Assembly (NCBI GenBank): GCA_963836755.1
Contig: CAWIKF010000002.1
Coordinates: 96,001 to 160,000 of the forward strand
Length of the DNA stretch: 64,000 bases
Direction of reading: 5' to 3'
Source: an uncultured Verrucomicrobiae bacterium
Lineage (GTDB): Bacteria > Verrucomicrobiota > Verrucomicrobiia > Chthoniobacterales > Chthoniobacteraceae
The notes below the pieces were generated by a model, which had not been told where the DNA came from, did not search any database, and saw nothing but the letters and a program-made list of their open reading frames with translations. Within the stretch, counting starts at the first letter, position 1; every line of letters starts with the position of its first letter. Of the stretch, positions 1 to 64,000 are shown one piece after another. Both the position numbers and the translations under genes were made by a program.

Positions 1-233
1 GGGGTGAGGAGCATGAAGCCGAGGTCGGCCTTTGGCGAAACCATGCTGAAAAGCAGGAGCTGGGTGTCGGGCAGGGCGCGGATTTCCTGGACGAGGGCGG
101 TGAGGCGGGTCTTGGCCGCGCGCTGCTCGTCGCCGGAGGAGAGCTGCCATTGGCCGTGCTCGATTTTGTAAAACAAATGGAGGACGTGCCAGCCCTCCGC
201 GGGCACGATGGGGTCGAGGCTTCGGTGGCTCAT
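1..233 (-). CDS. Chlorite dismutase/coproheme decarboxylase (HemQ/ChdC) family protein, N-terminal part; runs off window edge
   Basis: Not in the ORF track. Manual translation from ATG at 233 gives MSHRSLDPIVPAEGWHVLHLFYKIEHGQWQ...LFSMVSPKADLGFMLLTP. EGWxxLH and KADLxFM resemble the HemQ N-terminal domain. Confidence 0.7.
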   Translation of the reverse strand, partial: MSHRSLDPIVPAEGWHVLHLFYKIEHGQWQLSSGDEQRAAKTRLTALVQEIRALPDTQLLLFSMVSPKADLGFMLLT

Positions 234-315
234 GCGGTGCAAAATCCCGGGCAGCGGCGCAAAGTGCAAGCGTTTTGGCTTTGCAGCGCGCGCGGCTGGC
301 GGCAAAGTCCGCGCC

Positions 316-1374
316 GTGAGCAACTGGTATTATGCCGAGAACGGCCGTCAACAAGGCCCGGTGACCGACGAGGCCGAATGGAACGCGATGATCGCGGAGG
401 GGACGATCCTGCCGGAGACGCTGGTTTGGCGGGAGGGGATGGAGCGGTGGCTGCCGTATGGGAAGTTGACGCCGCCGCCGGTGGGCGGGCGCGCGAGTGT
501 TTGCACGGAGTGCAATCGCCTTTTCCCACTGGATGAGCTGACGCTGCTCGGGATGCGCCGGGTCTGCGCCGAATGCGAGCCGACGCTGCGGCGCCAGCTC
601 GCGGCGGTGTCGGGCGCGCGTGAAAGGGTGGATGCGGCGACGCTGATGGCGCGTGTGGAGGCAAGCGAGCGGTCTTTATCCATTGGCTGCACGCTCTCGA
701 GGGCGTGGGCGGTGATTCGGAAAAATTTCTGGCCGTGCGTGGGGCTGACTTTGCTCGGCTACGCGCTGATGCTCGGCGCCGGATTGATCCCGCTGCTCGG
801 GATCGTGGCGACGTTTTGCGTGCAGCCGCAGATGACTGCGGGGCTGTATTGGTATTTTTTGAAGCAGATCCGCGGACGCAAAGCGGTCGCGGCGGATATT
901 TTCGCGGGCTTCGGGCGCGGCTACGCGCAGCAGTTGGTTTACATGCTGATTATGTTCGCGGTGGCTTTCGCGGTCGTGCTCCCTTTCGGCCTGGTGATGC
1001 CGCTATTACAAAAAGCGGCGCATCACGGCACGCATGAAGTGCACGTGGCGATGCAGATCGGCGGCGCGCTGCTCGTGCTCGTGCTGGTGGTCGCGCTGCT
1101 GCTGCTTTTCACATGCTGGACTTTTGCACCGATCCTCATTCTCGATAAGGGCTTGAATGCGACGGAGGCGATGCGGCTGAGCTTCCGCGCCGTGAGCCGG
1201 GTGCTCTGGAAATTCGTGCTGCTGATGCTGGCGCTGATCGCGCTCTCGCTCTGCGGGATGCTCGCGCTGGTCATCGGCGTGATCTTTGCGATCCCTGTCG
1301 TCTTCGCATCGATCGCGGTGGCGTATGAGGATATTTTTGGCGTGGATGCGGCGGCGGCTTCGGATGAGGCGTAG
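316..1374 (+). CDS. GYF_2 (DUF4339) domain membrane protein with Zn-ribbon and multi-TM C-terminus
   Basis: WYYAENGRQQGPV...TLVWREGMERWLP (GYF_2), CTEC/CAEC, several hydrophobic helices. GTG at 316 chosen because ORF start 208 overlaps the divergent gene. Confidence 0.8.
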   Translation: MSNWYYAENGRQQGPVTDEAEWNAMIAEGTILPETLVWREGMERWLPYGKLTPPPVGGRASVCTECNRLFPLDELTLLGMRRVCAECEPTLRRQLAAVSGARERVDAATLMARVEASERSLSIGCTLSRAWAVIRKNFWPCVGLTLLGYALMLGAGLIPLLGIVATFCVQPQMTAGLYWYFLKQIRGRKAVAADIFAGFGRGYAQQLVYMLIMFAVAFAVVLPFGLVMPLLQKAAHHGTHEVHVAMQIGGALLVLVLVVALLLLFTCWTFAPILILDKGLNATEAMRLSFRAVSRVLWKFVLLMLALIALSLCGMLALVIGVIFAIPVVFASIAVAYEDIFGVDAAAASDEA

Positions 1375-1401
1375 CGGGTTTTTCCCGAGCGCAAAAAAAC
1401 G

Positions 1402-1429
1402 TTGCAAAGCGGGCATCGCTTCCTATTGT
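1402..1429 (+). promoter_or_regulatory. Putative sigma70 promoter of ferredoxin
   Basis: TTGCAA-N16-TATTGT upstream of ATG 1455. Confidence 0.45.
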
Positions 1430-1454
1430 ATCCCGCCTTCAAGGGACCAAACAA

Positions 1455-1688
1455 ATGGCTGATGTAGCAAACAAATATTCGGAAAACGTCGAGGGAACTT
1501 TTTACGTCGATGACCAGTGCATCGACTGCGATCTTTGCCGCGAAACTGCGCCGGCGAATTTTACCCGCAATGACGACGGCGGGCATTCCTACGTCTACAA
1601 GCAGCCCGGCTCCCCCGAGGAAGAAGCGCTTTGCAAAGAAGCGATGGAAGGCTGCCCGGTCGAGGCGATCGGCAGCGACGGCGCGTAG
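1455..1688 (+). CDS. Ferredoxin (single 4Fe-4S/3Fe-4S cluster type)
   Basis: CIDCDLC...CPVEAI, 77 aa, acidic. Confidence 0.92.
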   Translation: MADVANKYSENVEGTFYVDDQCIDCDLCRETAPANFTRNDDGGHSYVYKQPGSPEEEALCKEAMEGCPVEAIGSDGA

Positions 1689-1779
1689 AGAAATTGGTGG
1701 CAGGCATCGCGGAAAGCGCTCATTCTTTGCGAATGAGGCCGCGCAGTTTTCCCGCACAAGGCGTTTGGATTTTCGCCAG

Positions 1780-2139
1780 ATGACGCCGCAACTCCGCCAG
1801 CGCGTGCTCGCCGAATGGCGCGGTCTCCCGCAGTGGACGCCGCGCCCGGACCGGACGCAATCGGTCGCCGACGCGCTCCAGGGCGTGATGCGAAAACTCG
1901 GCCTCAGCGAACGGCTGACGGAGGCGCAAATCCAGGGCGCGTGGCGCGAGATTGTCGGCGATTGGTTCGCGCAGCACACGTGCCCGAGCGCGATCCGCGA
2001 CCGCGTGCTCTTCGTGCAAGTGCTCCAGCCGGCGATTCATTATGAACTCGACCGCGTCTGGAAAGTGGAGATTTTGCAAAAGCTCAAGGCGCGCTTCGGA
2101 GCAAAGTTGATCCGCGAAATCAAGTTCCGCATCGGTTAA
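1780..2139 (+). CDS. DUF721/DciA family protein
   Basis: AWREIVG..AQHT.P..I....LFV.V..PA..YEL......IL.KL...G...I.EIKFR pattern; start at ATG 1780. Confidence 0.8.
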   Translation: MTPQLRQRVLAEWRGLPQWTPRPDRTQSVADALQGVMRKLGLSERLTEAQIQGAWREIVGDWFAQHTCPSAIRDRVLFVQVLQPAIHYELDRVWKVEILQKLKARFGAKLIREIKFRIG

Positions 2140-2490
2140 ATGCGCGACTCCATCGTGATCGAGCAGCTGGAAATCACGGCGCACCTCGGCGTGCCCGAGG
2201 AGGAGCGCGCGCAGCCGCAGCGCCTCACCGCATCGCTCCGGCTCGTGCCGCAGAACGATTTCCGCGATCTGCAGGACCGGCTCGCGAACAGCGTCGATTA
2301 CGCGCTCGTCTGCCGCACAGTCGCCCGCGTCGCCGGCGCGAAACCGCGCCGGCTGCTCGAGACTTTGGCGGAAGAGATCGCGGAGCGATTGCTCGCGGAA
2401 TTTTCGCTCGCCAGGGTCGAAGTCGATCTGCGGAAGTTCATCTTGAAAGAGACCAACTTTGTCGCCGTAAAAATCACCCGCGATGCGTGA
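2140..2490 (+). CDS. folB: Dihydroneopterin aldolase
   Basis: HLGVPEEERAQPQ, DRLANSVDYA, LLETLAEEIA motifs. Confidence 0.92.
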   Translation: MRDSIVIEQLEITAHLGVPEEERAQPQRLTASLRLVPQNDFRDLQDRLANSVDYALVCRTVARVAGAKPRRLLETLAEEIAERLLAEFSLARVEVDLRKFILKETNFVAVKITRDA

Positions 2491-2535
2491 TCGCATGAGA
2501 CGCGCGCTCGCATTTCCAACGCCGATTCTGAAGCC

Positions 2536-2775
2536 GTGAGCGAAAAATCCCACGTTGCCAAATCATTTCTCGTGGAGCTGCTTGTTTACACAGTGCTGGT
2601 CGCTGTTTATTTCTTTGCAGTCCTGCATTTCCTCGGCAGCTGGCTCAAGCCGCTCTTTGACCACGGCCGCGGCGTCTATGCCGTGGTCGCGCTCGCGCTG
2701 ATGCTCGCGCAGGGCGTGCTGCTGGAAATGTTGACCACATGGCTGCTGCGGCTCATCCGCGCGCGCACGGCTTAA
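2536..2775 (+). CDS. Small two-TM membrane protein
   Basis: 79 aa, two hydrophobic stretches, abuts the TauE gene. Confidence 0.65.
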   Translation: MSEKSHVAKSFLVELLVYTVLVAVYFFAVLHFLGSWLKPLFDHGRGVYAVVALALMLAQGVLLEMLTTWLLRLIRARTA

Positions 2776-2778
2776 GCG

Positions 2779-3699
2779 ATGTATTTTCCAATCGCCGGCG
2801 TCCACATCGACGCGCTTTACCTCATTGTCATCGGCTTCATCATCGGCGTGCTCGGTGGCTTCTTCGGCGTCGGCGGCAGCTTTCTCGCCGGGCCGGCGCT
2901 GCGCCTCGTCGGCCTGCCGTGGAACTTTGCAGTCGGAACCGATCTCGCGCACATCGTCGGCAAATCCATTGTCGCCGCGAAGAAACATCGCGCACTCGGC
3001 AACGTCGACTTGAAACTCGGCTTCATCATGGCCGCGGGAACCATCGCGGGCGCGGAAACGGGCGCGCAGGGGATCGAGGCGCTCAAGCGTCACGGCGATG
3101 TGAATGTCGTCGTCAGCATTGTGTCCATTATTGTTTACCTATCCATCGCGATCCTCATGGCGACCGAAGGGTGGAAAACTTTGCGCGCCGGCAAAAAAGC
3201 GAAGGACGAAAAAAGGCGCGTCGACCCGAAAAAAGACCAGACGGCTTTCACGCACATCACGCGCAAATTCCAGGCGTTGCATCTTCCGCCAATGATCAGC
3301 CTGCCTGCATCCGGCATCGCAAGCATCTCGCTCTGGGTCATCCTCGGCGTCGCATTTGTCGGCGGCCTTTTCAGCGGATTTCTCGGCGGCGGCGCGGGCT
3401 ACATCCGCATGCCGGCGATGGTTTATGTGCTCGGCATCCCGACGCATTTGGCCGTGGGCACCGATCTTTTTGAGATCATTATTTCGGCGAGCTACAGCAC
3501 GCTTTCGCACGCGCTCAAGGGCAACGTCGACATCCTCATCGCGCTCGTCATGCACACCGGCGCGGCCATCGGCGCGCAGATCGGCGCCATCTGCACGCAA
3601 TATTTCCACGGGCCGAAGATCCGGCTTTTCTTCGCGCCGCTGCCGCTCATCGGCGCCGGCATCGTTGTCTACACGATGCTCACTGGTCACAAATTATGA
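2779..3699 (+). CDS. Sulfite exporter TauE/SafE (TSUP) family transporter
   Basis: Duplicated GFFGVGG / GFLGGGAG and AVGTDL motifs, multi-TM. Confidence 0.9.
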   Translation: MYFPIAGVHIDALYLIVIGFIIGVLGGFFGVGGSFLAGPALRLVGLPWNFAVGTDLAHIVGKSIVAAKKHRALGNVDLKLGFIMAAGTIAGAETGAQGIEALKRHGDVNVVVSIVSIIVYLSIAILMATEGWKTLRAGKKAKDEKRRVDPKKDQTAFTHITRKFQALHLPPMISLPASGIASISLWVILGVAFVGGLFSGFLGGGAGYIRMPAMVYVLGIPTHLAVGTDLFEIIISASYSTLSHALKGNVDILIALVMHTGAAIGAQIGAICTQYFHGPKIRLFFAPLPLIGAGIVVYTMLTGHKL

Positions 3700-4577
3700 A
3701 GGTCCTCATTTGCAGCGATGGCCACAAGCAGGCGGAAAAAGCGATCCGCTACCTGGCGACGACGGCTGCGGCGTGTGGCGCGGAGGCGACGCTGCTCGGC
3801 ATCGTCGAGCACCCGAGCGACGAGGCGGCATTGCAGGAAGCGCTGCGGCACCAGGCCCAAATTTTGCGCGACAAAAAAGTGGCCGTGGAGTTCGTCACCA
3901 AGGCGGGAAATCCTCTCGAGGAAATTCAAAAACGGACGCGCGAGCAGGCGTTCGACCTTGTCCTCATCGGCGCGGAGCGAAAGACCGGCGGCCCATTCGT
4001 GATGTCCGCGAAAGCTTACCACATCATCAAAAGCGTCGAACCGCCGGTGCTGGTTTTCATCGGCGAGCGCACCGGTTTGCAGCGCGTTTTGATTTGCAGC
4101 GGCGGGCAGGAAACGATCAACCGCGCCGTCAAACTCACGGGCGAACTTGCCTGCAAAACTCGGCTTTCGGTGACGGTGCTTCACGTCCTGCCCGAGCCGC
4201 CCGCGATTTATTCGGAGATGATCGAACGCGAGGACAACGCCGCGGAATTGCTGAACACCAACTCGACGCTCGGCCGTAATCTGCGCGCGGAAAAAGAGGC
4301 GCTGGAAAAGTTTGGCCTCGATGCGCAAATCAAATTACGCCACGGCCTCGTCGTCCCGGAAATCCTCGAGGAAGTCACCCAAGGCGATTACGATCTCGTC
4401 GTCACCGGCTCGACGCTCGCCGGCGGCTCGCTGCGCACCTACATCATGGGCGACATCACGTCCGAGGTCGTCAACCGCGCCGTCGTGCCAGTGCTCGTCG
4501 TGCGCGGCCCGGCGATTCCGAGAGGGTTTTTCAGCACGATCTTCCAGCTGTTTTCCCGCTCCGGAAAGCGCGCTTGA
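3696..4577 (+). CDS. Tandem-domain universal stress protein
   Basis: MKVLICSDG, DLVLIG, DLVVTGS...MGDITSEVVNRAVVPVLVVR; ATGA overlap with the TauE gene. Confidence 0.9.
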   Translation: MKVLICSDGHKQAEKAIRYLATTAAACGAEATLLGIVEHPSDEAALQEALRHQAQILRDKKVAVEFVTKAGNPLEEIQKRTREQAFDLVLIGAERKTGGPFVMSAKAYHIIKSVEPPVLVFIGERTGLQRVLICSGGQETINRAVKLTGELACKTRLSVTVLHVLPEPPAIYSEMIEREDNAAELLNTNSTLGRNLRAEKEALEKFGLDAQIKLRHGLVVPEILEEVTQGDYDLVVTGSTLAGGSLRTYIMGDITSEVVNRAVVPVLVVRGPAIPRGFFSTIFQLFSRSGKRA

Positions 4578-4628
4578 TTTTCGCGGCAGCCCGCTTCACA
4601 GCTTGGCTGCAGGAAAATTGCACCACTC

Positions 4629-5757
4629 ATGAAAAAAGAAATCGCGCGGTTGATCGTCGCCGATAGCGAACGCTCGCCGGACATGCTTTACGCGACGCGA
4701 TTTTTCGCGCCGGACGCGTTCGCTTATCTCCGGAAAAACGGAAAGTCGACGCTGATGCTCAACGATCTCGAGATTGATCGAGGACGGAAAACGGCGCGCG
4801 TGGACGAGATCGTATCGCACAAGGAGGTCCAGGACGGAATGGCGTCAAAGTTGCAGATTGAAACGACTCCGTCGTTCGCAGAACTCATCGCGGAATTGCT
4901 GCGCGCACGCCGCGTGCGCCGCGCGCTGGTGCCGCACGATTTTCCGCTTGGCCTCGCGCAATCGCTCGCAAAACAAGGCGTAGAGCTGATTCCCGTGGAG
5001 GGACTGTTCTGGAAAGAGCGCGAATTTAAAACCGCAAGTGAATTGCGTCAGCTAAAGCACGCGCTCGCGATCACGCAAACTGGCATGGCGCGCGCGATGG
5101 AAGTTTTGCGCGCGTCAAAAATTTCCGGGAAAAATTTGCACTGGTCGAAGCGTCCGCTGACGTCCGAAATTTTGCGCGCGGAAATCGATTCTGCGATTTT
5201 GCGAGCGGGCGGTTTGCCGGCGAATACGATCGTCGCCGGTGGCGAGCAGGCGTGCGATCCGCACGAGCGCGGAAGCGGACAGCTGCGCGCGCACGAGCTG
5301 ATCATCATCGACATTTTTCCGCGCGACGCCCGCACCGGATATTTCGGCGATCTCACGCGCACGGTCGTTCGCGGGCGCGCGAGTGATGCGCAGCGAAAAC
5401 TTTGGAATGCCGTGCAAGCCGCACAGCAACTGGCTTTGCGGGCGATGAAGCCGGACGCGGATGGCGGCGAAGTGCATGCGAACGTGAAAAAGTTTCTTGC
5501 GGAAAATGGTTATCCGACGGAGCAGCGCAATGGCCGCTGGGTCGGATTTTTTCATGGAACCGGCCATGGTCTCAGGCTTGGAAATTCACGAGGAGCCGCG
5601 TTTTGCGAAGACGATTTTCAAGCCGAGGCAGGTGCTCACGGTCGAGCCGGGCGTCTATTGGCCGGGCGTTGGCGCGGCGCGGATTGAGGATGTGGTGACG
5701 ATCGGTGCGCGCGGGATTCGACGGCTTTCGAATTTTCCGCATGAGCTCGAGCTGTAA
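4629..5757 (+). CDS. Xaa-Pro aminopeptidase (M24), frameshifted near 5574
   Basis: IIIDIFP, YFGDLTRT, HGTGHGL then (other frame) GLEIHEEP, TVEPGVY, RIEDVV. Removing the A at 5574 joins the frames. Confidence 0.88.
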
Positions 5758-5814
5758 CCGGCTTGAACGGAAAAGCTGCGAGGTTGTCAGACAAATCGGC
5801 AGCATTTTCGTCTC

Positions 5815-6498
5815 ATGAATTTTTCGACCTGGATTCTTTACATCGGCGTCCCTTTGCTCCTCGGCCTTTGGGCGCAGATGCGTGTCTCGAGCACTTTCAG
5901 AAAATACGCGCGCGTGCCCGCGTCGTGCGGATTGACGGGAGCTCAGGTCGCGCGGAAAATTTTGCAGGCGGCGCAAATTCCCGATGTGGATGTGGTCGAG
6001 ATCAATGGCTTTCTCGGTGATCATTATGACCCGACGAGCAAACGCCTTTGCCTTTCAAGCCAAACTTACAGCACGCCCTCGCTCGCGGCGGTTGGCATTG
6101 CCGCGCACGAGACCGGGCACGCGATCCAGCACGCGCGAGCCTACGCGCCGCTGCAATGGCGGATGACGATCGTGCCCGCCACACAGCTCGCTTCGCAGGT
6201 TTTGCCGTTCGTGATTTTCGGTGGAATTTTCTTTGGATTTTTCGGACTGCTGCGGCTCGGCATCCTTTGTTATCTCGTGCTCTGCGCTTTCCAGCTCATC
6301 ACGCTGCCGGTGGAATACGATGCATCGCGGCGCGCGAAAATCATTCTCGGCCAGATGGGCATCATCCAGCCGGGCGCGGAAACCGCTGGCGTGCGCCAGA
6401 TGCTTGGCGCGGCCGCTCTGACTTATGTCGCTGCTTTTGTCGCGGCCCTGGGCAACCTGCTTTGGCTGCTTTCGCTCACCTCGAATCGGCGAAGCTGA
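5815..6498 (+). CDS. Neutral zinc metallopeptidase (YugP/Zn_peptidase_2 family)
   Basis: LGDHYDP, AAHETGHAIQH, TLPVEYDASRRA, AAALTYVA. Confidence 0.92.
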   Translation: MNFSTWILYIGVPLLLGLWAQMRVSSTFRKYARVPASCGLTGAQVARKILQAAQIPDVDVVEINGFLGDHYDPTSKRLCLSSQTYSTPSLAAVGIAAHETGHAIQHARAYAPLQWRMTIVPATQLASQVLPFVIFGGIFFGFFGLLRLGILCYLVLCAFQLITLPVEYDASRRAKIILGQMGIIQPGAETAGVRQMLGAAALTYVAAFVAALGNLLWLLSLTSNRRS

Positions 6499-6522
6499 CG
6501 TCTTCCTTTCCACAACCAGATC

Positions 6523-7179
6523 ATGCAACTCGCCGTCAATCTTCATTCCCAAGCCCTCGCGAACTTGGTAGGAGCTTCCGCAATGGCCGAAGCGGCTCCA
6601 GTCAACGAGGACGTCGCACTCGTCGCACGCACGCAGGCCGGTGATCCGGGCGCGTTCGACCAGCTCGTCGTCAAATACAACCCGCGCCTTTACGGCCTCG
6701 TCTATAATATGACCTCGAATCACGAGGACACGAACGACCTGCTGCAGGATATTTTCGCAAAGGCGTATCGCGCGATCAACGGCTTCCGCGGCAAGTCGAG
6801 TTTTTACACGTGGATGCATTCGATCGCAGTGAACATGACGATCAATTTTTTAAAAAAACGCGGACGGCGCTACACGATGAGCCTCGATGACGTGGATGCG
6901 AACATCCAGAACGACAAGGAATTCATCGAGCTGACCGCGACGTCGAGCCCGGTGCGCGAGGCCGATCTGGGCGAGTTGCAGGTGAGATTGAACGAGGCGA
7001 TGATGAAGCTGTCTCATGAGCATAGGGCCGTCGTGACCATGTTTGATATTCAGGGGATGCCCCACGCTGAGATCAGCAAGATCCTCGGGATTTCCGAGGG
7101 CACGGTAAGGTCCCGGCTTTTTTATGCGCACCGGCAATTGCAAAACTACCTCGAGGAATTCCGGAAAAATCCCGTCTAG
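6523..7179 (+). CDS. ECF RNA polymerase sigma factor (RpoE-like)
   Basis: GD..AFDQLV, DLLQDIF.KAY, FRGKSSFYTW, EISKILGISEGTVRSRLFYA. The start may be ATG 6583. Confidence 0.92.
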   Translation: MQLAVNLHSQALANLVGASAMAEAAPVNEDVALVARTQAGDPGAFDQLVVKYNPRLYGLVYNMTSNHEDTNDLLQDIFAKAYRAINGFRGKSSFYTWMHSIAVNMTINFLKKRGRRYTMSLDDVDANIQNDKEFIELTATSSPVREADLGELQVRLNEAMMKLSHEHRAVVTMFDIQGMPHAEISKILGISEGTVRSRLFYAHRQLQNYLEEFRKNPV

Positions 7180-7183
7180 CGCT

Positions 7184-7610
7184 ATGATCGAAGAACAAGA
7201 CCTGCAGAAACTTTTGCGCCTCAAGCGCCACGAGCAGCCGCCGCCGGAATATTTCCAAAGTTTCCTGCATGAGTTTCATCGGCGTCAGCGCGCGGAACTT
7301 TTGCGCCAGCCGCTCTGGCAAATTGCGTGGGATCGCGCCACTGCATTTTTCAGCCAGTCAAGCACCAGCCGCCTTGCTTATGCCGCCGCCACGATTGCAG
7401 TTTTGGCCGCGGCGGGCGTGACATCGTTCAAGATCATCAACGCGCCCAGCAGCACATTTGTCGCACAGGCCATCCCGGCTGCGCAGCCGCGTTTTGGGCT
7501 CAACACCCGCGTGCATCTACCGGATTTTAGCGAACTTTCTCACGAAGCAAACAGCGTGACCGTCGCCTCCGTGCGTCCGCGTTACGTCATGGACGCGCGG
7601 CCGGTCAGCT

Positions 7611-7633
<23 letters not shown>
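7184..7633 (+). CDS. Putative anti-sigma factor (single TM)
   Basis: Immediately after the sigma gene; LLRLKRHEQPPPEYF N-terminus, one TM (LAYAAATIAVLAAAGV). Confidence 0.65.
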
Positions 7634-11006
<3,373 letters not shown>

Positions 11007-11025
11007 GTCCTACTCCAAAACCCAA

Positions 11026-12777
11026 ATGCCCGCAAACAAGCTCGTGCTCGGAGTCGAAGGCGGCGGCACCAAAACCGAATGGGTGCTCATTTCGGACCCG
11101 AAGAATGTTGTTAAACAGGGTGAACTCCCTGCCGCGAATCTCCGCCTGATCAGCGACGAGAAGCTCGCGCAAATGTTCAGCGTGCTGCCGGCAGACGTCA
11201 CCGATGTCGGCGTCTTCCTCGCCGGCTGCGCGAACGAAGCCGACCGCCGCCGCCTTTGCTCGCTGGTGAAAAAAAATTGGTCGAGCGCGCATGTGATCGT
11301 AGGCAGCGATGCGGACTCAGGATTCGCAACAGCGTTTGGCGACGGCGACGGAATCTGCGTGATCGCCGGCACGGGCTCCGTGGTCACCGGTCGCAAAAGC
11401 GGGCGCTCGGAAAAAGCAGGCGGCTGGGGGCAATTGCTCGGCGACAAAGGTGGCGGCTACAACCTTGCCGTGCAGGCGCTGCGCTTCGTGCTGTCGAACT
11501 ACGACATCGATCATCGCGTGGACGAACTCGGCGCGCAGATCCTGCGCACGCTCGCGCTGAATCAACTCGGCGAGCTGGTGAGCTGGGCCGCCGACGCCGA
11601 CAAAATGTCGGTCGCCAAACTTGCGCCCGTCGTTTTTGCAGCCGCGAAAAACGGGCAGCCGGAAATGCTCGCCGCCGTGCAAAATGGCGCGCGGATCCTC
11701 GCGGAATTTACGCGCGCGGTCGCACATCGTCTCGCGATGCACGAGCCGGAAGTGCGGATGCTCGGCGGACTTTTCGCGAACCATCCTGAATACGCGGACC
11801 TCTTCAAAGACTACCTCAGCGACCTGCTTCCCGGCGCCCGCACCGGCATCTGTTTACGCTCTGGCGCGCTCGGTGCGGCGTGGCTCGCGACGCGCGATTC
11901 GACGACGTGTGCGCCGCTTTATGAAAAACAAAACGCCGACGTCCTCGAGCTTGCCGAGGCCGCGACGGAGCAGCGCAATCCGCGCTCGGAAAATCTCGAC
12001 AAACTAACGACCGCAGAGTTGGTCGATCTTTTTGTGGACGAAGAAACACGCGTTAACGAAGCGTTGACAGCCGTGCGCAGCTCGCTCGTGCGCGCGGTTG
12101 AAATCACGAGTGATGCGTTGCAAAACGGCGGCCGGCTTTTTTACGCCGGAGCGGGAACGAGCGGCCGGCTCGGCGTGCTGGATGCGAGCGAAATTCCGCC
12201 GACTTTCAATGCTGCGCCGGAGCTCGTGCAGGGAATCATTGCGGGCGGCCATCGCGCGCTGCACCAGGCTGTGGAAGGCGCGGAAGACCAGGACGAGGCG
12301 GGCGCGCTGGCGATGGTCGAGCGCGGCGTCACGGCGCGCGATGTTGTGTGCGGAATCGCATCGAGCGGGCGCACGCCGTTTGTGCTCGGCGCGCTGGAAA
12401 GGGCGCGGGCAATGGGCGCGCGGACGATTCTGCTCACGTGCAATCCGTCGCGGCGGCGCGCGGAAAAGTTATGGGATGCCGAGATCGATTTGCCGACGGG
12501 CGCGGAATTGGTGACCGGTTCGACGCGGCTCAAGGCCGGCACGGCGACGAAAGTTGCGCTTAATATTCTCTCAACCTGCACGATGATCCGGCTCGGAAAA
12601 ACGCGCGGAAATTTGATGGTGGACGTGCGCGCGACGAATACGAAATTGCGCGACCGCGCGGTGCGGCTCGTGCGCCAGATGTGTGGCGTTTCCTACGATG
12701 AAGCGCAGGCGCTTTTGCTGGAAAAAAACTGGGACGTGCGCGCGGTGCTCGATGCGGAGCGGAACGTCAAAGTTTAG
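11026..12777 (+). CDS. murQ: Fusion of BadF/BadG-type amino-sugar kinase and N-acetylmuramic acid 6-phosphate etherase
   Basis: N-half GVEGGGTKT, IAGTGS, GGWGQLLGD.GGGY; C-half TEQRNP, GAGTSGRLGVLDASEIPPTF, GSTRLKAGTATK. Confidence 0.92.
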   Translation: MPANKLVLGVEGGGTKTEWVLISDPKNVVKQGELPAANLRLISDEKLAQMFSVLPADVTDVGVFLAGCANEADRRRLCSLVKKNWSSAHVIVGSDADSGFATAFGDGDGICVIAGTGSVVTGRKSGRSEKAGGWGQLLGDKGGGYNLAVQALRFVLSNYDIDHRVDELGAQILRTLALNQLGELVSWAADADKMSVAKLAPVVFAAAKNGQPEMLAAVQNGARILAEFTRAVAHRLAMHEPEVRMLGGLFANHPEYADLFKDYLSDLLPGARTGICLRSGALGAAWLATRDSTTCAPLYEKQNADVLELAEAATEQRNPRSENLDKLTTAELVDLFVDEETRVNEALTAVRSSLVRAVEITSDALQNGGRLFYAGAGTSGRLGVLDASEIPPTFNAAPELVQGIIAGGHRALHQAVEGAEDQDEAGALAMVERGVTARDVVCGIASSGRTPFVLGALERARAMGARTILLTCNPSRRRAEKLWDAEIDLPTGAELVTGSTRLKAGTATKVALNILSTCTMIRLGKTRGNLMVDVRATNTKLRDRAVRLVRQMCGVSYDEAQALLLEKNWDVRAVLDAERNVKV

Positions 12778-12888
12778 CCACAAATGCGCAAAAGCCGACA
12801 TCGGCCGCGCGGCAAATCAGCGCGGCATCGAAGCGCGGCAAAGTTTTTTCCTCTGATGAAACATGAAATTTCACCGATGCGCGCCGCG

Positions 12889-12904
12889 TGGCATACCCAC
12901 TGCT
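12889..12904 (+). promoter_or_regulatory. Putative sigma54 (-24/-12) promoter
   Basis: TGGCATACCCACTGCT fits TGGCAC-N5-TTGCW with exact GG-N10-GC spacing; predicted +1 at 12915. Confidence 0.6.
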
Positions 12905-12914
12905 AACTGGTGCG

Positions 12915-13028
12915 ATGTCCGCCATAGCGGACGGGGAAAAAGACCAAAGGGACAGCTCGGTCGTAGGGCGTAATTGACGGTCCGGGGGGAACCGATCAAC
13001 GGGACGGCCGAGCTGTATTCCCCGCCGC
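12915..13028 (+). ncRNA. Candidate structured small RNA (long interrupted hairpin)
   Basis: Stems 12932-38/13018-24, 12952-64/13004-16 (one U-G pair on + strand) and 12974-81/12991-99; 5' hairpin 12917-32; lies between convergent genes. Confidence 0.5.
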
Positions 13029-13031
13029 CGC

Positions 13032-13767
13032 TCAGGCGAGCGCGCGATTCTGAACGCCGACGATTTCGATCTCGCCAAACTCGCCTTCCTGCCGCGCGCG
13101 GATTTGCTTGAGCCGGATCAATTCCAAAAGCGCGAGGAACGTGACGACGATTTCCGTGCGCGATGCGATGCCGGAAAAAAGTTCGGTAAACTTCAGCGCC
13201 ACGTCCGCGGCGGTCATCTTCAGGATCAGATCGATTTTGTCGGACACCGTGAAATTTTCCTCGAAAATCTCGCGCAAATCTTCCGTTTGGCTGCGGCGCT
13301 TCAGGACGCTTTGAAACGCGTTGATCAAATCAAAAATGCTCACCTCGCCCAGCGGCCGCTCCGCCGCAAACTCCGGCTTTTCCGGCACGCGCGCAAAAAG
13401 ATTTTCTCGCGCCAGCTCGCACTGCTGCAAGTGCGCCGCGGCGTCCTTGAACTTTTTGTATTCGATCAATTGCCGCACCAGTTCCCAGCGCGGATCGTCC
13501 TCCTCGGCGGCCTCATCGGGCGGCTGGAGAGCCTTTGGCAGCAAGCTCCGGCTCTTGATGTAGATCAAATTCGCCGCCATCACCACGAAGTCGCCGGCGA
13601 CATCGAGATCGAGGATTTTGAAGAGCTCCATGTAGTCGAGATACTGGCGCGTGATCCGCTCGATCGGGATTTCGTAGATGTCGATCTCGTCTTTTTTGAT
13701 GAGATAAAGCAGCAGATCGAGCGGGCCCTTCGAAGACCTCGAGCTTGACCTTGTAATCATTCTCCAT
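13032..13767 (-). CDS. scpA: Segregation/condensation protein A, frameshifted near 13725
   Basis: MENDYKVKLEVFEGP then (other frame) LDLLLYLIKKDEIDIYEIPI...KSRSLLP...FLALLEL; one extra base in the GGGCCC run. Confidence 0.92.
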
Positions 13768-13852
13768 GGCGGTGGCGCGAGTTTAGCGGGCGGGGTTGCG
13801 ATGGCAAAGCAACTCTCGAAAAAGTCGCGCGGCCGCTGGCTCGCGCGGCGCT

Positions 13853-14566
13853 TTATTTGCGCGCGAAAAAACTCGCGAAGACGGAGTTCCGGTGCAGCAC
13901 GTCGTAATCGCGAAAGCCGAGCTCGCGGATGAGGTCGAGTTGGAAACGGAGCGATCGCGGCGAATCCTCGGCGTCGATGTAAGCGAAAACTTTTTCGCGA
14001 TATTCCGCGCCGCCGAGCGACTCGAGATATTTGCCGTAGCGCTGCCACATGAGCGCGTGCAAGGCGGGATCGTCGAACATCGCGAGATCAGCGACAAAGA
14101 GCAGCCCGCCAGGTCGCAGCCAGCGATGCAGGCGGCGAAACATTTCCCGCCAATCCGCCTCGTCGCGCAGATGGTGCAGCACCGCGCCCGCGAGAATGAC
14201 GTCAAAGTTGTCGGCGTCAAAGTCGAGCTCGCGCATGTCGCTTTGGATCGTCTCGACAGCGCCCGCGACGGTGCTCACCCGCAGTCGGGCCCGGTCCAGC
14301 ATCGGCGCGCTCAAATCTACCAGCGTGCAATCGAGCGGCGAGACGCGGCCGAGGATGCTGAGTGTGAAATTTCCCGCGCCGCAGCCGATATCGAGCAGCC
14401 GTCCGGCAGGTTGCAAATGCGTGGCCGCAGCCTGCGAGACGAGCTCGAGCACCAACGGCGCATCGATCGTGGCCTGCTGTCCGGTTTCCAGCCGCGAGAA
14501 CCGCTCTACGTCCGCGTCGAAGCGGGCGCGGATCTGCTCGATCGTCGCTTTTCGGTCAAAATTCAT
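13853..14566 (-). CDS. Class I SAM-dependent methyltransferase (CmoA-like)
   Basis: LLDIGCGAG, VDLSAPML, AVLHHL, LRPGG. Confidence 0.88.
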   Translation of the reverse strand: MNFDRKATIEQIRARFDADVERFSRLETGQQATIDAPLVLELVSQAAATHLQPAGRLLDIGCGAGNFTLSILGRVSPLDCTLVDLSAPMLDRARLRVSTVAGAVETIQSDMRELDFDADNFDVILAGAVLHHLRDEADWREMFRRLHRWLRPGGLLFVADLAMFDDPALHALMWQRYGKYLESLGGAEYREKVFAYIDAEDSPRSLRFQLDLIRELGFRDYDVLHRNSVFASFFARK

Positions 14567-14664
14567 GGTTTGGCGTCAAAGTAGCTCAGGCGGCGGTGAG
14601 TTCCAGCCCGTGTAGGCAAAACGGACGGTCACGCTGGCAGGGGCTGGCGACGGGAAAATGGCCC

Positions 14665-14980
14665 TTCAGAGAAATTCCGCACTTTTTCAGAGAGATTCTG
14701 CATTGTTTCGGAGAGTCTCCGTGTCGTTCCAGAACGATTCTGCGTGCATGCAGAATGGTTTCGCACGCTTGCAGAATGGTTCCGCACGCCTGCAGAATGG
14801 TTCCGCGCGCCTGCAGAATGGTTCCGCGCGCCTGCGGAATGGTTCCGCGCGCCTGCAGAATGGTTCCGCGCGCCTGCAGAATGGTTCCGCGCGCCTGCGG
14901 AATGGTTCCGCACGCCTGCAGAATGGTTCCGCACGCTTGCAGAATGGTTCTGCGTCGCGGCAGAAGCGGTCTGCCGACCT
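14665..14980. repeat. 21-bp tandem repeat array 1 (about 15 units) with palindromic core GCAGAA-TGG-TTC(C/T)GC
   Basis: Ten near-identical units at 14750+21n (GCAGAATGGTTCCGCGCGCCT), with degenerate in-phase units at 14665-14749 and 14960. Confidence 0.95.
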
Positions 14981-15013
14981 CCAGTTGTTTGCGAGGCGCT
15001 AAAAGGGCGCGCC

Positions 15014-15844
15014 TCAGCGCTTCGCAGTCCTTTGCGCGATTTTCTCGCGTCCTTTCTCGAGAATCTTCCGTTCCGCGCGGGTGAGGGAGTGAATGCCTTC
15101 GCGTGAGATTTTGTCGAGGATCGGGTCGATTTCCTGGTTGATGAACTGCGAGGGGGTCATGCGCGCCTGCCGGTCAGCGCGCTGGCGTTTTTCGAAGAGA
15201 TATTTCTGGAAGCGCATCGGGTTGCCGAAGCCGAGCTGCTTGATGTAAAGGAAGCCGAGCAGGCAGCCGCCGAGGTGGGCGAGGTGGCCGATGCCGGGCG
15301 CGAGCCGGCTGACGAGGAGGACGATGGTGGAGGCGACGAGGAGGAGCGCGAGGTATTTCGCCTTTAAGCGGAGCGGAATGACGAAGAAGAGAAGGGTGGT
15401 GATCTCGATCTCGGGCAGCAGGGTTGTGAAGGCGATCAGGACGGCGCAGACGCCGGCGGATGCGCCCATGAGCGGGCCGCTGGGCATGAGCACGGTTTGC
15501 GCGAGGCCGCCAAGGATGCCGCCGCCAAAGTAGATGCCGAGGAGGTGTCGGGGGCCGATGATGGTTTCGACTTCGCGGCCGGCAAAGTAGAGGGTGAGCA
15601 TGTTGACGAGCAGGTGGACGGGGCCGCCGTGCAGGAACATGTAGGTGATGAATTGCCACGCGTAGCCCTGGCGCATGCCGTAGCTGCTGAGCGCGAACCA
15701 TTCGTTGATGAAGTAGGGCCGGAATACGTTGGTGAGTTCCTGCGCGAGAAAAAAGGCGACGTTGGCGATGATGAGCCAGGAGACGACCGAGCGCCGGCCG
15801 GTAGTCCAGCGCATGGTGAAGGGTCTCAGATGCGAAGGTCGCAT
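15014..15844 (-). CDS. Rhomboid family intramembrane serine protease with C-terminal helical extension
   Basis: WQFITYMFLHG, HLLVNM, GASAG, HLAHLGG; C-term IDPILDKISREGIHSLT..E...L. Start uncertain. Confidence 0.92.
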   Translation of the reverse strand: MRPSHLRPFTMRWTTGRRSVVSWLIIANVAFFLAQELTNVFRPYFINEWFALSSYGMRQGYAWQFITYMFLHGGPVHLLVNMLTLYFAGREVETIIGPRHLLGIYFGGGILGGLAQTVLMPSGPLMGASAGVCAVLIAFTTLLPEIEITTLLFFVIPLRLKAKYLALLLVASTIVLLVSRLAPGIGHLAHLGGCLLGFLYIKQLGFGNPMRFQKYLFEKRQRADRQARMTPSQFINQEIDPILDKISREGIHSLTRAERKILEKGREKIAQRTAKR

Positions 15845-16015
15845 AGGGGGAATTATTCCACGCGCAAGCGCGATGTCGAATGGCATTTCGCCGCGTGCCG
15901 CAGTTTTCAGCACGGGTGGGTTGCAGCTTTGTGCGGGCGGGGAAAAACTTGGACAACTGCGATTTTCCTGCAAGGTTAGCCGTCCATTTCGCCAAGAAAA
16001 ACCAACTAACCAATC

Positions 16016-16360
16016 ATGCCAAACTTACTCGCGCTTTTCTCGCTCGCCGATACCGCCGCCGCGCCGGCCGCCAATTCGCCGTTCGGGATGTTCATCCCAT
16101 TCATCTGCATCGGCGTGATCTTTTATTTCCTGATCATCCGGCCGCAATCGCAAAAGACGAAGCAGATGCAGACGCTGATCAGTTCGCTGAAGACCGGCGA
16201 CAAAGTGATCACGGGCGGCGGCATCCATGGGCTGATCTCGAATGTGAAAGATTCCACGGTGATCGTGAAAATCGCGGACAACGTGAAGATCGAGGTGGAT
16301 AAATCGGCGATCAGCACGGTGACGAAGCCGTCCGCTTCCGAGCCAGTGGTCGTTTCGTAA
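16016..16360 (+). CDS. yajC: Preprotein translocase subunit YajC
   Basis: FYFLIIRPQ, LKTGDKVITGGGIHG. Confidence 0.95.
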   Translation: MPNLLALFSLADTAAAPAANSPFGMFIPFICIGVIFYFLIIRPQSQKTKQMQTLISSLKTGDKVITGGGIHGLISNVKDSTVIVKIADNVKIEVDKSAISTVTKPSASEPVVVS

Positions 16361-16378
16361 GTTTCACATCCCTTTTCC

Positions 16379-18691
16379 ATGAGCCCTGCCTGGACGTTCG
16401 CCGCCGGTTTGCTTTTGCTGATTCTTTTCGGCTGGTATTTCGCGACCGATCTCGGCCGCCGCAAGCGCATCCTCGGCACGGTGCTGACGATTTTCCTCGT
16501 CGCCTTCTGCCTCACTTCGGTGATGCCGCCGCGCGAGAAAATTCATCTCGGCCTCGACCTGCAGGGCGGCACGTCGTTCCTGCTGCAGCTCGTGCGCGAA
16601 AACGGCCAGCCTATTAATAAAGAGATGGTCGGGCAGGCCGTGGAGGTCATCCGCAAGCGCGTGGATCAATTCGGCGTCAGCGAGCCGGTGATCACACCCG
16701 AAGGCGAGGATCGCATCCTCGTGCAAATCCCGGGGCTCGATGCGGCGAAGACGGCGGAGGCGCGGACGACTTTGCAAAAGGTGGCGAAGCTCGAGCTGAA
16801 GCTGGTGAATCCGCAAAGCGAGGAGTTGATCCCGCAGATCGAGGCGGGGGCGAAATTCGAGCCGAACTACGAAATCAAAAGGTTCAAGGAGGACAAGAAC
16901 GGGCAGCCGGTCGTGGAAAAGTTGCTCGTGTCGAAGCGGCCTGCCGTGACCGGCGATCACGTCGCCGAGGCGCACGCTTATTATGACAACCGCGGCTACG
17001 GCATCTCCTTCACGCTCGACTCCGTCGGCGCCGAGGCGTTCGGCAAAGTGACCGCTGCGCACACGGGCGAGCGGTTGGCGGTCGTGCTCGACGGCGAAGT
17101 GCAAGGCGCGCCGAATATCCAGTCGCCGATCTACGGCGGCAACGCAGTCATCACCGGGCATTTCAGCGAACAGGAAGCGCGCAATCTCGCGAGCGTTTTG
17201 CAGAACCCGCTGCAAACGCCGGTGAAAATTCAGGAGGAGCGCAGCGCCTCTTCCACGCTCGGCTCGGACTCGATCAGGAGCGGCATTTACGCCGGCATCG
17301 GCGGGCTGGTGCTCGTGCTGCTCTTCGTCGCCGTTTATTACCAGTTCGCCGGCATCGTCGCGATTTTCGGATTGCTCGTGAATATCGTTTTGCTTTTCGG
17401 CGCGATGTCGATGTTTAACTTTGTGCTCACGCTGCCGGGCATCGCCGGCATCATTCTTACCATCGGCCTCGCCGTCGATGCGAACGTGCTGATCTACGAG
17501 CGACTGCGCGAGGAAATGGCCTCCGGCAAAAGCTTAGCCGCCGCCATCGACGCCGCTTACGACAAGGCTTTCAGCGTCATCTTTGACGCCAACGCCACGA
17601 CGCTCATCACCGCCGCTATCTTGTTCTGGATTGCGACCGGTCCCGTCAAAGGTTTCGCCGTCACGCTCGTCGTCGGCATCATCGCATCCGTATTTTCCGC
17701 GATGATCGTCACGCGCACGGTCTTCGCCTGGTTCATGGCGCAAGGCTGGATCAAGCGCATCTCGATGCTGCATTTGATCTCGGGCAAAAACTTTGACTTC
17801 CTCGGCAAACGTTTCCTCTGGGTTGGCATTTCGCTGACCGTGATCGTGATCTCGATCTCGAGTTTCGTCATGCGCGGCGAGCGCAATTTCGGTGTCGATT
17901 TCAAAGGTGGCGACCTGCTGATGCTCAGCTCAAAGAATCCCGTCAGCGAATCGGAAGTGCGCGCGAAAGTCGGTGAACTCAAGCTCGGCGAGACGGTCAT
18001 CCAAAAGCTGCATTCCGTGGACAAGGATTTCATCAGCGTGCGTAGCCCCACCGGGACGAGCGGCAAAATCGAGCAGCATCTCGAGCAAACAATGCCGCAG
18101 GCTGGGTTCACCGAGCAGCAGCGCGACACCGTCGGCAGCCTCGTCGGCGCCGAGCTGGCGCGCTCATCGCTGTATGCGCTGGGACTGGCGATCGTCGGGA
18201 TTTTGTTTTACGTGACGCTTCGCTTCGAATTTTCCTTCGCGCTCGGCGCCATCGTCGCGCTGATGCACGATGTCATCATCACGGTCGGCGTCTTTGCGAT
18301 TTTCGGCCGCGAGCTCTCGCTCATCATGGTCGGTGCGATTCTCACAATCGCCGGCTACTCCATCAACGATACGATCGTCGTCTACGACCGCATTCGTGAG
18401 GGCTTGCGAAGTGGACGGAAAGGTTCCATCCAACAAATCATGAATGCATCGATCAACGAAACGCTCTCCCGCACTTTGTTAACGAGCGGCTGCACTTTGT
18501 TGTCAGTCGCATCGCTTTTCTTTTTCGGCGGTCCGGTGCTGCATGACTTCGCGTTCGCGATTTTGATCGGCGTCGTCGTTGGCACCTACTCGTCCATTTT
18601 CATCGCCGCTCCGATCGTGCTATGGTGGAGCGGTAATAAAGGAGAAAAACTATCGGCGGAAGTGAAACGCGCACCCGCCGTGATTGCCTAA
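16379..18691 (+). CDS. secDF: Fused protein translocase subunit SecDF
   Basis: LGLDLQGG, AVDANVLIYERLREE, GVDFKGG, GYSINDTIVVYDRIRE. Confidence 0.97.
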   Translation: MSPAWTFAAGLLLLILFGWYFATDLGRRKRILGTVLTIFLVAFCLTSVMPPREKIHLGLDLQGGTSFLLQLVRENGQPINKEMVGQAVEVIRKRVDQFGVSEPVITPEGEDRILVQIPGLDAAKTAEARTTLQKVAKLELKLVNPQSEELIPQIEAGAKFEPNYEIKRFKEDKNGQPVVEKLLVSKRPAVTGDHVAEAHAYYDNRGYGISFTLDSVGAEAFGKVTAAHTGERLAVVLDGEVQGAPNIQSPIYGGNAVITGHFSEQEARNLASVLQNPLQTPVKIQEERSASSTLGSDSIRSGIYAGIGGLVLVLLFVAVYYQFAGIVAIFGLLVNIVLLFGAMSMFNFVLTLPGIAGIILTIGLAVDANVLIYERLREEMASGKSLAAAIDAAYDKAFSVIFDANATTLITAAILFWIATGPVKGFAVTLVVGIIASVFSAMIVTRTVFAWFMAQGWIKRISMLHLISGKNFDFLGKRFLWVGISLTVIVISISSFVMRGERNFGVDFKGGDLLMLSSKNPVSESEVRAKVGELKLGETVIQKLHSVDKDFISVRSPTGTSGKIEQHLEQTMPQAGFTEQQRDTVGSLVGAELARSSLYALGLAIVGILFYVTLRFEFSFALGAIVALMHDVIITVGVFAIFGRELSLIMVGAILTIAGYSINDTIVVYDRIREGLRSGRKGSIQQIMNASINETLSRTLLTSGCTLLSVASLFFFGGPVLHDFAFAILIGVVVGTYSSIFIAAPIVLWWSGNKGEKLSAEVKRAPAVIA

Positions 18692-18717
18692 AAAGCGCGA
18701 AAAAAAGGGGGGAAATC

Positions 18718-19464
18718 ATGAACAGGGACCACTCGCTAGCCGATCATCTTTGGCAAGGCCTTACGCCGGAGGCGCAATCGCGGCTCAGCCAGCGCGATTA
18801 CAGCGCTCCATCACTCGCCGAACAGCTCGCATCCACCGGCGTCGAAGCTGGTGAACTCATCCACGCTGACCGCTCGAAGTCGCCGTGGATTCCGGGCGTC
18901 GAGATTTTTGCGCGTAAAGTTTACCCACAACGTCATCGCGGTTTTTTCGGGGAGTTCGCGCGGCTCGATGAAGGCCCACTCGCGAAGATCGGGCTCCGGC
19001 CGCGGCAATGGGCAACGGCGACCATGTTTGCCAACACGGCGAAAGGCTTTCACATCCATCCGCCCAGCATCCCGGATGGCGAGGAACCGGAAAAATGGTT
19101 TCAACGCTTGTATATTGATGAGTTAACGAATTGCAAGTTGCGGCCTTACGACCGCGAGCAATGGGATGCGATGTTTTTCGTGCAAGGCACCGCCGAGATG
19201 ATCCTCGTGGACGAGCGCGCTGGACTGGAGCGGCGCGTCATGCGTTTCATCGCGGAAGGCGACGACCGCCGCGGGCCGAACAATGTCGGCGTCATTATTC
19301 CCGCCGGCGTCGCGCACGCATTGCGCGTGGAAGGCTCGCGCGATTTAATCATGGTTTACGGCACGAGCACCGTGTTTGACGCCGCCTTTGAAGGCCGCAT
19401 CGCGAGCAGCGTGGAATGTGCGCCACTGCCGCCGGAATGGGAGCGTCACCTCCGCGCGGATTAG
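18718..19464 (+). CDS. RmlC-like cupin (dTDP-4-dehydrorhamnose 3,5-epimerase family), divergent
   Basis: IPGVEI, RGFFGEF, KGFHIH, LVDER, IIPAGVAHAL. Confidence 0.75.
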   Translation: MNRDHSLADHLWQGLTPEAQSRLSQRDYSAPSLAEQLASTGVEAGELIHADRSKSPWIPGVEIFARKVYPQRHRGFFGEFARLDEGPLAKIGLRPRQWATATMFANTAKGFHIHPPSIPDGEEPEKWFQRLYIDELTNCKLRPYDREQWDAMFFVQGTAEMILVDERAGLERRVMRFIAEGDDRRGPNNVGVIIPAGVAHALRVEGSRDLIMVYGTSTVFDAAFEGRIASSVECAPLPPEWERHLRAD

Positions 19465-20337
19465 TCAGTTGCCTTCGTCCAGCACGGCCTGGAGATAAGT
19501 GCGGTATTCGTTTCTCGGCAGCGCCGCGATCCGTCTCGAAAGCCCATCCCCGTCGATGAAATGCTGCGCGAACGCGATCTCCTCGAGGCATGCGACCTTC
19601 AATCCCTGCCGATGCTCGAGCGTCGCAAAATAGTTGCTCGCTTCCAAAAGACTGTCGTGCGTGCCGGTGTCGAGCCACGCCATTCCGCGACCGAGCATTC
19701 GCACCTGCAAATCTCCGCGGCGCAGATATTCGAGGTTCACATCCGTGATCTCCAGCTCGCCGCGCGGGGAGGGCTGAAGGTTGCGGCAAATTTCCACCAC
19801 GGTGTTGTCGTAAACGTAAAGTCCGGGCACCGCGAACGAGCTTTTCGGATGGGCCGGTTTCTCCTCAAGGCTGACGGCGCGGCCTTCCGCGTCAAATTCC
19901 ACCACGCCGTATCGCTCCGGGTCGCGCACTTTGTAGCCGAAAATGCACGCGCCTTTTTCAAGCGCGAGCGCCTCGCGGAAAAAGTCGAGGTTCCCGTAAA
20001 AAATATTGTCGCCGAGGATCAGCGTCACGCCGCTCTCGCCGATGAAATCCGCGCCGATCAAAAACGCCTGCGCGATGCCCGCCGGCTTCGGCTGCTCCGC
20101 GTATTCAATGCGCATGCCGAGCTGCCGGCCGTCGCCGAAAAGTTCGCGAAAAACCGGCAGATCCTTTGGCGTCGAGATGATCATCACCTCGCGAATGCCG
20201 CCGAGCATCAGCGTCGCCATCGGGTAATAAATCATCGGCTTGTCGTAAATCGGCAGCAGTTGTTTACACACGATTTGCGTGAGCGGATAAAGCCGTGTGC
20301 CCGCGCCGCCAGCGAGAATGATCGCCCTCGTGCTCAT
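19465..20337 (-). CDS. rfbA: Glucose-1-phosphate thymidylyltransferase
   Basis: [34 protein letters not shown]. Confidence 0.97.
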
Positions 20338-20430
20338 GGGCGATTTCCGCTGCGCGTTGGACTTGGACGCGGTGGTGCGGTTAAATTTCCGACGAAGGCG
20401 CTGCGCGTTTTATCCATGCGCCGCATTATT

Positions 20431-20895
20431 ATGAACGAAACTCCCGCTATCCAGACCGAAGTGCAGGTGATGTTTTTCGACACCGACTGTGCCGCGGTGG
20501 TGCACAACATCGCCTACCTTCGCTTCATCGAAATCGCGCGCACACTCCTCGCGGAGCAGCTTGGCATGGGGCTTCGCGAGATGGCGGCCAGCCAGCAATA
20601 TCCGGTCGTCGTCCGCACGGAGATTGACTACAAGCGGCCCGCGCAGCTCGGCGACCGGCTCGTCATCGATGGCCGGCTCGAAAATGTGGAGCGCATGCGT
20701 TTCTGGTGCGCATTCGATGTGCGGCGGCCCGCGGACGACACACTTATCGCGAAATCGCGCCAGATGCTCGCGCTGATCCAGATGCCGCAGGGGCGTCCGC
20801 TGCGGCTGCCGGCGGATTGGGCGACGCGCTTTGCGCATCTGCGCCCGCTGCCGATCGGCGGGAGCCGCCAAACGCCGAATCCAGCAGTTGCTTAA
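20431..20895 (+). CDS. YbgC-like acyl-CoA thioesterase (4HBT)
   Basis: VMFFDTDCAAVVHNIAYLRFIEIART, IDYKRPAQLGDRL. Confidence 0.88.
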   Translation: MNETPAIQTEVQVMFFDTDCAAVVHNIAYLRFIEIARTLLAEQLGMGLREMAASQQYPVVVRTEIDYKRPAQLGDRLVIDGRLENVERMRFWCAFDVRRPADDTLIAKSRQMLALIQMPQGRPLRLPADWATRFAHLRPLPIGGSRQTPNPAVA

Positions 20896-21613
20896 AAACC
20901 TGCGGACGCAGCTTCATCACGTCATTTTCGCCGGCAGGCGGCAGCCATGTTTCCGGCGGCAGCGTCGGCGCGAAAAGCACTTTTTCAAAAGCAAAAACAC
21001 CATGCCAGTGCGGCTGCGTGAGATCGAGTTTCGCCGGCTTGTAATCCGCGCGCACCCAGAGCCGCGCGCTCCACGCCTCGGCCTTGAGCGCATGAGCCAG
21101 CTCTGGCATCAGCCGCACATCGAGCACGCGGCAGTTTTCGCCACCGATCATTTGCTCGCCCGCATCCTCCACATGAAAAAGCACCGGTAAAAAAACGAGC
21201 TGCTGCTCGGGAATCGGCAGCGCCCAATCGGTCAGCCGATATTTTTTCGGCGGCTCAGGCAAGTCCGCCTGCGCGATCAGCGCCTCGATTTTTGCGCCCG
21301 GCATCGCCCACAGATTCTGCCCCTCGCGGCCGATGGTGACTGCTTCTCCGAGCAACGGCGCGCGCAGCCGCAGCTTGTCGGGATATTCCAAATCGACGCT
21401 CGCACTGGTGCCGACGAGAGCCGGCGAAAGCTTCGTTGCTTCGATCACGCGGAGCTGCATCGAAAGCGCGCGATTCGGATCGTGGGAATTTTTTGCTACC
21501 AAATTCACGAAAGGCGCCAGCGTTTTTCCCAACACATCGTAAGGATTTTCCAGGGCTCGCGCGAGCGGCGTGCTGAAGACAAAAGTCGCGAATACGCGAA
21601 GGTAGAAATTCAT
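20744..21613 (-). CDS. Exported hypothetical protein (possible LolA-like beta fold)
   Basis: Signal-like N-terminus, PDKLRL, RLWVRADYKPAKL; 3' end overlaps the convergent thioesterase. Confidence 0.65.
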   Translation of the reverse strand: MNFYLRVFATFVFSTPLARALENPYDVLGKTLAPFVNLVAKNSHDPNRALSMQLRVIEATKLSPALVGTSASVDLEYPDKLRLRAPLLGEAVTIGREGQNLWAMPGAKIEALIAQADLPEPPKKYRLTDWALPIPEQQLVFLPVLFHVEDAGEQMIGGENCRVLDVRLMPELAHALKAEAWSARLWVRADYKPAKLDLTQPHWHGVFAFEKVLFAPTLPPETWLPPAGENDVMKLRPQVFKQLLDSAFGGSRRSAAGADAQSASPNPPAAAADAPAASGSARASGAISR

Positions 21614-21663
21614 AGTGCAAAGTTGCGTTTGCCGTCCGCGGCACTATTAACTTACGCATCTGC

Positions 21664-22434
21664 ATGGAATTTTTCCCAACGCAATTTCTCGCGGAGGGCG
21701 GCGGCCTCATCTTCGCACTCCAGCATTCCACGGTGCCCGGAAAGCTTGTCCTTCTCACGCTTTTCACCGGCTCGATTTTTTCCTGGTCGGTCATGCTGAC
21801 GAAGCTGCGCGTGATTCATTTTGCAAAAAAACAGGCGCGGATTTTTCTGGAACGTTTCCGCGCGGACCGGCAGCCGCTGCGGCTTTACGAGCACCAGGCG
21901 CATTTTGAGGGGACGCCGATTTATCACGTGTATCGCGAGGGCTGCCGAGAGCTGACATTTCATTTGCTCGGCTCGCCGGAGGTGGATGAAACTTTCCGCG
22001 CGCGGCTCGACAGCGCGGTGCGCATCTTGCCCGCGCAAATGCGCGGCGTGCAATCTGCGATGGAACGCGCTGTCGGCGAAAGCTCGCTGCGCCTGGAATC
22101 GCGGATGATTCTGCTCGCGACGGCCGTGAGCGGCGCGCCATTTCTCGGGCTGCTCGGCACCGTTTGGGGCGTGATGGACACGTTCAGCGGAGTCGCCGCT
22201 GCGGGCTCCGCCAATCTCGCGGCGATGGCGCCGGGCGTCTCCGCAGCTCTTATAACAACTGTAACCGGACTGCTGGTCGCGATTCCCGCAATGTTTGGCT
22301 ACAATTTTCTCGTGACGAGCATCCGCGGGATGATCCTGGAGATGGATAATTTCGCGGCCGAGCTCAGCAGTGAATTTGAGCATCGCTACGTCGATCACGG
22401 CGGCCCGGGCGAAAAGCAGCGGAGGCTGGTTTGA
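21664..22434 (+). CDS. tolQ: TolQ/ExbB proton channel
   Basis: APFLGLLGTVWGVM, APGVSAALITTVTGLLVAIPA. Confidence 0.93.
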   Translation: MEFFPTQFLAEGGGLIFALQHSTVPGKLVLLTLFTGSIFSWSVMLTKLRVIHFAKKQARIFLERFRADRQPLRLYEHQAHFEGTPIYHVYREGCRELTFHLLGSPEVDETFRARLDSAVRILPAQMRGVQSAMERAVGESSLRLESRMILLATAVSGAPFLGLLGTVWGVMDTFSGVAAAGSANLAAMAPGVSAALITTVTGLLVAIPAMFGYNFLVTSIRGMILEMDNFAAELSSEFEHRYVDHGGPGEKQRRLV

Positions 22435-22850
22435 TGCGCCGCTTTTCGCAAAAGCACGGATTTTCGACGCTCTCGGAAATCAACGTGACGCCGCTGCTCG
22501 ATCTCGCATTCGTGTTGCTGATCATCTTCATCATCACCACGCCACTGATGGATAAAAGCATGGATCTGGTGGTGCCATCGAGCGCCGCGGCGAAGAACGC
22601 GGTCGATCTTTCCGCGGTGGAATCGATCTCGATCGATCGCAACTCCGTTATCAAGTTGGATAACAATGTCGTCGCGCTCGACGAACTGGGATCGCAGCTC
22701 ACGATTTTAAAAAATCAAAAACCGGAAATCGCGGTCGTGATTCGCTCCGACAAGGAATTGCCGGTGCAAAAATTGATCGACGTGATGGACGCGGTGAAGC
22801 AGGCGCAGATCACGAAAGTGGGCGTCGTCACCAGCCCGGAGAAGGAGTAA
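22434..22850 (+). CDS. tolR: TolR/ExbD
   Basis: EINVTPLLDLAFVLLIIFIITTP, IRSDK. Confidence 0.93.
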   Translation: MRRFSQKHGFSTLSEINVTPLLDLAFVLLIIFIITTPLMDKSMDLVVPSSAAAKNAVDLSAVESISIDRNSVIKLDNNVVALDELGSQLTILKNQKPEIAVVIRSDKELPVQKLIDVMDAVKQAQITKVGVVTSPEKE

Positions 22851-22858
22851 CCACGGGC

Positions 22859-23818
22859 GTGAGCGATTGGCGCGACCAGCCGCCGGACGCTTCCCGCGAC
22901 GGCAACGAGACAAAGTTCCAGCGCAACTTGCTCCTCATCGCTGCGGCGCATCTTGTGTTGATTGCGACTCTCTGGATTCTCACGCGCGGCTCATCGGCGC
23001 AACCGCACGAGGACGTGACGTGGCTCGATGGCGGAGCACTCGCCGCAGCTCAGGAAAATCCCGCCGAAGAACAGGAGACGCCGATGCCGGAGCCTGAGGA
23101 AAAAGAAGTGCCGACTCCCGCGCCCGAGCCGGAAAAAGAAGAACCCAAACAAACCGCACCGAGCGAAATTGCACTGCCCAGCGCGACCCCGAAGCCGGAG
23201 GAAACGCCGACGCCGAAGCCAACCGAAACTCCGAAACCGACTCCTCGCGAAACCCCGAAGCCGACGCCAAAACCGACGCCGAAAGCGAAGCCAAAACCGT
23301 CTGCGAAGCCGAAGCCTAGTGCTGCGCACAAAAAAGAAACGCCAGCGAAATCAAAATCTTCCCGTTCGCCGAAGCCTTCGAAAAACGACGACGAATCGGA
23401 AAAAAAGAAGGGCGATTTTTTAAACGCAAAAAATGGCGCCGATGAAAAATCTGGCACTGCGGTTGGAACCGGAGGCGGCAATCGCGGCGGCACGGGACAC
23501 ACCGGCGGCGGCAATCACGAGTCCGATTACGGCTGGTATTTCGCGATGATTCACGATCGGTTTTATGCGCGCTGGGAGCAGCCGACCTCGATCATGTCGT
23601 CGAGCCAGCGGTTCGTGAGCACGGTGAAAATCCGCATCACGAAAAGTGGAAAAATTTCCGACGTGAGCCTCGCCAACCCTTCGGGCAACATGGTAATGGA
23701 TGAATCTGTCATGGCCGCGGCGCGGCGCGTGTTGCAGATCGATCCGCTGCCCGCGGGGCTGGGCGGCGATTTTTACGAAGTCAAAATCAACTTTGAATTA
23801 AGCCAGCAAAATCAGTGA
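22859..23818 (+). CDS. tolA: TolA/TonB-like protein
   Basis: N-terminal TM with His, EP/PKPT-rich linker, TonB C-terminal domain (SGN..MDESV..A). Confidence 0.85.
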   Translation: MSDWRDQPPDASRDGNETKFQRNLLLIAAAHLVLIATLWILTRGSSAQPHEDVTWLDGGALAAAQENPAEEQETPMPEPEEKEVPTPAPEPEKEEPKQTAPSEIALPSATPKPEETPTPKPTETPKPTPRETPKPTPKPTPKAKPKPSAKPKPSAAHKKETPAKSKSSRSPKPSKNDDESEKKKGDFLNAKNGADEKSGTAVGTGGGNRGGTGHTGGGNHESDYGWYFAMIHDRFYARWEQPTSIMSSSQRFVSTVKIRITKSGKISDVSLANPSGNMVMDESVMAAARRVLQIDPLPAGLGGDFYEVKINFELSQQNQ

Positions 23819-24963
23819 AAACAATCTTTGTCACAGTGTTTACTTTCATCGCGTTCTTCGGCGGCAGCCTACTTGCCGCGGAGCCGCCGACGATCACCAT
23901 CAACAAAAGCGATACGGTTGCCATCGCGGTCTCTCCGATCACCGGAGCGGACGGCGCGGCGATTACGAAAATCGTGCAAAACGACCTCGCGATTTCGGGC
24001 TATTTCAGCGTGACGGGCGGTGGCGGCGCGGCGCTGGTGGTGAGCGGCGCATCGGGCGGCTCGGGTTTGCAGGGAAAGGTGACCGATCACGCCGGGAAGG
24101 TCGCGCTTTCGAGCGTCTACAACGGCAGCATGCGCACGCGGGCGCATGAATTTGCCAATGACATCATCCGCACGCTGACCGGCAATCCGGGCATGGCCGG
24201 GACGAAGATCGCATTCGTCGCGACGAAGACGGGGCGCAAGGAAATTTACACGGCGGATTATGACGGCTCGAATGTCCAGCAACTCACTCGCGATAACAGC
24301 ATCAGCGTCGGCCCGGCGCTGAGTCCGGACGGCCGCAAGCTCGCCTACACCGGCTATAAAATGGGCTACGCGGACATTTATCTCATCGATCTCGCCAGCG
24401 GATCGCGCGAGCGCATTGTGAAATTTCCCGGCACAAATTCCGGCCCCGCATTTTCGCCCGAGGGGAACAAAATCGCGTGCAGCATCAGCAAGGATGGGAA
24501 TCCCGAGCTTTACGTTTGCGGCGCGGGCGGCGGCGGCGCGCATCGGCTCACACACACGCCGGGCGTCGAGTCGTCGCCGACCTGGTCGCCCGACGGCGGC
24601 GAGATTATTTATTCCTACGACGATCACGGGCCGCAGCTTTATCGCATTTCTTCCGGCGGCGGCGGCGGGCGCTCGATTGCGACCGGCTACGGCTATTGCA
24701 CGGAACCGAACTGGTCGCCGGATGGGAAAAAAATCGTGTTTAACATCCGTCAAGGCGGCAGCTTTCAGGTCGCGCTCCTCGATCTCGGCGGCGGCCAAAC
24801 GCGTGTGCTCGCTAGCGGCGAACGGCCCGCGTGGGGCCCGGATTCGCGGCACGTCATCTACGCGAGCGGCGGCGCGCTTTTTCTCCTCGACACACAAACC
24901 GGCCGCAAAGTTAAAGTCCTCGACGGGCTCGGAAAAATCTCCGAGCCGGCGTGGTCGCACTGA
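23815..24963 (+). CDS. tolB: TolB beta-propeller protein
   Basis: TKIAFV, EIYTADYDG, repeated P.WSPDG (PD40). Confidence 0.93.
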   Translation: MKTIFVTVFTFIAFFGGSLLAAEPPTITINKSDTVAIAVSPITGADGAAITKIVQNDLAISGYFSVTGGGGAALVVSGASGGSGLQGKVTDHAGKVALSSVYNGSMRTRAHEFANDIIRTLTGNPGMAGTKIAFVATKTGRKEIYTADYDGSNVQQLTRDNSISVGPALSPDGRKLAYTGYKMGYADIYLIDLASGSRERIVKFPGTNSGPAFSPEGNKIACSISKDGNPELYVCGAGGGGAHRLTHTPGVESSPTWSPDGGEIIYSYDDHGPQLYRISSGGGGGRSIATGYGYCTEPNWSPDGKKIVFNIRQGGSFQVALLDLGGGQTRVLASGERPAWGPDSRHVIYASGGALFLLDTQTGRKVKVLDGLGKISEPAWSH

Positions 24964-24986
24964 CCTGCTGCAATTTTTAAAAAAAA

Positions 24987-25508
24987 ATGAAAAAGTTCTC
25001 GCAAACCCTGATCAATACAGCCTTCGCCGTCACTTTGAGTCTCGCGCTCAGCTCCTGCGCCGCATTTAAAAAGAAAGGCGCGAATGGCGGCTCCGGGGCC
25101 GACGGCGATTACGTCAACGGCACGCCGCTGCCTGACCGGCAGGAAGGCGTTTCCTTCATGAGCGACAATGTCGACAAGACAAAATTCAAGCCGGTTCATT
25201 TCGCCTTTGACAGCTTTTCGGTCGAACCGGATGACCAGAGCAAACTCGATGAAGTCGCGAACTTTCTTCAAAGCGGCTCAAGCACCGTCATCATCGCCGG
25301 CTTCACTGACGAGCGCGGCACGCCGGAATACAACCGCGGCCTCGGCGAGCGGCGCGCCGGTGCGGTGCGCGAGTATTTGATCCAGCACGGCGCGTCCGCG
25401 GACAAAGTCCAGACCGTCAGCTTCGGTGCGGAAATGCCGGCTGATTCCGGCTCGAACGAATCCGCTTGGGCGAAAAATCGCCGCGCGGAATTCGGCGTGG
25501 TGCGGTGA
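24987..25508 (+). CDS. pal: Peptidoglycan-associated lipoprotein (OmpA family)
   Basis: Lipobox LSSC, GFTDERGTPEYNRGLGERRA, KNRRAEF. Confidence 0.93.
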   Translation: MKKFSQTLINTAFAVTLSLALSSCAAFKKKGANGGSGADGDYVNGTPLPDRQEGVSFMSDNVDKTKFKPVHFAFDSFSVEPDDQSKLDEVANFLQSGSSTVIIAGFTDERGTPEYNRGLGERRAGAVREYLIQHGASADKVQTVSFGAEMPADSGSNESAWAKNRRAEFGVVR

Positions 25509-25529
25509 CTTTATCGCACCAATGACGGC

Positions 25530-26738
25530 GTGAAAAAAGAGATCATCGTCGTCTCGCGCTCGTGCAACAAGAATTCCGGCAGCGAATCCGGGAAAGGCTA
25601 TCACTGGAGCGCTGCGCTGGCGCATTTTTACCGCGTCCACCTCGTGCATGGGAATGCCGAAGGATTTACAGCTCCCGATGGAATCGAGGAATCGTATGTC
25701 ACCCCGACGCGCGTCAATACATGGAAATTTCCCCGAGGTTATCTCCTTTACTCCCGATGGTGTGAGGAAGTGGTGGACCTTTGCCGCCGCCTCATTTCGC
25801 GGCATCAAATCGCCGGGCTCCATCATGCGACTTTAGGCAGCTTTCGCATTCTTCCGCGTTACGATTTGCTCGGTATCCCCTACAGCTTGGGGCCGCTGGG
25901 CGGGGGCGAGTGCCTTCCTCCCGAATTTCTTTTGTCTGCCGGCTTACCGCCGAAGCAGTTGGTCATGGAGACCCTTCGTCCATGGATCAACACGGCTTGT
26001 GTCTTGCGGCCGAAAATTCATGCCGTGCTTTCTCATTCCCGGCTGGCAATAGCGACGACGGAACAGTCTGCTGCAGTTCTGCGCAAAGGTGGCGCACGGA
26101 ATGTGACGGTGAAATTTCCTGATGTCGTTGAGACTTCGCCCGTAGAAGGCGATGTGATCGGCGGCCGGGGAAGACAGGCGGCCGACCTGAAAAAAATGTT
26201 CTGCTTGATCTGGTCAGGTCGCGGTCTTTGGTGGAAAGGCGGACAGCTTGCGATCGAATTTGCGCACCGGTTGCGCAAGCGAGGTATTGCAGTCCGGCTC
26301 GACATCTATTCGGAAGGTCCAGCGCTCCCCGTGCTCAAAAAAAAGGTGAACAGGTTGGGTTTGGAAGAGTGCGTCTTCTTCAGAGGATTGGTCTCACGCG
26401 CCGACCTTTTTGATGCCTACGCCCGCTCCCATCTTTACGTCTATCCCTCCATGCACGATTCCTCCAGCAGCGCGATTCCCGAAGCCTACAGTGCGGCTCT
26501 TCCATCCATGACCTTGGGAATCGGTGGCGTGAGCGTGGCTGCCACTCCCGCCGCTGGATTGAATGAAAAATTCGCGACGATCGAGCAATGGCTGGAGGCC
26601 GGCGTGGAGAAAGTCACCTCCTGGATTCAAAATCCAAAGGAATGGGTGGCGGCATGCGAGGCTGCGTTCGAGCGCTCCAGTTCCTTTAACTCATCGCATC
26701 TCCGCGAATTCGTTGGAAACCATCTTACTATCTACTAA
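25530..26738 (+). CDS. Glycosyltransferase family 4
   Basis: SGSESGKG, GRGLWWKG, YPSMHDSSSSAIPEA. Confidence 0.85.
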   Translation: MKKEIIVVSRSCNKNSGSESGKGYHWSAALAHFYRVHLVHGNAEGFTAPDGIEESYVTPTRVNTWKFPRGYLLYSRWCEEVVDLCRRLISRHQIAGLHHATLGSFRILPRYDLLGIPYSLGPLGGGECLPPEFLLSAGLPPKQLVMETLRPWINTACVLRPKIHAVLSHSRLAIATTEQSAAVLRKGGARNVTVKFPDVVETSPVEGDVIGGRGRQAADLKKMFCLIWSGRGLWWKGGQLAIEFAHRLRKRGIAVRLDIYSEGPALPVLKKKVNRLGLEECVFFRGLVSRADLFDAYARSHLYVYPSMHDSSSSAIPEAYSAALPSMTLGIGGVSVAATPAAGLNEKFATIEQWLEAGVEKVTSWIQNPKEWVAACEAAFERSSSFNSSHLREFVGNHLTIY

Positions 26739-26796
26739 ATGATGGTTCCCTCGTTTTGAAACTTTTCCACAATTCCCAGCTACATCATCGCCGCGA

Positions 26797-27918
26797 ATGC
26801 CCTGGCAGTTCGACTATCTGATTGTCGGTGCCGGGTTCGCCGGCTCCGTCTTGGCTGAGCGTCTGGCCTCTCAGCGCGGCCAAACTTCTCTCATCGTGGA
26901 AAAGCGCGCCCACATCGGCGGCAACGCGTATGACAAATACGACGATGCCGGCGTCCTCATTCATAACTACGGTCCGCATTATTTTCGCACCAACTCCGAG
27001 CGCATCGTCACCTACCTCAGCCAGTTCACAGAGTGGCATCCTATCGATTACAAAATCCTTTCGTGGTCCGATGGCCGCTATTGGCAATTCCCCATCAATC
27101 TCAACACCTTCGAGCAACTCATCGGCCATCCCTCCACATCCGAGGAAATGGAAGCGACGCTTGCGAAATGGCGCATCCCAATTGCCGAACCGAAAAACTC
27201 CGAGGAAGTCATCGTCTCGCAAGTTGGCCATGAGCTTTACGAGAAGTTTTTCAAAAACTACACGCGCAAGCAGTGGCAGCGCGATCCGAAAGACCTTGAT
27301 CCTAGCGTCTGCGGCCGCATTCCCATCCGCACCAACCGCGACGACCGCTACCTCTCGGACAAATTCCAGGCACTGCCAGCCGCCGGCTACACGCGCATGT
27401 TCGAGCGCATGCTCGCGCACCCGAAGATTCGCATTTTGCTCAAAACCGACTATCGGGAAGTTTTACCCCACGTAAAATTTCGGCACATGATTTACACCGG
27501 CCCGATTGACGAGTATTTCGACGGCTGCTTCGGCCCGCTTCCGTATCGTTCGCTTCGCTTCGAACCCGAAACGCTACAGCAGGAATACTTCCAGCCCGTC
27601 ATGCAGGTCAACTACCCGAACGATCACGACTTCACCCGCATCGTTGAAATCAAACACGCAACCGGCCAGAAAATTCCCGTCACCACCATTGTCCGCGAAT
27701 ATCCGCAGGATTACGGTCCGAGCCGAGAGCCCTACTATCCGATTCCAGCTCCAGACGCCAAAGCTCTTTACGATCAATACGCCGCCCGGGCCGCACTGGA
27801 AAAGAACGTCAGCTTTGTAGGCCGGCTCGCGACTTATCGCTATTACAACATGGACCAGATTGTAGGCATGGCCTTGGGAGAATTTGAGAAGCTCCGCGAT
27901 TTCGATGACTACAAGTAA
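26797..27918 (+). CDS. glf: UDP-galactopyranose mutase
   Basis: VGAGFAG, HIGGNAYD, YGPHYF, EPYYP, GRLATYRYYNMDQ. Confidence 0.96.
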   Translation: MPWQFDYLIVGAGFAGSVLAERLASQRGQTSLIVEKRAHIGGNAYDKYDDAGVLIHNYGPHYFRTNSERIVTYLSQFTEWHPIDYKILSWSDGRYWQFPINLNTFEQLIGHPSTSEEMEATLAKWRIPIAEPKNSEEVIVSQVGHELYEKFFKNYTRKQWQRDPKDLDPSVCGRIPIRTNRDDRYLSDKFQALPAAGYTRMFERMLAHPKIRILLKTDYREVLPHVKFRHMIYTGPIDEYFDGCFGPLPYRSLRFEPETLQQEYFQPVMQVNYPNDHDFTRIVEIKHATGQKIPVTTIVREYPQDYGPSREPYYPIPAPDAKALYDQYAARAALEKNVSFVGRLATYRYYNMDQIVGMALGEFEKLRDFDDYK

Positions 27919-28110
27919 CCAATTAGACTCTTCGGATCACTGACTGGACTTCCCGCAACCGCTCGAATCGTCGATTGACAGCCACGGCAACTAAAAGTAT
28001 CCGCAAGCTGTGACCTTTCCCCCTGTGTTCGCAATACATGCATGTTTGAGACGGGTCGATTGGTCACCGCTAGGCCTTCAGAAAGCCATTTTTTAAACCC
28101 CGAACCGGCC

Positions 28111-28830
28111 ATGATGACGAATCCGGAACCTATGAATTCCCCGCCCTGTGTTTCTGTGGTGATGCCGCTTTATAACGAAGCCGCTACGATCGCGGAAGTG
28201 ATCGACGTGGTGCTGCGCCAGCCTTGCGTGGCAGAATTGATCGTGGTCGACGACTGCTCAAGCGATGGCTCTTGGGATGTCGTAACCAAGCTGGCCTCAA
28301 ATGATAGCCGCATCAAAACCTTTCGCCACGTTGTCAATCAGGGGAAAGGGGCCGCGCTTCGCACAGGATTCGCAAAGGCGAACGCGAAGATTATTCTCAT
28401 CCAGGATGCGGACCTCGAATATGACCCAGGCGAATATGAAACCTTGATTCATCCAATCCTCATCGATCGCGCCGATGTCGTTTTCGGATCACGTTTCTCC
28501 GGTGCGGGCGCCCACAGGGTTCTTTATTACTGGCATTCGGTCGGCAACCGAATCCTGACGACGCTCTCGAACATGGCGACCAACATCAACCTCTCGGACA
28601 TGGAGTCTTGCTATAAAGTATTTCGCCGTGAGGTGCTGGAAAAAATCTCCATCGAAGAAAGCCGGTTTGGCTTTGAACCAGAAATTACGGCGAAGGTCGC
28701 GCGACTTGGCGCGCGAATTTTTGAAGTGCCAGTTTCCTACTATGGACGCACTTATGAAGAAGGGAAAAAAATCAACTGGAAGGACGGCGTCAGCGCGCTC
28801 AGGTGTATTTGGAAATACAACTTCCGATGA
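28111..28830 (+). CDS. GT2 polyprenol-phosphate glycosyltransferase (DPM-synthase-like)
   Basis: VVDDCSSDG, NQGKGAAL, QDADLEYDP, EGKKINWKDG. Start uncertain. Confidence 0.92.
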   Translation: MMTNPEPMNSPPCVSVVMPLYNEAATIAEVIDVVLRQPCVAELIVVDDCSSDGSWDVVTKLASNDSRIKTFRHVVNQGKGAALRTGFAKANAKIILIQDADLEYDPGEYETLIHPILIDRADVVFGSRFSGAGAHRVLYYWHSVGNRILTTLSNMATNINLSDMESCYKVFRREVLEKISIEESRFGFEPEITAKVARLGARIFEVPVSYYGRTYEEGKKINWKDGVSALRCIWKYNFR

Positions 28831-29546
28831 GCCTCCAAACTCCCAATGCAATGGCGAGCAATGGCGACTTCGAGTTTGCAGCCTTGCAGGAAGCGAAGAA
28901 CTACCGTGAAACTTTGATCCGGGAGTTTGCTCCATACCTTTGCGGCGATGTGATTGAAATTGGCGCTGGGATTGGTCAGATGACCGAGCTCCTTCTTCAA
29001 AATTCCGAGATCAAGCGTCTCATCGCAGTCGAGCCTGAAGCCGCCTTTGCACAGAAGCATCGTGCACAATTTCCAAGTCATGAGTTGATAGAAGGTGTCA
29101 TCGATCACGTTCCAGCGGGTTCCAAATGGGATGCCATCCTAAGCATCAATGTTCTCGAGCACATCGGTGAGGACGAGCGCGAGTTGGCTAAGTATGCAGA
29201 TTTGCTTCGCGAGCGCCGCGGCACTCTTTGCCTTTTTGTTCCGGCGCGACAGGAAATTTACTCCCCGATCGACAAAGACTTCGGCCACTTTCGTCGCTAC
29301 TCCCGGGCCGAACTTGCAGGCAAATTATCCCGTGCCGGTTTTGAAGTCTTGCGGCTGGACTACTTTAACTCCCTCGGCTACCTCGCATGGTGGCTCAATT
29401 TTCGCGTGCTGAAGAAGCGGTCTTTTGAAATCGAAAAAGTCCGCCTCTATGATAGGATGATTTTTCCGATGGTCCATTTCTTCGAGTCAAAAATATTCAG
29501 GCCTCTCATCGGCCAGAGTTTGCTTAGTGTAGTGCGTATCGCGTGA
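28827..29546 (+). CDS. Class I SAM methyltransferase
   Basis: EIGAGIG, NVLEHI, D..FGHFRRY. Confidence 0.88.
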   Translation: MSLQTPNAMASNGDFEFAALQEAKNYRETLIREFAPYLCGDVIEIGAGIGQMTELLLQNSEIKRLIAVEPEAAFAQKHRAQFPSHELIEGVIDHVPAGSKWDAILSINVLEHIGEDERELAKYADLLRERRGTLCLFVPARQEIYSPIDKDFGHFRRYSRAELAGKLSRAGFEVLRLDYFNSLGYLAWWLNFRVLKKRSFEIEKVRLYDRMIFPMVHFFESKIFRPLIGQSLLSVVRIA

Positions 29547-31459
29547 CGTGCGAAACTAAGTTGAAGGCCGGAGAGTCTCCAAGCTTGATAGCCGCGGAGC
29601 TATGGATTCTGCTCTCGGCTTTGTGCACCTTTTCCGGATGGGTCCTTTCGGTGCTCGGGCTCTTAAATGCCATCGGGTATGCTATAGCCTGCGCCGCTGG
29701 GGTCGTGCTTCTAGCTATCTGGTGGAGATATGGACGCCGCGAAGCTAGGACGTTTTGCTGGGACCGCCTTGCCAGGCACTGCTTGCATACTCGCCGGGTT
29801 TTGCCTCGGATTTTTGCTATTGCTGCATTGCTTGCATTCATAGGTGGTTTGCTCTACGCCCCGAATAACTACGACGCGCTCACTTATCGCTTCCCGCGGC
29901 TTCTCCATTGGCTTGCCGCCTCCCGCTGGCACTGGATCGACAGCCTAAATGACCGCATGAACTTCAGTGGGACCGGCGTTGAATGGATGATGGCACCAAT
30001 CTTCGTCGCAACGAAATCAGACCGGTTCTTCTTCCTGATCAACATCTGCTCCTATCTCCTCCTTCCGGGCCTTCTCTTTCAGTTCTTCAAGTCCGTGGGG
30101 ATTCAGCGACGCGTCGCGTGGCATTGGATGTGGCTCCTGCCAATGGGCTACTGCTTTGTTATGCAAGCCGGCAGCATCGGCAATGATCTTACTGCGGTTC
30201 CCTACTTTCTAGCCGCTGTCGTATTCACACGGCGAGCCGCGCTTACTGGTTCGATGAGAGACTTATCCGTAGGTCTTATCGCCGCCGCTCTTCTCAGCGG
30301 CGTCAAGCTATCGAATGCTCCCCTGATGCTCCCTTGTGCGGTCGCAGCGATACCAGCATTGCCTTTGATCAAAAAACATATCTTCGCAGCGTTGCTCGGT
30401 CTTATCGTGGCAGTCGCAGTTTCCTTCGTGCCTGTCGCCTGGCTGACCTATCGCAACTGCGGCGACTGGTCGGGCGATCCTACAAATTTTCATCAGGTGA
30501 AACTCGCCAGCCCGGTTTTCGGCTTTGCCGGCAATGCACTTCAACTCATTGAACAAAATGCTTCGCCGCCAATCGATCCTTTCACAACTCCGTGGAACAA
30601 ATTCATCACACGCGAGTTAAAGTCGGAGCCTGGGAGACTGCTCCTGAAACATTATCCGCGCCTTGACTTAAAATGGAGTGAGCTGGCGACTGAGGAAGCT
30701 GCGGGAGTAGGGCTCGGGCTGCTCTGCCTTTTCATGCTCAGCCTGGTTGTGTCACTAACTCATCCGCTCGGGCTATTGCAAAGACGCGACACTGGTTTCT
30801 GGGTCGTTGCGACCAGTCTTATGGCATTGGCCGTCTATATGGTCAAACTAGGCAGCGAGTCGGAGCCCAGGCTTGTCGCCACCTACTATCCCGCGCTGTT
30901 CGCTTTCGTCCTTCGAACTCCGGTTAATACCGCGCTAACGCGAAAATGCTGGTGGCGGTTCCTTGCTGTCCTGGCCGCAGCCAGTGCTTTGCCTGCGCTG
31001 ATCCTGGCTCCGTCGCGGCCGCTTTTCCCGGCAATGAACATCACGCAATGGCTCCACCGCCTTCATCCCGAGAATTCTGTCGTGCAACGCGCTGCGCAGG
31101 TTTACTCAACCTATGCGAACCGTAGCGATGGGCTTCAATCGCTCAGGAAATACATTCCTGATGATGTGAAAACCATCGCACTTGTTGCGACGGACGATCC
31201 GCAGATCGCGCTATGGCGACCGTTTGGACAACGGCAGGTTGTCGATTTAACCAACTGGAACGTTGATGACATCCTGCGGGTGAAAGGGGTGAAATACATC
31301 ATCGCCTCCGAGGATGAAGTTCGGGCAGAGTTTGGAGAGGATGCCGAGGGCTTCGCAAAAAGTTATGATCTTCGGGTTGTGGCGCATGAAGCGCTGACCC
31401 TTAAGATCGCCCGCGGCGCGCAGCAGTGGTATGTATTCAGGACCGAGTCCGGAGATTGA
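29543..31459 (+). CDS. Multi-TM GT-C/PMT-like membrane protein
   Basis: PNNYDALTYRFPR, GNDL, GVKLS motifs; more than 10 TM segments; follows the DPM-like GT2. Confidence 0.6.
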   Translation: MTCETKLKAGESPSLIAAELWILLSALCTFSGWVLSVLGLLNAIGYAIACAAGVVLLAIWWRYGRREARTFCWDRLARHCLHTRRVLPRIFAIAALLAFIGGLLYAPNNYDALTYRFPRLLHWLAASRWHWIDSLNDRMNFSGTGVEWMMAPIFVATKSDRFFFLINICSYLLLPGLLFQFFKSVGIQRRVAWHWMWLLPMGYCFVMQAGSIGNDLTAVPYFLAAVVFTRRAALTGSMRDLSVGLIAAALLSGVKLSNAPLMLPCAVAAIPALPLIKKHIFAALLGLIVAVAVSFVPVAWLTYRNCGDWSGDPTNFHQVKLASPVFGFAGNALQLIEQNASPPIDPFTTPWNKFITRELKSEPGRLLLKHYPRLDLKWSELATEEAAGVGLGLLCLFMLSLVVSLTHPLGLLQRRDTGFWVVATSLMALAVYMVKLGSESEPRLVATYYPALFAFVLRTPVNTALTRKCWWRFLAVLAAASALPALILAPSRPLFPAMNITQWLHRLHPENSVVQRAAQVYSTYANRSDGLQSLRKYIPDDVKTIALVATDDPQIALWRPFGQRQVVDLTNWNVDDILRVKGVKYIIASEDEVRAEFGEDAEGFAKSYDLRVVAHEALTLKIARGAQQWYVFRTESGD

Positions 31460-31560
31460 ACGTTTCTGCGCTTGCGAAGTGCATCTAAACGCGAGGCCAT
31501 TGCCTCTTTGTTTCTACTTGTGGGCATTCGACGGAGCGTTATCTTTTCCCCTGTCTTTGC

Positions 31561-33150
31561 ATGAAACTCGAGCGCATCCCCGAACTTTTCGGCGTCACTC
31601 TCGTGATTATGGGCGCGCTGGTGTTCGCGCTGTGGGCGGGCAACAAGGCAGGAAGCGGACAGGCGCATCTCGTATTTCTCATCTTCGGCGCAATCTTCGT
31701 GACGTTTCTGCTCATCAAGCTGCGTTCGAGCGCGTGGATGCTGATTCTCATCTTCTGGCCGTTGACCGGCGAGCTCGCGGTGGTTCCAGGCCATCTTTCT
31801 TTACGAGACGCGTCGATCCTGACGGTCTTCGGTGCATTTCTCATTTTCAAGGCTTTCAAGATTATCCGCATCAAGGGGACCTATGGTTGGTTCGATTGCA
31901 TCCTCCTGATCAACCTCCTCTACATCTTGAGCGTTTACATTCGCAATCCTGTCGGCACTGAGTCGATCGGTGCGACCAAGGTGGGTGGCCGGCCTTACTT
32001 CGACATTATATTCACTCTGCTCGCTTTTTGGGTTCTGGGACAGGTGAGAATGTCTGCCTCCACGGCTCGCAAGCTCCCATTCCTTCTCCTCATCGGTAAT
32101 CTCGGCGTCGGATTACTTGGATTCATCACCTACCATTTTCCTAGAACGGTGCCGCTGATTGCCCATTTCTATACGGGAGTCGATACGGAGCAGTATAATC
32201 TCACCACATCCGAAGTCCGGACGATTGATGAGCAAGAGATGAACCGCCAGCAATATCTCGCTGCACCGGCCAGCAACGGTTTCTCCTATTTGTGTGCACG
32301 CTACGTTCCCACCACGCTTTTCAATCCGCTCTACGTCGTCCGTTTCTTGCTGGCGATCACGGCGGTCCTCCTCTGCCTGAAATCGGGCCATCGTTTGACA
32401 GTTCCCACGATGCTGGCTTCCTTTTTCATCTGTCTCTATTTTCGCGAGGGGCTGCTCCCCGTTTTCAGGAATGGTCTGGTTGTAACGGTCATTCTTATGT
32501 TGGTAGTCGGTTCGCAGGGGCTTGTGGTTGATTTCCCACTCACCTTTCAGCGCTCCCTTTCATTCCTACCAGGCAAGTGGAGTCATGTGGCGGTCGCGGA
32601 CGCGGAAGCCTCGACTGAATGGCGCCGGATGATGTGGAGGACGGTCATGTCGGGTGACAAATACATCACGAGCAAGGTCTGGGGCGATGGCTTCGGCTTC
32701 ACGCATCAACAACTCAACCAGATGAAGGACAGCACCGACACCCAGGAAAATTTCATGATCAGCGGTGACGTTCACAGCGGTCCGATCTCGACGATTCGCT
32801 TTGTCGGCTATGTGGGGCTGGCTCTTTTCCTCGTGTTCATGTTTTCCCTTTCCTGGTATGCCGCCACGCTGATACGCCGTGCGCAGGGGACTCCATTCTT
32901 TTTCGCGGCCTTGTTCGTTGGCGTCCCTCCGATCTACCTTCCCTTTTCGTTTATTTTCATCGCAGGGGCCTACGCCAATGACATCGTCAATTCCATCATG
33001 ACTTTCGCCCTTCTGAAACTGGTGGATGACTCTCTGCGCGATTACCGGAAGCGGCACCAAAATGACAAGGAGGAGCGACCGGCTCCCCGGAAACTGGGGC
33101 CTGCGCACAGACAGTTGGTTCCTCTTCGATCTACTCTCGTCGTCAGATGA
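31561..33150 (+). CDS. O-antigen polymerase/ligase (Wzy/WaaL)-like membrane protein
   Basis: Multi-TM, SGHR, STEWRRMMW, WGDGFG, VHSG...GYVGL. Confidence 0.75.
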   Translation: MKLERIPELFGVTLVIMGALVFALWAGNKAGSGQAHLVFLIFGAIFVTFLLIKLRSSAWMLILIFWPLTGELAVVPGHLSLRDASILTVFGAFLIFKAFKIIRIKGTYGWFDCILLINLLYILSVYIRNPVGTESIGATKVGGRPYFDIIFTLLAFWVLGQVRMSASTARKLPFLLLIGNLGVGLLGFITYHFPRTVPLIAHFYTGVDTEQYNLTTSEVRTIDEQEMNRQQYLAAPASNGFSYLCARYVPTTLFNPLYVVRFLLAITAVLLCLKSGHRLTVPTMLASFFICLYFREGLLPVFRNGLVVTVILMLVVGSQGLVVDFPLTFQRSLSFLPGKWSHVAVADAEASTEWRRMMWRTVMSGDKYITSKVWGDGFGFTHQQLNQMKDSTDTQENFMISGDVHSGPISTIRFVGYVGLALFLVFMFSLSWYAATLIRRAQGTPFFFAALFVGVPPIYLPFSFIFIAGAYANDIVNSIMTFALLKLVDDSLRDYRKRHQNDKEERPAPRKLGPAHRQLVPLRSTLVVR

Positions 33151-33230
33151 TCTACACGGATCCGGGGCTGGAACGCCGGAAACATTGACGCCGTTAGGTT
33201 TCATCCCCAACCTGAAATCTGCGCTTCTTA

Positions 33231-34169
33231 ATGAACCTACCCTGTCCTTGTCCGTTGTGTCAGCACGACACCGGCTCTTCGATTGACCGGCTTACCGGCG
33301 CGGAAATTCGCAAGCTATGGAAATCGCGCAACCGCGAGTTTTCACCCGAGGCATGGGGACCTCTCACACCGGAAACCGCGGTCGATCTCTTCCGTTGCGC
33401 AAATTGTGGGTTCACCTTCTTCGACCCGCGCTTCGCCGGTGGTGAAGCCCTTTACCGGGAGCTGGAAGACCCAACCTATTACACAGGTGCACGGCCGGAG
33501 TTTCAGCGCACGATCGAGTTCGCCCGCAAACATCACCTTCACCGAGTGCTCGATGTTGGCTGCGGAGCAGGGGCGTTTCTTGACCAAGCGCGCGCGGCGG
33601 GGCTCGAGACTGTGGGACTTGAACTAAACAAAACCGCCGCCGCAGTGGCTCGCGCAAAGGGGCATCCGATCTTTGACGTGCTCCTTCATGAAATCGATCC
33701 CGCGCAGGCTGGCAGCAAGTTTGATCTCATCACGCTTTTTCAAGTAGTTGAACACGTCACCGAACCTGTAGCGGTCATGCGCGCTGCGGCTGCGCGATTG
33801 AACTTGGGCGGATTCATCTCCATCGCCGTCCCTTCAGAAGATGGGCTTTTGAAATATGTGAGATGGGATCCTCATCAATGGCCGCCACATCACACCAGCC
33901 GCTGGAGGAAAGCAGATTTCCAGCAACTGGCGGCCGCTGCCGGTCTCGAGGTCGTGGAAAGTGGCGGAGATGTCCTGCAAGGCGGGGACTTCGCGTATTG
34001 GTGGAAGTTTCACAGTGAACTCGCACGCTGCATTGGGCGCAAACCTTTGCCGGGTGGAAATATCGCTCCGAACATCCTTTCCTTTATCTACCGGAAGACA
34101 GGAATGAAATATCTGATGCCTCATTGGGGGAGCAGCATCTACGGCTACTTCCGCCTTCCGCGGCGATGA
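33231..34169 (+). CDS. Class I SAM methyltransferase with N-terminal Zn ribbon
   Basis: CPLC...CANCG, LDVGCGAG, FQVVEHV, PPHH. Confidence 0.88.
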   Translation: MNLPCPCPLCQHDTGSSIDRLTGAEIRKLWKSRNREFSPEAWGPLTPETAVDLFRCANCGFTFFDPRFAGGEALYRELEDPTYYTGARPEFQRTIEFARKHHLHRVLDVGCGAGAFLDQARAAGLETVGLELNKTAAAVARAKGHPIFDVLLHEIDPAQAGSKFDLITLFQVVEHVTEPVAVMRAAAARLNLGGFISIAVPSEDGLLKYVRWDPHQWPPHHTSRWRKADFQQLAAAAGLEVVESGGDVLQGGDFAYWWKFHSELARCIGRKPLPGGNIAPNILSFIYRKTGMKYLMPHWGSSIYGYFRLPRR

Positions 34170-35707
34170 GCCGCTTCCGACGGTTTGCGCACAACGTTGG
34201 CTCCGGTTACGTCGCGCTGGGCGCGAACATCATCTATAGCTTCGCCTCAGTCCCATTAGCCTTGCACTATCTCTCACGGCAGGACTTCGGCTTGTGGGCG
34301 CTGTTGATGCAGCTCGTCGGCTACCTCGGGTTGATCGATCTCGGCATGAACGGCGCAGCGACCCGGCTCCTGATCGACCACAAGGACAACCCCGAAACTG
34401 GCGACTACGGAAGCATGGTGCAAACGACTGTTCTCGTTTCGCTGGTGCAGGCTCTCATCGTGGCGGGGGCAGGGCTCGCCTTTGCAACCATCTGCGCTCG
34501 ACTCGTCAGCATCCCCGCCGCGCGCGCTGCCGATTTTACCATGCTGCTGCGGTGGCAGATCCTGCTTACCGCCTTCGGTTTCGCCACCCGCCTCTTCGGC
34601 CAATTGCTCGGGGCGCATCAGCGCATGGACATCGCCAACTACGGCCAGACCTTCCAACTGCTCGCTGGCCTCGGCTTTCTCTGGTGGTTCTTCTCGCATG
34701 GCGCGGGAATTTTCGGCCTCCTCTATTCCAGCGCGCTCGGCACCCTTCTCTGCACCGCGCTCTTGGCGATCATGTGCCAGGTCCTCGGCCTCTTTCCACC
34801 GCGCAAATTTCTCGGCGCTCCCTCATGGCGCGTCTTCAAGGAAGTCTTCGGCTACGGCAAAGATGTCTTCCTCGTCGCCTTCGGTGGCCAGCTCATCATG
34901 GAAAGCGCCACGATCATCCTCGCCCGCCGTCTCGGCCTTGAAAAAGTAGCCGCGTGGGCAGTCGGCACGCGTATGTTCACCCTCGTCTGCCAGGTCATCT
35001 GGCGCATCTCCGATTCCGCGATGGCTCCCTTTGCCGAGATGATGGCGCGCCGCGAGCACGAGCGCCTCTTCCGACGTTACAAGGAAATGGTCATCGCTTC
35101 CTGTGCCATCGCCGGAGTCGGCGCGACGATCTTCGCCGCCTGCAACAGTCTTTTCATCCATGTCTGGACTTTGGGCAGAATCGAGTGGGCTCCGCACAAC
35201 GATCTCTTGCTCGCGATCTGGATCATTCTTCTTACTCTTGTTCATTGCCATTGCGGCTTTGTCCTCATCACCAAACAGATCGGCTGGATGCGTTACATCT
35301 ATCTGCTGGAGGGAATCGTGTTCATCGCTTCCGCGCTCGTAGCAGTCCGCTTTTTTGGCATTGCAGGGATTCTCATCGCCTCGTTGGTCTCCGGATTGGG
35401 ACTGAGTGGAACCTACGGAATTTTAAGAATCGCCCGATATTTCGAACGTAGCCCGATGGAAGTCGGCCTCGAATGGCTAGTCCCGATGGCGAAAGTCCTC
35501 GCTATCCTCGCACCGGTGACGCTGCTCCTATGGTTTCTTACGCTGCCTCTTTCACCATTGATCCGGCTAATCCTTCTAGGAATCATCCCATCCCTCCTTG
35601 GCAGCTTTCTCCTGATCCGCTTTGTTCTGACGGCCGAAATGTTCTCGCACTTTCCCATCCGACTTCAGTCTCCACTTAGGCCTTTCGTATCGTTCAAAGT
35701 ATCATGA
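34166..35707 (+). CDS. Polysaccharide flippase (Wzx/MATE-like)
   Basis: VPLALHYLS..DFGLWAL, LIDLGM; about 12-14 TM segments. Confidence 0.8.
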   Translation: MSRFRRFAHNVGSGYVALGANIIYSFASVPLALHYLSRQDFGLWALLMQLVGYLGLIDLGMNGAATRLLIDHKDNPETGDYGSMVQTTVLVSLVQALIVAGAGLAFATICARLVSIPAARAADFTMLLRWQILLTAFGFATRLFGQLLGAHQRMDIANYGQTFQLLAGLGFLWWFFSHGAGIFGLLYSSALGTLLCTALLAIMCQVLGLFPPRKFLGAPSWRVFKEVFGYGKDVFLVAFGGQLIMESATIILARRLGLEKVAAWAVGTRMFTLVCQVIWRISDSAMAPFAEMMARREHERLFRRYKEMVIASCAIAGVGATIFAACNSLFIHVWTLGRIEWAPHNDLLLAIWIILLTLVHCHCGFVLITKQIGWMRYIYLLEGIVFIASALVAVRFFGIAGILIASLVSGLGLSGTYGILRIARYFERSPMEVGLEWLVPMAKVLAILAPVTLLLWFLTLPLSPLIRLILLGIIPSLLGSFLLIRFVLTAEMFSHFPIRLQSPLRPFVSFKVS

Positions 35708-36411
35708 CTCCTACTCACCCGAAGGCCGAGCACCCACTTAAACACTTCAAGAAAATCCCATCCTGCACGCTAAGACGCGCTGATCGGACTTATCTCACGG
35801 CCTTGAACCTCGAAGCTTCACTCATGCAGTGCCGCGAATATATTCGCGGAAGCCTTCTCGATGTCGGTTGCGGGCGGAAGCCTTATCAAAATACCTACTT
35901 TTCAGGCGCTACCACCTATCTGGGCGCGGACTATCTCTCCGATCGTTCGACTCCCGATGTCATTTGTTCTGCTCTGGACCTTCCTTTTGACCCGCAATCC
36001 TTCGATACGGTGGTCAGCACCGAAGTGCTCGAACATGTGCCCGACCCGCTCCTCGCCTTCAAAGAAATGCACCGGGTTCTCCGTCCGACGGGCTATCTGA
36101 TCCTAAGCACGCCCATGTATTGGCCCCGCCATGATCTGCCGTATGATTTTTTCCGCTATCCCTACGATGGGCTGATGCATTTGCTAAAGGAGAGCGGATT
36201 TGAAGTCGTCCGGTTGTTTAACCGCGGACAATCTTACGCATTCCTCGGCCAGGTCATTCAGCACATCGGCATTCATTATGTGCTGCCTGCCCCGATTGCC
36301 AGGGCGGTGAGCTGGTGTCTGAACAGCTTTTTTCTCTGGTGCGAAAGACATCTCGATCACGACCTGCTCACCATGGGCTGGACCGTCGTCGCACGGCCAG
36401 TCGCAAGCTGA
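35704..36411 (+). CDS. Class I SAM methyltransferase (Methyltransf_11-like)
   Basis: LDVGCGRKPY, TEVLEHVPDP, H..PYDFFRY. Confidence 0.9.
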   Translation: MTPTHPKAEHPLKHFKKIPSCTLRRADRTYLTALNLEASLMQCREYIRGSLLDVGCGRKPYQNTYFSGATTYLGADYLSDRSTPDVICSALDLPFDPQSFDTVVSTEVLEHVPDPLLAFKEMHRVLRPTGYLILSTPMYWPRHDLPYDFFRYPYDGLMHLLKESGFEVVRLFNRGQSYAFLGQVIQHIGIHYVLPAPIARAVSWCLNSFFLWCERHLDHDLLTMGWTVVARPVAS

Positions 36412-36431
36412 CGGCGGCTCTCTTTTCTCTG

Positions 36432-36480
36432 AAAAAAAGCCGCGCAGCCGGATTTCTCCCCGGCTGCGCGGTTTTTGTTT
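36432..36480. terminator. Bidirectional intrinsic terminator
   Basis: A7 run, 12-bp stem CCGCGCAGCCGG/CCGGCTGCGCGG, T-rich tail; lies between convergent genes. Confidence 0.9.
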
Positions 36481-36494
36481 GCGAAGGTCTGCGC

Positions 36495-37178
36495 CTACGC
36501 CGGGTTCACGTTGACCGATAGCGACATGCTCCAGTCGCCGGTGGTCGCGTCGCCGTCGAGGTAGATCATCCGGTATTCACGGATCTCGGGCTGGTTCGCG
36601 ACCGCGAGCGGACGCGTGTCCACGAAGGGCGAGAACAGGTCGGTCCCGAGATCGGTCCAAGTCGCATCCGTCGGGTGACGGCTTTGAACTTTGACGCCAG
36701 TCCAGCCGTCTTTTTCCCATGGAAGGGTGACGTTGCCGGCGTTGGTATCGGTTACATGGAAGACCGGCGGCGCGGATGGCTCGGTCGGCGCTGGGCTGCT
36801 GGTGCCGTCAATGCCGAGGTCGATGCCGATCGCCACGGTGTAGGCCGGGTGGTTCACGATCCGGGCGATCAACGCACGCAGGCGCGCGATCACGCCGGGC
36901 AGCACGGCAGTCGGCAATGCGCCGAAAACCGGCAGCGACGGGAAGGGCATTCCGGTGCCAGTGCCATTCTTGATGAGGTTTTTGTAGCTCGTCATCGTCT
37001 GCGTGGAGGTGCGCAGCTGCTTCAAGACCTGGAGGTAAATTGCCTTCAGGTAGTTGCAATCGTTGACGGCTGAGGTGATTTCCGTTGCCAGCAAGCCGAC
37101 GTTGGGGCCTTGCAGTGGGATTTTGGCTGCGAAGTTCTCGAGCCAGACGGGCTGGGAACCTTCATTTTTAGGGATCAT
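36495..37178 (-). CDS. Uncharacterised 227-aa protein: predicted helical N-domain, Pro-rich linker, beta-rich (FN3-like) C-domain
   Basis: Clean ORF after an A-rich leader; WLENFAAKI...RIVNHPAYTVAIGIDLGI...W.K..W.GVKV.SR...FVDTRP...EIREYRMIY...GDWS; followed by the terminator. Confidence 0.85.
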   Translation of the reverse strand: MIPKNEGSQPVWLENFAAKIPLQGPNVGLLATEITSAVNDCNYLKAIYLQVLKQLRTSTQTMTSYKNLIKNGTGTGMPFPSLPVFGALPTAVLPGVIARLRALIARIVNHPAYTVAIGIDLGIDGTSSPAPTEPSAPPVFHVTDTNAGNVTLPWEKDGWTGVKVQSRHPTDATWTDLGTDLFSPFVDTRPLAVANQPEIREYRMIYLDGDATTGDWSMSLSVNVNPA

Positions 37179-37292
37179 TTTGTTTTTCTTTCTGTGTTGA
37201 GCCACGCCATGGATTGGCGCCGCGAAGCGATCCTGAGGGAGGAAAGCGTCGGTCGTGTGACGGAAAAGTTACTTTCCTGTGTCATTTTGGCC

Positions 37293-37604
37293 GGAAATGG
37301 CTTCTGCCAGTGTGCGGAGCCATTCTGCCGGTGGGCCGAACCATTCTACCGGTGCGCAGAACCATTCGGCGCGTCGGCAGAACCATTCTGCCCGTGCGCC
37401 GAGGCCTCTGACGGCTGGCAGAACCATTCTACCGGTGCGCGGAACGATTCTGCCGGGCCGCCGAGCCCTCCGCCGGCGCGCAGAATCATTCCGCCGGTGC
37501 GCAGAACCGTTCTGCCGGGTCGCCGAGGCCTCCGCCGGGGCGCGGAACCATTCCGCCGACGCGCAGAATCGTTCTGCCGAGGCGTAAAACCGTTCTGCAA
37601 CAGA
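37293..37604. repeat. 21/20-bp tandem repeat array 2, palindromic core GCAGAA-CCA-TTCTGC (reverse complement of the array 1 core)
   Basis: Units start at 37314, 37335, 37356, 37377, 37398*, 37418, 37439, 37460*, 37480, 37501, 37522*, 37542, 37563, 37584 (* = 20-bp variant). Confidence 0.93.
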
Positions 37605-37642
37605 GTAAACTGCCGCTTCCCGCGTGCTTCGGGAGAAACCGC

Positions 37643-38842
37643 CTACGCCGAAAGCCTTTTCGCCAGTCGCCGAAAGGGACGCAACAGCGGCGCGTATTTC
37701 CACGGGTGGCGATCCCGCAGCGGCGCACGCACTTTTACCGCAGCCCGCCACGGGACGCGTGGCTTCGGCGCATTTTCGAGGCCCGCAAGCCAACAGTCCG
37801 CCATTTTTTCCACGGAAAACTCGGTGCGCGCAGTCGCGGTCGCCGCGAGCGATTTTGCCTGCAGCTCGTCGCGATGCGTGTGCAGGTGGATGATCGCCCG
37901 CGCGTAACCGTCGGTGTCGTCCGGTGGCACGGGCACGCCGTTGGTTTCATTCACCACCTCGCGAATGCCGCTCTCGAGCGCGCTCGCCACCGGGACGACT
38001 CCGTGCCCCATCGCCTCCAGCAGGCTCATCGGCAATCCCTCGGATTCCGAGGCGAGCAGGAAAATGTCGCGGTCGGCCAGCAGTTGCGGCACTTCGTGAT
38101 AGGCGATGGTGTCGAGGAAGCGGACGGTTTGCGCTGGCGAGGTGCTGCGCATATTTTCCTCCAGCCACGCGCGCTCCTCGCCCTCGCCGGCGATCACCCA
38201 ATCGAACGGCACGCCCGCGGCGGTGAGCGCGGCCATGATTTGCGGGAAAAGTCGCACCCGTTTTTGCGGATGGATGAGCCGGCCGAAGTAAAGGATGCGC
38301 AAGGGGCGGTCGAGGTTTGGCGGATCGGCGCGGGGCGGGGTGCGAAAGGGGATGCCGTTCGGCACGTAGTGGACCGCGTTCAACAAGAAGTCAGGCATCC
38401 CGCGGAGCCTGTCGGCAATGGCTTGGGAGACGGCCATGAGGCCATCGACACAATGGCGAAAGGGGCGGACGGCATCGTAGAAAATCCAATGATCGCAATG
38501 GATGACGGCAAGGCGGGTGACGCGATCTGGGACATAGCGAAGTATTTCGAGCGGCCCCTCACCGAGCCAGGCGATGACCGCATCCGGCCGGAACCGCGCC
38601 AGCCCGGAGAGGATGTTTTTCACACAATCCTCGAAGATGAGGCGGCGATCATCCTGCCGCGTGAAGTTGAGCCCGAGCGCGGCGATGTCGGAATCGTAGT
38701 CGCAGAGATGGGTGAGCGCGAAAAGCCGGATGTCGTGGCCGCGCGCGCCGAGCTCGGCGGCGAGGTTGAGGAGCGCCGTGGATGCGCCGCCCATGGCAAG
38801 GTCGCCGACGATGAATGCGAGGCGCATTGGGCGGTCGGTCAT
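37643..38842 (-). CDS. Glycosyltransferase family 4
   Basis: LAMGGAS, GRLIHPQKR, SESEGLPMSLLEAMGHG. Confidence 0.92.
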   Translation of the reverse strand: MTDRPMRLAFIVGDLAMGGASTALLNLAAELGARGHDIRLFALTHLCDYDSDIAALGLNFTRQDDRRLIFEDCVKNILSGLARFRPDAVIAWLGEGPLEILRYVPDRVTRLAVIHCDHWIFYDAVRPFRHCVDGLMAVSQAIADRLRGMPDFLLNAVHYVPNGIPFRTPPRADPPNLDRPLRILYFGRLIHPQKRVRLFPQIMAALTAAGVPFDWVIAGEGEERAWLEENMRSTSPAQTVRFLDTIAYHEVPQLLADRDIFLLASESEGLPMSLLEAMGHGVVPVASALESGIREVVNETNGVPVPPDDTDGYARAIIHLHTHRDELQAKSLAATATARTEFSVEKMADCWLAGLENAPKPRVPWRAAVKVRAPLRDRHPWKYAPLLRPFRRLAKRLSA

Positions 38843-38849
38843 TGCAAGA

Positions 38850-38924
38850 ATCGTAGGGACAACTTTTTACGCGCGCAATGAGGCGTGCGAAAAAAATTGA
38901 GGCGGAGTTTGTGTCGGTTATGCT
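38850..38924. promoter_or_regulatory. Back-to-back divergent sigma70-like promoters, both apparently leaderless
   Basis: Minus: TTGCGC-N17-TACGAT-N7-ATG(38842). Plus: TTGAGG-N16-TATGCT-N7-GTG(38932). Confidence 0.6.
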
Positions 38925-38931
38925 GGCGGCA

Positions 38932-39978
38932 GTGAACAATCATTTCGAGGCGACGCGCATTGTTCCCACTACTCGATTTGTCGAGGCGGCTCTGCCGTTG
39001 GTCACGGTGAATATTCTTTCGTTCAATCGCAAAGAGGAATTGCGCATCACTTTAACGAAGCTCGCGGGAAGCTTGAACTATCCTGCGGAGAAGATGGAGA
39101 TCATCGTCGTCGATAATGCGTCGACGGATGGAACGGTGGCGATGTTGAGGGAGGATTTTCCGAAGGTTCAAGTGATCGCTCGCGACGTCAATGTGGGGAT
39201 CTCGGCGTGGAATGACGGTTTTCGGAAAGGGCGCGGCGATTACTTTTTGGTGTTGGATGATGATTGTTATATCGAGGGAGACTCGTTGCAACTGGCGGCA
39301 GGCAATGCCGTGGAGCATGGGGCGGATATTGTTTCCTTTCATGCCATCAATCCATTGGATGAAGGCTATTCCTTTAATGAAACCATCAATCCGGGACTGC
39401 TTTCGTTTTGGGGTTGCGCCGTGCTAATCAGCAGGCGGGCGATCGAGAAGCTCTCCGGCTTTGACCCAAATATTTTCGTGTATATGCACGAGCTGGAGTT
39501 TTCGATTCGAGCCCTTGGCCACGGCTGCCAACACCTCTATCTTCCGCAAGTGCTCGCTTTTCACATGAAACCAAAAGGGAAGGCGTTGACTGCGAGTGCC
39601 GCGGCTGGCTGCCGCTGTTCGTTCAATCATGGCTATATCATCGGCAAGCTCTTTAACTTTGATCACATCGCACGCGGCTGCGCCTACACGATGGTCGGAT
39701 ATATGCGCCAATACTGGAGGCGGCCCGGCTTGGGACTTCGTTTGAAATTCGCGTTTTTTCGCGGTCTCTTTCGAGGACTTGCAAATCATCAGCCGGTGAA
39801 TCGGGAAACCGTTCGCTTCTACACGCAGAACTACCTCGCGTTTCGCCCGCCTATGCTTTCTCTGGCAAGGCAACGGATGAAGGCGGAGAATCTTTTCCGT
39901 TCCCGGCGCAGCGAGCTCTATTCTCTTAATCAAAGCGCATTGCTCTCCGTGCGGGAATTCGTTCAATCCGCTACTTGA
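38932..39978 (+). CDS. Glycosyltransferase family 2
   Basis: VVDNASTDGT, LVLDDDCY, FVYMHELE. Start inferred from the promoter. Confidence 0.9.
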   Translation: MNNHFEATRIVPTTRFVEAALPLVTVNILSFNRKEELRITLTKLAGSLNYPAEKMEIIVVDNASTDGTVAMLREDFPKVQVIARDVNVGISAWNDGFRKGRGDYFLVLDDDCYIEGDSLQLAAGNAVEHGADIVSFHAINPLDEGYSFNETINPGLLSFWGCAVLISRRAIEKLSGFDPNIFVYMHELEFSIRALGHGCQHLYLPQVLAFHMKPKGKALTASAAAGCRCSFNHGYIIGKLFNFDHIARGCAYTMVGYMRQYWRRPGLGLRLKFAFFRGLFRGLANHQPVNRETVRFYTQNYLAFRPPMLSLARQRMKAENLFRSRRSELYSLNQSALLSVREFVQSAT

Positions 39979-39981
39979 TCG

Positions 39982-41169
39982 GTGGATACTCCCAATCGAC
40001 CGAGGGTCGTCTGCCTGAGCAATGTCTTCGACCAGCATTATCATGATCTGCGCGAGGATGAATTGCCACGCTGCCTGAGCCTTGGGAAGCGCCGCGATTT
40101 ATTTGCCTGCCTGCAAAGCGCGACGGAACGGGAGCTGATCCTTCTTTCCGCTCCGCCAAAGGCGCTCGAGCGTAAATGGACGCGGTGGCTGCCCGCGGTG
40201 CGGACGCAGTTTTATGATCACCCGCAATTCTTCTGCGCCAACTGGGATGCGCCGAAGCTCTGCCTGCCTTTCTCCTGGTTCTCCTATGCGCTGCACGTGC
40301 TGAAACATGTGCGCGACGGCGACATCCTAGTGCTGGATAACTATGAGCTGATCTATGTGCTGGCCGCGCGAGTGACGGCAATGTTTCGCAAGGTGAAGAT
40401 CATTCTCGACTATGAGGATGGGAAGCACTTGATCGACAAAGGGTGGGTGAGGCTGCTGAGCGGCGCCGCAGAAAGGCTGGGTCGCGGATTGCTCGACGGC
40501 GCTTTGCTGGCTCACCCGGCGCTTGCGGGGCGGTTGCCGGCGGAATTGCCGAAGGTGTTGGTGCCGGGATTTGTGCTGCTCAAAGCGGAGGAAGCAAAGG
40601 AACATCCGGCGGCGGGAAATATCGTTCGCTTCCTTTATTCCGGCTCGCTCGATGAAGCTCGCGGGGTGGATCTCCTGCTGGCAGCGCTGGCGCACTTACC
40701 CACAAAAGGGTGGAGGCTGGATATCTCAGGCTGGGGACCGCTAGCTGACTCGGCGAGCGACACCGCCGCGCAGCCGCAATATGTGGGAAAAGTTTTCGTT
40801 CACGGCACGCTGGAAGCGGAGGCTTACAAGGAATTGGTAGCCGCCTGCGATGCCGGCTTGAACTGCCAAAGGGCTTCCGATCCCATCTCCAGCGTGACCT
40901 TTCCTTCCAAGGTCTTCACTTATCTCTCCGGCGGATTGCTCGTGCTCAGCAGCAAGGCGAGCGCAGTTCCCGAGATTTGCGCCGATGCCTGTTATTACTA
41001 TGACGAGGAGAGCGCTGACTCTTTGGCCGAGGCGATGAGTGCAATGATCACTGATTGGAATGGAGTGCGAGATGCGGTTCATCCCAAAACCGCGGAGTTG
41101 CGCTATTCCATGCCAGCAACCAGACTTCGGCTCCAGGAGTTCCTAACAGAACTCTCGATCACCGCATGA
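39982..41169 (+). CDS. Glycosyltransferase family 4-like
   Basis: YSGSLDEARGV, FPSKVFTYL. Confidence 0.85.
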   Translation: MDTPNRPRVVCLSNVFDQHYHDLREDELPRCLSLGKRRDLFACLQSATERELILLSAPPKALERKWTRWLPAVRTQFYDHPQFFCANWDAPKLCLPFSWFSYALHVLKHVRDGDILVLDNYELIYVLAARVTAMFRKVKIILDYEDGKHLIDKGWVRLLSGAAERLGRGLLDGALLAHPALAGRLPAELPKVLVPGFVLLKAEEAKEHPAAGNIVRFLYSGSLDEARGVDLLLAALAHLPTKGWRLDISGWGPLADSASDTAAQPQYVGKVFVHGTLEAEAYKELVAACDAGLNCQRASDPISSVTFPSKVFTYLSGGLLVLSSKASAVPEICADACYYYDEESADSLAEAMSAMITDWNGVRDAVHPKTAELRYSMPATRLRLQEFLTELSITA

Positions 41170-42347
41170 CTCCACCTATCCCGAAAGTGCTGGTTATCAC
41201 GTGTGGAGCATGGTGGCTCCCATGGACGGCTAAAGCCTTTCACGCCAGAGACTCACTGGCTCAGCTATGGGTTACAGATCGCTGCAGAAATGGGCTTGCT
41301 GCTGACAAGGTTCGGCGCTGCTGGCCGTTCCAGATCGCAATGCAACCGTTCTTTCGCCTCGCGCCGCAGATCGTGATTGAGCGCGCGTTCTACGCGCTTT
41401 TTCCGATCTGGCGGCATTGGCTGAACTCGAAACTGGCCAGCCAGGTCGAGCCAGACGTGAACGTCATTCAAGCGATCATGGGATTTGCGACCGAGCCTTT
41501 CGATCATGCGGAAAAAATCGGCGCGCTGAAGGTGGTTGACTGTCCCAACAGTCATCCGACGAGCTACTACGGCTACTGGCAACGGGAATGCGATCTTTGG
41601 TGCCCCCGCGAAAAGGTGCCGATCCCGCAATGGATGTTCGCGCGAATGAACCGTGAGCTGGAGCGGGCGGACTTGATCCTTTGTCCTTCCACTTTTGTCC
41701 GCGATACGATGCTGGCCAATGGAATTCCAGAAGCAAAATGCCTGGTCAACCCGTTTGGCGTCGATACCTCCACCTTTAAGCCCCGGCAGAGCGTTCCTGA
41801 AACGCCGCGTTTCATTTCGGTGGGATCGATTTGTGTGCGCAAAGGGTATCAATATCTTTTTCGCGCCTTTGAGATCGTGAAGCACACTCTTCCATCCGCG
41901 GAGTTGATCTGCGTGGGCGGTTACAAGACAGACTTCCGGAAGGAGCGTCCGAAATGGGAAGGAACTTTCACGCATATACCTTCGCTGGATCATTCTGCAT
42001 TGAGCGACAAACTCGCCACGTGCAGTGCATTTGTCTTTCCGTCCTGCGAGGAAGGTTTTGCGAGGGTTCTTCCCGAAGCCATGGCCGCCGGCCTTCCAAT
42101 CCTAGCCAGTCATGAGAGCGGCGCGACCACCTTAGTGCAGGACGGCATGGAAGGATTCATCGTCCGCGCACGCGATCCGCAGAACATCGCCGATGCCATG
42201 ATCAAGGTGGCGACCGATCGGGAGATGAATCGGCGGATGGGAGAAGCTGCCTTCCTGAAAGGCGCCGCAAAAAACACCTGGCAGGATTATGGCGATCGGC
42301 TGCTTGCGGAATATGACCGGCGTCTCAACCTTGGTAAGGTGCTTTAG
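41166..42347 (+). CDS. Glycosyltransferase family 4
   Basis: PFGVD, RKGYQYL, FPSCEEGFARVLPEAMAAGLP. Confidence 0.92.
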   Translation: MTPPIPKVLVITCGAWWLPWTAKAFHARDSLAQLWVTDRCRNGLAADKVRRCWPFQIAMQPFFRLAPQIVIERAFYALFPIWRHWLNSKLASQVEPDVNVIQAIMGFATEPFDHAEKIGALKVVDCPNSHPTSYYGYWQRECDLWCPREKVPIPQWMFARMNRELERADLILCPSTFVRDTMLANGIPEAKCLVNPFGVDTSTFKPRQSVPETPRFISVGSICVRKGYQYLFRAFEIVKHTLPSAELICVGGYKTDFRKERPKWEGTFTHIPSLDHSALSDKLATCSAFVFPSCEEGFARVLPEAMAAGLPILASHESGATTLVQDGMEGFIVRARDPQNIADAMIKVATDREMNRRMGEAAFLKGAAKNTWQDYGDRLLAEYDRRLNLGKVL

Positions 42348-42411
42348 CTCGGGGATGCACTGCAAATAAATATTGGTATTCCGTCATGCAGAACTGAGGA
42401 TAACCTGCTGC

Positions 42412-43224
42412 ATGAACCTGCGCGGTTTTCTATTCGGACGTCTGAAGGGCTTCATGATCCCTCGCGCACAACGGCGCATCCTCTCGCTCGGTCCGACCAA
42501 GGAGATTGTGCGGCAGGACTGGGAGGAGAGCCTGCGCGATCCGACCGCATTCTACGCGCGCTGCTATCGTTATTTTCACTACAACCTCCCGATCCCTTTC
42601 AAGGAGCATCGAAAATACTTCACCGCAGAAAACCGCGGCTTTGGAGAAGATGCTTTTCATGCGATGTGGTTCTTCCTCTTTCGTGAGTTCATGCCGCAAA
42701 GCTTTCTCGAGATTGGCGTGTATCGCGGACAGGTGCTGAGTCTTGCGGCGATGCTTCAGCGGGACTTGCAAATACCAAACCCAAAGCTTCTGGGGATTTC
42801 GCCATTTGCGCCAATCGGCGACAGCGTGAGCAAATATGGAGGCAAGGTGGACTATCTCGCGGACACTCTATCGAATTTCGAACACTTCGGCCTGACAAAG
42901 CCTCGTCTGCTAAAAGCCTACTCCACCGATCCGGAAGCGGTCGCTGCGATTGCGGCAGAGTCTTGGGATTGCATCTACATTGATGGTAATCACGACTATG
43001 CAGTTGCAAAGGCGGACTGGGAGAACTGCGCAAAGGCGGTGCGGCCGGGAGGCATCATCGTCCTTGATGACTCGGGGCTCACCACTGGCTACGCCCCGCC
43101 ACTCTTCGCCACGAAAGGACATCCAGGTCCATCCCGGGTCGCAGAGGAAATCGATGTCGATCAATTCCGTGAAATCCTCCAAGTGGGCCATAACCGTGTA
43201 TTTCAAAAAATCGGCGCAAAGTGA
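42412..43224 (+). CDS. Class I SAM methyltransferase (Methyltransf_24-like)
   Basis: LEIGVYRG, IYIDGNHDY, PGGIIVLDD. Confidence 0.88.
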   Translation: MNLRGFLFGRLKGFMIPRAQRRILSLGPTKEIVRQDWEESLRDPTAFYARCYRYFHYNLPIPFKEHRKYFTAENRGFGEDAFHAMWFFLFREFMPQSFLEIGVYRGQVLSLAAMLQRDLQIPNPKLLGISPFAPIGDSVSKYGGKVDYLADTLSNFEHFGLTKPRLLKAYSTDPEAVAAIAAESWDCIYIDGNHDYAVAKADWENCAKAVRPGGIIVLDDSGLTTGYAPPLFATKGHPGPSRVAEEIDVDQFREILQVGHNRVFQKIGAK

Positions 43225-44357
43225 GAGTGGCCCTGCTGACGACCGACAGTCGCGAGCACTACCGCGATTATCGGGCTCCCGTGCCTTCCTTCGGCGCTGC
43301 GCCGGAAGCGTTGCTGGAGGGCTTCGCGATGCTGGACGAGGTAGAAGTGCATGTCATTTCATGCGTGCGCCAACCTGTAAATAGTCCCGAACGACTAGCG
43401 CGGAATGTATTCTACCACTCCCTGCTCGTGCCAAAGATCGGATGGATGACGAGTGGCTATCAAGGCTGCATTCGGGCGGTGCGTCGAAAGCTGCGGGAGA
43501 TCAATCCGCACATTGTTCATGGACAAGGAACCGAGCGGGATTGCGCAATGGAAGCGGTCTTCTCCGGCTCTCCGAATGTGCTGACGATCCATGGAAACAT
43601 GGCGGAGCTTGGCCGGTTATTTAAGGCAAGGATCGGGAGTTTTCACTGGCTCGCGGCGAAGCTGGAGAACTTCGCGTTGTCGCGAACGGCCGGCGTCTTC
43701 TGCAATTCGGCTTACACAGAATCCCTAGTGAAGCCTCGCGCCAAGAAGGTCTGGCGCGTTGCAAACGCGGTGCGATCCATTTTTTTTCAATCTTCCAGAC
43801 CTTCTCAATCCTCCGAAGTGCCGGTGATCGTCAATGTGGGACTAATTTCTCCACGCAAGCGGCAGAATGAAATTCTCGATCTTGCTGCTGATCTATTTAG
43901 GGAAGGGACACGCCCTCAGTTTCACTTCATCGGTCATATTCCGGATGATGATTACGGCAGGGAGTTTCGGCAAAAGATCGAGGCAGGCGAGCGGACTGGA
44001 TATGCTCGCTATCTGGGCACTAAAAGCGCCGGCGAACTGGTGAAGGTGTTCGATGACTCTGCTGCCATGATTCATTTCCCCATCGAAGAATCATTCGGCC
44101 TCGTTGTCGCAGAAGCCCTGGCTAGGAACCTGAAGTTCTTCGGCTCAGCAGTGGGTGGCATTGTTGATATCTCTCAGGGCATTGAAATGGCGGAGCTACA
44201 TCCGGCAAATGACTTTTTGGCATTGGAGAAAGGCATTATGAAGTGGATGAAAGAAGGATGCTGCAAACCGACGGCAGCTGCGCCGGCGATGCGGGAGCGC
44301 TATCATCCCGGGGTGATTGCGGCAAGGCACTTGGAGATATACAGGTCACTCGTGTGA
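43221..44357 (+). CDS. Glycosyltransferase family 4
   Basis: HGQGTE, RKRQ, EESFGLVVAEAL. Confidence 0.9.
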   Translation: MRVALLTTDSREHYRDYRAPVPSFGAAPEALLEGFAMLDEVEVHVISCVRQPVNSPERLARNVFYHSLLVPKIGWMTSGYQGCIRAVRRKLREINPHIVHGQGTERDCAMEAVFSGSPNVLTIHGNMAELGRLFKARIGSFHWLAAKLENFALSRTAGVFCNSAYTESLVKPRAKKVWRVANAVRSIFFQSSRPSQSSEVPVIVNVGLISPRKRQNEILDLAADLFREGTRPQFHFIGHIPDDDYGREFRQKIEAGERTGYARYLGTKSAGELVKVFDDSAAMIHFPIEESFGLVVAEALARNLKFFGSAVGGIVDISQGIEMAELHPANDFLALEKGIMKWMKEGCCKPTAAAPAMRERYHPGVIAARHLEIYRSLV

Positions 44358-44400
44358 CGGAGACTCTGGTCCTTCCACCCAACCTTATCCCCACTTAAAA

Positions 44401-45246
44401 TTGAACCACTCCAGTAACACTTTTCGATCCAGACTTCTGGTAGCTTTCTATCGCTTCTGGCATGGCCGTCTGCACTTGAAAGGAGCTGGCGCTCTTCTTC
44501 GTTTCGCATCGCGCTTCTTCCCGGAACTTCGTCGTTATAGCTTGAAAATTCCTCAGCTCGGAAAATTGAGCGTGGACTTAAAGGACCCATCTGGGATGGC
44601 GTGGTTGAACCGATCATTGGGGGAAACTGGCGAGGAAGAGGGAATGCTGATCGCGATCAAACGACTGTCGCCGAAGAATCCGGTGGTATGGGACATTGGC
44701 GCGAACGGCGGAGTCTTTGCGGCTACTTTAGCCGAACATTTAAAGAACTTTGCCGAAATCCATCTGTTCGAGCCGAATCCTGCGCTGATTCCAACTCTCA
44801 AGCAACTGTCACAGTGCATTCCCAAAATGCACGTGCATCATCTGGCGTTATCGGATTCGACTGGGATGTTGACGTTGCACATCCCATTGGATTCAAGCAT
44901 GACAGCTTCTTTGAGGGCAGTGAAAGGTTCGAGGCCGGTCGAGGTCGAATGCACCACCGGCGATCTGTTCCTGGCGGCTCAGTCATTGCCAGCGCCCGAT
45001 GTCGTGGTAATCGACACGGAAGGGAACGACTGCCACGTGATTCGCGGGTTGCAGGAACTGGTCGCGCAAAAACGGCCGGTTATTTTCTTCGAACATATCT
45101 TCGTGGGCGAAGAGAGCATTCGCGCAGTCGTTCCAAATAACTACGCTCACTATACGGTGGATGACGGAACCGGGGAACTGATGGAAGGCTTACATCCGAC
45201 TCGCGGACATAACTCAGTGCTTGTGCCTCGAGAAGCGCACAAATGA
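44401..45246 (+). CDS. FkbM family methyltransferase
   Basis: WDIGANGG, FEPNP, IDTEG. Start uncertain. Confidence 0.88.
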   Translation: MNHSSNTFRSRLLVAFYRFWHGRLHLKGAGALLRFASRFFPELRRYSLKIPQLGKLSVDLKDPSGMAWLNRSLGETGEEEGMLIAIKRLSPKNPVVWDIGANGGVFAATLAEHLKNFAEIHLFEPNPALIPTLKQLSQCIPKMHVHHLALSDSTGMLTLHIPLDSSMTASLRAVKGSRPVEVECTTGDLFLAAQSLPAPDVVVIDTEGNDCHVIRGLQELVAQKRPVIFFEHIFVGEESIRAVVPNNYAHYTVDDGTGELMEGLHPTRGHNSVLVPREAHK

Positions 45247-45247
45247 T

Positions 45248-46249
45248 CTAAGGCGCCGAGAGAGAAGTGTAGATGGCTGCGATGCTCTGAGCGATCTGTG
45301 ACCAGCTCTTTGGCTTGTCAGGCGTCGGAAGTGTCGGCGCCTTTTCATAAAACTCCCGAAGGATGGTAGCGCCGCGATCTAGCTTGGTGTCCAAAGGGAA
45401 GTAGACCGCCTTTTGTCCGAATACAGTTCGCGCCCATGGCAGATCGCTCAAGAGCAACGGGCAACCGCAGGCGGCGGCTTCCAGTGCAGAAAGACTAAGA
45501 CTTTCCATCGTGCTGAGGAGGATGAAGCCTCGCGACTCCCGAAGAATTTTAGCGAGAACCCGCCGGTCGGAGACAGCGCCTTCACAACGAAGAAGTTGCG
45601 GATGGTTCGCGACTAGACTTTGCAAGCGCCGTGCGTATTCATTTTCTTCATACGCCTTCCCGATGATCCAGAGCGGAGTCTTCGCAGCAACCGCGAGTTC
45701 GGCAGTTTCAAGGACACGTTTGCGTTCAGTAATCGTCGCGGTGCACACCAGCCACTCTTTCCGCGGAACTGCGGGCGCATCTAGAAATTCCCGCTCTACT
45801 CCATTCGGCACGACATAAGTCCGCGCCGCAGCCACGCCAAACATCTCTCGCATCAAGTAAGCCTCCCATTCGGTGAGAGCTATGAACGCGTCTGCCATCC
45901 GATAGGAATCCCATGCCATTCGCTCGATGAATGACTTGGGTAAAAGGCGCTTGGATGCTGAAGTAATCAACCTTTGCAAGCGGCGCTGCGTTGCCGGCCG
46001 AGAACCTACAGCAGTCAGCAATTCAGCCATCACGACCTTTACTCCTTTACCATGAGCAAAACGGATATAGGAGGGCGAAGCGCGTCCGAAGTAGTGGATG
46101 ATTTCCCCGCGTTGCCCGGCATCCCACCAGCGCAGCCATTCCACCTCTACGCCGATCTCTTCCAGCGCATTTTTAGTCTGCTCGATCTGGATTTGAAAAC
46201 CGCCATGCGCGAGAAAGAATGGATTGGGGTGGTCGAAGAGCACCTTCAT
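45248..46249 (-). CDS. Glycosyltransferase family 4
   Basis: AHGGFQIQ, VPNGV, ESLSLSALEAAACG. Confidence 0.9.
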   Translation of the reverse strand: MKVLFDHPNPFFLAHGGFQIQIEQTKNALEEIGVEVEWLRWWDAGQRGEIIHYFGRASPSYIRFAHGKGVKVVMAELLTAVGSRPATQRRLQRLITSASKRLLPKSFIERMAWDSYRMADAFIALTEWEAYLMREMFGVAAARTYVVPNGVEREFLDAPAVPRKEWLVCTATITERKRVLETAELAVAAKTPLWIIGKAYEENEYARRLQSLVANHPQLLRCEGAVSDRRVLAKILRESRGFILLSTMESLSLSALEAAACGCPLLLSDLPWARTVFGQKAVYFPLDTKLDRGATILREFYEKAPTLPTPDKPKSWSQIAQSIAAIYTSLSAP

Positions 46250-46329
46250 TTGGATTTATCCAATCAAGTTATCAAAGTCCGGGAAGCCTAAATATAACGC
46301 GGCAGCGTTCCCCGTTTTCAGAAAAGCTT

Positions 46330-47493
46330 TCATGTAAAAAAATCGCGCACGGTGCTTTTCAATAATTCAATATCCGCGGAAGGGCGATACTCATCGTCAG
46401 CAGGAAAGATAATATATCGATGCTTTATCTCGCGCGCGGCGCAGATCACTTCGTAGCAGGCGTTTAAAAAGTTGTCGGCAAAGAGTTCGAGCACGCGGCA
46501 ATCCGACGGTGCGAACAGAAGGTTTGTCAGCGCAGCGCCGTGATCGGCGCAGATCGCTTCGGCCTGCGAAAACAATGTGACCTGTTCGGTAAAGGTCAGC
46601 TTTTCCGGTCGAATAATTTCCCATCCGATCGATCCAAAGAAGTCGCAGATCGCTTCGCTGTTTATTGGCATCCGTGTGCCCGTTCGCGGAATATAGAATC
46701 GTCGCCGAGGCGCACCCGATGATGACGGGAATTTTTTCAGCACCATCGTTCTCACGGCATTCACCGCATATGGATTCATTGCTCCGGTCATCCCAGTGGG
46801 CGCGGAAAAAAAATAGTTCTCGAGAATCAAATGAGTTTCGGGTGTCGGTCGTATGCGATCTTGCAATCCTAGCAGAGCCAGACTTTCCCTCTGATAAGAT
46901 TCCAGCTGGGCCGGAACAAGGATGCGAGTTTCTGCGGGAAACTCCTCAAGAATGGCGAGGCGTGGAAGGGCATCCAACAGCCAATGGTAATAACCCTTGC
47001 CGAAAGGTATTACGAGGCTGGTCCATGTTCCATCGAGATATGTAGGAGCAGGCCGCCGCCAGGATCTGTATGCAGGATCTTCGTAATATGTTGGGCGGAA
47101 TAATGACTCCAGTGCGAGTCGCACTTGATTATTCATCAACGCCAGCGTCGGTCCAACGAGATGAATGCCGCTAAGCTGACCCCAGAAGATCGGCCACGGC
47201 TGATAATCATCCTGCTTCATTCCACAACGTCGCACCATTGAATCTTCGGGAAACTTCGGAAGTCGCTGACAGTCACATACAATTCGACCATGGATAGCAC
47301 CTTCTCGAACCAGCGAATCGAGAGAAAAAATTCCGCGAGGTAGGCCAAGAGGGATTGTGCCGGGGAATAAAGCTCGTGCGATGGTATATCCGAGATGGGT
47401 GAATTTCCGCACCATCAGGCGCAAGACCCCTCTGAGCCATGGCTTACTCCGCAAAAAACGGCGCACCTTCCGCGATGGAAGTGCTCGTTTCAA
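46330..47493 (-). CDS. Glycosyltransferase family 61 (DUF563)
   Basis: YYHWLLDALPRL, EQVTLFSQAE, HGAALTNLLF. Confidence 0.88.
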   Translation of the reverse strand: MKRALPSRKVRRFLRSKPWLRGVLRLMVRKFTHLGYTIARALFPGTIPLGLPRGIFSLDSLVREGAIHGRIVCDCQRLPKFPEDSMVRRCGMKQDDYQPWPIFWGQLSGIHLVGPTLALMNNQVRLALESLFRPTYYEDPAYRSWRRPAPTYLDGTWTSLVIPFGKGYYHWLLDALPRLAILEEFPAETRILVPAQLESYQRESLALLGLQDRIRPTPETHLILENYFFSAPTGMTGAMNPYAVNAVRTMVLKKFPSSSGAPRRRFYIPRTGTRMPINSEAICDFFGSIGWEIIRPEKLTFTEQVTLFSQAEAICADHGAALTNLLFAPSDCRVLELFADNFLNACYEVICAAREIKHRYIIFPADDEYRPSADIELLKSTVRDFFT

Positions 47494-47607
47494 GGGGAAG
47501 AGCAGATTGTTTTACTAAGAATATGTCGAGTTGGATAGACAGGTGATACTTTCATTCCTTAGTTTCTTTCTCTGGCTTAGTCTGCGAGACTTCAAAAGTC
47601 GCGCAAA

Positions 47608-48876
47608 ATGAAATCAGCGGAAACTATTCCTGACTGCCCGATCGGTGCCACCAACTCGCCCATGCCGGCCGGAGCCCGAATTCTTGCGTGCGTTCCCATG
47701 CCTTACTCCGAAACCGGCGGCTTTTGGTTTCGCGATCTCGGCCTGATTACTCTCACACTTCGGGAGATGGGATATGATGCGTCGCTCGTCACGCTCAAAA
47801 GAGAAGAAGATGAAAAAACAACGTCCCCAGTGATTGGAGCGAGCATGAGCGAGCTCAACTCAGCAGCATGGTGGCGATCGCTCAAACCCGATGGGATCAT
47901 CCTCAGCACGTGGTCTGCCCCTCGTTATGATGCGTTGCGTCGAGCAGCTGTGAGTAGCACAAACCGCGTCCTGGAAAAACTGGACACGGATGGCCATCGG
48001 TCTGCTCTCATTGGCGGGTGGGATTACTTTCTCGGATTCCTGAGCCACTATCGCGAATCCGATAGGTCTCGAGCCGAGAACTTACTCAGTCCTTTTCTTG
48101 CATCGGCACGGACGATCGCCTTGCGCTGGTTTCCATTTCTTCTGGAGCGCCCGATGGTTGAAACCATGGCCCTAATACCGGTTCTCACCGCGGAATCTCC
48201 GATTGCAGCGGTTCGAATGGAGCGGTTTTTGAAGTTATTCCTTCGTAATCCACCTCCAGTGCACTGCGTGTTACATCCAGTCAATGACCTCCGCATGCAG
48301 CCAGAGGTAGGGCGGAAACGAGACAACAAAGTAGTCTCTGTGGGCGGGTGGCATCGCTATCAAAAGGACTTTCCATTGCTTCTGAAGAGCTTGATTCTAT
48401 TTCTCGAATCTCAACCTTCCTGGCGCGCCGAAATTATTGGGCATCTCCCAGATGGCTTTAGCCTGCATGAAGTCGAGGCGAAGCAGGAGGTCAAATCGAG
48501 GTTGAATTTTTTGGGGCCTCTTTCAAATGAAGCTGTTGCCGAAAGAAATCAAACTTCAAAAATTTTCTTCGTCAGTTCCAGGCATGAGAGCTTTCACATC
48601 GCTGCCGCGGAAGCTCTTTGTTGTGGCTGCAGCGTTGTCGCTCCGTCCAGTATTGCCAGCATGATTTTTTTCGTCAGCGGAAACTCCGGCACACTGAGCC
48701 ACCGGAGGAGCCCATTGGATTTCGCAGACGCCTTGAATGCAGAGGTGATCGCGTGGGGCGAAGGTTGGAGGCAACCCGAAGAAATTTCCAAGACCTGGCG
48801 CAGTAGAGTAGGAGCTCATAACGTAGCGCAAAGGCTGCTGGACCTTTTGAATGCGTTTCCGCCGCGTGCAAAATGA
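47608..48876 (+). CDS. Glycosyltransferase family 4-like
   Basis: VGGW..YQKD, SRHESFHIAAAEALCCG. Confidence 0.85.
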   Translation: MKSAETIPDCPIGATNSPMPAGARILACVPMPYSETGGFWFRDLGLITLTLREMGYDASLVTLKREEDEKTTSPVIGASMSELNSAAWWRSLKPDGIILSTWSAPRYDALRRAAVSSTNRVLEKLDTDGHRSALIGGWDYFLGFLSHYRESDRSRAENLLSPFLASARTIALRWFPFLLERPMVETMALIPVLTAESPIAAVRMERFLKLFLRNPPPVHCVLHPVNDLRMQPEVGRKRDNKVVSVGGWHRYQKDFPLLLKSLILFLESQPSWRAEIIGHLPDGFSLHEVEAKQEVKSRLNFLGPLSNEAVAERNQTSKIFFVSSRHESFHIAAAEALCCGCSVVAPSSIASMIFFVSGNSGTLSHRRSPLDFADALNAEVIAWGEGWRQPEEISKTWRSRVGAHNVAQRLLDLLNAFPPRAK

Positions 48877-49724
48877 AATCCGAGGAAACCATTCCTGACT
48901 TTTCGATTATTACTCCGAGCTTTAATCAGCTCGAATGGTTGCGGCTTTGCAGGGCTTCGGTCGCGGATCAGACGGAAGTCGAGGCGGAACATATCGTCCA
49001 GGATGCCGGGACTGGTGTGGCCTTGGAAAACTGGGCTGCGACTCAAAATGGACTGCGGCTTTTTGTCGAGAAGGATGCCGGAATGTATGACGCCATCAAT
49101 CGTGGGTTGCGCCGGGCAAAAGGGACGTTCTGTGCATATCTAAATTGTGACGAGCAATATCTCCCAGCAGCTCTCGAGAAGGTAAAGGTTGCGTTTGCAC
49201 AAAGACCTGAGGTGGATGTCCTTTTTGGCGATGCTCTTCTTATCGATGACTCTGGCAGAGCGCTCTCCTATCGACGCACTGTAAATCCTTTCGCGCTGCA
49301 CACCCGGCTGGTTCATTTAAACACGCTAAGCTGTGCAATGTTTTTCCGGCGCCGCCTTTTGGACGAAGGCTTTTTGTTCCCGGACGAATACAAGATGATT
49401 GGGGACGCGGTCTTTATCTGGAATCTTTTGAAAGCGGGTAAAAGAACGGCCGTGCTGCATGAACCTCTCGCGGCGTTTACCTTTACGGGAGCAAATCTAG
49501 GGCAGACTGAAAAGGCTAGCAAAGAAGCGGCGGGATGGCGGGGAAGAGCTGATGCGCCATTGCCGCTTTTGAAATGGCCCGCGATCGTCGCTCATCGGCT
49601 GCAGAAGTGGATGGCGGGAGCTTATGAGCGCCGGACCCTGAGCTATTCCATCTACACGCGCGATTCGATCGACAAAAGGAAGCAGTTCACGGCCGAAAGC
49701 TTGGGCTGGGATTGGCCTCGGTAG
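48873..49724 (+). CDS. Glycosyltransferase family 2
   Basis: SIITPSFNQ, EKDAGMYDAINRG, YLNCDEQY. Confidence 0.9.
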   Translation: MKSEETIPDFSIITPSFNQLEWLRLCRASVADQTEVEAEHIVQDAGTGVALENWAATQNGLRLFVEKDAGMYDAINRGLRRAKGTFCAYLNCDEQYLPAALEKVKVAFAQRPEVDVLFGDALLIDDSGRALSYRRTVNPFALHTRLVHLNTLSCAMFFRRRLLDEGFLFPDEYKMIGDAVFIWNLLKAGKRTAVLHEPLAAFTFTGANLGQTEKASKEAAGWRGRADAPLPLLKWPAIVAHRLQKWMAGAYERRTLSYSIYTRDSIDKRKQFTAESLGWDWPR

Positions 49725-49730
49725 CACCAG

Positions 49731-50453
49731 CTATGGCTCCGGCGCCTCCGACTGCGCCGAAGGTTTGATGACGGTGATCAAGCAGCGACCTTGAGTCAGG
49801 TTGATTGGCATCAATATTCCGGCGTAGGCGTCCTCCGGACGGTTTATCATTTTGAGCCGGATGATCGATTCCTCGCTCCCCTTGCCGTCCAGCATCGTGA
49901 GATATTTCTGAACGGCGGTGCCTTGGTCCGAGACGTTCATAAAAAGGGCGAAGTAGGATTGCGCCGCGGCGGCTTCGTTGGATATTCCCATCCACTCGGA
50001 AGCTTCTTTGCTGATGAAGAGGATCACTCCATTCCTATCAGACACTACCACGGGAATGGGGATCCGTTTAAGAAAGAGAAGTAACTGTTCATGGTTGCCA
50101 GCGGCCCTTGCCCGAGTCATGCAAAGCACGAAGGCAATCCCTCCGCCCACGAGAGCACCTATGGAGCGCGTGTTAAAGTTTAAAGTCGTGTTGATCAGGC
50201 CGGGCTGCGAGAAGTTGAGATGGTAAAGCATCCAAACGGAAACCGAGGTGTAGACGAGCGCCCAAAAGGCCATGTAGATCGGACTAAGATACATGGCGAG
50301 AAGTCCCATCATCAGAAAATTCAAAGTAGGCGTGGTGACTGCGCCGGTGATGGAGTAGTGATCCGCGATAACGATCATTACCAGCGCGGTCGCTGGGAAG
50401 ACGAAATCGCTAATTGGATGGGATCTGGCGTCGTCGGGGGCAAATATGTTCAT
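49731..50453 (-). CDS. Membrane protein with C-terminal PAS-like domain
   Basis: About four TM helices, then IPIPVVVSDRNGVILFISKEASEWMG. Confidence 0.7.
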   Translation of the reverse strand: MNIFAPDDARSHPISDFVFPATALVMIVIADHYSITGAVTTPTLNFLMMGLLAMYLSPIYMAFWALVYTSVSVWMLYHLNFSQPGLINTTLNFNTRSIGALVGGGIAFVLCMTRARAAGNHEQLLLFLKRIPIPVVVSDRNGVILFISKEASEWMGISNEAAAAQSYFALFMNVSDQGTAVQKYLTMLDGKGSEESIIRLKMINRPEDAYAGILMPINLTQGRCLITVIKPSAQSEAPEP

Positions 50454-50480
50454 TGGGCTAGTTCTTCAAGCGCTGATACC

Positions 50481-52355
50481 TCACGTCACAGCTTCATAGA
50501 TTTTCAAGATCTTCGAAAGCCATTCCCGCTGGGAAAATTTCGCCTCGAGAACCCTTCGCCCTCGGACGCCCATTTCGTTGGTTTCCTGGGGCGATGAAAA
50601 AGCCTCGTCCAAGGTCGCGGCCAATGATTCTCGATCAAAGGGTTCGGCCAGTAGGCCTGTCTGCCCATGCGTGATCAGTTCGGGCAAAGCTCCGATTCTA
50701 TGGGCGACCACCGCCCGCGATTGCGACCACGATTCGAGGACGACCATGCCGAAAGGTTCCAGCCAGATGGAAGGCACCACTGAAAACAAGGCATCGTTCC
50801 AAATCTTCTGCTGTTCTTCCGCTGGGATAAAGCCGAGAAAGGTGACGTTAGTCATACCTTCGCTCCGGGTCATTGCCTTGAGCCGATCCGACTCCGGGCC
50901 ATCACCCATGATGACAAGGTTTCTATCCTTGCCGAGCTTGCTCCAAGCGGAGATGAGTTCAGCCACTCCCTTTTCCGGCGATAGTCGTCCGACAAAGAGC
51001 GCGTAGCCATTCGGAGCAGGTGGTGTCATTTGCCGCTTCGGCGTGTAGAAGTGGTAAAGCACCGTAATATTTTCTGCCGGGATTCCCATCTCGACGTGCT
51101 TGAGTTTCTGGCATTCGCTGATAGCTATCCATCGCGTTACCTTTTGAAAAACGCCCATGCTTCGGGAGTAAGAAAGAACTGCGCCCATCATGCCGCTGAA
51201 GAGATAACTGTCGTGCCACGCCTTTGTAGCAAGCGCAGGCCAGAAGTTCCCATTGATGCAGCGCTCGCAAGGCTTACCATGATTGATGAAAAAGCCATTG
51301 GTGCATCCGAACCGATAATTATGAAGGAAATGAACGATCGGGATACCCCATTCGCTCGCCAGTTCATAGATGATCGGAGAAAGCGCGGGGAATACGTTGT
51401 GGACCTGCCATAGGTCAAATCGACCGACCTCCTGGAAACGGCGCAGGCGCTTCTTAACCTCGAGGTTGCGAAAAACATAGAGTGGGATCAAAGACTTTTG
51501 CCGCAACGGGGTATTTAGGAAATCCTCCGTTGATCCGAGGAAGTATTCCACGTTGTGGAAATCTCTAATGGCATCGGCCATCCGATAGACACTTGATTCT
51601 TCTCCGCCATAAGCCTCGTAGCGGCTAAAGACCTGCAGGACGTTCAGGCGCGGTCTTAGTTGTCCGAAGGTCGCCGCCTTTGGTCGCAACATGGGCAAGC
51701 CACGAACTACCGAAGATTTTTGAAGCGCAAACCTGATGTCTTCAAAGTGCGCACGCAAAGCGTTTTGGAACTGCCAGCTGCCGGACGGGCCAGTCATGGG
51801 CTTGCCCGATATCCTGAGAGCAATTTCAGGAACGATGGCTGCGTCCCGGGTCTGAAACCAAAGTCCGTCTCGCATCGTGGAAATTGCCGAAGAAAGCGAC
51901 AGCGCCGGGAAGTCGAGCAACCGATGACTGATCCATCGCTCAAGACGACCGCCTTCGTTTTCCAACCAATCGCCGAGGCCGACGAAACGCCAGTCGAAGA
52001 TGACTTGTCGAAAGAAGGGCCGGCACAGGAGCATCACGACCCAGTCGCGGTAAAGCGGTCCGCGTCTGCCCGGGGCCGGTATGTAGTAGAACGACTTCAC
52101 TCCATAGCGGAAGCGGCACCAGATGGCTTCGAGGCAGTAGCGCAACACCAGCAGGAATTCGCCGGCGCTAAAATTGCCGCCGTTTCTCAGGCTCGATGTG
52201 ATCCTCGCGTCGACGTGGTAGCAGCCGATGCCGCCGCCTGTCGCAGGAAAGCGTTTTTTGCGTTGATCGCCGCCAAAGGCGTCGAGCATGAGCTTGACCA
52301 TGGAGCTTTCGCCATCATCCGGCGGTGCCGCGTGCGCAAAGACGAGGAGCTTCAT
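50481..52355 (-). CDS. Glycosyltransferase family 4 with an extra N-terminal GT-like domain
   Basis: MKLLVFAH... segment, then complete GT4 (GGEESSV, HNVFP, GRLSPEKG, PSIWLEPFGMVVLES); ATGA overlap with upstream gene. Confidence 0.88.
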   Translation of the reverse strand: MKLLVFAHAAPPDDGESSMVKLMLDAFGGDQRKKRFPATGGGIGCYHVDARITSSLRNGGNFSAGEFLLVLRYCLEAIWCRFRYGVKSFYYIPAPGRRGPLYRDWVVMLLCRPFFRQVIFDWRFVGLGDWLENEGGRLERWISHRLLDFPALSLSSAISTMRDGLWFQTRDAAIVPEIALRISGKPMTGPSGSWQFQNALRAHFEDIRFALQKSSVVRGLPMLRPKAATFGQLRPRLNVLQVFSRYEAYGGEESSVYRMADAIRDFHNVEYFLGSTEDFLNTPLRQKSLIPLYVFRNLEVKKRLRRFQEVGRFDLWQVHNVFPALSPIIYELASEWGIPIVHFLHNYRFGCTNGFFINHGKPCERCINGNFWPALATKAWHDSYLFSGMMGAVLSYSRSMGVFQKVTRWIAISECQKLKHVEMGIPAENITVLYHFYTPKRQMTPPAPNGYALFVGRLSPEKGVAELISAWSKLGKDRNLVIMGDGPESDRLKAMTRSEGMTNVTFLGFIPAEEQQKIWNDALFSVVPSIWLEPFGMVVLESWSQSRAVVAHRIGALPELITHGQTGLLAEPFDRESLAATLDEAFSSPQETNEMGVRGRRVLEAKFSQREWLSKILKIYEAVT

Positions 52356-53356
52356 TTTCTGCGGCTTTTCGACGCTGCTCGGTTTTGAAAGCTTTTCGTT
52401 TTTCTTTGAAGCTGAGCGGGCGCGGAAGTTTGACGCGGCATTGGCCAATCCAGAGCCGGATGGCCGGCAGGACGCCGCATGATCGCGCCCTGCCAGAAAA
52501 GTTTTACTGCATCCCAAAGGGTCTTTCGCGAAACGCCCCAGTTTTGGAAATGCCGATAATACCGCCCCGCGATATGCCGCCTAATGCGTCGACCATGCGG
52601 CAGATGCAGGCCGATGAAGGTCACGTTTTGCACCATCGCGCACTGTTTCCGATACTCGTTTTCGCGCGCTGTTTCTGATCCCAAAACATCAGGCACGACG
52701 TGATGAACGGTGGCGCGAGGCACGAAAACGCCACGGCGGCGCGCAGTGATGCGGAGTGAAAAATCAAAGTCTTCGCCACGCACCCAAAAGTCGCTTCGAT
52801 GGAATCCCACTTCCGCGATCGCACGCTGCGTGACGAGCAGCGCGACGCCGGTGCTCCACGAAAACAAGGCCGGTTCTGCGCCGCACTTTCCGATGTATTG
52901 CGCGGGCGTCTGCGGCGTGTCCAAGACGCGGAGTTTTCGTTCGTCGAGCACGCCGGGAGAAAGGACGATGCGTCCACGTGAATCGGCTACCATTGGGCAA
53001 GCCAGATCGGCTTTCTCTCGCGACATCGCCTCGAGTAAAAGTGCGAGCGCGTCCGGCTCGACGACCGCATCGTCATCAATCATCCAAAGGTGCGTGAGCT
53101 TGTCGCGAAAAGAATCGAGCGCTCTTTTCTCGCCGAGAGCGAGGCCACCGCCGCAGCCAAGATTTTGCGGCGACGAGACGTAGCGGGATGAAATCGTGCA
53201 CGTTTCCACCAGCTGACGCACGGCGGCTTCGGCACCATTGTCGACGACGACGATTCCGCCGAGCGGGTGCGCCGATTTTTCCAGAGAACGAAGCAGGCGC
53301 GCGAGCTCTTGCGACCGATGATGCGTCGCCACGACCGCGACGACATATGAAGTCAT
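52352..53356 (-). CDS. Glycosyltransferase family 2
   Basis: VVVDNG, NLGCGGG, WMIDDD, RGEDFDFSLR. Confidence 0.9.
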   Translation of the reverse strand: MTSYVVAVVATHHRSQELARLLRSLEKSAHPLGGIVVVDNGAEAAVRQLVETCTISSRYVSSPQNLGCGGGLALGEKRALDSFRDKLTHLWMIDDDAVVEPDALALLLEAMSREKADLACPMVADSRGRIVLSPGVLDERKLRVLDTPQTPAQYIGKCGAEPALFSWSTGVALLVTQRAIAEVGFHRSDFWVRGEDFDFSLRITARRRGVFVPRATVHHVVPDVLGSETARENEYRKQCAMVQNVTFIGLHLPHGRRIRRHIAGRYYRHFQNWGVSRKTLWDAVKLFWQGAIMRRPAGHPALDWPMPRQTSAPAQLQRKTKSFQNRAASKSRRK

Positions 53357-54471
53357 GCCTTGTCCAACACCGCCGTGGAGGTCATCGGCACTTTTTTGAC
53401 GAGCGTGGCGGGAAGGCACTGTCTGGAAATGAGCGAGAGAATGTGCTGGTGAATTTCCGGCCAGACGGTCTCAGGCAGAAGCTTCGTCATGCAATACGGT
53501 TCCTTGAACTTACAATAATCGAAGCAGGGCCGCCAAGGGCATATGTCGCGGATCACGATCTTGCTCTCCTCGCCCCACGGATGAAACCAAACGGGATCGC
53601 CCGGGCCGAAAACAGCGACGACCGGCCGCCCGCACGCCGCCGCGATGTGGCCGGGGCCGCTGTCGTTGCAAAGGAGGAGATCGCAACGGCAAAGGACGCT
53701 GGTCAAATCGCGCACGGAAACTGTGCGGATGAACGTATCTGCGAGCGGCGCGAGCGCGGAACCGTAGCCATCGGTGTCCGGGATGAGAATGAAATGAAAA
53801 TCAAAACGGCTGCGCAGCTGTTTAACGATATGCGCGAAGTAAGCCTCGGGCCAGCGGCGGACGGCGAAGCGTGCGCCAGTGTGCAGACAAAAAACGGGCT
53901 TCGTGATTTTTGAGAAAAGATCCGCGACGGAGACGGAAAAATAGCCGGCGGCGCGCAAACCGGGTTCATTACTCGCGACGCCCGGAAGATCGAGCGCAAG
54001 GCCGATTTCGCGCCAGTCCTCGACTTTGTGCTGCTTCTTTTTTTTTCGCGTGAGCGGATGCGTAAGAAAAATTTCACTGCAGCGCACCGAAAAGCCGTAG
54101 CGCTCGCGCGCGCCCGAAAGCGCCATCAGGAAATGATCTCGCGGATCATTTCGAACCGATACCGCGACGTCGAAATGCTCTCGACGCAGTTGCCATACGA
54201 TCTGCCAAAGATTCTTCCAATCCCAACGGAACAAATCGTATTTGCGGCGGAATGCCGTCCACGGCGCATTGTATCCAATAAAGCGGAGCGACGCGAACGA
54301 CGGGTGTAAAAGATCGCGCGCATAGGGCTTCGCGAGCAGCGTGACATCGTGCTCCTTGATCGCCTCGCGGAGAAACGGCGTCGAAAAAGTCAGGTCGCCC
54401 AATCCCCACAATTCCACGACGAGAATCTTTTTTCGCCGCGGCTCGCGCGTCTCCTCACCGGGGGAATCCAT
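53353..54471 (-). CDS. Glycosyltransferase family 9 (heptosyltransferase-like)
   Basis: WGLGDL, RRWPE, CNDSGPGHIAAA, VFGPGDP. Confidence 0.92.
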   Translation of the reverse strand: MDSPGEETREPRRKKILVVELWGLGDLTFSTPFLREAIKEHDVTLLAKPYARDLLHPSFASLRFIGYNAPWTAFRRKYDLFRWDWKNLWQIVWQLRREHFDVAVSVRNDPRDHFLMALSGARERYGFSVRCSEIFLTHPLTRKKKKQHKVEDWREIGLALDLPGVASNEPGLRAAGYFSVSVADLFSKITKPVFCLHTGARFAVRRWPEAYFAHIVKQLRSRFDFHFILIPDTDGYGSALAPLADTFIRTVSVRDLTSVLCRCDLLLCNDSGPGHIAAACGRPVVAVFGPGDPVWFHPWGEESKIVIRDICPWRPCFDYCKFKEPYCMTKLLPETVWPEIHQHILSLISRQCLPATLVKKVPMTSTAVLDKA

Positions 54472-54561
54472 GTTCACACGGAAACAGCAAACTTTCCGCA
54501 AACTGGCAACGAGAAACTCGAATCGCCGCGAGGCATTGGCGCGAACAAAATGCGCGATCTT

Positions 54562-55251
54562 TCAGCCGAGCTTCACTGACGGCTTCAGGATCAAAGGCGC
54601 GAGCTGCTTAATGAAATCGCGGATCAACTCGTCCGTCTCCTGCTCCGTGCGGCCATCTTCCTTGAAATTTTTCGTCACGTTCGCGACGACCGTGACGTAA
54701 GCCCATCGCTGGTTGTAACCCTTTAGCAATCGGTCGCGGATATCATAAAAAGTGCGAGTCATGTGCGATGCCGTGATGTCGCTGAAACCGACGAACCAAT
54801 AATAGTTCAGGTTATACAAATCCGCGGTCGCGCCGTTTTCCATTTTCACCGGCCGCACGTCATGCAGCCGCGTCGCATGGAGGCTCGCGCCGTCCGCGAG
54901 TGGAATCGACACTACGTGCGAATCGAGGATCGCCCAGCCCTGCGCCGACAGGCAACGCTCGGGACGATGAATGCTGGTATTCATGTCCTGCCCGGAGAGC
55001 ACGACGGAAACGAAAAGCTGGTCGCCGGCGACGTTCGTGTAAGTTTTTCGCGAAAATTCCGTCTCGGGCCCGAGCACTTGATGCTCCTTTTCCGTGACCG
55101 CCGCGTCGCGCCCGGCCCATCCGCCGACCAGCGAGGGAAGCTGGAGATCGACACCGCTCGGCTGCGATTTCGGGCTCGCCGGCAGGACGAAAACCATTCC
55201 CATGCCGACCATCAGGAACGCGATTAAAATGAGCAGCCGATTAGTAGTCAT
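54562..55251 (-). CDS. epsI: Exosortase-associated EpsI family protein
   Basis: SIHRPERCLSAQGW, YYWF; adjacent to exosortase. Confidence 0.88.
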   Translation of the reverse strand: MTTNRLLILIAFLMVGMGMVFVLPASPKSQPSGVDLQLPSLVGGWAGRDAAVTEKEHQVLGPETEFSRKTYTNVAGDQLFVSVVLSGQDMNTSIHRPERCLSAQGWAILDSHVVSIPLADGASLHATRLHDVRPVKMENGATADLYNLNYYWFVGFSDITASHMTRTFYDIRDRLLKGYNQRWAYVTVVANVTKNFKEDGRTEQETDELIRDFIKQLAPLILKPSVKLG

Positions 55252-56242
55252 ACGAGATGGCAGGCCGCGGTCCTTCGCTGCTCCCGCCTTTATCCATCGG
55301 GGTTGAGAGCTGTTTGAAATTTAGATTCACAAGCTTGCTGAAGGCGAGCATCGCCAGCACCGCCACGGGAAAAAAGATCAGCCCAGCGATCCGGTCGTGA
55401 AAAAACATGCCGACGCGTTCGCCCCAAAATCGTGCGAGCAAAATCACTACGAAAATTCTTCCCACGTTTCCAGCGATCGCGAAAAGCAGCGAACCGCAAA
55501 AGATCGTGACTTTTTTCCACAGCCGATCCTGCGTGAGATGCACAAACACCGCTGTCAGCATCGTCATCGCCATCAGCGAGCGAATGCCGCTGCAGCCTTC
55601 AGCGACCTCGAAATTAAAGCTGCCGTCGCTCGCCTTCAGCGCCGTGCCGGTCGACTGCATTTGAATGCCGATCAGGTTTACAAGAAAGCCGACGATGCCC
55701 GTGATGACGAACTGCATCCGGAAAGTCGCCTGCACTAGCGCTGCGAATGGAATGGTGAAAATCAAAAACGCGAACGGGAAAAGTAAAATGCGCGCAACTT
55801 TTTTTCCCCACAAAAATTCGCTCGCGCCGAAGAGCAAAAACGGCAGCGCGACCAGCGCCATGCGCGGTTGCAGGCAGCGCGCCGCGAGCACGAAAAAGAT
55901 GACGCCAAGCGCTACCCACCAAAGGCCGCGATTCGAGCCGCGCTTCGACGCGCGTGCGAGTTCCTCGCGATGATGCCAGATGAGCCAGAGCGAGATCAGC
56001 GGGATCAACGGGCCGTGCTGGAGATCGTTTTCCTCATTCCACGCGGCCCATGCCCATCGCGCGGCCGTCAGCGAGCCATTCACAAAAATGTGCACGCAGC
56101 CGAAAAAATAAAACAGCGTCGCGAGCACGATCGCGAGCAGTGCGGCGCAGACCGGTTCCGCCGCGCACCATTTTCCAAAAGTGGAAACAACTTCCGAAAT
56201 TCCGACCTCGCGCGGCGGCTCGTTGGGGGCGGTTTCGGGCAT
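55241..56242 (-). CDS. Exosortase (PEP-CTERM system)
   Basis: HGPLIP, VAEGCSGIRS (Cys), GNVGRI (Arg), FFHD (His); multi-TM. Confidence 0.93.
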   Translation of the reverse strand: MPETAPNEPPREVGISEVVSTFGKWCAAEPVCAALLAIVLATLFYFFGCVHIFVNGSLTAARWAWAAWNEENDLQHGPLIPLISLWLIWHHREELARASKRGSNRGLWWVALGVIFFVLAARCLQPRMALVALPFLLFGASEFLWGKKVARILLFPFAFLIFTIPFAALVQATFRMQFVITGIVGFLVNLIGIQMQSTGTALKASDGSFNFEVAEGCSGIRSLMAMTMLTAVFVHLTQDRLWKKVTIFCGSLLFAIAGNVGRIFVVILLARFWGERVGMFFHDRIAGLIFFPVAVLAMLAFSKLVNLNFKQLSTPMDKGGSSEGPRPAISYDY

Positions 56243-56307
56243 AAAATGCGCCCCAAGTTTACGGCAAAAAGGCTTTTATGCAATGCGCGCAAACCGTAAC
56301 CAGAAGC

Positions 56308-57111
56308 ATGCCGCCGCCAGACCTCGAGCCGTTTCGCACCTGCGAAGTGCTCGGCATGCCGCTGGCGGTGCTCGATTATGAAAAAGCGGTAGCTTGCGTT
56401 CGAGCGTGGGCAAGCGCGCGAACGGAAGTGCGCGCGGTCGAGGCCGCGAACACGCACGTAGTCGCGCTCGCGAGGCACGAACCGGATTTTGCGGCGGCGA
56501 TGGCGGAGTTCGATTTGATCCTGCCCGACGGCATGCCGCTCGTCTGGGTGATGAACCGCCGCGGCGCGCAAATGCGTGATCGCGTTTACGGCCCGACCTT
56601 TATGCTGCGCTGTCTCGAGGCAACGCAGGGAGATTTTTCGCATTTCCTGCTCGGCGGTTCCGAGGAATTGCTCGCGGAGTTGCAGGCGAAACTGCGTGAA
56701 AAATTTCCGCGTCTGGAATTCGCCGGTGTTTATTCGCCGCCGTTCGGCACTTGGCCGGAGAATGAAAATGCGCGCATCATCGAAAAAATCACTGCGGCGC
56801 GCCCGCACTTTGTCTGGATCGGGCTCGGCTGTCCGAAGCAGGAATTTTGGATCGCGCGCCTCAAAACTCGGCTGCCGAACGCCGTTTACGCAGCGGTCGG
56901 CGCGGCATTCGCCTTTCATGCAGGTCGCGTGAAACAGGCGCCAGCGTGGATGCAAAACATCGGACTCGAATGGCTTTTCCGTTTGCTCGCCGAGCCGCGC
57001 CGATTATGGAGACGTTACGTTTTGTTCAACAGCCTGTTTGTATGGCATCTCGCGACAGATCGATTTTTCGCGCAGAAAATTTCCAGCGCGCGCCGCAGTC
57101 CGGGGAATTGA
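56308..57111 (+). CDS. WecB/TagA/CpsF family glycosyltransferase
   Basis: PDGMPLVW, RVYGP, GLGCPKQE, GLEWLFRLLAEPRRLWRRY. Confidence 0.95.
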   Translation: MPPPDLEPFRTCEVLGMPLAVLDYEKAVACVRAWASARTEVRAVEAANTHVVALARHEPDFAAAMAEFDLILPDGMPLVWVMNRRGAQMRDRVYGPTFMLRCLEATQGDFSHFLLGGSEELLAELQAKLREKFPRLEFAGVYSPPFGTWPENENARIIEKITAARPHFVWIGLGCPKQEFWIARLKTRLPNAVYAAVGAAFAFHAGRVKQAPAWMQNIGLEWLFRLLAEPRRLWRRYVLFNSLFVWHLATDRFFAQKISSARRSPGN

Positions 57112-57136
57112 CACCCGGCGCTGAGAAAATTACCGT
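57108..57136 (+). promoter_or_regulatory. Putative sigma70 promoter, leaderless or near-leaderless
   Basis: TTGACA-N17-TACCGT, 8 nt before GTG 57145. Confidence 0.6.
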
Positions 57137-57144
57137 TTCACCCC

Positions 57145-58203
57145 GTGGAAATTATTTCCCCCATCCCGAGCCAGCGCGTTGGGCGGACATTCATTGTCGC
57201 AGCGAGTCTGCTGGGGCTCATGGCGCTCGCGCAAATCACCGCGGCGAGCTGGGCTCTTTTTGCGAAATATCGCACCGCTTCCAGTGTCGAACCCGCGCTG
57301 CCGGCCGATGCCGAAAAATCCGTCCCGCAGCATCTCGCGCTGGTCAATCCGCCGAAAAAAGCCGCGGCGCCCGTTGCACCAGTGCCCGCTGCCACGCCTG
57401 CCGCGCCAGTCGCGAGCCTTCCAAATCCGACACCGGTGCCTGCGGAAAAAATTACGCCAGAATCACGGCTCACCGACCTGGTCCAGCAGGAGCGCGCGCT
57501 GCGCGAAAAAGGCGACATGAGCACGGCGCTCGTGCGGTTGCGTGAAGCCCAGGCGATCGCGCCCAACAGCGCGCTCGTCATTTCAGAACTCGCGATGACA
57601 TTTGAAAAAATGGGGCAGACCGACAAGTCGCTCGAGCAGTGGCGCCGCATTTTCGACATGGGCGAATCGGCCGGCATTTACTACCAGGCGGCCGACGCAA
57701 AACTGAAGGCTGGAGAAGCCGACACGGTTGCCGCATCGAAGCACAACGGCACGGAAAGCAGTGGCATCCAGCCGGGCTCGATTCTCGGCCTCGGCACGAT
57801 CACGACTGTCGAGGAAACCGATCCCGAGGCGCTGAAGAAAATTCTTTTAAAAATCCCGCTCCGCGCGCGTCAAAATTCGGACGTCGAGGTCAAGGACGTC
57901 GTCATTCAGGTCTTCTTCTATGACCTGATCGATAACAACGACATTGTTCAAACAAACGCGAACGTTTCGTCGCACTGGAGCACGCTGCCGGCGGATTGGA
58001 AAGACAACGACGAGGAAGTTTTGGAAGTGGAATATGCGCAGCCGCTGCCGAAGACCGGCAAGGCCCCGGAGAACCGGACGTATTTCGGCTACGTCGTGCG
58101 CATTTATTACAAAGGCGAACTGCAGGACTGGCGCGCAGACCAGGACAAGCTGCGCGCAAAATATCCGCCGCCACTCACCCTGCCAACGGATCAAGCCCAA
58201 TGA
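57145..58203 (+). CDS. Membrane-anchored protein with Pro/Ala linker, TPR-like helices and beta-rich C-domain
   Basis: One N-terminal TM; GDMSTALVRLREAQAIAPNS...LAMTFEKMGQTDKSLEQWRR. Confidence 0.75.
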   Translation: MEIISPIPSQRVGRTFIVAASLLGLMALAQITAASWALFAKYRTASSVEPALPADAEKSVPQHLALVNPPKKAAAPVAPVPAATPAAPVASLPNPTPVPAEKITPESRLTDLVQQERALREKGDMSTALVRLREAQAIAPNSALVISELAMTFEKMGQTDKSLEQWRRIFDMGESAGIYYQAADAKLKAGEADTVAASKHNGTESSGIQPGSILGLGTITTVEETDPEALKKILLKIPLRARQNSDVEVKDVVIQVFFYDLIDNNDIVQTNANVSSHWSTLPADWKDNDEEVLEVEYAQPLPKTGKAPENRTYFGYVVRIYYKGELQDWRADQDKLRAKYPPPLTLPTDQAQ

Positions 58204-61087
58204 AAATCCTGATCGTCGACGAAAACTCAGCAATGATCGGCTCGCTTTTGCCGTTGCTAAAAAATACGCCAGGCAACGAAGTGCGCGCCGCGAACAGCGG
58301 AGAAAAAGCGCTCGAGGCCGCAGCGCAATGGCAGGGCGTGGATCTGCTGATCACCGAGGTTTTCATGGAGCCGATGAACGGCTTCACGCTGCGGAACAAG
58401 ATGCGAAACCGCTTCGGGACGAAGACCATTTTTTTCAGCAAACACGATCTCACCGACTATGCCGAGCACGTCGAAGATGCGGCGACGCTGCGCAAGCCGG
58501 TGAAGGGCAATGAACTTTTCGCCGCTATCGCAAAAACTTTTGCACCAGCTCCTCAAGCACCGGTTGAAGCGAAAGCCGCGACCCGGAGTGAACCTCCGGC
58601 ACCAGCTGCGCAGCCCCGCCCGCCGCCTCGCAACCTCCGGCTATTGCGCAGCCTGCTGCTGCTCCGGTCGTCGCGCCCGTTCCTCCGACGCCGGAAACGA
58701 AAGCTCCTCCTGCGATTATTTCACCCATCGCTGCGCCAAACACGCCCACGACTCCGGCCCCGATGGCAGGTCCCGCCCCGGCCCAACCATTCACACCGCT
58801 AACACCCGTGCTGAAACCGAATGCGGCCCCGTCGGTTCCGCAGCCGGTCGCTGTTCCAAAACCGGCCGCCGCGACGTCAAAGATTGATCCGCAGCCCGAG
58901 CAGCCAAAAACCGTCTCGTCGCCGACTCCGGTCGCAAGGGCTGTTGCTCCTCCCGCCTCATCGCCGCCACCAGCTGCAAAATCTCCTGCGGCTGCTACGC
59001 AAAAAATTTCCGTAGCCTCAGTTCCTAATCCGGTCGCTGCGCAAAACTCGACGCCTCCGCCAGCGGCTGCGCCGACCACTCCGCCGCAAGCTGTCGCGAA
59101 CCCAGTGCCGACTGTCATGCCAAAAGTTTCCGCGACGCCGGCCGTTCCCAATGTTGTGGCCGCGCCAAAACCAGCTGTCAGCGCGACTCCGTCGGCGATG
59201 CCGAAAATCAATCCGCCACTCGCGCAACCAAAAGCGGTGAGCTCGCCAACGCCAGTTGCGAGAGCCGCGACGCCGCCAGCGGCTTCTCCGCCACCTGCCT
59301 CAAATCCAGTTCCGAGGGCGACGCCCAAAGTTTCTGCGACGCCGGTCGCCACGCCGAAAGCCACGCCGCCCTCTGCGCAGCCACGCGCCGCCGCGCCTGT
59401 TGCCGCGAAAGGTTTCACACCACCGACCGCAGTTTCAAAACCTTCCGTCGCACCGAGACCGGCCGCGCAACCTGTCGTCGCAAAAACTGTAACTTTGACG
59501 CCAAAAGCCGCGGAAGATCCGCTGGTGGGGCAGACGCTCGGGGCTTACAAAATCGTGCGAAAACTCGGCGAGGGAAAATGGGGCGCGGTTTACGAAGCCG
59601 ATCAAACTGCGATGGGCCGTCTCGTCGCGATGAAAATTCTTTCGCCGGAACTCGAGCAGCAGCCGGAGGCGAAAAAGCGTTTCATCGGCAATGCCAGTGC
59701 GAAAGCAAACGTGCAACATCCGTTCATCCTGTCGGTCTACGAGGCGGGCGAAGCGGACGGGCACTGTTATTTCACGCACGAGTATGTCGAGGGCGAAAAT
59801 CTGGCGCAGCTCGCCGCGCAAAACCGGACGGTGGATGAACCGACCGCGCTGCACACGATGAAGGTCGTCGCCGAGGCGCTCTCGTCTTTAAACCAGCAAA
59901 AAATCGCGCACGCGCTTCTGAAGGCGAACAATATTTACATCGGCACGGACAAGCGCCCGCGTCTTTCGAATCTCGCGACGCACGATGGCGACACGCCAAA
60001 CATGCAGCACGAAATTTTGACGCTAGGACAAGCCGTGTCCAATGTTCTGCCGAACAAGCGCGCGACGGCGCCGGGGTTGCAAGCAATGCTCAAGCGGATG
60101 CAGACGCCGGGGCAAAACGGCTTTCTGTCGTGGGTGGCGCTGTTGCAGGCGGTGAAAGCGCTGGAGCCGAAAGTGATGCCGGTGGATGCATTCAAACTCA
60201 CCGCGCAGGACGAGGCGGCGATCCGCGCGGTCGAGAACGCGCGGAAAAAACAGCGGATGTCGATCATCTACAGCTCGATCACCGCGCTGGTGCTCGTGGT
60301 CATCACGGGCGTGGTTGTCTACCGGACGTTCTTTACTTCCAACGAACGGATGGAGCTGGAAAAAATGCTGCCGGTGCCCGCTGGCGAATTCATTTACCAG
60401 GACGGGCAGAAAGCTTCGACGAATGCTTTTTGGATGGATCAATACGAAATCACGATCGGCCAATACGCGAAATTTCTGGAATACCTGAGAGCGCATCCGA
60501 CGACACAATTCGACAGCCCGAAGCAGCCTGCCGGGAAATCGCACGTGCCGAAGGACGACGTGACCTGGAGCATTTACTACGGCCGCGCGCGCGCCGGCAA
60601 ACCGGCAAACAATACGCCGATCGACTTGAACTGCCCGGTCTTCAACGTCGATTACTGGGACGCCTACGCCTACGCGAAATGGAGAGGCCATCGGCTGCCG
60701 ACGGAGATCGAGTGGGAAAAAGCCGCGCGCGGCACCGACGGCCGCATTTATCCGTGGGGCAACGAGCTCGACATGAAACGCTTTGACGGAAACGCCGACT
60801 ACGTCGAACGGCCAGGCCCTGAGACGAAGGCGACGAGCGATGGATATTGGTGGTGGTGTCCGGTCGACGCGAAGCCAGGTGACAAAAGCCCCTACGGCAT
60901 CGTCGGCATGGCCGGCAACGTCAGCGAATGGACCGACACATGGATTGACGACAAATTTCCCGTCATCCGCGGCGGCAATTTTCACTCGCCCGATTGGAAG
61001 GTGACGAAGCGAGTCACCGGCGCATACCCAAACACGTTTAGCGAATATCTCGGGTTCCGCACCGTGAGCGATACGCCCCCGAAATAA
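58200..61087 (+). CDS. Receiver-like domain + Pro/Ala/Thr linker + Ser/Thr kinase-like domain + TM + FGE-sulfatase (SUMF1) domain; frameshift at ~58615
   Basis: MKILIVDE..DLLITEVFM..KP; LGEGKWGAVY..VAMK; RLPTEIEWEKAARG, MAGNVSEW, RGG, GFR. The two frames join if one C is added to CCCC at 58614-17. Confidence 0.85.
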
Positions 61088-61141
61088 CGCGCCCAGAGGA
61101 AGTCGCTCGCAAGTTTTTGGATTTGTCGTAAGTTCGCGCCC

Positions 61142-62023
61142 ATGTCTGCCCGCCGCCTCCTCCTTTGGTGCGCCTTGTCTTTGGCCGCCGCGTCCGCTCA
61201 TGCGCAGTTGCAGGTCAAAATGACGATCCCGCGCCATCTTTATATGGCGTATGAGCCGATCATCACCACGGTCTCGGTGACAAACCTCACCGGCCACGAC
61301 GTGATGCTCGATGAGGTCGATGCGCAAAAATGGTTCAGCTTTCAAATCGTCACCGGCGACGGCAGCCTCGTCCCGCCGCGCGATCCGAATTACCAATTGT
61401 CGCCGCTCCTCGTTCCCGCTGGCCAGACCGTCAAGCGCAGCGTCAACCTCGTCACGCTTTATCCGGTCAATGACTTTGGACTTTACCGCATTAAAGCCAG
61501 CATCTACCTGCCCGAACTGCACCGCTATTTTTCCTCGCCGATGACCGGCGTCGAAATTAGCGAAGGTAAAACGATGTGGCAACAGACGGTAGGCGTGCCC
61601 GAAGGTCAGCCCGGAGCCGGCAGCTACCGGCTTTTCACCCTGCTCAGCTTCCGCCAGACAAAGGACAACATGCTCTACGTCCGCGTCGAAGACAAAGACG
61701 GCAGCTCCGTTTACGCCACCTATCCGCTAGCGCATCTGCTCACCTCCACCGAACCGCAAATCCAGCTCGACGCGCAGAACCGCCTCCATGTGCTCCAGCT
61801 CGTCGGTCCTAAAACCTATACCTACTCACGCATTGGCGTGAATGGCGAGTGGCTCGGCCAAACCACTTACAGCGAGCTCAAAACTCGGCCCAATTTGCGT
61901 CATCTCGCGAATGGCGACGTCGCGGTGGCTGGCGGCAAAATTGAAGTGCCTGTCGCAACCGCCGCGAATAACCCATCGATTCCAAAACTCTCTGACCGTC
62001 CGCCGGGAATGCCCGCGCAGTAA
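61142..62023 (+). CDS. Exported hypothetical beta-rich protein
   Basis: Signal peptide (ASAHA-Q), 293-aa clean ORF. Confidence 0.8.
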   Translation: MSARRLLLWCALSLAAASAHAQLQVKMTIPRHLYMAYEPIITTVSVTNLTGHDVMLDEVDAQKWFSFQIVTGDGSLVPPRDPNYQLSPLLVPAGQTVKRSVNLVTLYPVNDFGLYRIKASIYLPELHRYFSSPMTGVEISEGKTMWQQTVGVPEGQPGAGSYRLFTLLSFRQTKDNMLYVRVEDKDGSSVYATYPLAHLLTSTEPQIQLDAQNRLHVLQLVGPKTYTYSRIGVNGEWLGQTTYSELKTRPNLRHLANGDVAVAGGKIEVPVATAANNPSIPKLSDRPPGMPAQ

Positions 62024-62050
62024 GGTTTCGCGGGCAAGTCGGGGAAATGG

Positions 62051-62079
62051 TTGACACATCCGGGCGCTGACCGGAAGAT
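62051..62079 (+). promoter_or_regulatory. Putative sigma70 promoter
   Basis: TTGACA-N17-GAAGAT upstream of the amidase. Confidence 0.4.
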
Positions 62080-62111
62080 GCGGCGCCCGTCCGCGCCGGA
62101 CGCGCTTTTTC

Positions 62112-62708
62112 ATGAAAAATCGTTACGCAATTTTTCTGTTCCTTTGGATCGCTCTCACCTCGTCCGCGTTCGCCAGTTTTTCCACCGTCGTCATTGACGC
62201 GGGCCACGGAGGCCACGATCGCGGTGGCATTCCCGGCCAGCGCGCCTCGGAAAAATTTGCTACGCTCGATGTCGCGCGCCGTCTCCAGGCCAATCTTCAA
62301 GCGGCCGGCCTTCACACCGTGATGACTCGCAGCAGCGACACTTTCATCTCGCTGCCGCAGCGCGTTGCGACCGCCAATGCACAGCGAAATGCCGTTTTCG
62401 TCAGCATCCATTTCAATGCCGCCACACGCGCCGGCGCCTGCGGATTTGAAACCTATTATAACTCGCGCCGATCCGCCTCTCTCGCCGCGCGCCTTTATTC
62501 GAAGCTAGTTCGCGCCTGGCCGAGCGTGAATCGAGGCGTGTTTGTCCGAGGCTTTTACGTGATCCGCAAAACGCGTATCCCGGCAGTTTTGTGCGAGTGC
62601 GGTTTCCTCACCAATCCGCACGAAGTCTCGCTCATCGCCCAACCCGAGATCCGCCAGCGCATCGCCGATCTGCTCGCGCAGGGGCTCATCGGACAAAGCA
62701 CGCGCTGA
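62112..62708 (+). CDS. N-acetylmuramoyl-L-alanine amidase (Amidase_3)
   Basis: IDAGHGGHD, SEK, VSIHFNA, PAVLCECGFLTN. Confidence 0.95.
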   Translation: MKNRYAIFLFLWIALTSSAFASFSTVVIDAGHGGHDRGGIPGQRASEKFATLDVARRLQANLQAAGLHTVMTRSSDTFISLPQRVATANAQRNAVFVSIHFNAATRAGACGFETYYNSRRSASLAARLYSKLVRAWPSVNRGVFVRGFYVIRKTRIPAVLCECGFLTNPHEVSLIAQPEIRQRIADLLAQGLIGQSTR

Positions 62709-64000
62709 TGCTCGTTTCCGCCGACGAAATGCGCGCGCTCGAGCAAGCCGCGTTTGCGGCGGGAACGACCGCGGATGAGCTGATGGAGCGGGCTGGCGAG
62801 CAAATCGCACGAGCAGTCCGCCAATTTTTTCCGTCTCCTGGCACTGCGGAAATTTTTTACGGCAAAGGCCACAACGGCGGCGATGCGCTCGTCGCCGCGC
62901 GTCATCTCGCGCAGTCAGGCTGGCAAATAAATTTGCACACGCCCGAAAAGGATCGCGAAAAATTAACCGAGCTGACGCGCCAAAAACTCGCAGCGCTCAA
63001 ACTCGCGGATCAAAGTTTCGCGCCCGATCCGCACATCGTTTTGGACGGGTTGCTTGGCATCGGCGCGCGCCTCCCATTGCACGCGGAACTGCGCGAATGG
63101 ACGCGTGCGATCAATGATCTTCGACAAAATGAAAGCGCCAGCGTCGTCGCGATCGACATCCCGACCGGACTCGACGCCGACACCGGCGAAGCTGATCCCG
63201 ACTGCGTCGTCGCCGATTTCACGCTCGCGATCGGCCGCGCAAAAAAGGGATTGGTCGCCGACGGCGCGACCAATTTCGTCGGGCGCCTCGCCCTTCTTCC
63301 GCTCGCGGAACTTGCATGCGCGAGCGAAGGCGACGAGCTCGCCACCGCCGCGCAACTTTCGCCGCTTTTGCCGCCACGGAAATTCGAATCCCACAAAAAT
63401 AGTTTCGGCCACATCGCGATTCTCGCCGGTTCTCTCGGCTTCACCGGCGCCGCCGCGCTTTGCTCCGAAGGCGCTCTGCGAGCGGGCGCGGGCCTCGTCA
63501 CTCTGTTCGTGCGCGAAGAAATTCAACCAACTTTGACGGCAATCACTTCGCCCGAAATCATGGTGCGCCCGATCGAATCCTATGCCGCAATCCTCGAAGA
63601 AAAATTCGACGTGCTCGCGATCGGCCCGGGTCTCGGACACGCACATGCCGAAGAAATTTTGCACCTCATCGAAAAGTGCAAACAGCCGATGATCGTCGAT
63701 GCCGATGCGCTGAACGCGATCGCCCGGTCTGAAAAAATGGATCTGCTTCTTCGATGCGCCGCGCCCCGTTTGCTCACGCCGCATCCCGGCGAAATGGCGC
63801 GACTTTTTTCCATCGGCACACGCACCCGCCGCGAAATCGTGTGCGACTTTGTCGAAAAATTTCCCATCACACTTTTGCTCAAAGGCGCGCGCACGATCAT
63901 CGGCGAGCGCGGCAAACCGCTCAGCTACAACACAACTGGCACGCCGGGAATGGCAACGGGCGGAATGGGAGATGTGTTGACGGGTGTTTGCGCGGCGCTC
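62708..64000 (+). CDS. nnr: Bifunctional NAD(P)H-hydrate epimerase/dehydratase, 3' truncated by window
   Basis: Manual translation from ATG 62708: LMERAG, GKGHNGGD, AIDIPTG, HKNSFG, GAGLVT, AIGPGLG, TPHPGE, GGMGDVLTG. Confidence 0.95.
   Translation, partial: MLVSADEMRALEQAAFAAGTTADELMERAGEQIARAVRQFFPSPGTAEIFYGKGHNGGDALVAARHLAQSGWQINLHTPEKDREKLTELTRQKLAALKLADQSFAPDPHIVLDGLLGIGARLPLHAELREWTRAINDLRQNESASVVAIDIPTGLDADTGEADPDCVVADFTLAIGRAKKGLVADGATNFVGRLALLPLAELACASEGDELATAAQLSPLLPPRKFESHKNSFGHIAILAGSLGFTGAAALCSEGALRAGAGLVTLFVREEIQPTLTAITSPEIMVRPIESYAAILEEKFDVLAIGPGLGHAHAEEILHLIEKCKQPMIVDADALNAIARSEKMDLLLRCAAPRLLTPHPGEMARLFSIGTRTRREIVCDFVEKFPITLLLKGARTIIGERGKPLSYNTTGTPGMATGGMGDVLTGVCAAL

Follow-up and report, generated by a model that had tools for sequence, protein, structure and literature searches.

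A chromosomal DNA array with a fixed 21-bp period and free sequence is linked to a helical-FN3 gene family and may act as a spacing-read platform

In a 64,000-nucleotide stretch of DNA from an uncultured Verrucomicrobiae bacterium (the window), a tandem array of short repeats ends just upstream of a gene for a small protein, and we asked whether array and gene form one unit and what might read the array. On recomputation, the array, the gene, its terminator and a second array with the same core at 14.7 kb, all listed in a preliminary description of this DNA, proved real (Table 1). The partner gene occupies the junction of a plus-strand methyltransferase gene and a minus-strand GT4 gene, and 114 bp separate its start from the last array core. 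This leader (37179..37292), scanned for sigma-70, sigma-54 and terminator patterns, gave no match. Read from 36471 to 36440, the terminator hairpin is followed by a U run, and the other strand also carries a T run after the hairpin. The highest 19-residue hydropathy of the partner protein is 1.56 and it has no Pfam match, in agreement with the earlier statement that it lacks a signal peptide, a transmembrane helix and a glycan motif. Its placement in a glycan locus appears incidental, as array and gene are unrelated to that context; we rejected a glycan role because the neighbors do not recur among homologous loci. The locus region is absent from all 30 relatives compared, and contigs from one soil DNA run, which may be the source sample, span the gene-array junction.

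Table 1. Coordinates of the features discussed, as positions in the window
Feature	Position	Strand	Remark
Intrinsic terminator region, hairpin 36440-36471	36432..36480	.	Between partner gene and convergent methyltransferase
Partner gene, 227 aa: helical domain (9-121) + FN3 (130-227), predicted homodimer	36495..37178	-	ORF, structure prediction
Leader, 114 bp, ends in A/C-rich stretch	37179..37292	-	Array-to-gene interval
Phased array, 15 units, core GCAGAA-N3-TTCTGC	37293..37598	.	Steps 21/21/20
Array-end motif TTACTCTG	37601..37608	-	Points into array and towards partner gene
Orphan sister array, same core, 15 units	14666..14974	.	Between rhomboid gene and methyltransferase gene

Counted from 37598 down to 37293, the locus array advances by 11 steps of 21 bp and three of 20 bp, and its 21/21/20 pattern produces a 62-bp super-period (TRF reports periods of 21 and 62). 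Allowing at most one mismatch, 16 matches to the core GCAGAA-N3-TTCTGC are present in the window where 0.38 would be expected, seven of them in the locus array and nine in the 14.7-kb array, and no partner gene was found beside this sister array (14666-14974). The locus array is also 79% identical over 274 bp to an array on contig C1. The earlier count of about 15 palindrome copies stands for the number of units but not for their palindromy: only three of the 15 are perfect palindromes, seven lie within one mismatch, and three belong to a variant with a 2-bp center, GCRGAG-N2-CTCGGC, in which the shorter center is accompanied by a compensating change.

Across the 3.18-Mb host genome we counted about 62 arrays, or roughly one per 50 kb with coding loops included; they fall into some 30 sequence families, and the majority lack a gene. 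TRF returned 66 long arrays with periods of 20-22, 41-43 or 62-63, of which 62 were kept; the four dropped were coding coiled coils or too weak, and the step/mismatch and grouping statistics retain three of them. A lag scan of the genome gave 63 regions at lag 21, 60 at lag 42 and 15 at lag 41, with four at lag 20, one each at 22 and 43, and no more than eight at unrelated lags. About 85% of array steps measure 21 bp (mean 20.9 bp), with 20 commoner than 22, and these lengths fit B-DNA at 10.2-10.5 bp per turn. Frame-breaking steps occur in 31 of 65 parsed arrays and in none of the four arrays inside genes. Dyad symmetry is enriched and optional (24 of 95 consensus units at p<0.05), and 11 of 15 multi-member core groups include a gene-linked array, one such group not being confirmed by blastn. 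The invariant feature of the arrays is neither the palindrome nor the glycan context but the 21-bp period with its 41- and 62-bp variants; sequence is free.

At homologous loci elsewhere, the period was found upstream of the gene in 41 of 44 cases and downstream in two of 44, counting full-length, non-duplicate loci with at least 400 bp upstream (seven short-upstream loci and near-duplicates were dropped); homologous loci share ancestry, so these linkage counts are not independent. Of the three loci counted as lacking an upstream period, one reached z 4.8, and another scan gave one of them z 8.1; partial homologue matches, scored apart, showed the upstream period in 4 of 15. At homologous loci the median array comprises 14 units, and 177 bp separate its end from the gene start. 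Within this genome, an upstream array accompanies 8 of 8 family loci versus 59 of 2776 called genes. By eye, 24 arrays here lie upstream of hypothetical genes of 200-350 aa or their remnants, only eight of which are members of the profile family; Pfam fn3 matched three of 19 scanned array-linked genes, many such genes are without FN3 and show weak kinship to the partner-gene family, and the non-family genes are more weakly linked. The proposal that array and gene form a module is upheld by these counts, homologues being strongly enriched for upstream arrays rather than devoid of such enrichment.

The partner-gene family comprises 2792 representatives at 50% identity. Named members belong to Verrucomicrobiota, Gammaproteobacteria and Armatimonadota, and the ESM Atlas matches are unnamed clusters only, Bacteroidota and Acidobacteriota among them. 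A family match was present in 7 of 251 genomes of the phylum (three of them weak) and in 23 of 61 of the taxonomic family, with up to 13 matches, and the distribution is thus patchy and multi-copy. We found no homologue of the partner protein in viral, phage and plasmid sets, and no shared neighbor enzyme among 384 flanking ORFs at homologous loci. In 400-kb samples, five genomes with a family match contained 11, 12, about 7, 1 and 0 true arrays, and genomes without a match contained 0 and 0, a contrast that is thin at n=2.

AlphaFold returned a confident helical domain followed by an FN3 domain. The FN3 beta-sandwich (residues 132-225) was matched at Z 10.9 with an rmsd of 2.4 A over 89 residues (Foldseek E 4e-5); for the helical domain Foldseek found nothing at E 0.001, and the top structural match had Z 6.4 with an rmsd of 3.9 A over 87 residues, a result that falls short of establishing a new fold. 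A homodimer was predicted with a score of 0.78 versus 0.10 for the best of three controls, and 20 of 30 solved one-chain pairs attain the mark applied, as does one of 23 single chains. Between runs, at least 66% of contacts are shared, pLDDT is at least 84, and the predicted interface is the long helix paired antiparallel, so that the partner protein is predicted to be a two-fold homodimer. We found no nuclease, recombinase, catalytic or known DNA-binding fold or motif in the protein, and no match to it in Pfam, NCBIfam, PADLOC or PHROGs; Rfam returned chance matches only. It is slightly acidic, and its FN3 domain carries several conserved basic residues set among conserved acids. Nine homologues (P0049, P0053, P0054, P0061, P0066, P0067, P0069, P0071 and P0175) bear an N-terminal extension of 35-55 residues with a repeated tryptophan motif.

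A fixed two-turn period combined with free sequence calls for a reader or maker that measures distance. Because the partner family is the only constant partner and is predicted to be a two-fold dimer, we favor a DNA platform coated by that dimer, and we assign a probability of roughly 40% to the array being a spacing-read cis platform coated by the partner-protein family, with arrays that spread. The locus carries one copy of this widespread module, which consists of a 21-bp-period non-coding array, a helical-FN3 gene and a terminator, and arrays also spread alone. The array would work as double-stranded DNA on which the predicted dimers align every two helical turns, spacing counting for more than sequence. 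The partner protein would accordingly be a DNA binder, its coat would damp the adjoining promoter, whether of its own gene or of any gene beside which an orphan lands, and arrays would be copied by host recombination rather than by a module enzyme. Against the platform stand the lack of a DNA-binding fold, the net charge of about -2, a palindromy that is not universal, cores that are mostly shared among close proteins, and two gene-bearing genomes that are nearly array-free in the samples. Only tentatively do we extend the platform to a self-spreading element found in several phyla, in which the dimeric helical-FN3 protein would polymerize on DNA by period alone, while arrays of any sequence that preserve the 21-bp beat are born, swapped and scattered, essential genes included, promoters rewired and the chromosome organized.

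Protein binding to phased sites, raised in the preliminary description, is thus the favored reading here; in its operator form the protein would read this particular core. Unrelated array cores sit beside proteins 81% and 75% identical, and the locus core GCAGAA-N3-TTCTGC recurs next to proteins 28-40% identical. Among protein pairs at least 70% identical the core is common to 64 of 92, a sharing among close proteins that could be explained by descent or by recognition. Because cores and proteins are uncoupled in these comparisons, the operator form is weakened. Array sequence changes faster than the partner protein.

We then considered the motif at the array end. TTACTCTG has 31 genomic copies, 21 of which flank an array; permuted words do so in 36 of 2068 cases and random intergenic sites in 6.7%. 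Its 10-mer form is array-flanking in seven of nine and five of seven cases in two same-genus genomes; outside the genus the motif is not enriched (2/53 upstream versus 2/53 downstream). The array lies 5' of the motif, which then points away from it, in 17 of 21 cases and 3' in four, the locus copy (37608-37601) included, and the motif faces outward at both array ends in 2 of 62. It contains TAnnnT, its array side and distance vary, and it could be a -10 box or, as it travels with the IspG insert, an end signal. We rejected the idea that it is a restriction-avoided word, as it is not under-represented. Words containing GTAC are very rare in the genome (GGTACC 4 and AGTACT 4, both strands), which suggests a restriction system.

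A -10 box would suit a regulatory element recognized by the host's own factors, either nucleoid proteins or a transcription regulator, through a promoter bearing TTACTCTG, in which case the protein would be cargo with no job on DNA and the orphans strayed promoter cassettes. In two same-genus genomes the motif precedes partner-type genes by 20, 32 and 96 nt, and in this genome it precedes one by about 100 nt; this placement speaks for such an element together with the TAnnnT, the prevailing direction away from the array and the partner protein's lack of a DNA-binding fold; promoter-bearing MITEs are also known, according to the portion of PMC10969869 available. We nevertheless consider it unlikely, since about 30 unrelated cores in this one genome are too many for sequence-specific regulators, the next called gene after the motif is antisense in seven of 21 cases (sense in 14), one motif copy lies inside the IspG coding loop, and a sigma-54 pattern occurs in 2 of 82 leaders versus 0.8 expected. 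A sigma-54 enhancer was rejected: neither of those two -24/-12 patterns belongs to the partner family, and there is none at the locus. The two leaders (G000:C2:764535 and C2:1471140) precede array-linked genes of another subfamily.

Orphan arrays resemble their gene-linked sisters in the array and mostly not in the flanks, some still carry part of the leader or the opening 35-50 codons of a partner gene, and broken and truncated module copies are present. Four housekeeping genes each contain an array in frame, built of 21-bp steps only; from their sequence we take these genes to encode AlaRS, class II ribonucleotide reductase, an RND transporter and IspG. The IspG array is missing in five of five relatives (the loop has 399 nt here versus 123-207 nt), and the same AlaRS loop holds a different array in a same-genus genome, that is, an independent insertion in each of two species. 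Arrays do insert at new sites, and the suggested mobility is borne out for the arrays by these empty sites and separate insertions. Terminal inverted repeats were not found (inverted matches of at least 10 bp in 5 of 62 flank pairs versus a 2.8% null), and target duplications of at least 10 bp accompany 0 of 62 arrays, whose exact ends are unclear so that duplications of 2-9 bp could escape.

Such spread could also reflect a selfish element in which the protein assists array synthesis or copying by serving as a ruler or annealing scaffold and so fixes the 21-bp unit, with a HUH-type enzyme of the host using the 8-mer TTACTCTG as its nicking or end signal. Patchy multi-copy spread, the broken and truncated copies, independent AlaRS-loop insertions, the lack of target duplications of at least 10 bp and the presence of Y1 transposase domains in the genome are all consistent with this, as is the TTAC with which TTACTCTG starts, a resemblance to the IS608 target. 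We find it doubtful, however, given the missing catalytic fold, the absence of any reverse transcriptase found in the genome and of a shared neighbor enzyme, the lack of homologues in viral, phage and plasmid sets, and a motif that occurs on either array side at variable distance and is not enriched beyond the genus. As separate observations, the AlaRS open frame (L075, G000:C1:58953-62516, minus strand; 1187 aa) contains a 21-bp array and short palindromic inserts, in frame, as well as an in-frame Y1-transposase-like (RAYT) domain, and the AlaRS loop of G001 (L081) has, where arrays sit elsewhere, a 70-residue non-repeat insert that resembles a helix-turn-helix domain.

The preliminary description had also raised a hairpin-array RNA. 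A transcribed array would give a structured RNA bound by the protein, similar to a type III antitoxin; type III toxin-antitoxin loci place a tandem repeat array upstream of one gene. At the locus TTACTCTG points through the array to the gene, and the gene-sense strand folds as a long rod of -197.6 kcal/mol (z -7.7), but the opposite strand does so too (-176.6 kcal/mol, z -7.0), as is expected of any palindrome array. G.T mismatches slightly exceed A.C in arrays outside this genome (199 versus 180 pairs; 18 versus 8 of 30 arrays), whereas in 24 gene-linked arrays of this genome the two are balanced at 97 versus 99, with no strand bias. The period avoids 22, the A-form value; unlike type III loci, the module has no terminator between array and gene, has short palindromic units and leaves many orphans; and no fold, PADLOC or Rfam match to an endoribonuclease or antitoxin RNA family was obtained. 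We conclude that an RNA is improbable and that the earlier suggestion has little support.

A reading in which the arrays encode heptad-repeat peptides is very improbable. The 21 bp correspond to seven codons, in-gene arrays do read as heptads and frames are often open; against this, three 20-bp steps shift the frame in the locus array, 41- and 62-bp periods are common, and peptides of different cores share nothing. For the locus copy this reading is largely refuted already. We also rejected an integron cassette: no attC-like repeat is listed in the 64-kb window, although such repeats occur close to several other arrays.

Several further observations concern the surroundings of arrays in this genome. 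An integron-type integrase is encoded at G000:C2:765050-766066, and dozens of attC-like repeats form scattered cassette clusters, near C2 1.27, 1.34, 1.47 and 1.77 Mb and C1 0.70 Mb, several of which start next to an array or to an array with its gene. Large paralogues of secreted type, three of them sharing one N-terminus, adjoin arrays or array-gene units at G000:C1:229510, C2:641546, C2:709161 and C2:1904311. Two short helical hypothetical genes (G000:C1:161195-161704 and C2:1046063-1046542) have an array downstream, not upstream.

Comparison with known systems places the module beside several of them. Plasmid iterons with Rep and centromere arrays with ParR, TubR or SopB carry whole-turn repeats directly upstream of the gene for their binder, and repeats phased at whole turns upstream of a gene are likewise found here; unlike them, the present arrays are chromosomal and multi-copy, have no Rep, ParA or NTPase neighbor and have a sequence not tied to the protein. 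The fold matches of the partner protein include no winged-helix, ribbon-helix-helix or centromere-binding fold, and there is no Pfam or NCBIfam match. BrickBuilt and MITEPgRS of Porphyromonas gingivalis are dispersed intergenic tandem arrays of 23 and 41 nt in about 20 copies with promoter activity, as described in the part of PMC4596501 available, and dispersed intergenic tandem arrays with empty sites in relatives (IspG) are seen here as well. Each of those families, in the same part of that source, has one sequence, IS5-type terminal repeats and no partner gene, in contrast to the roughly 30 sequences, single period, missing terminal repeats and tied gene family found here. Rickettsia palindromic elements (RPEs) likewise place palindromic DNA in frame within unrelated housekeeping genes, but the available text of PMC10969869 presents them as single elements of ~150 bp, as opposed to tandem 21-bp units with about 30 sequences and a linked gene. 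PARCELs share tandem repeats, dyad symmetry, patchy spread and intragenomic shuffling; the accessible portion of PMC2996958 defines them as coding repeats of 25 codons that carry a conserved protein motif, whereas the present arrays are mostly non-coding and free in sequence. The module departs in a defining feature from each of BrickBuilt MITEs, RPEs, PARCELs, iterons and centromere arrays. A literature search, with subscription journals and supplements outside its scope, found no published description of the array-gene module, in keeping with its having been called undescribed.

One practical consequence is that 21-bp arrays explain many spurious heptad-repeat ORFs. Known repeat-protein pairs keep the repeat sequence, whereas here thousands of proteins accompany arrays that keep spacing only. 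A partner protein that reads the period would recognize DNA in a new way and offer a programmable scaffold; if it does not read the period, there is still a mobile repeat of a new kind to account for.
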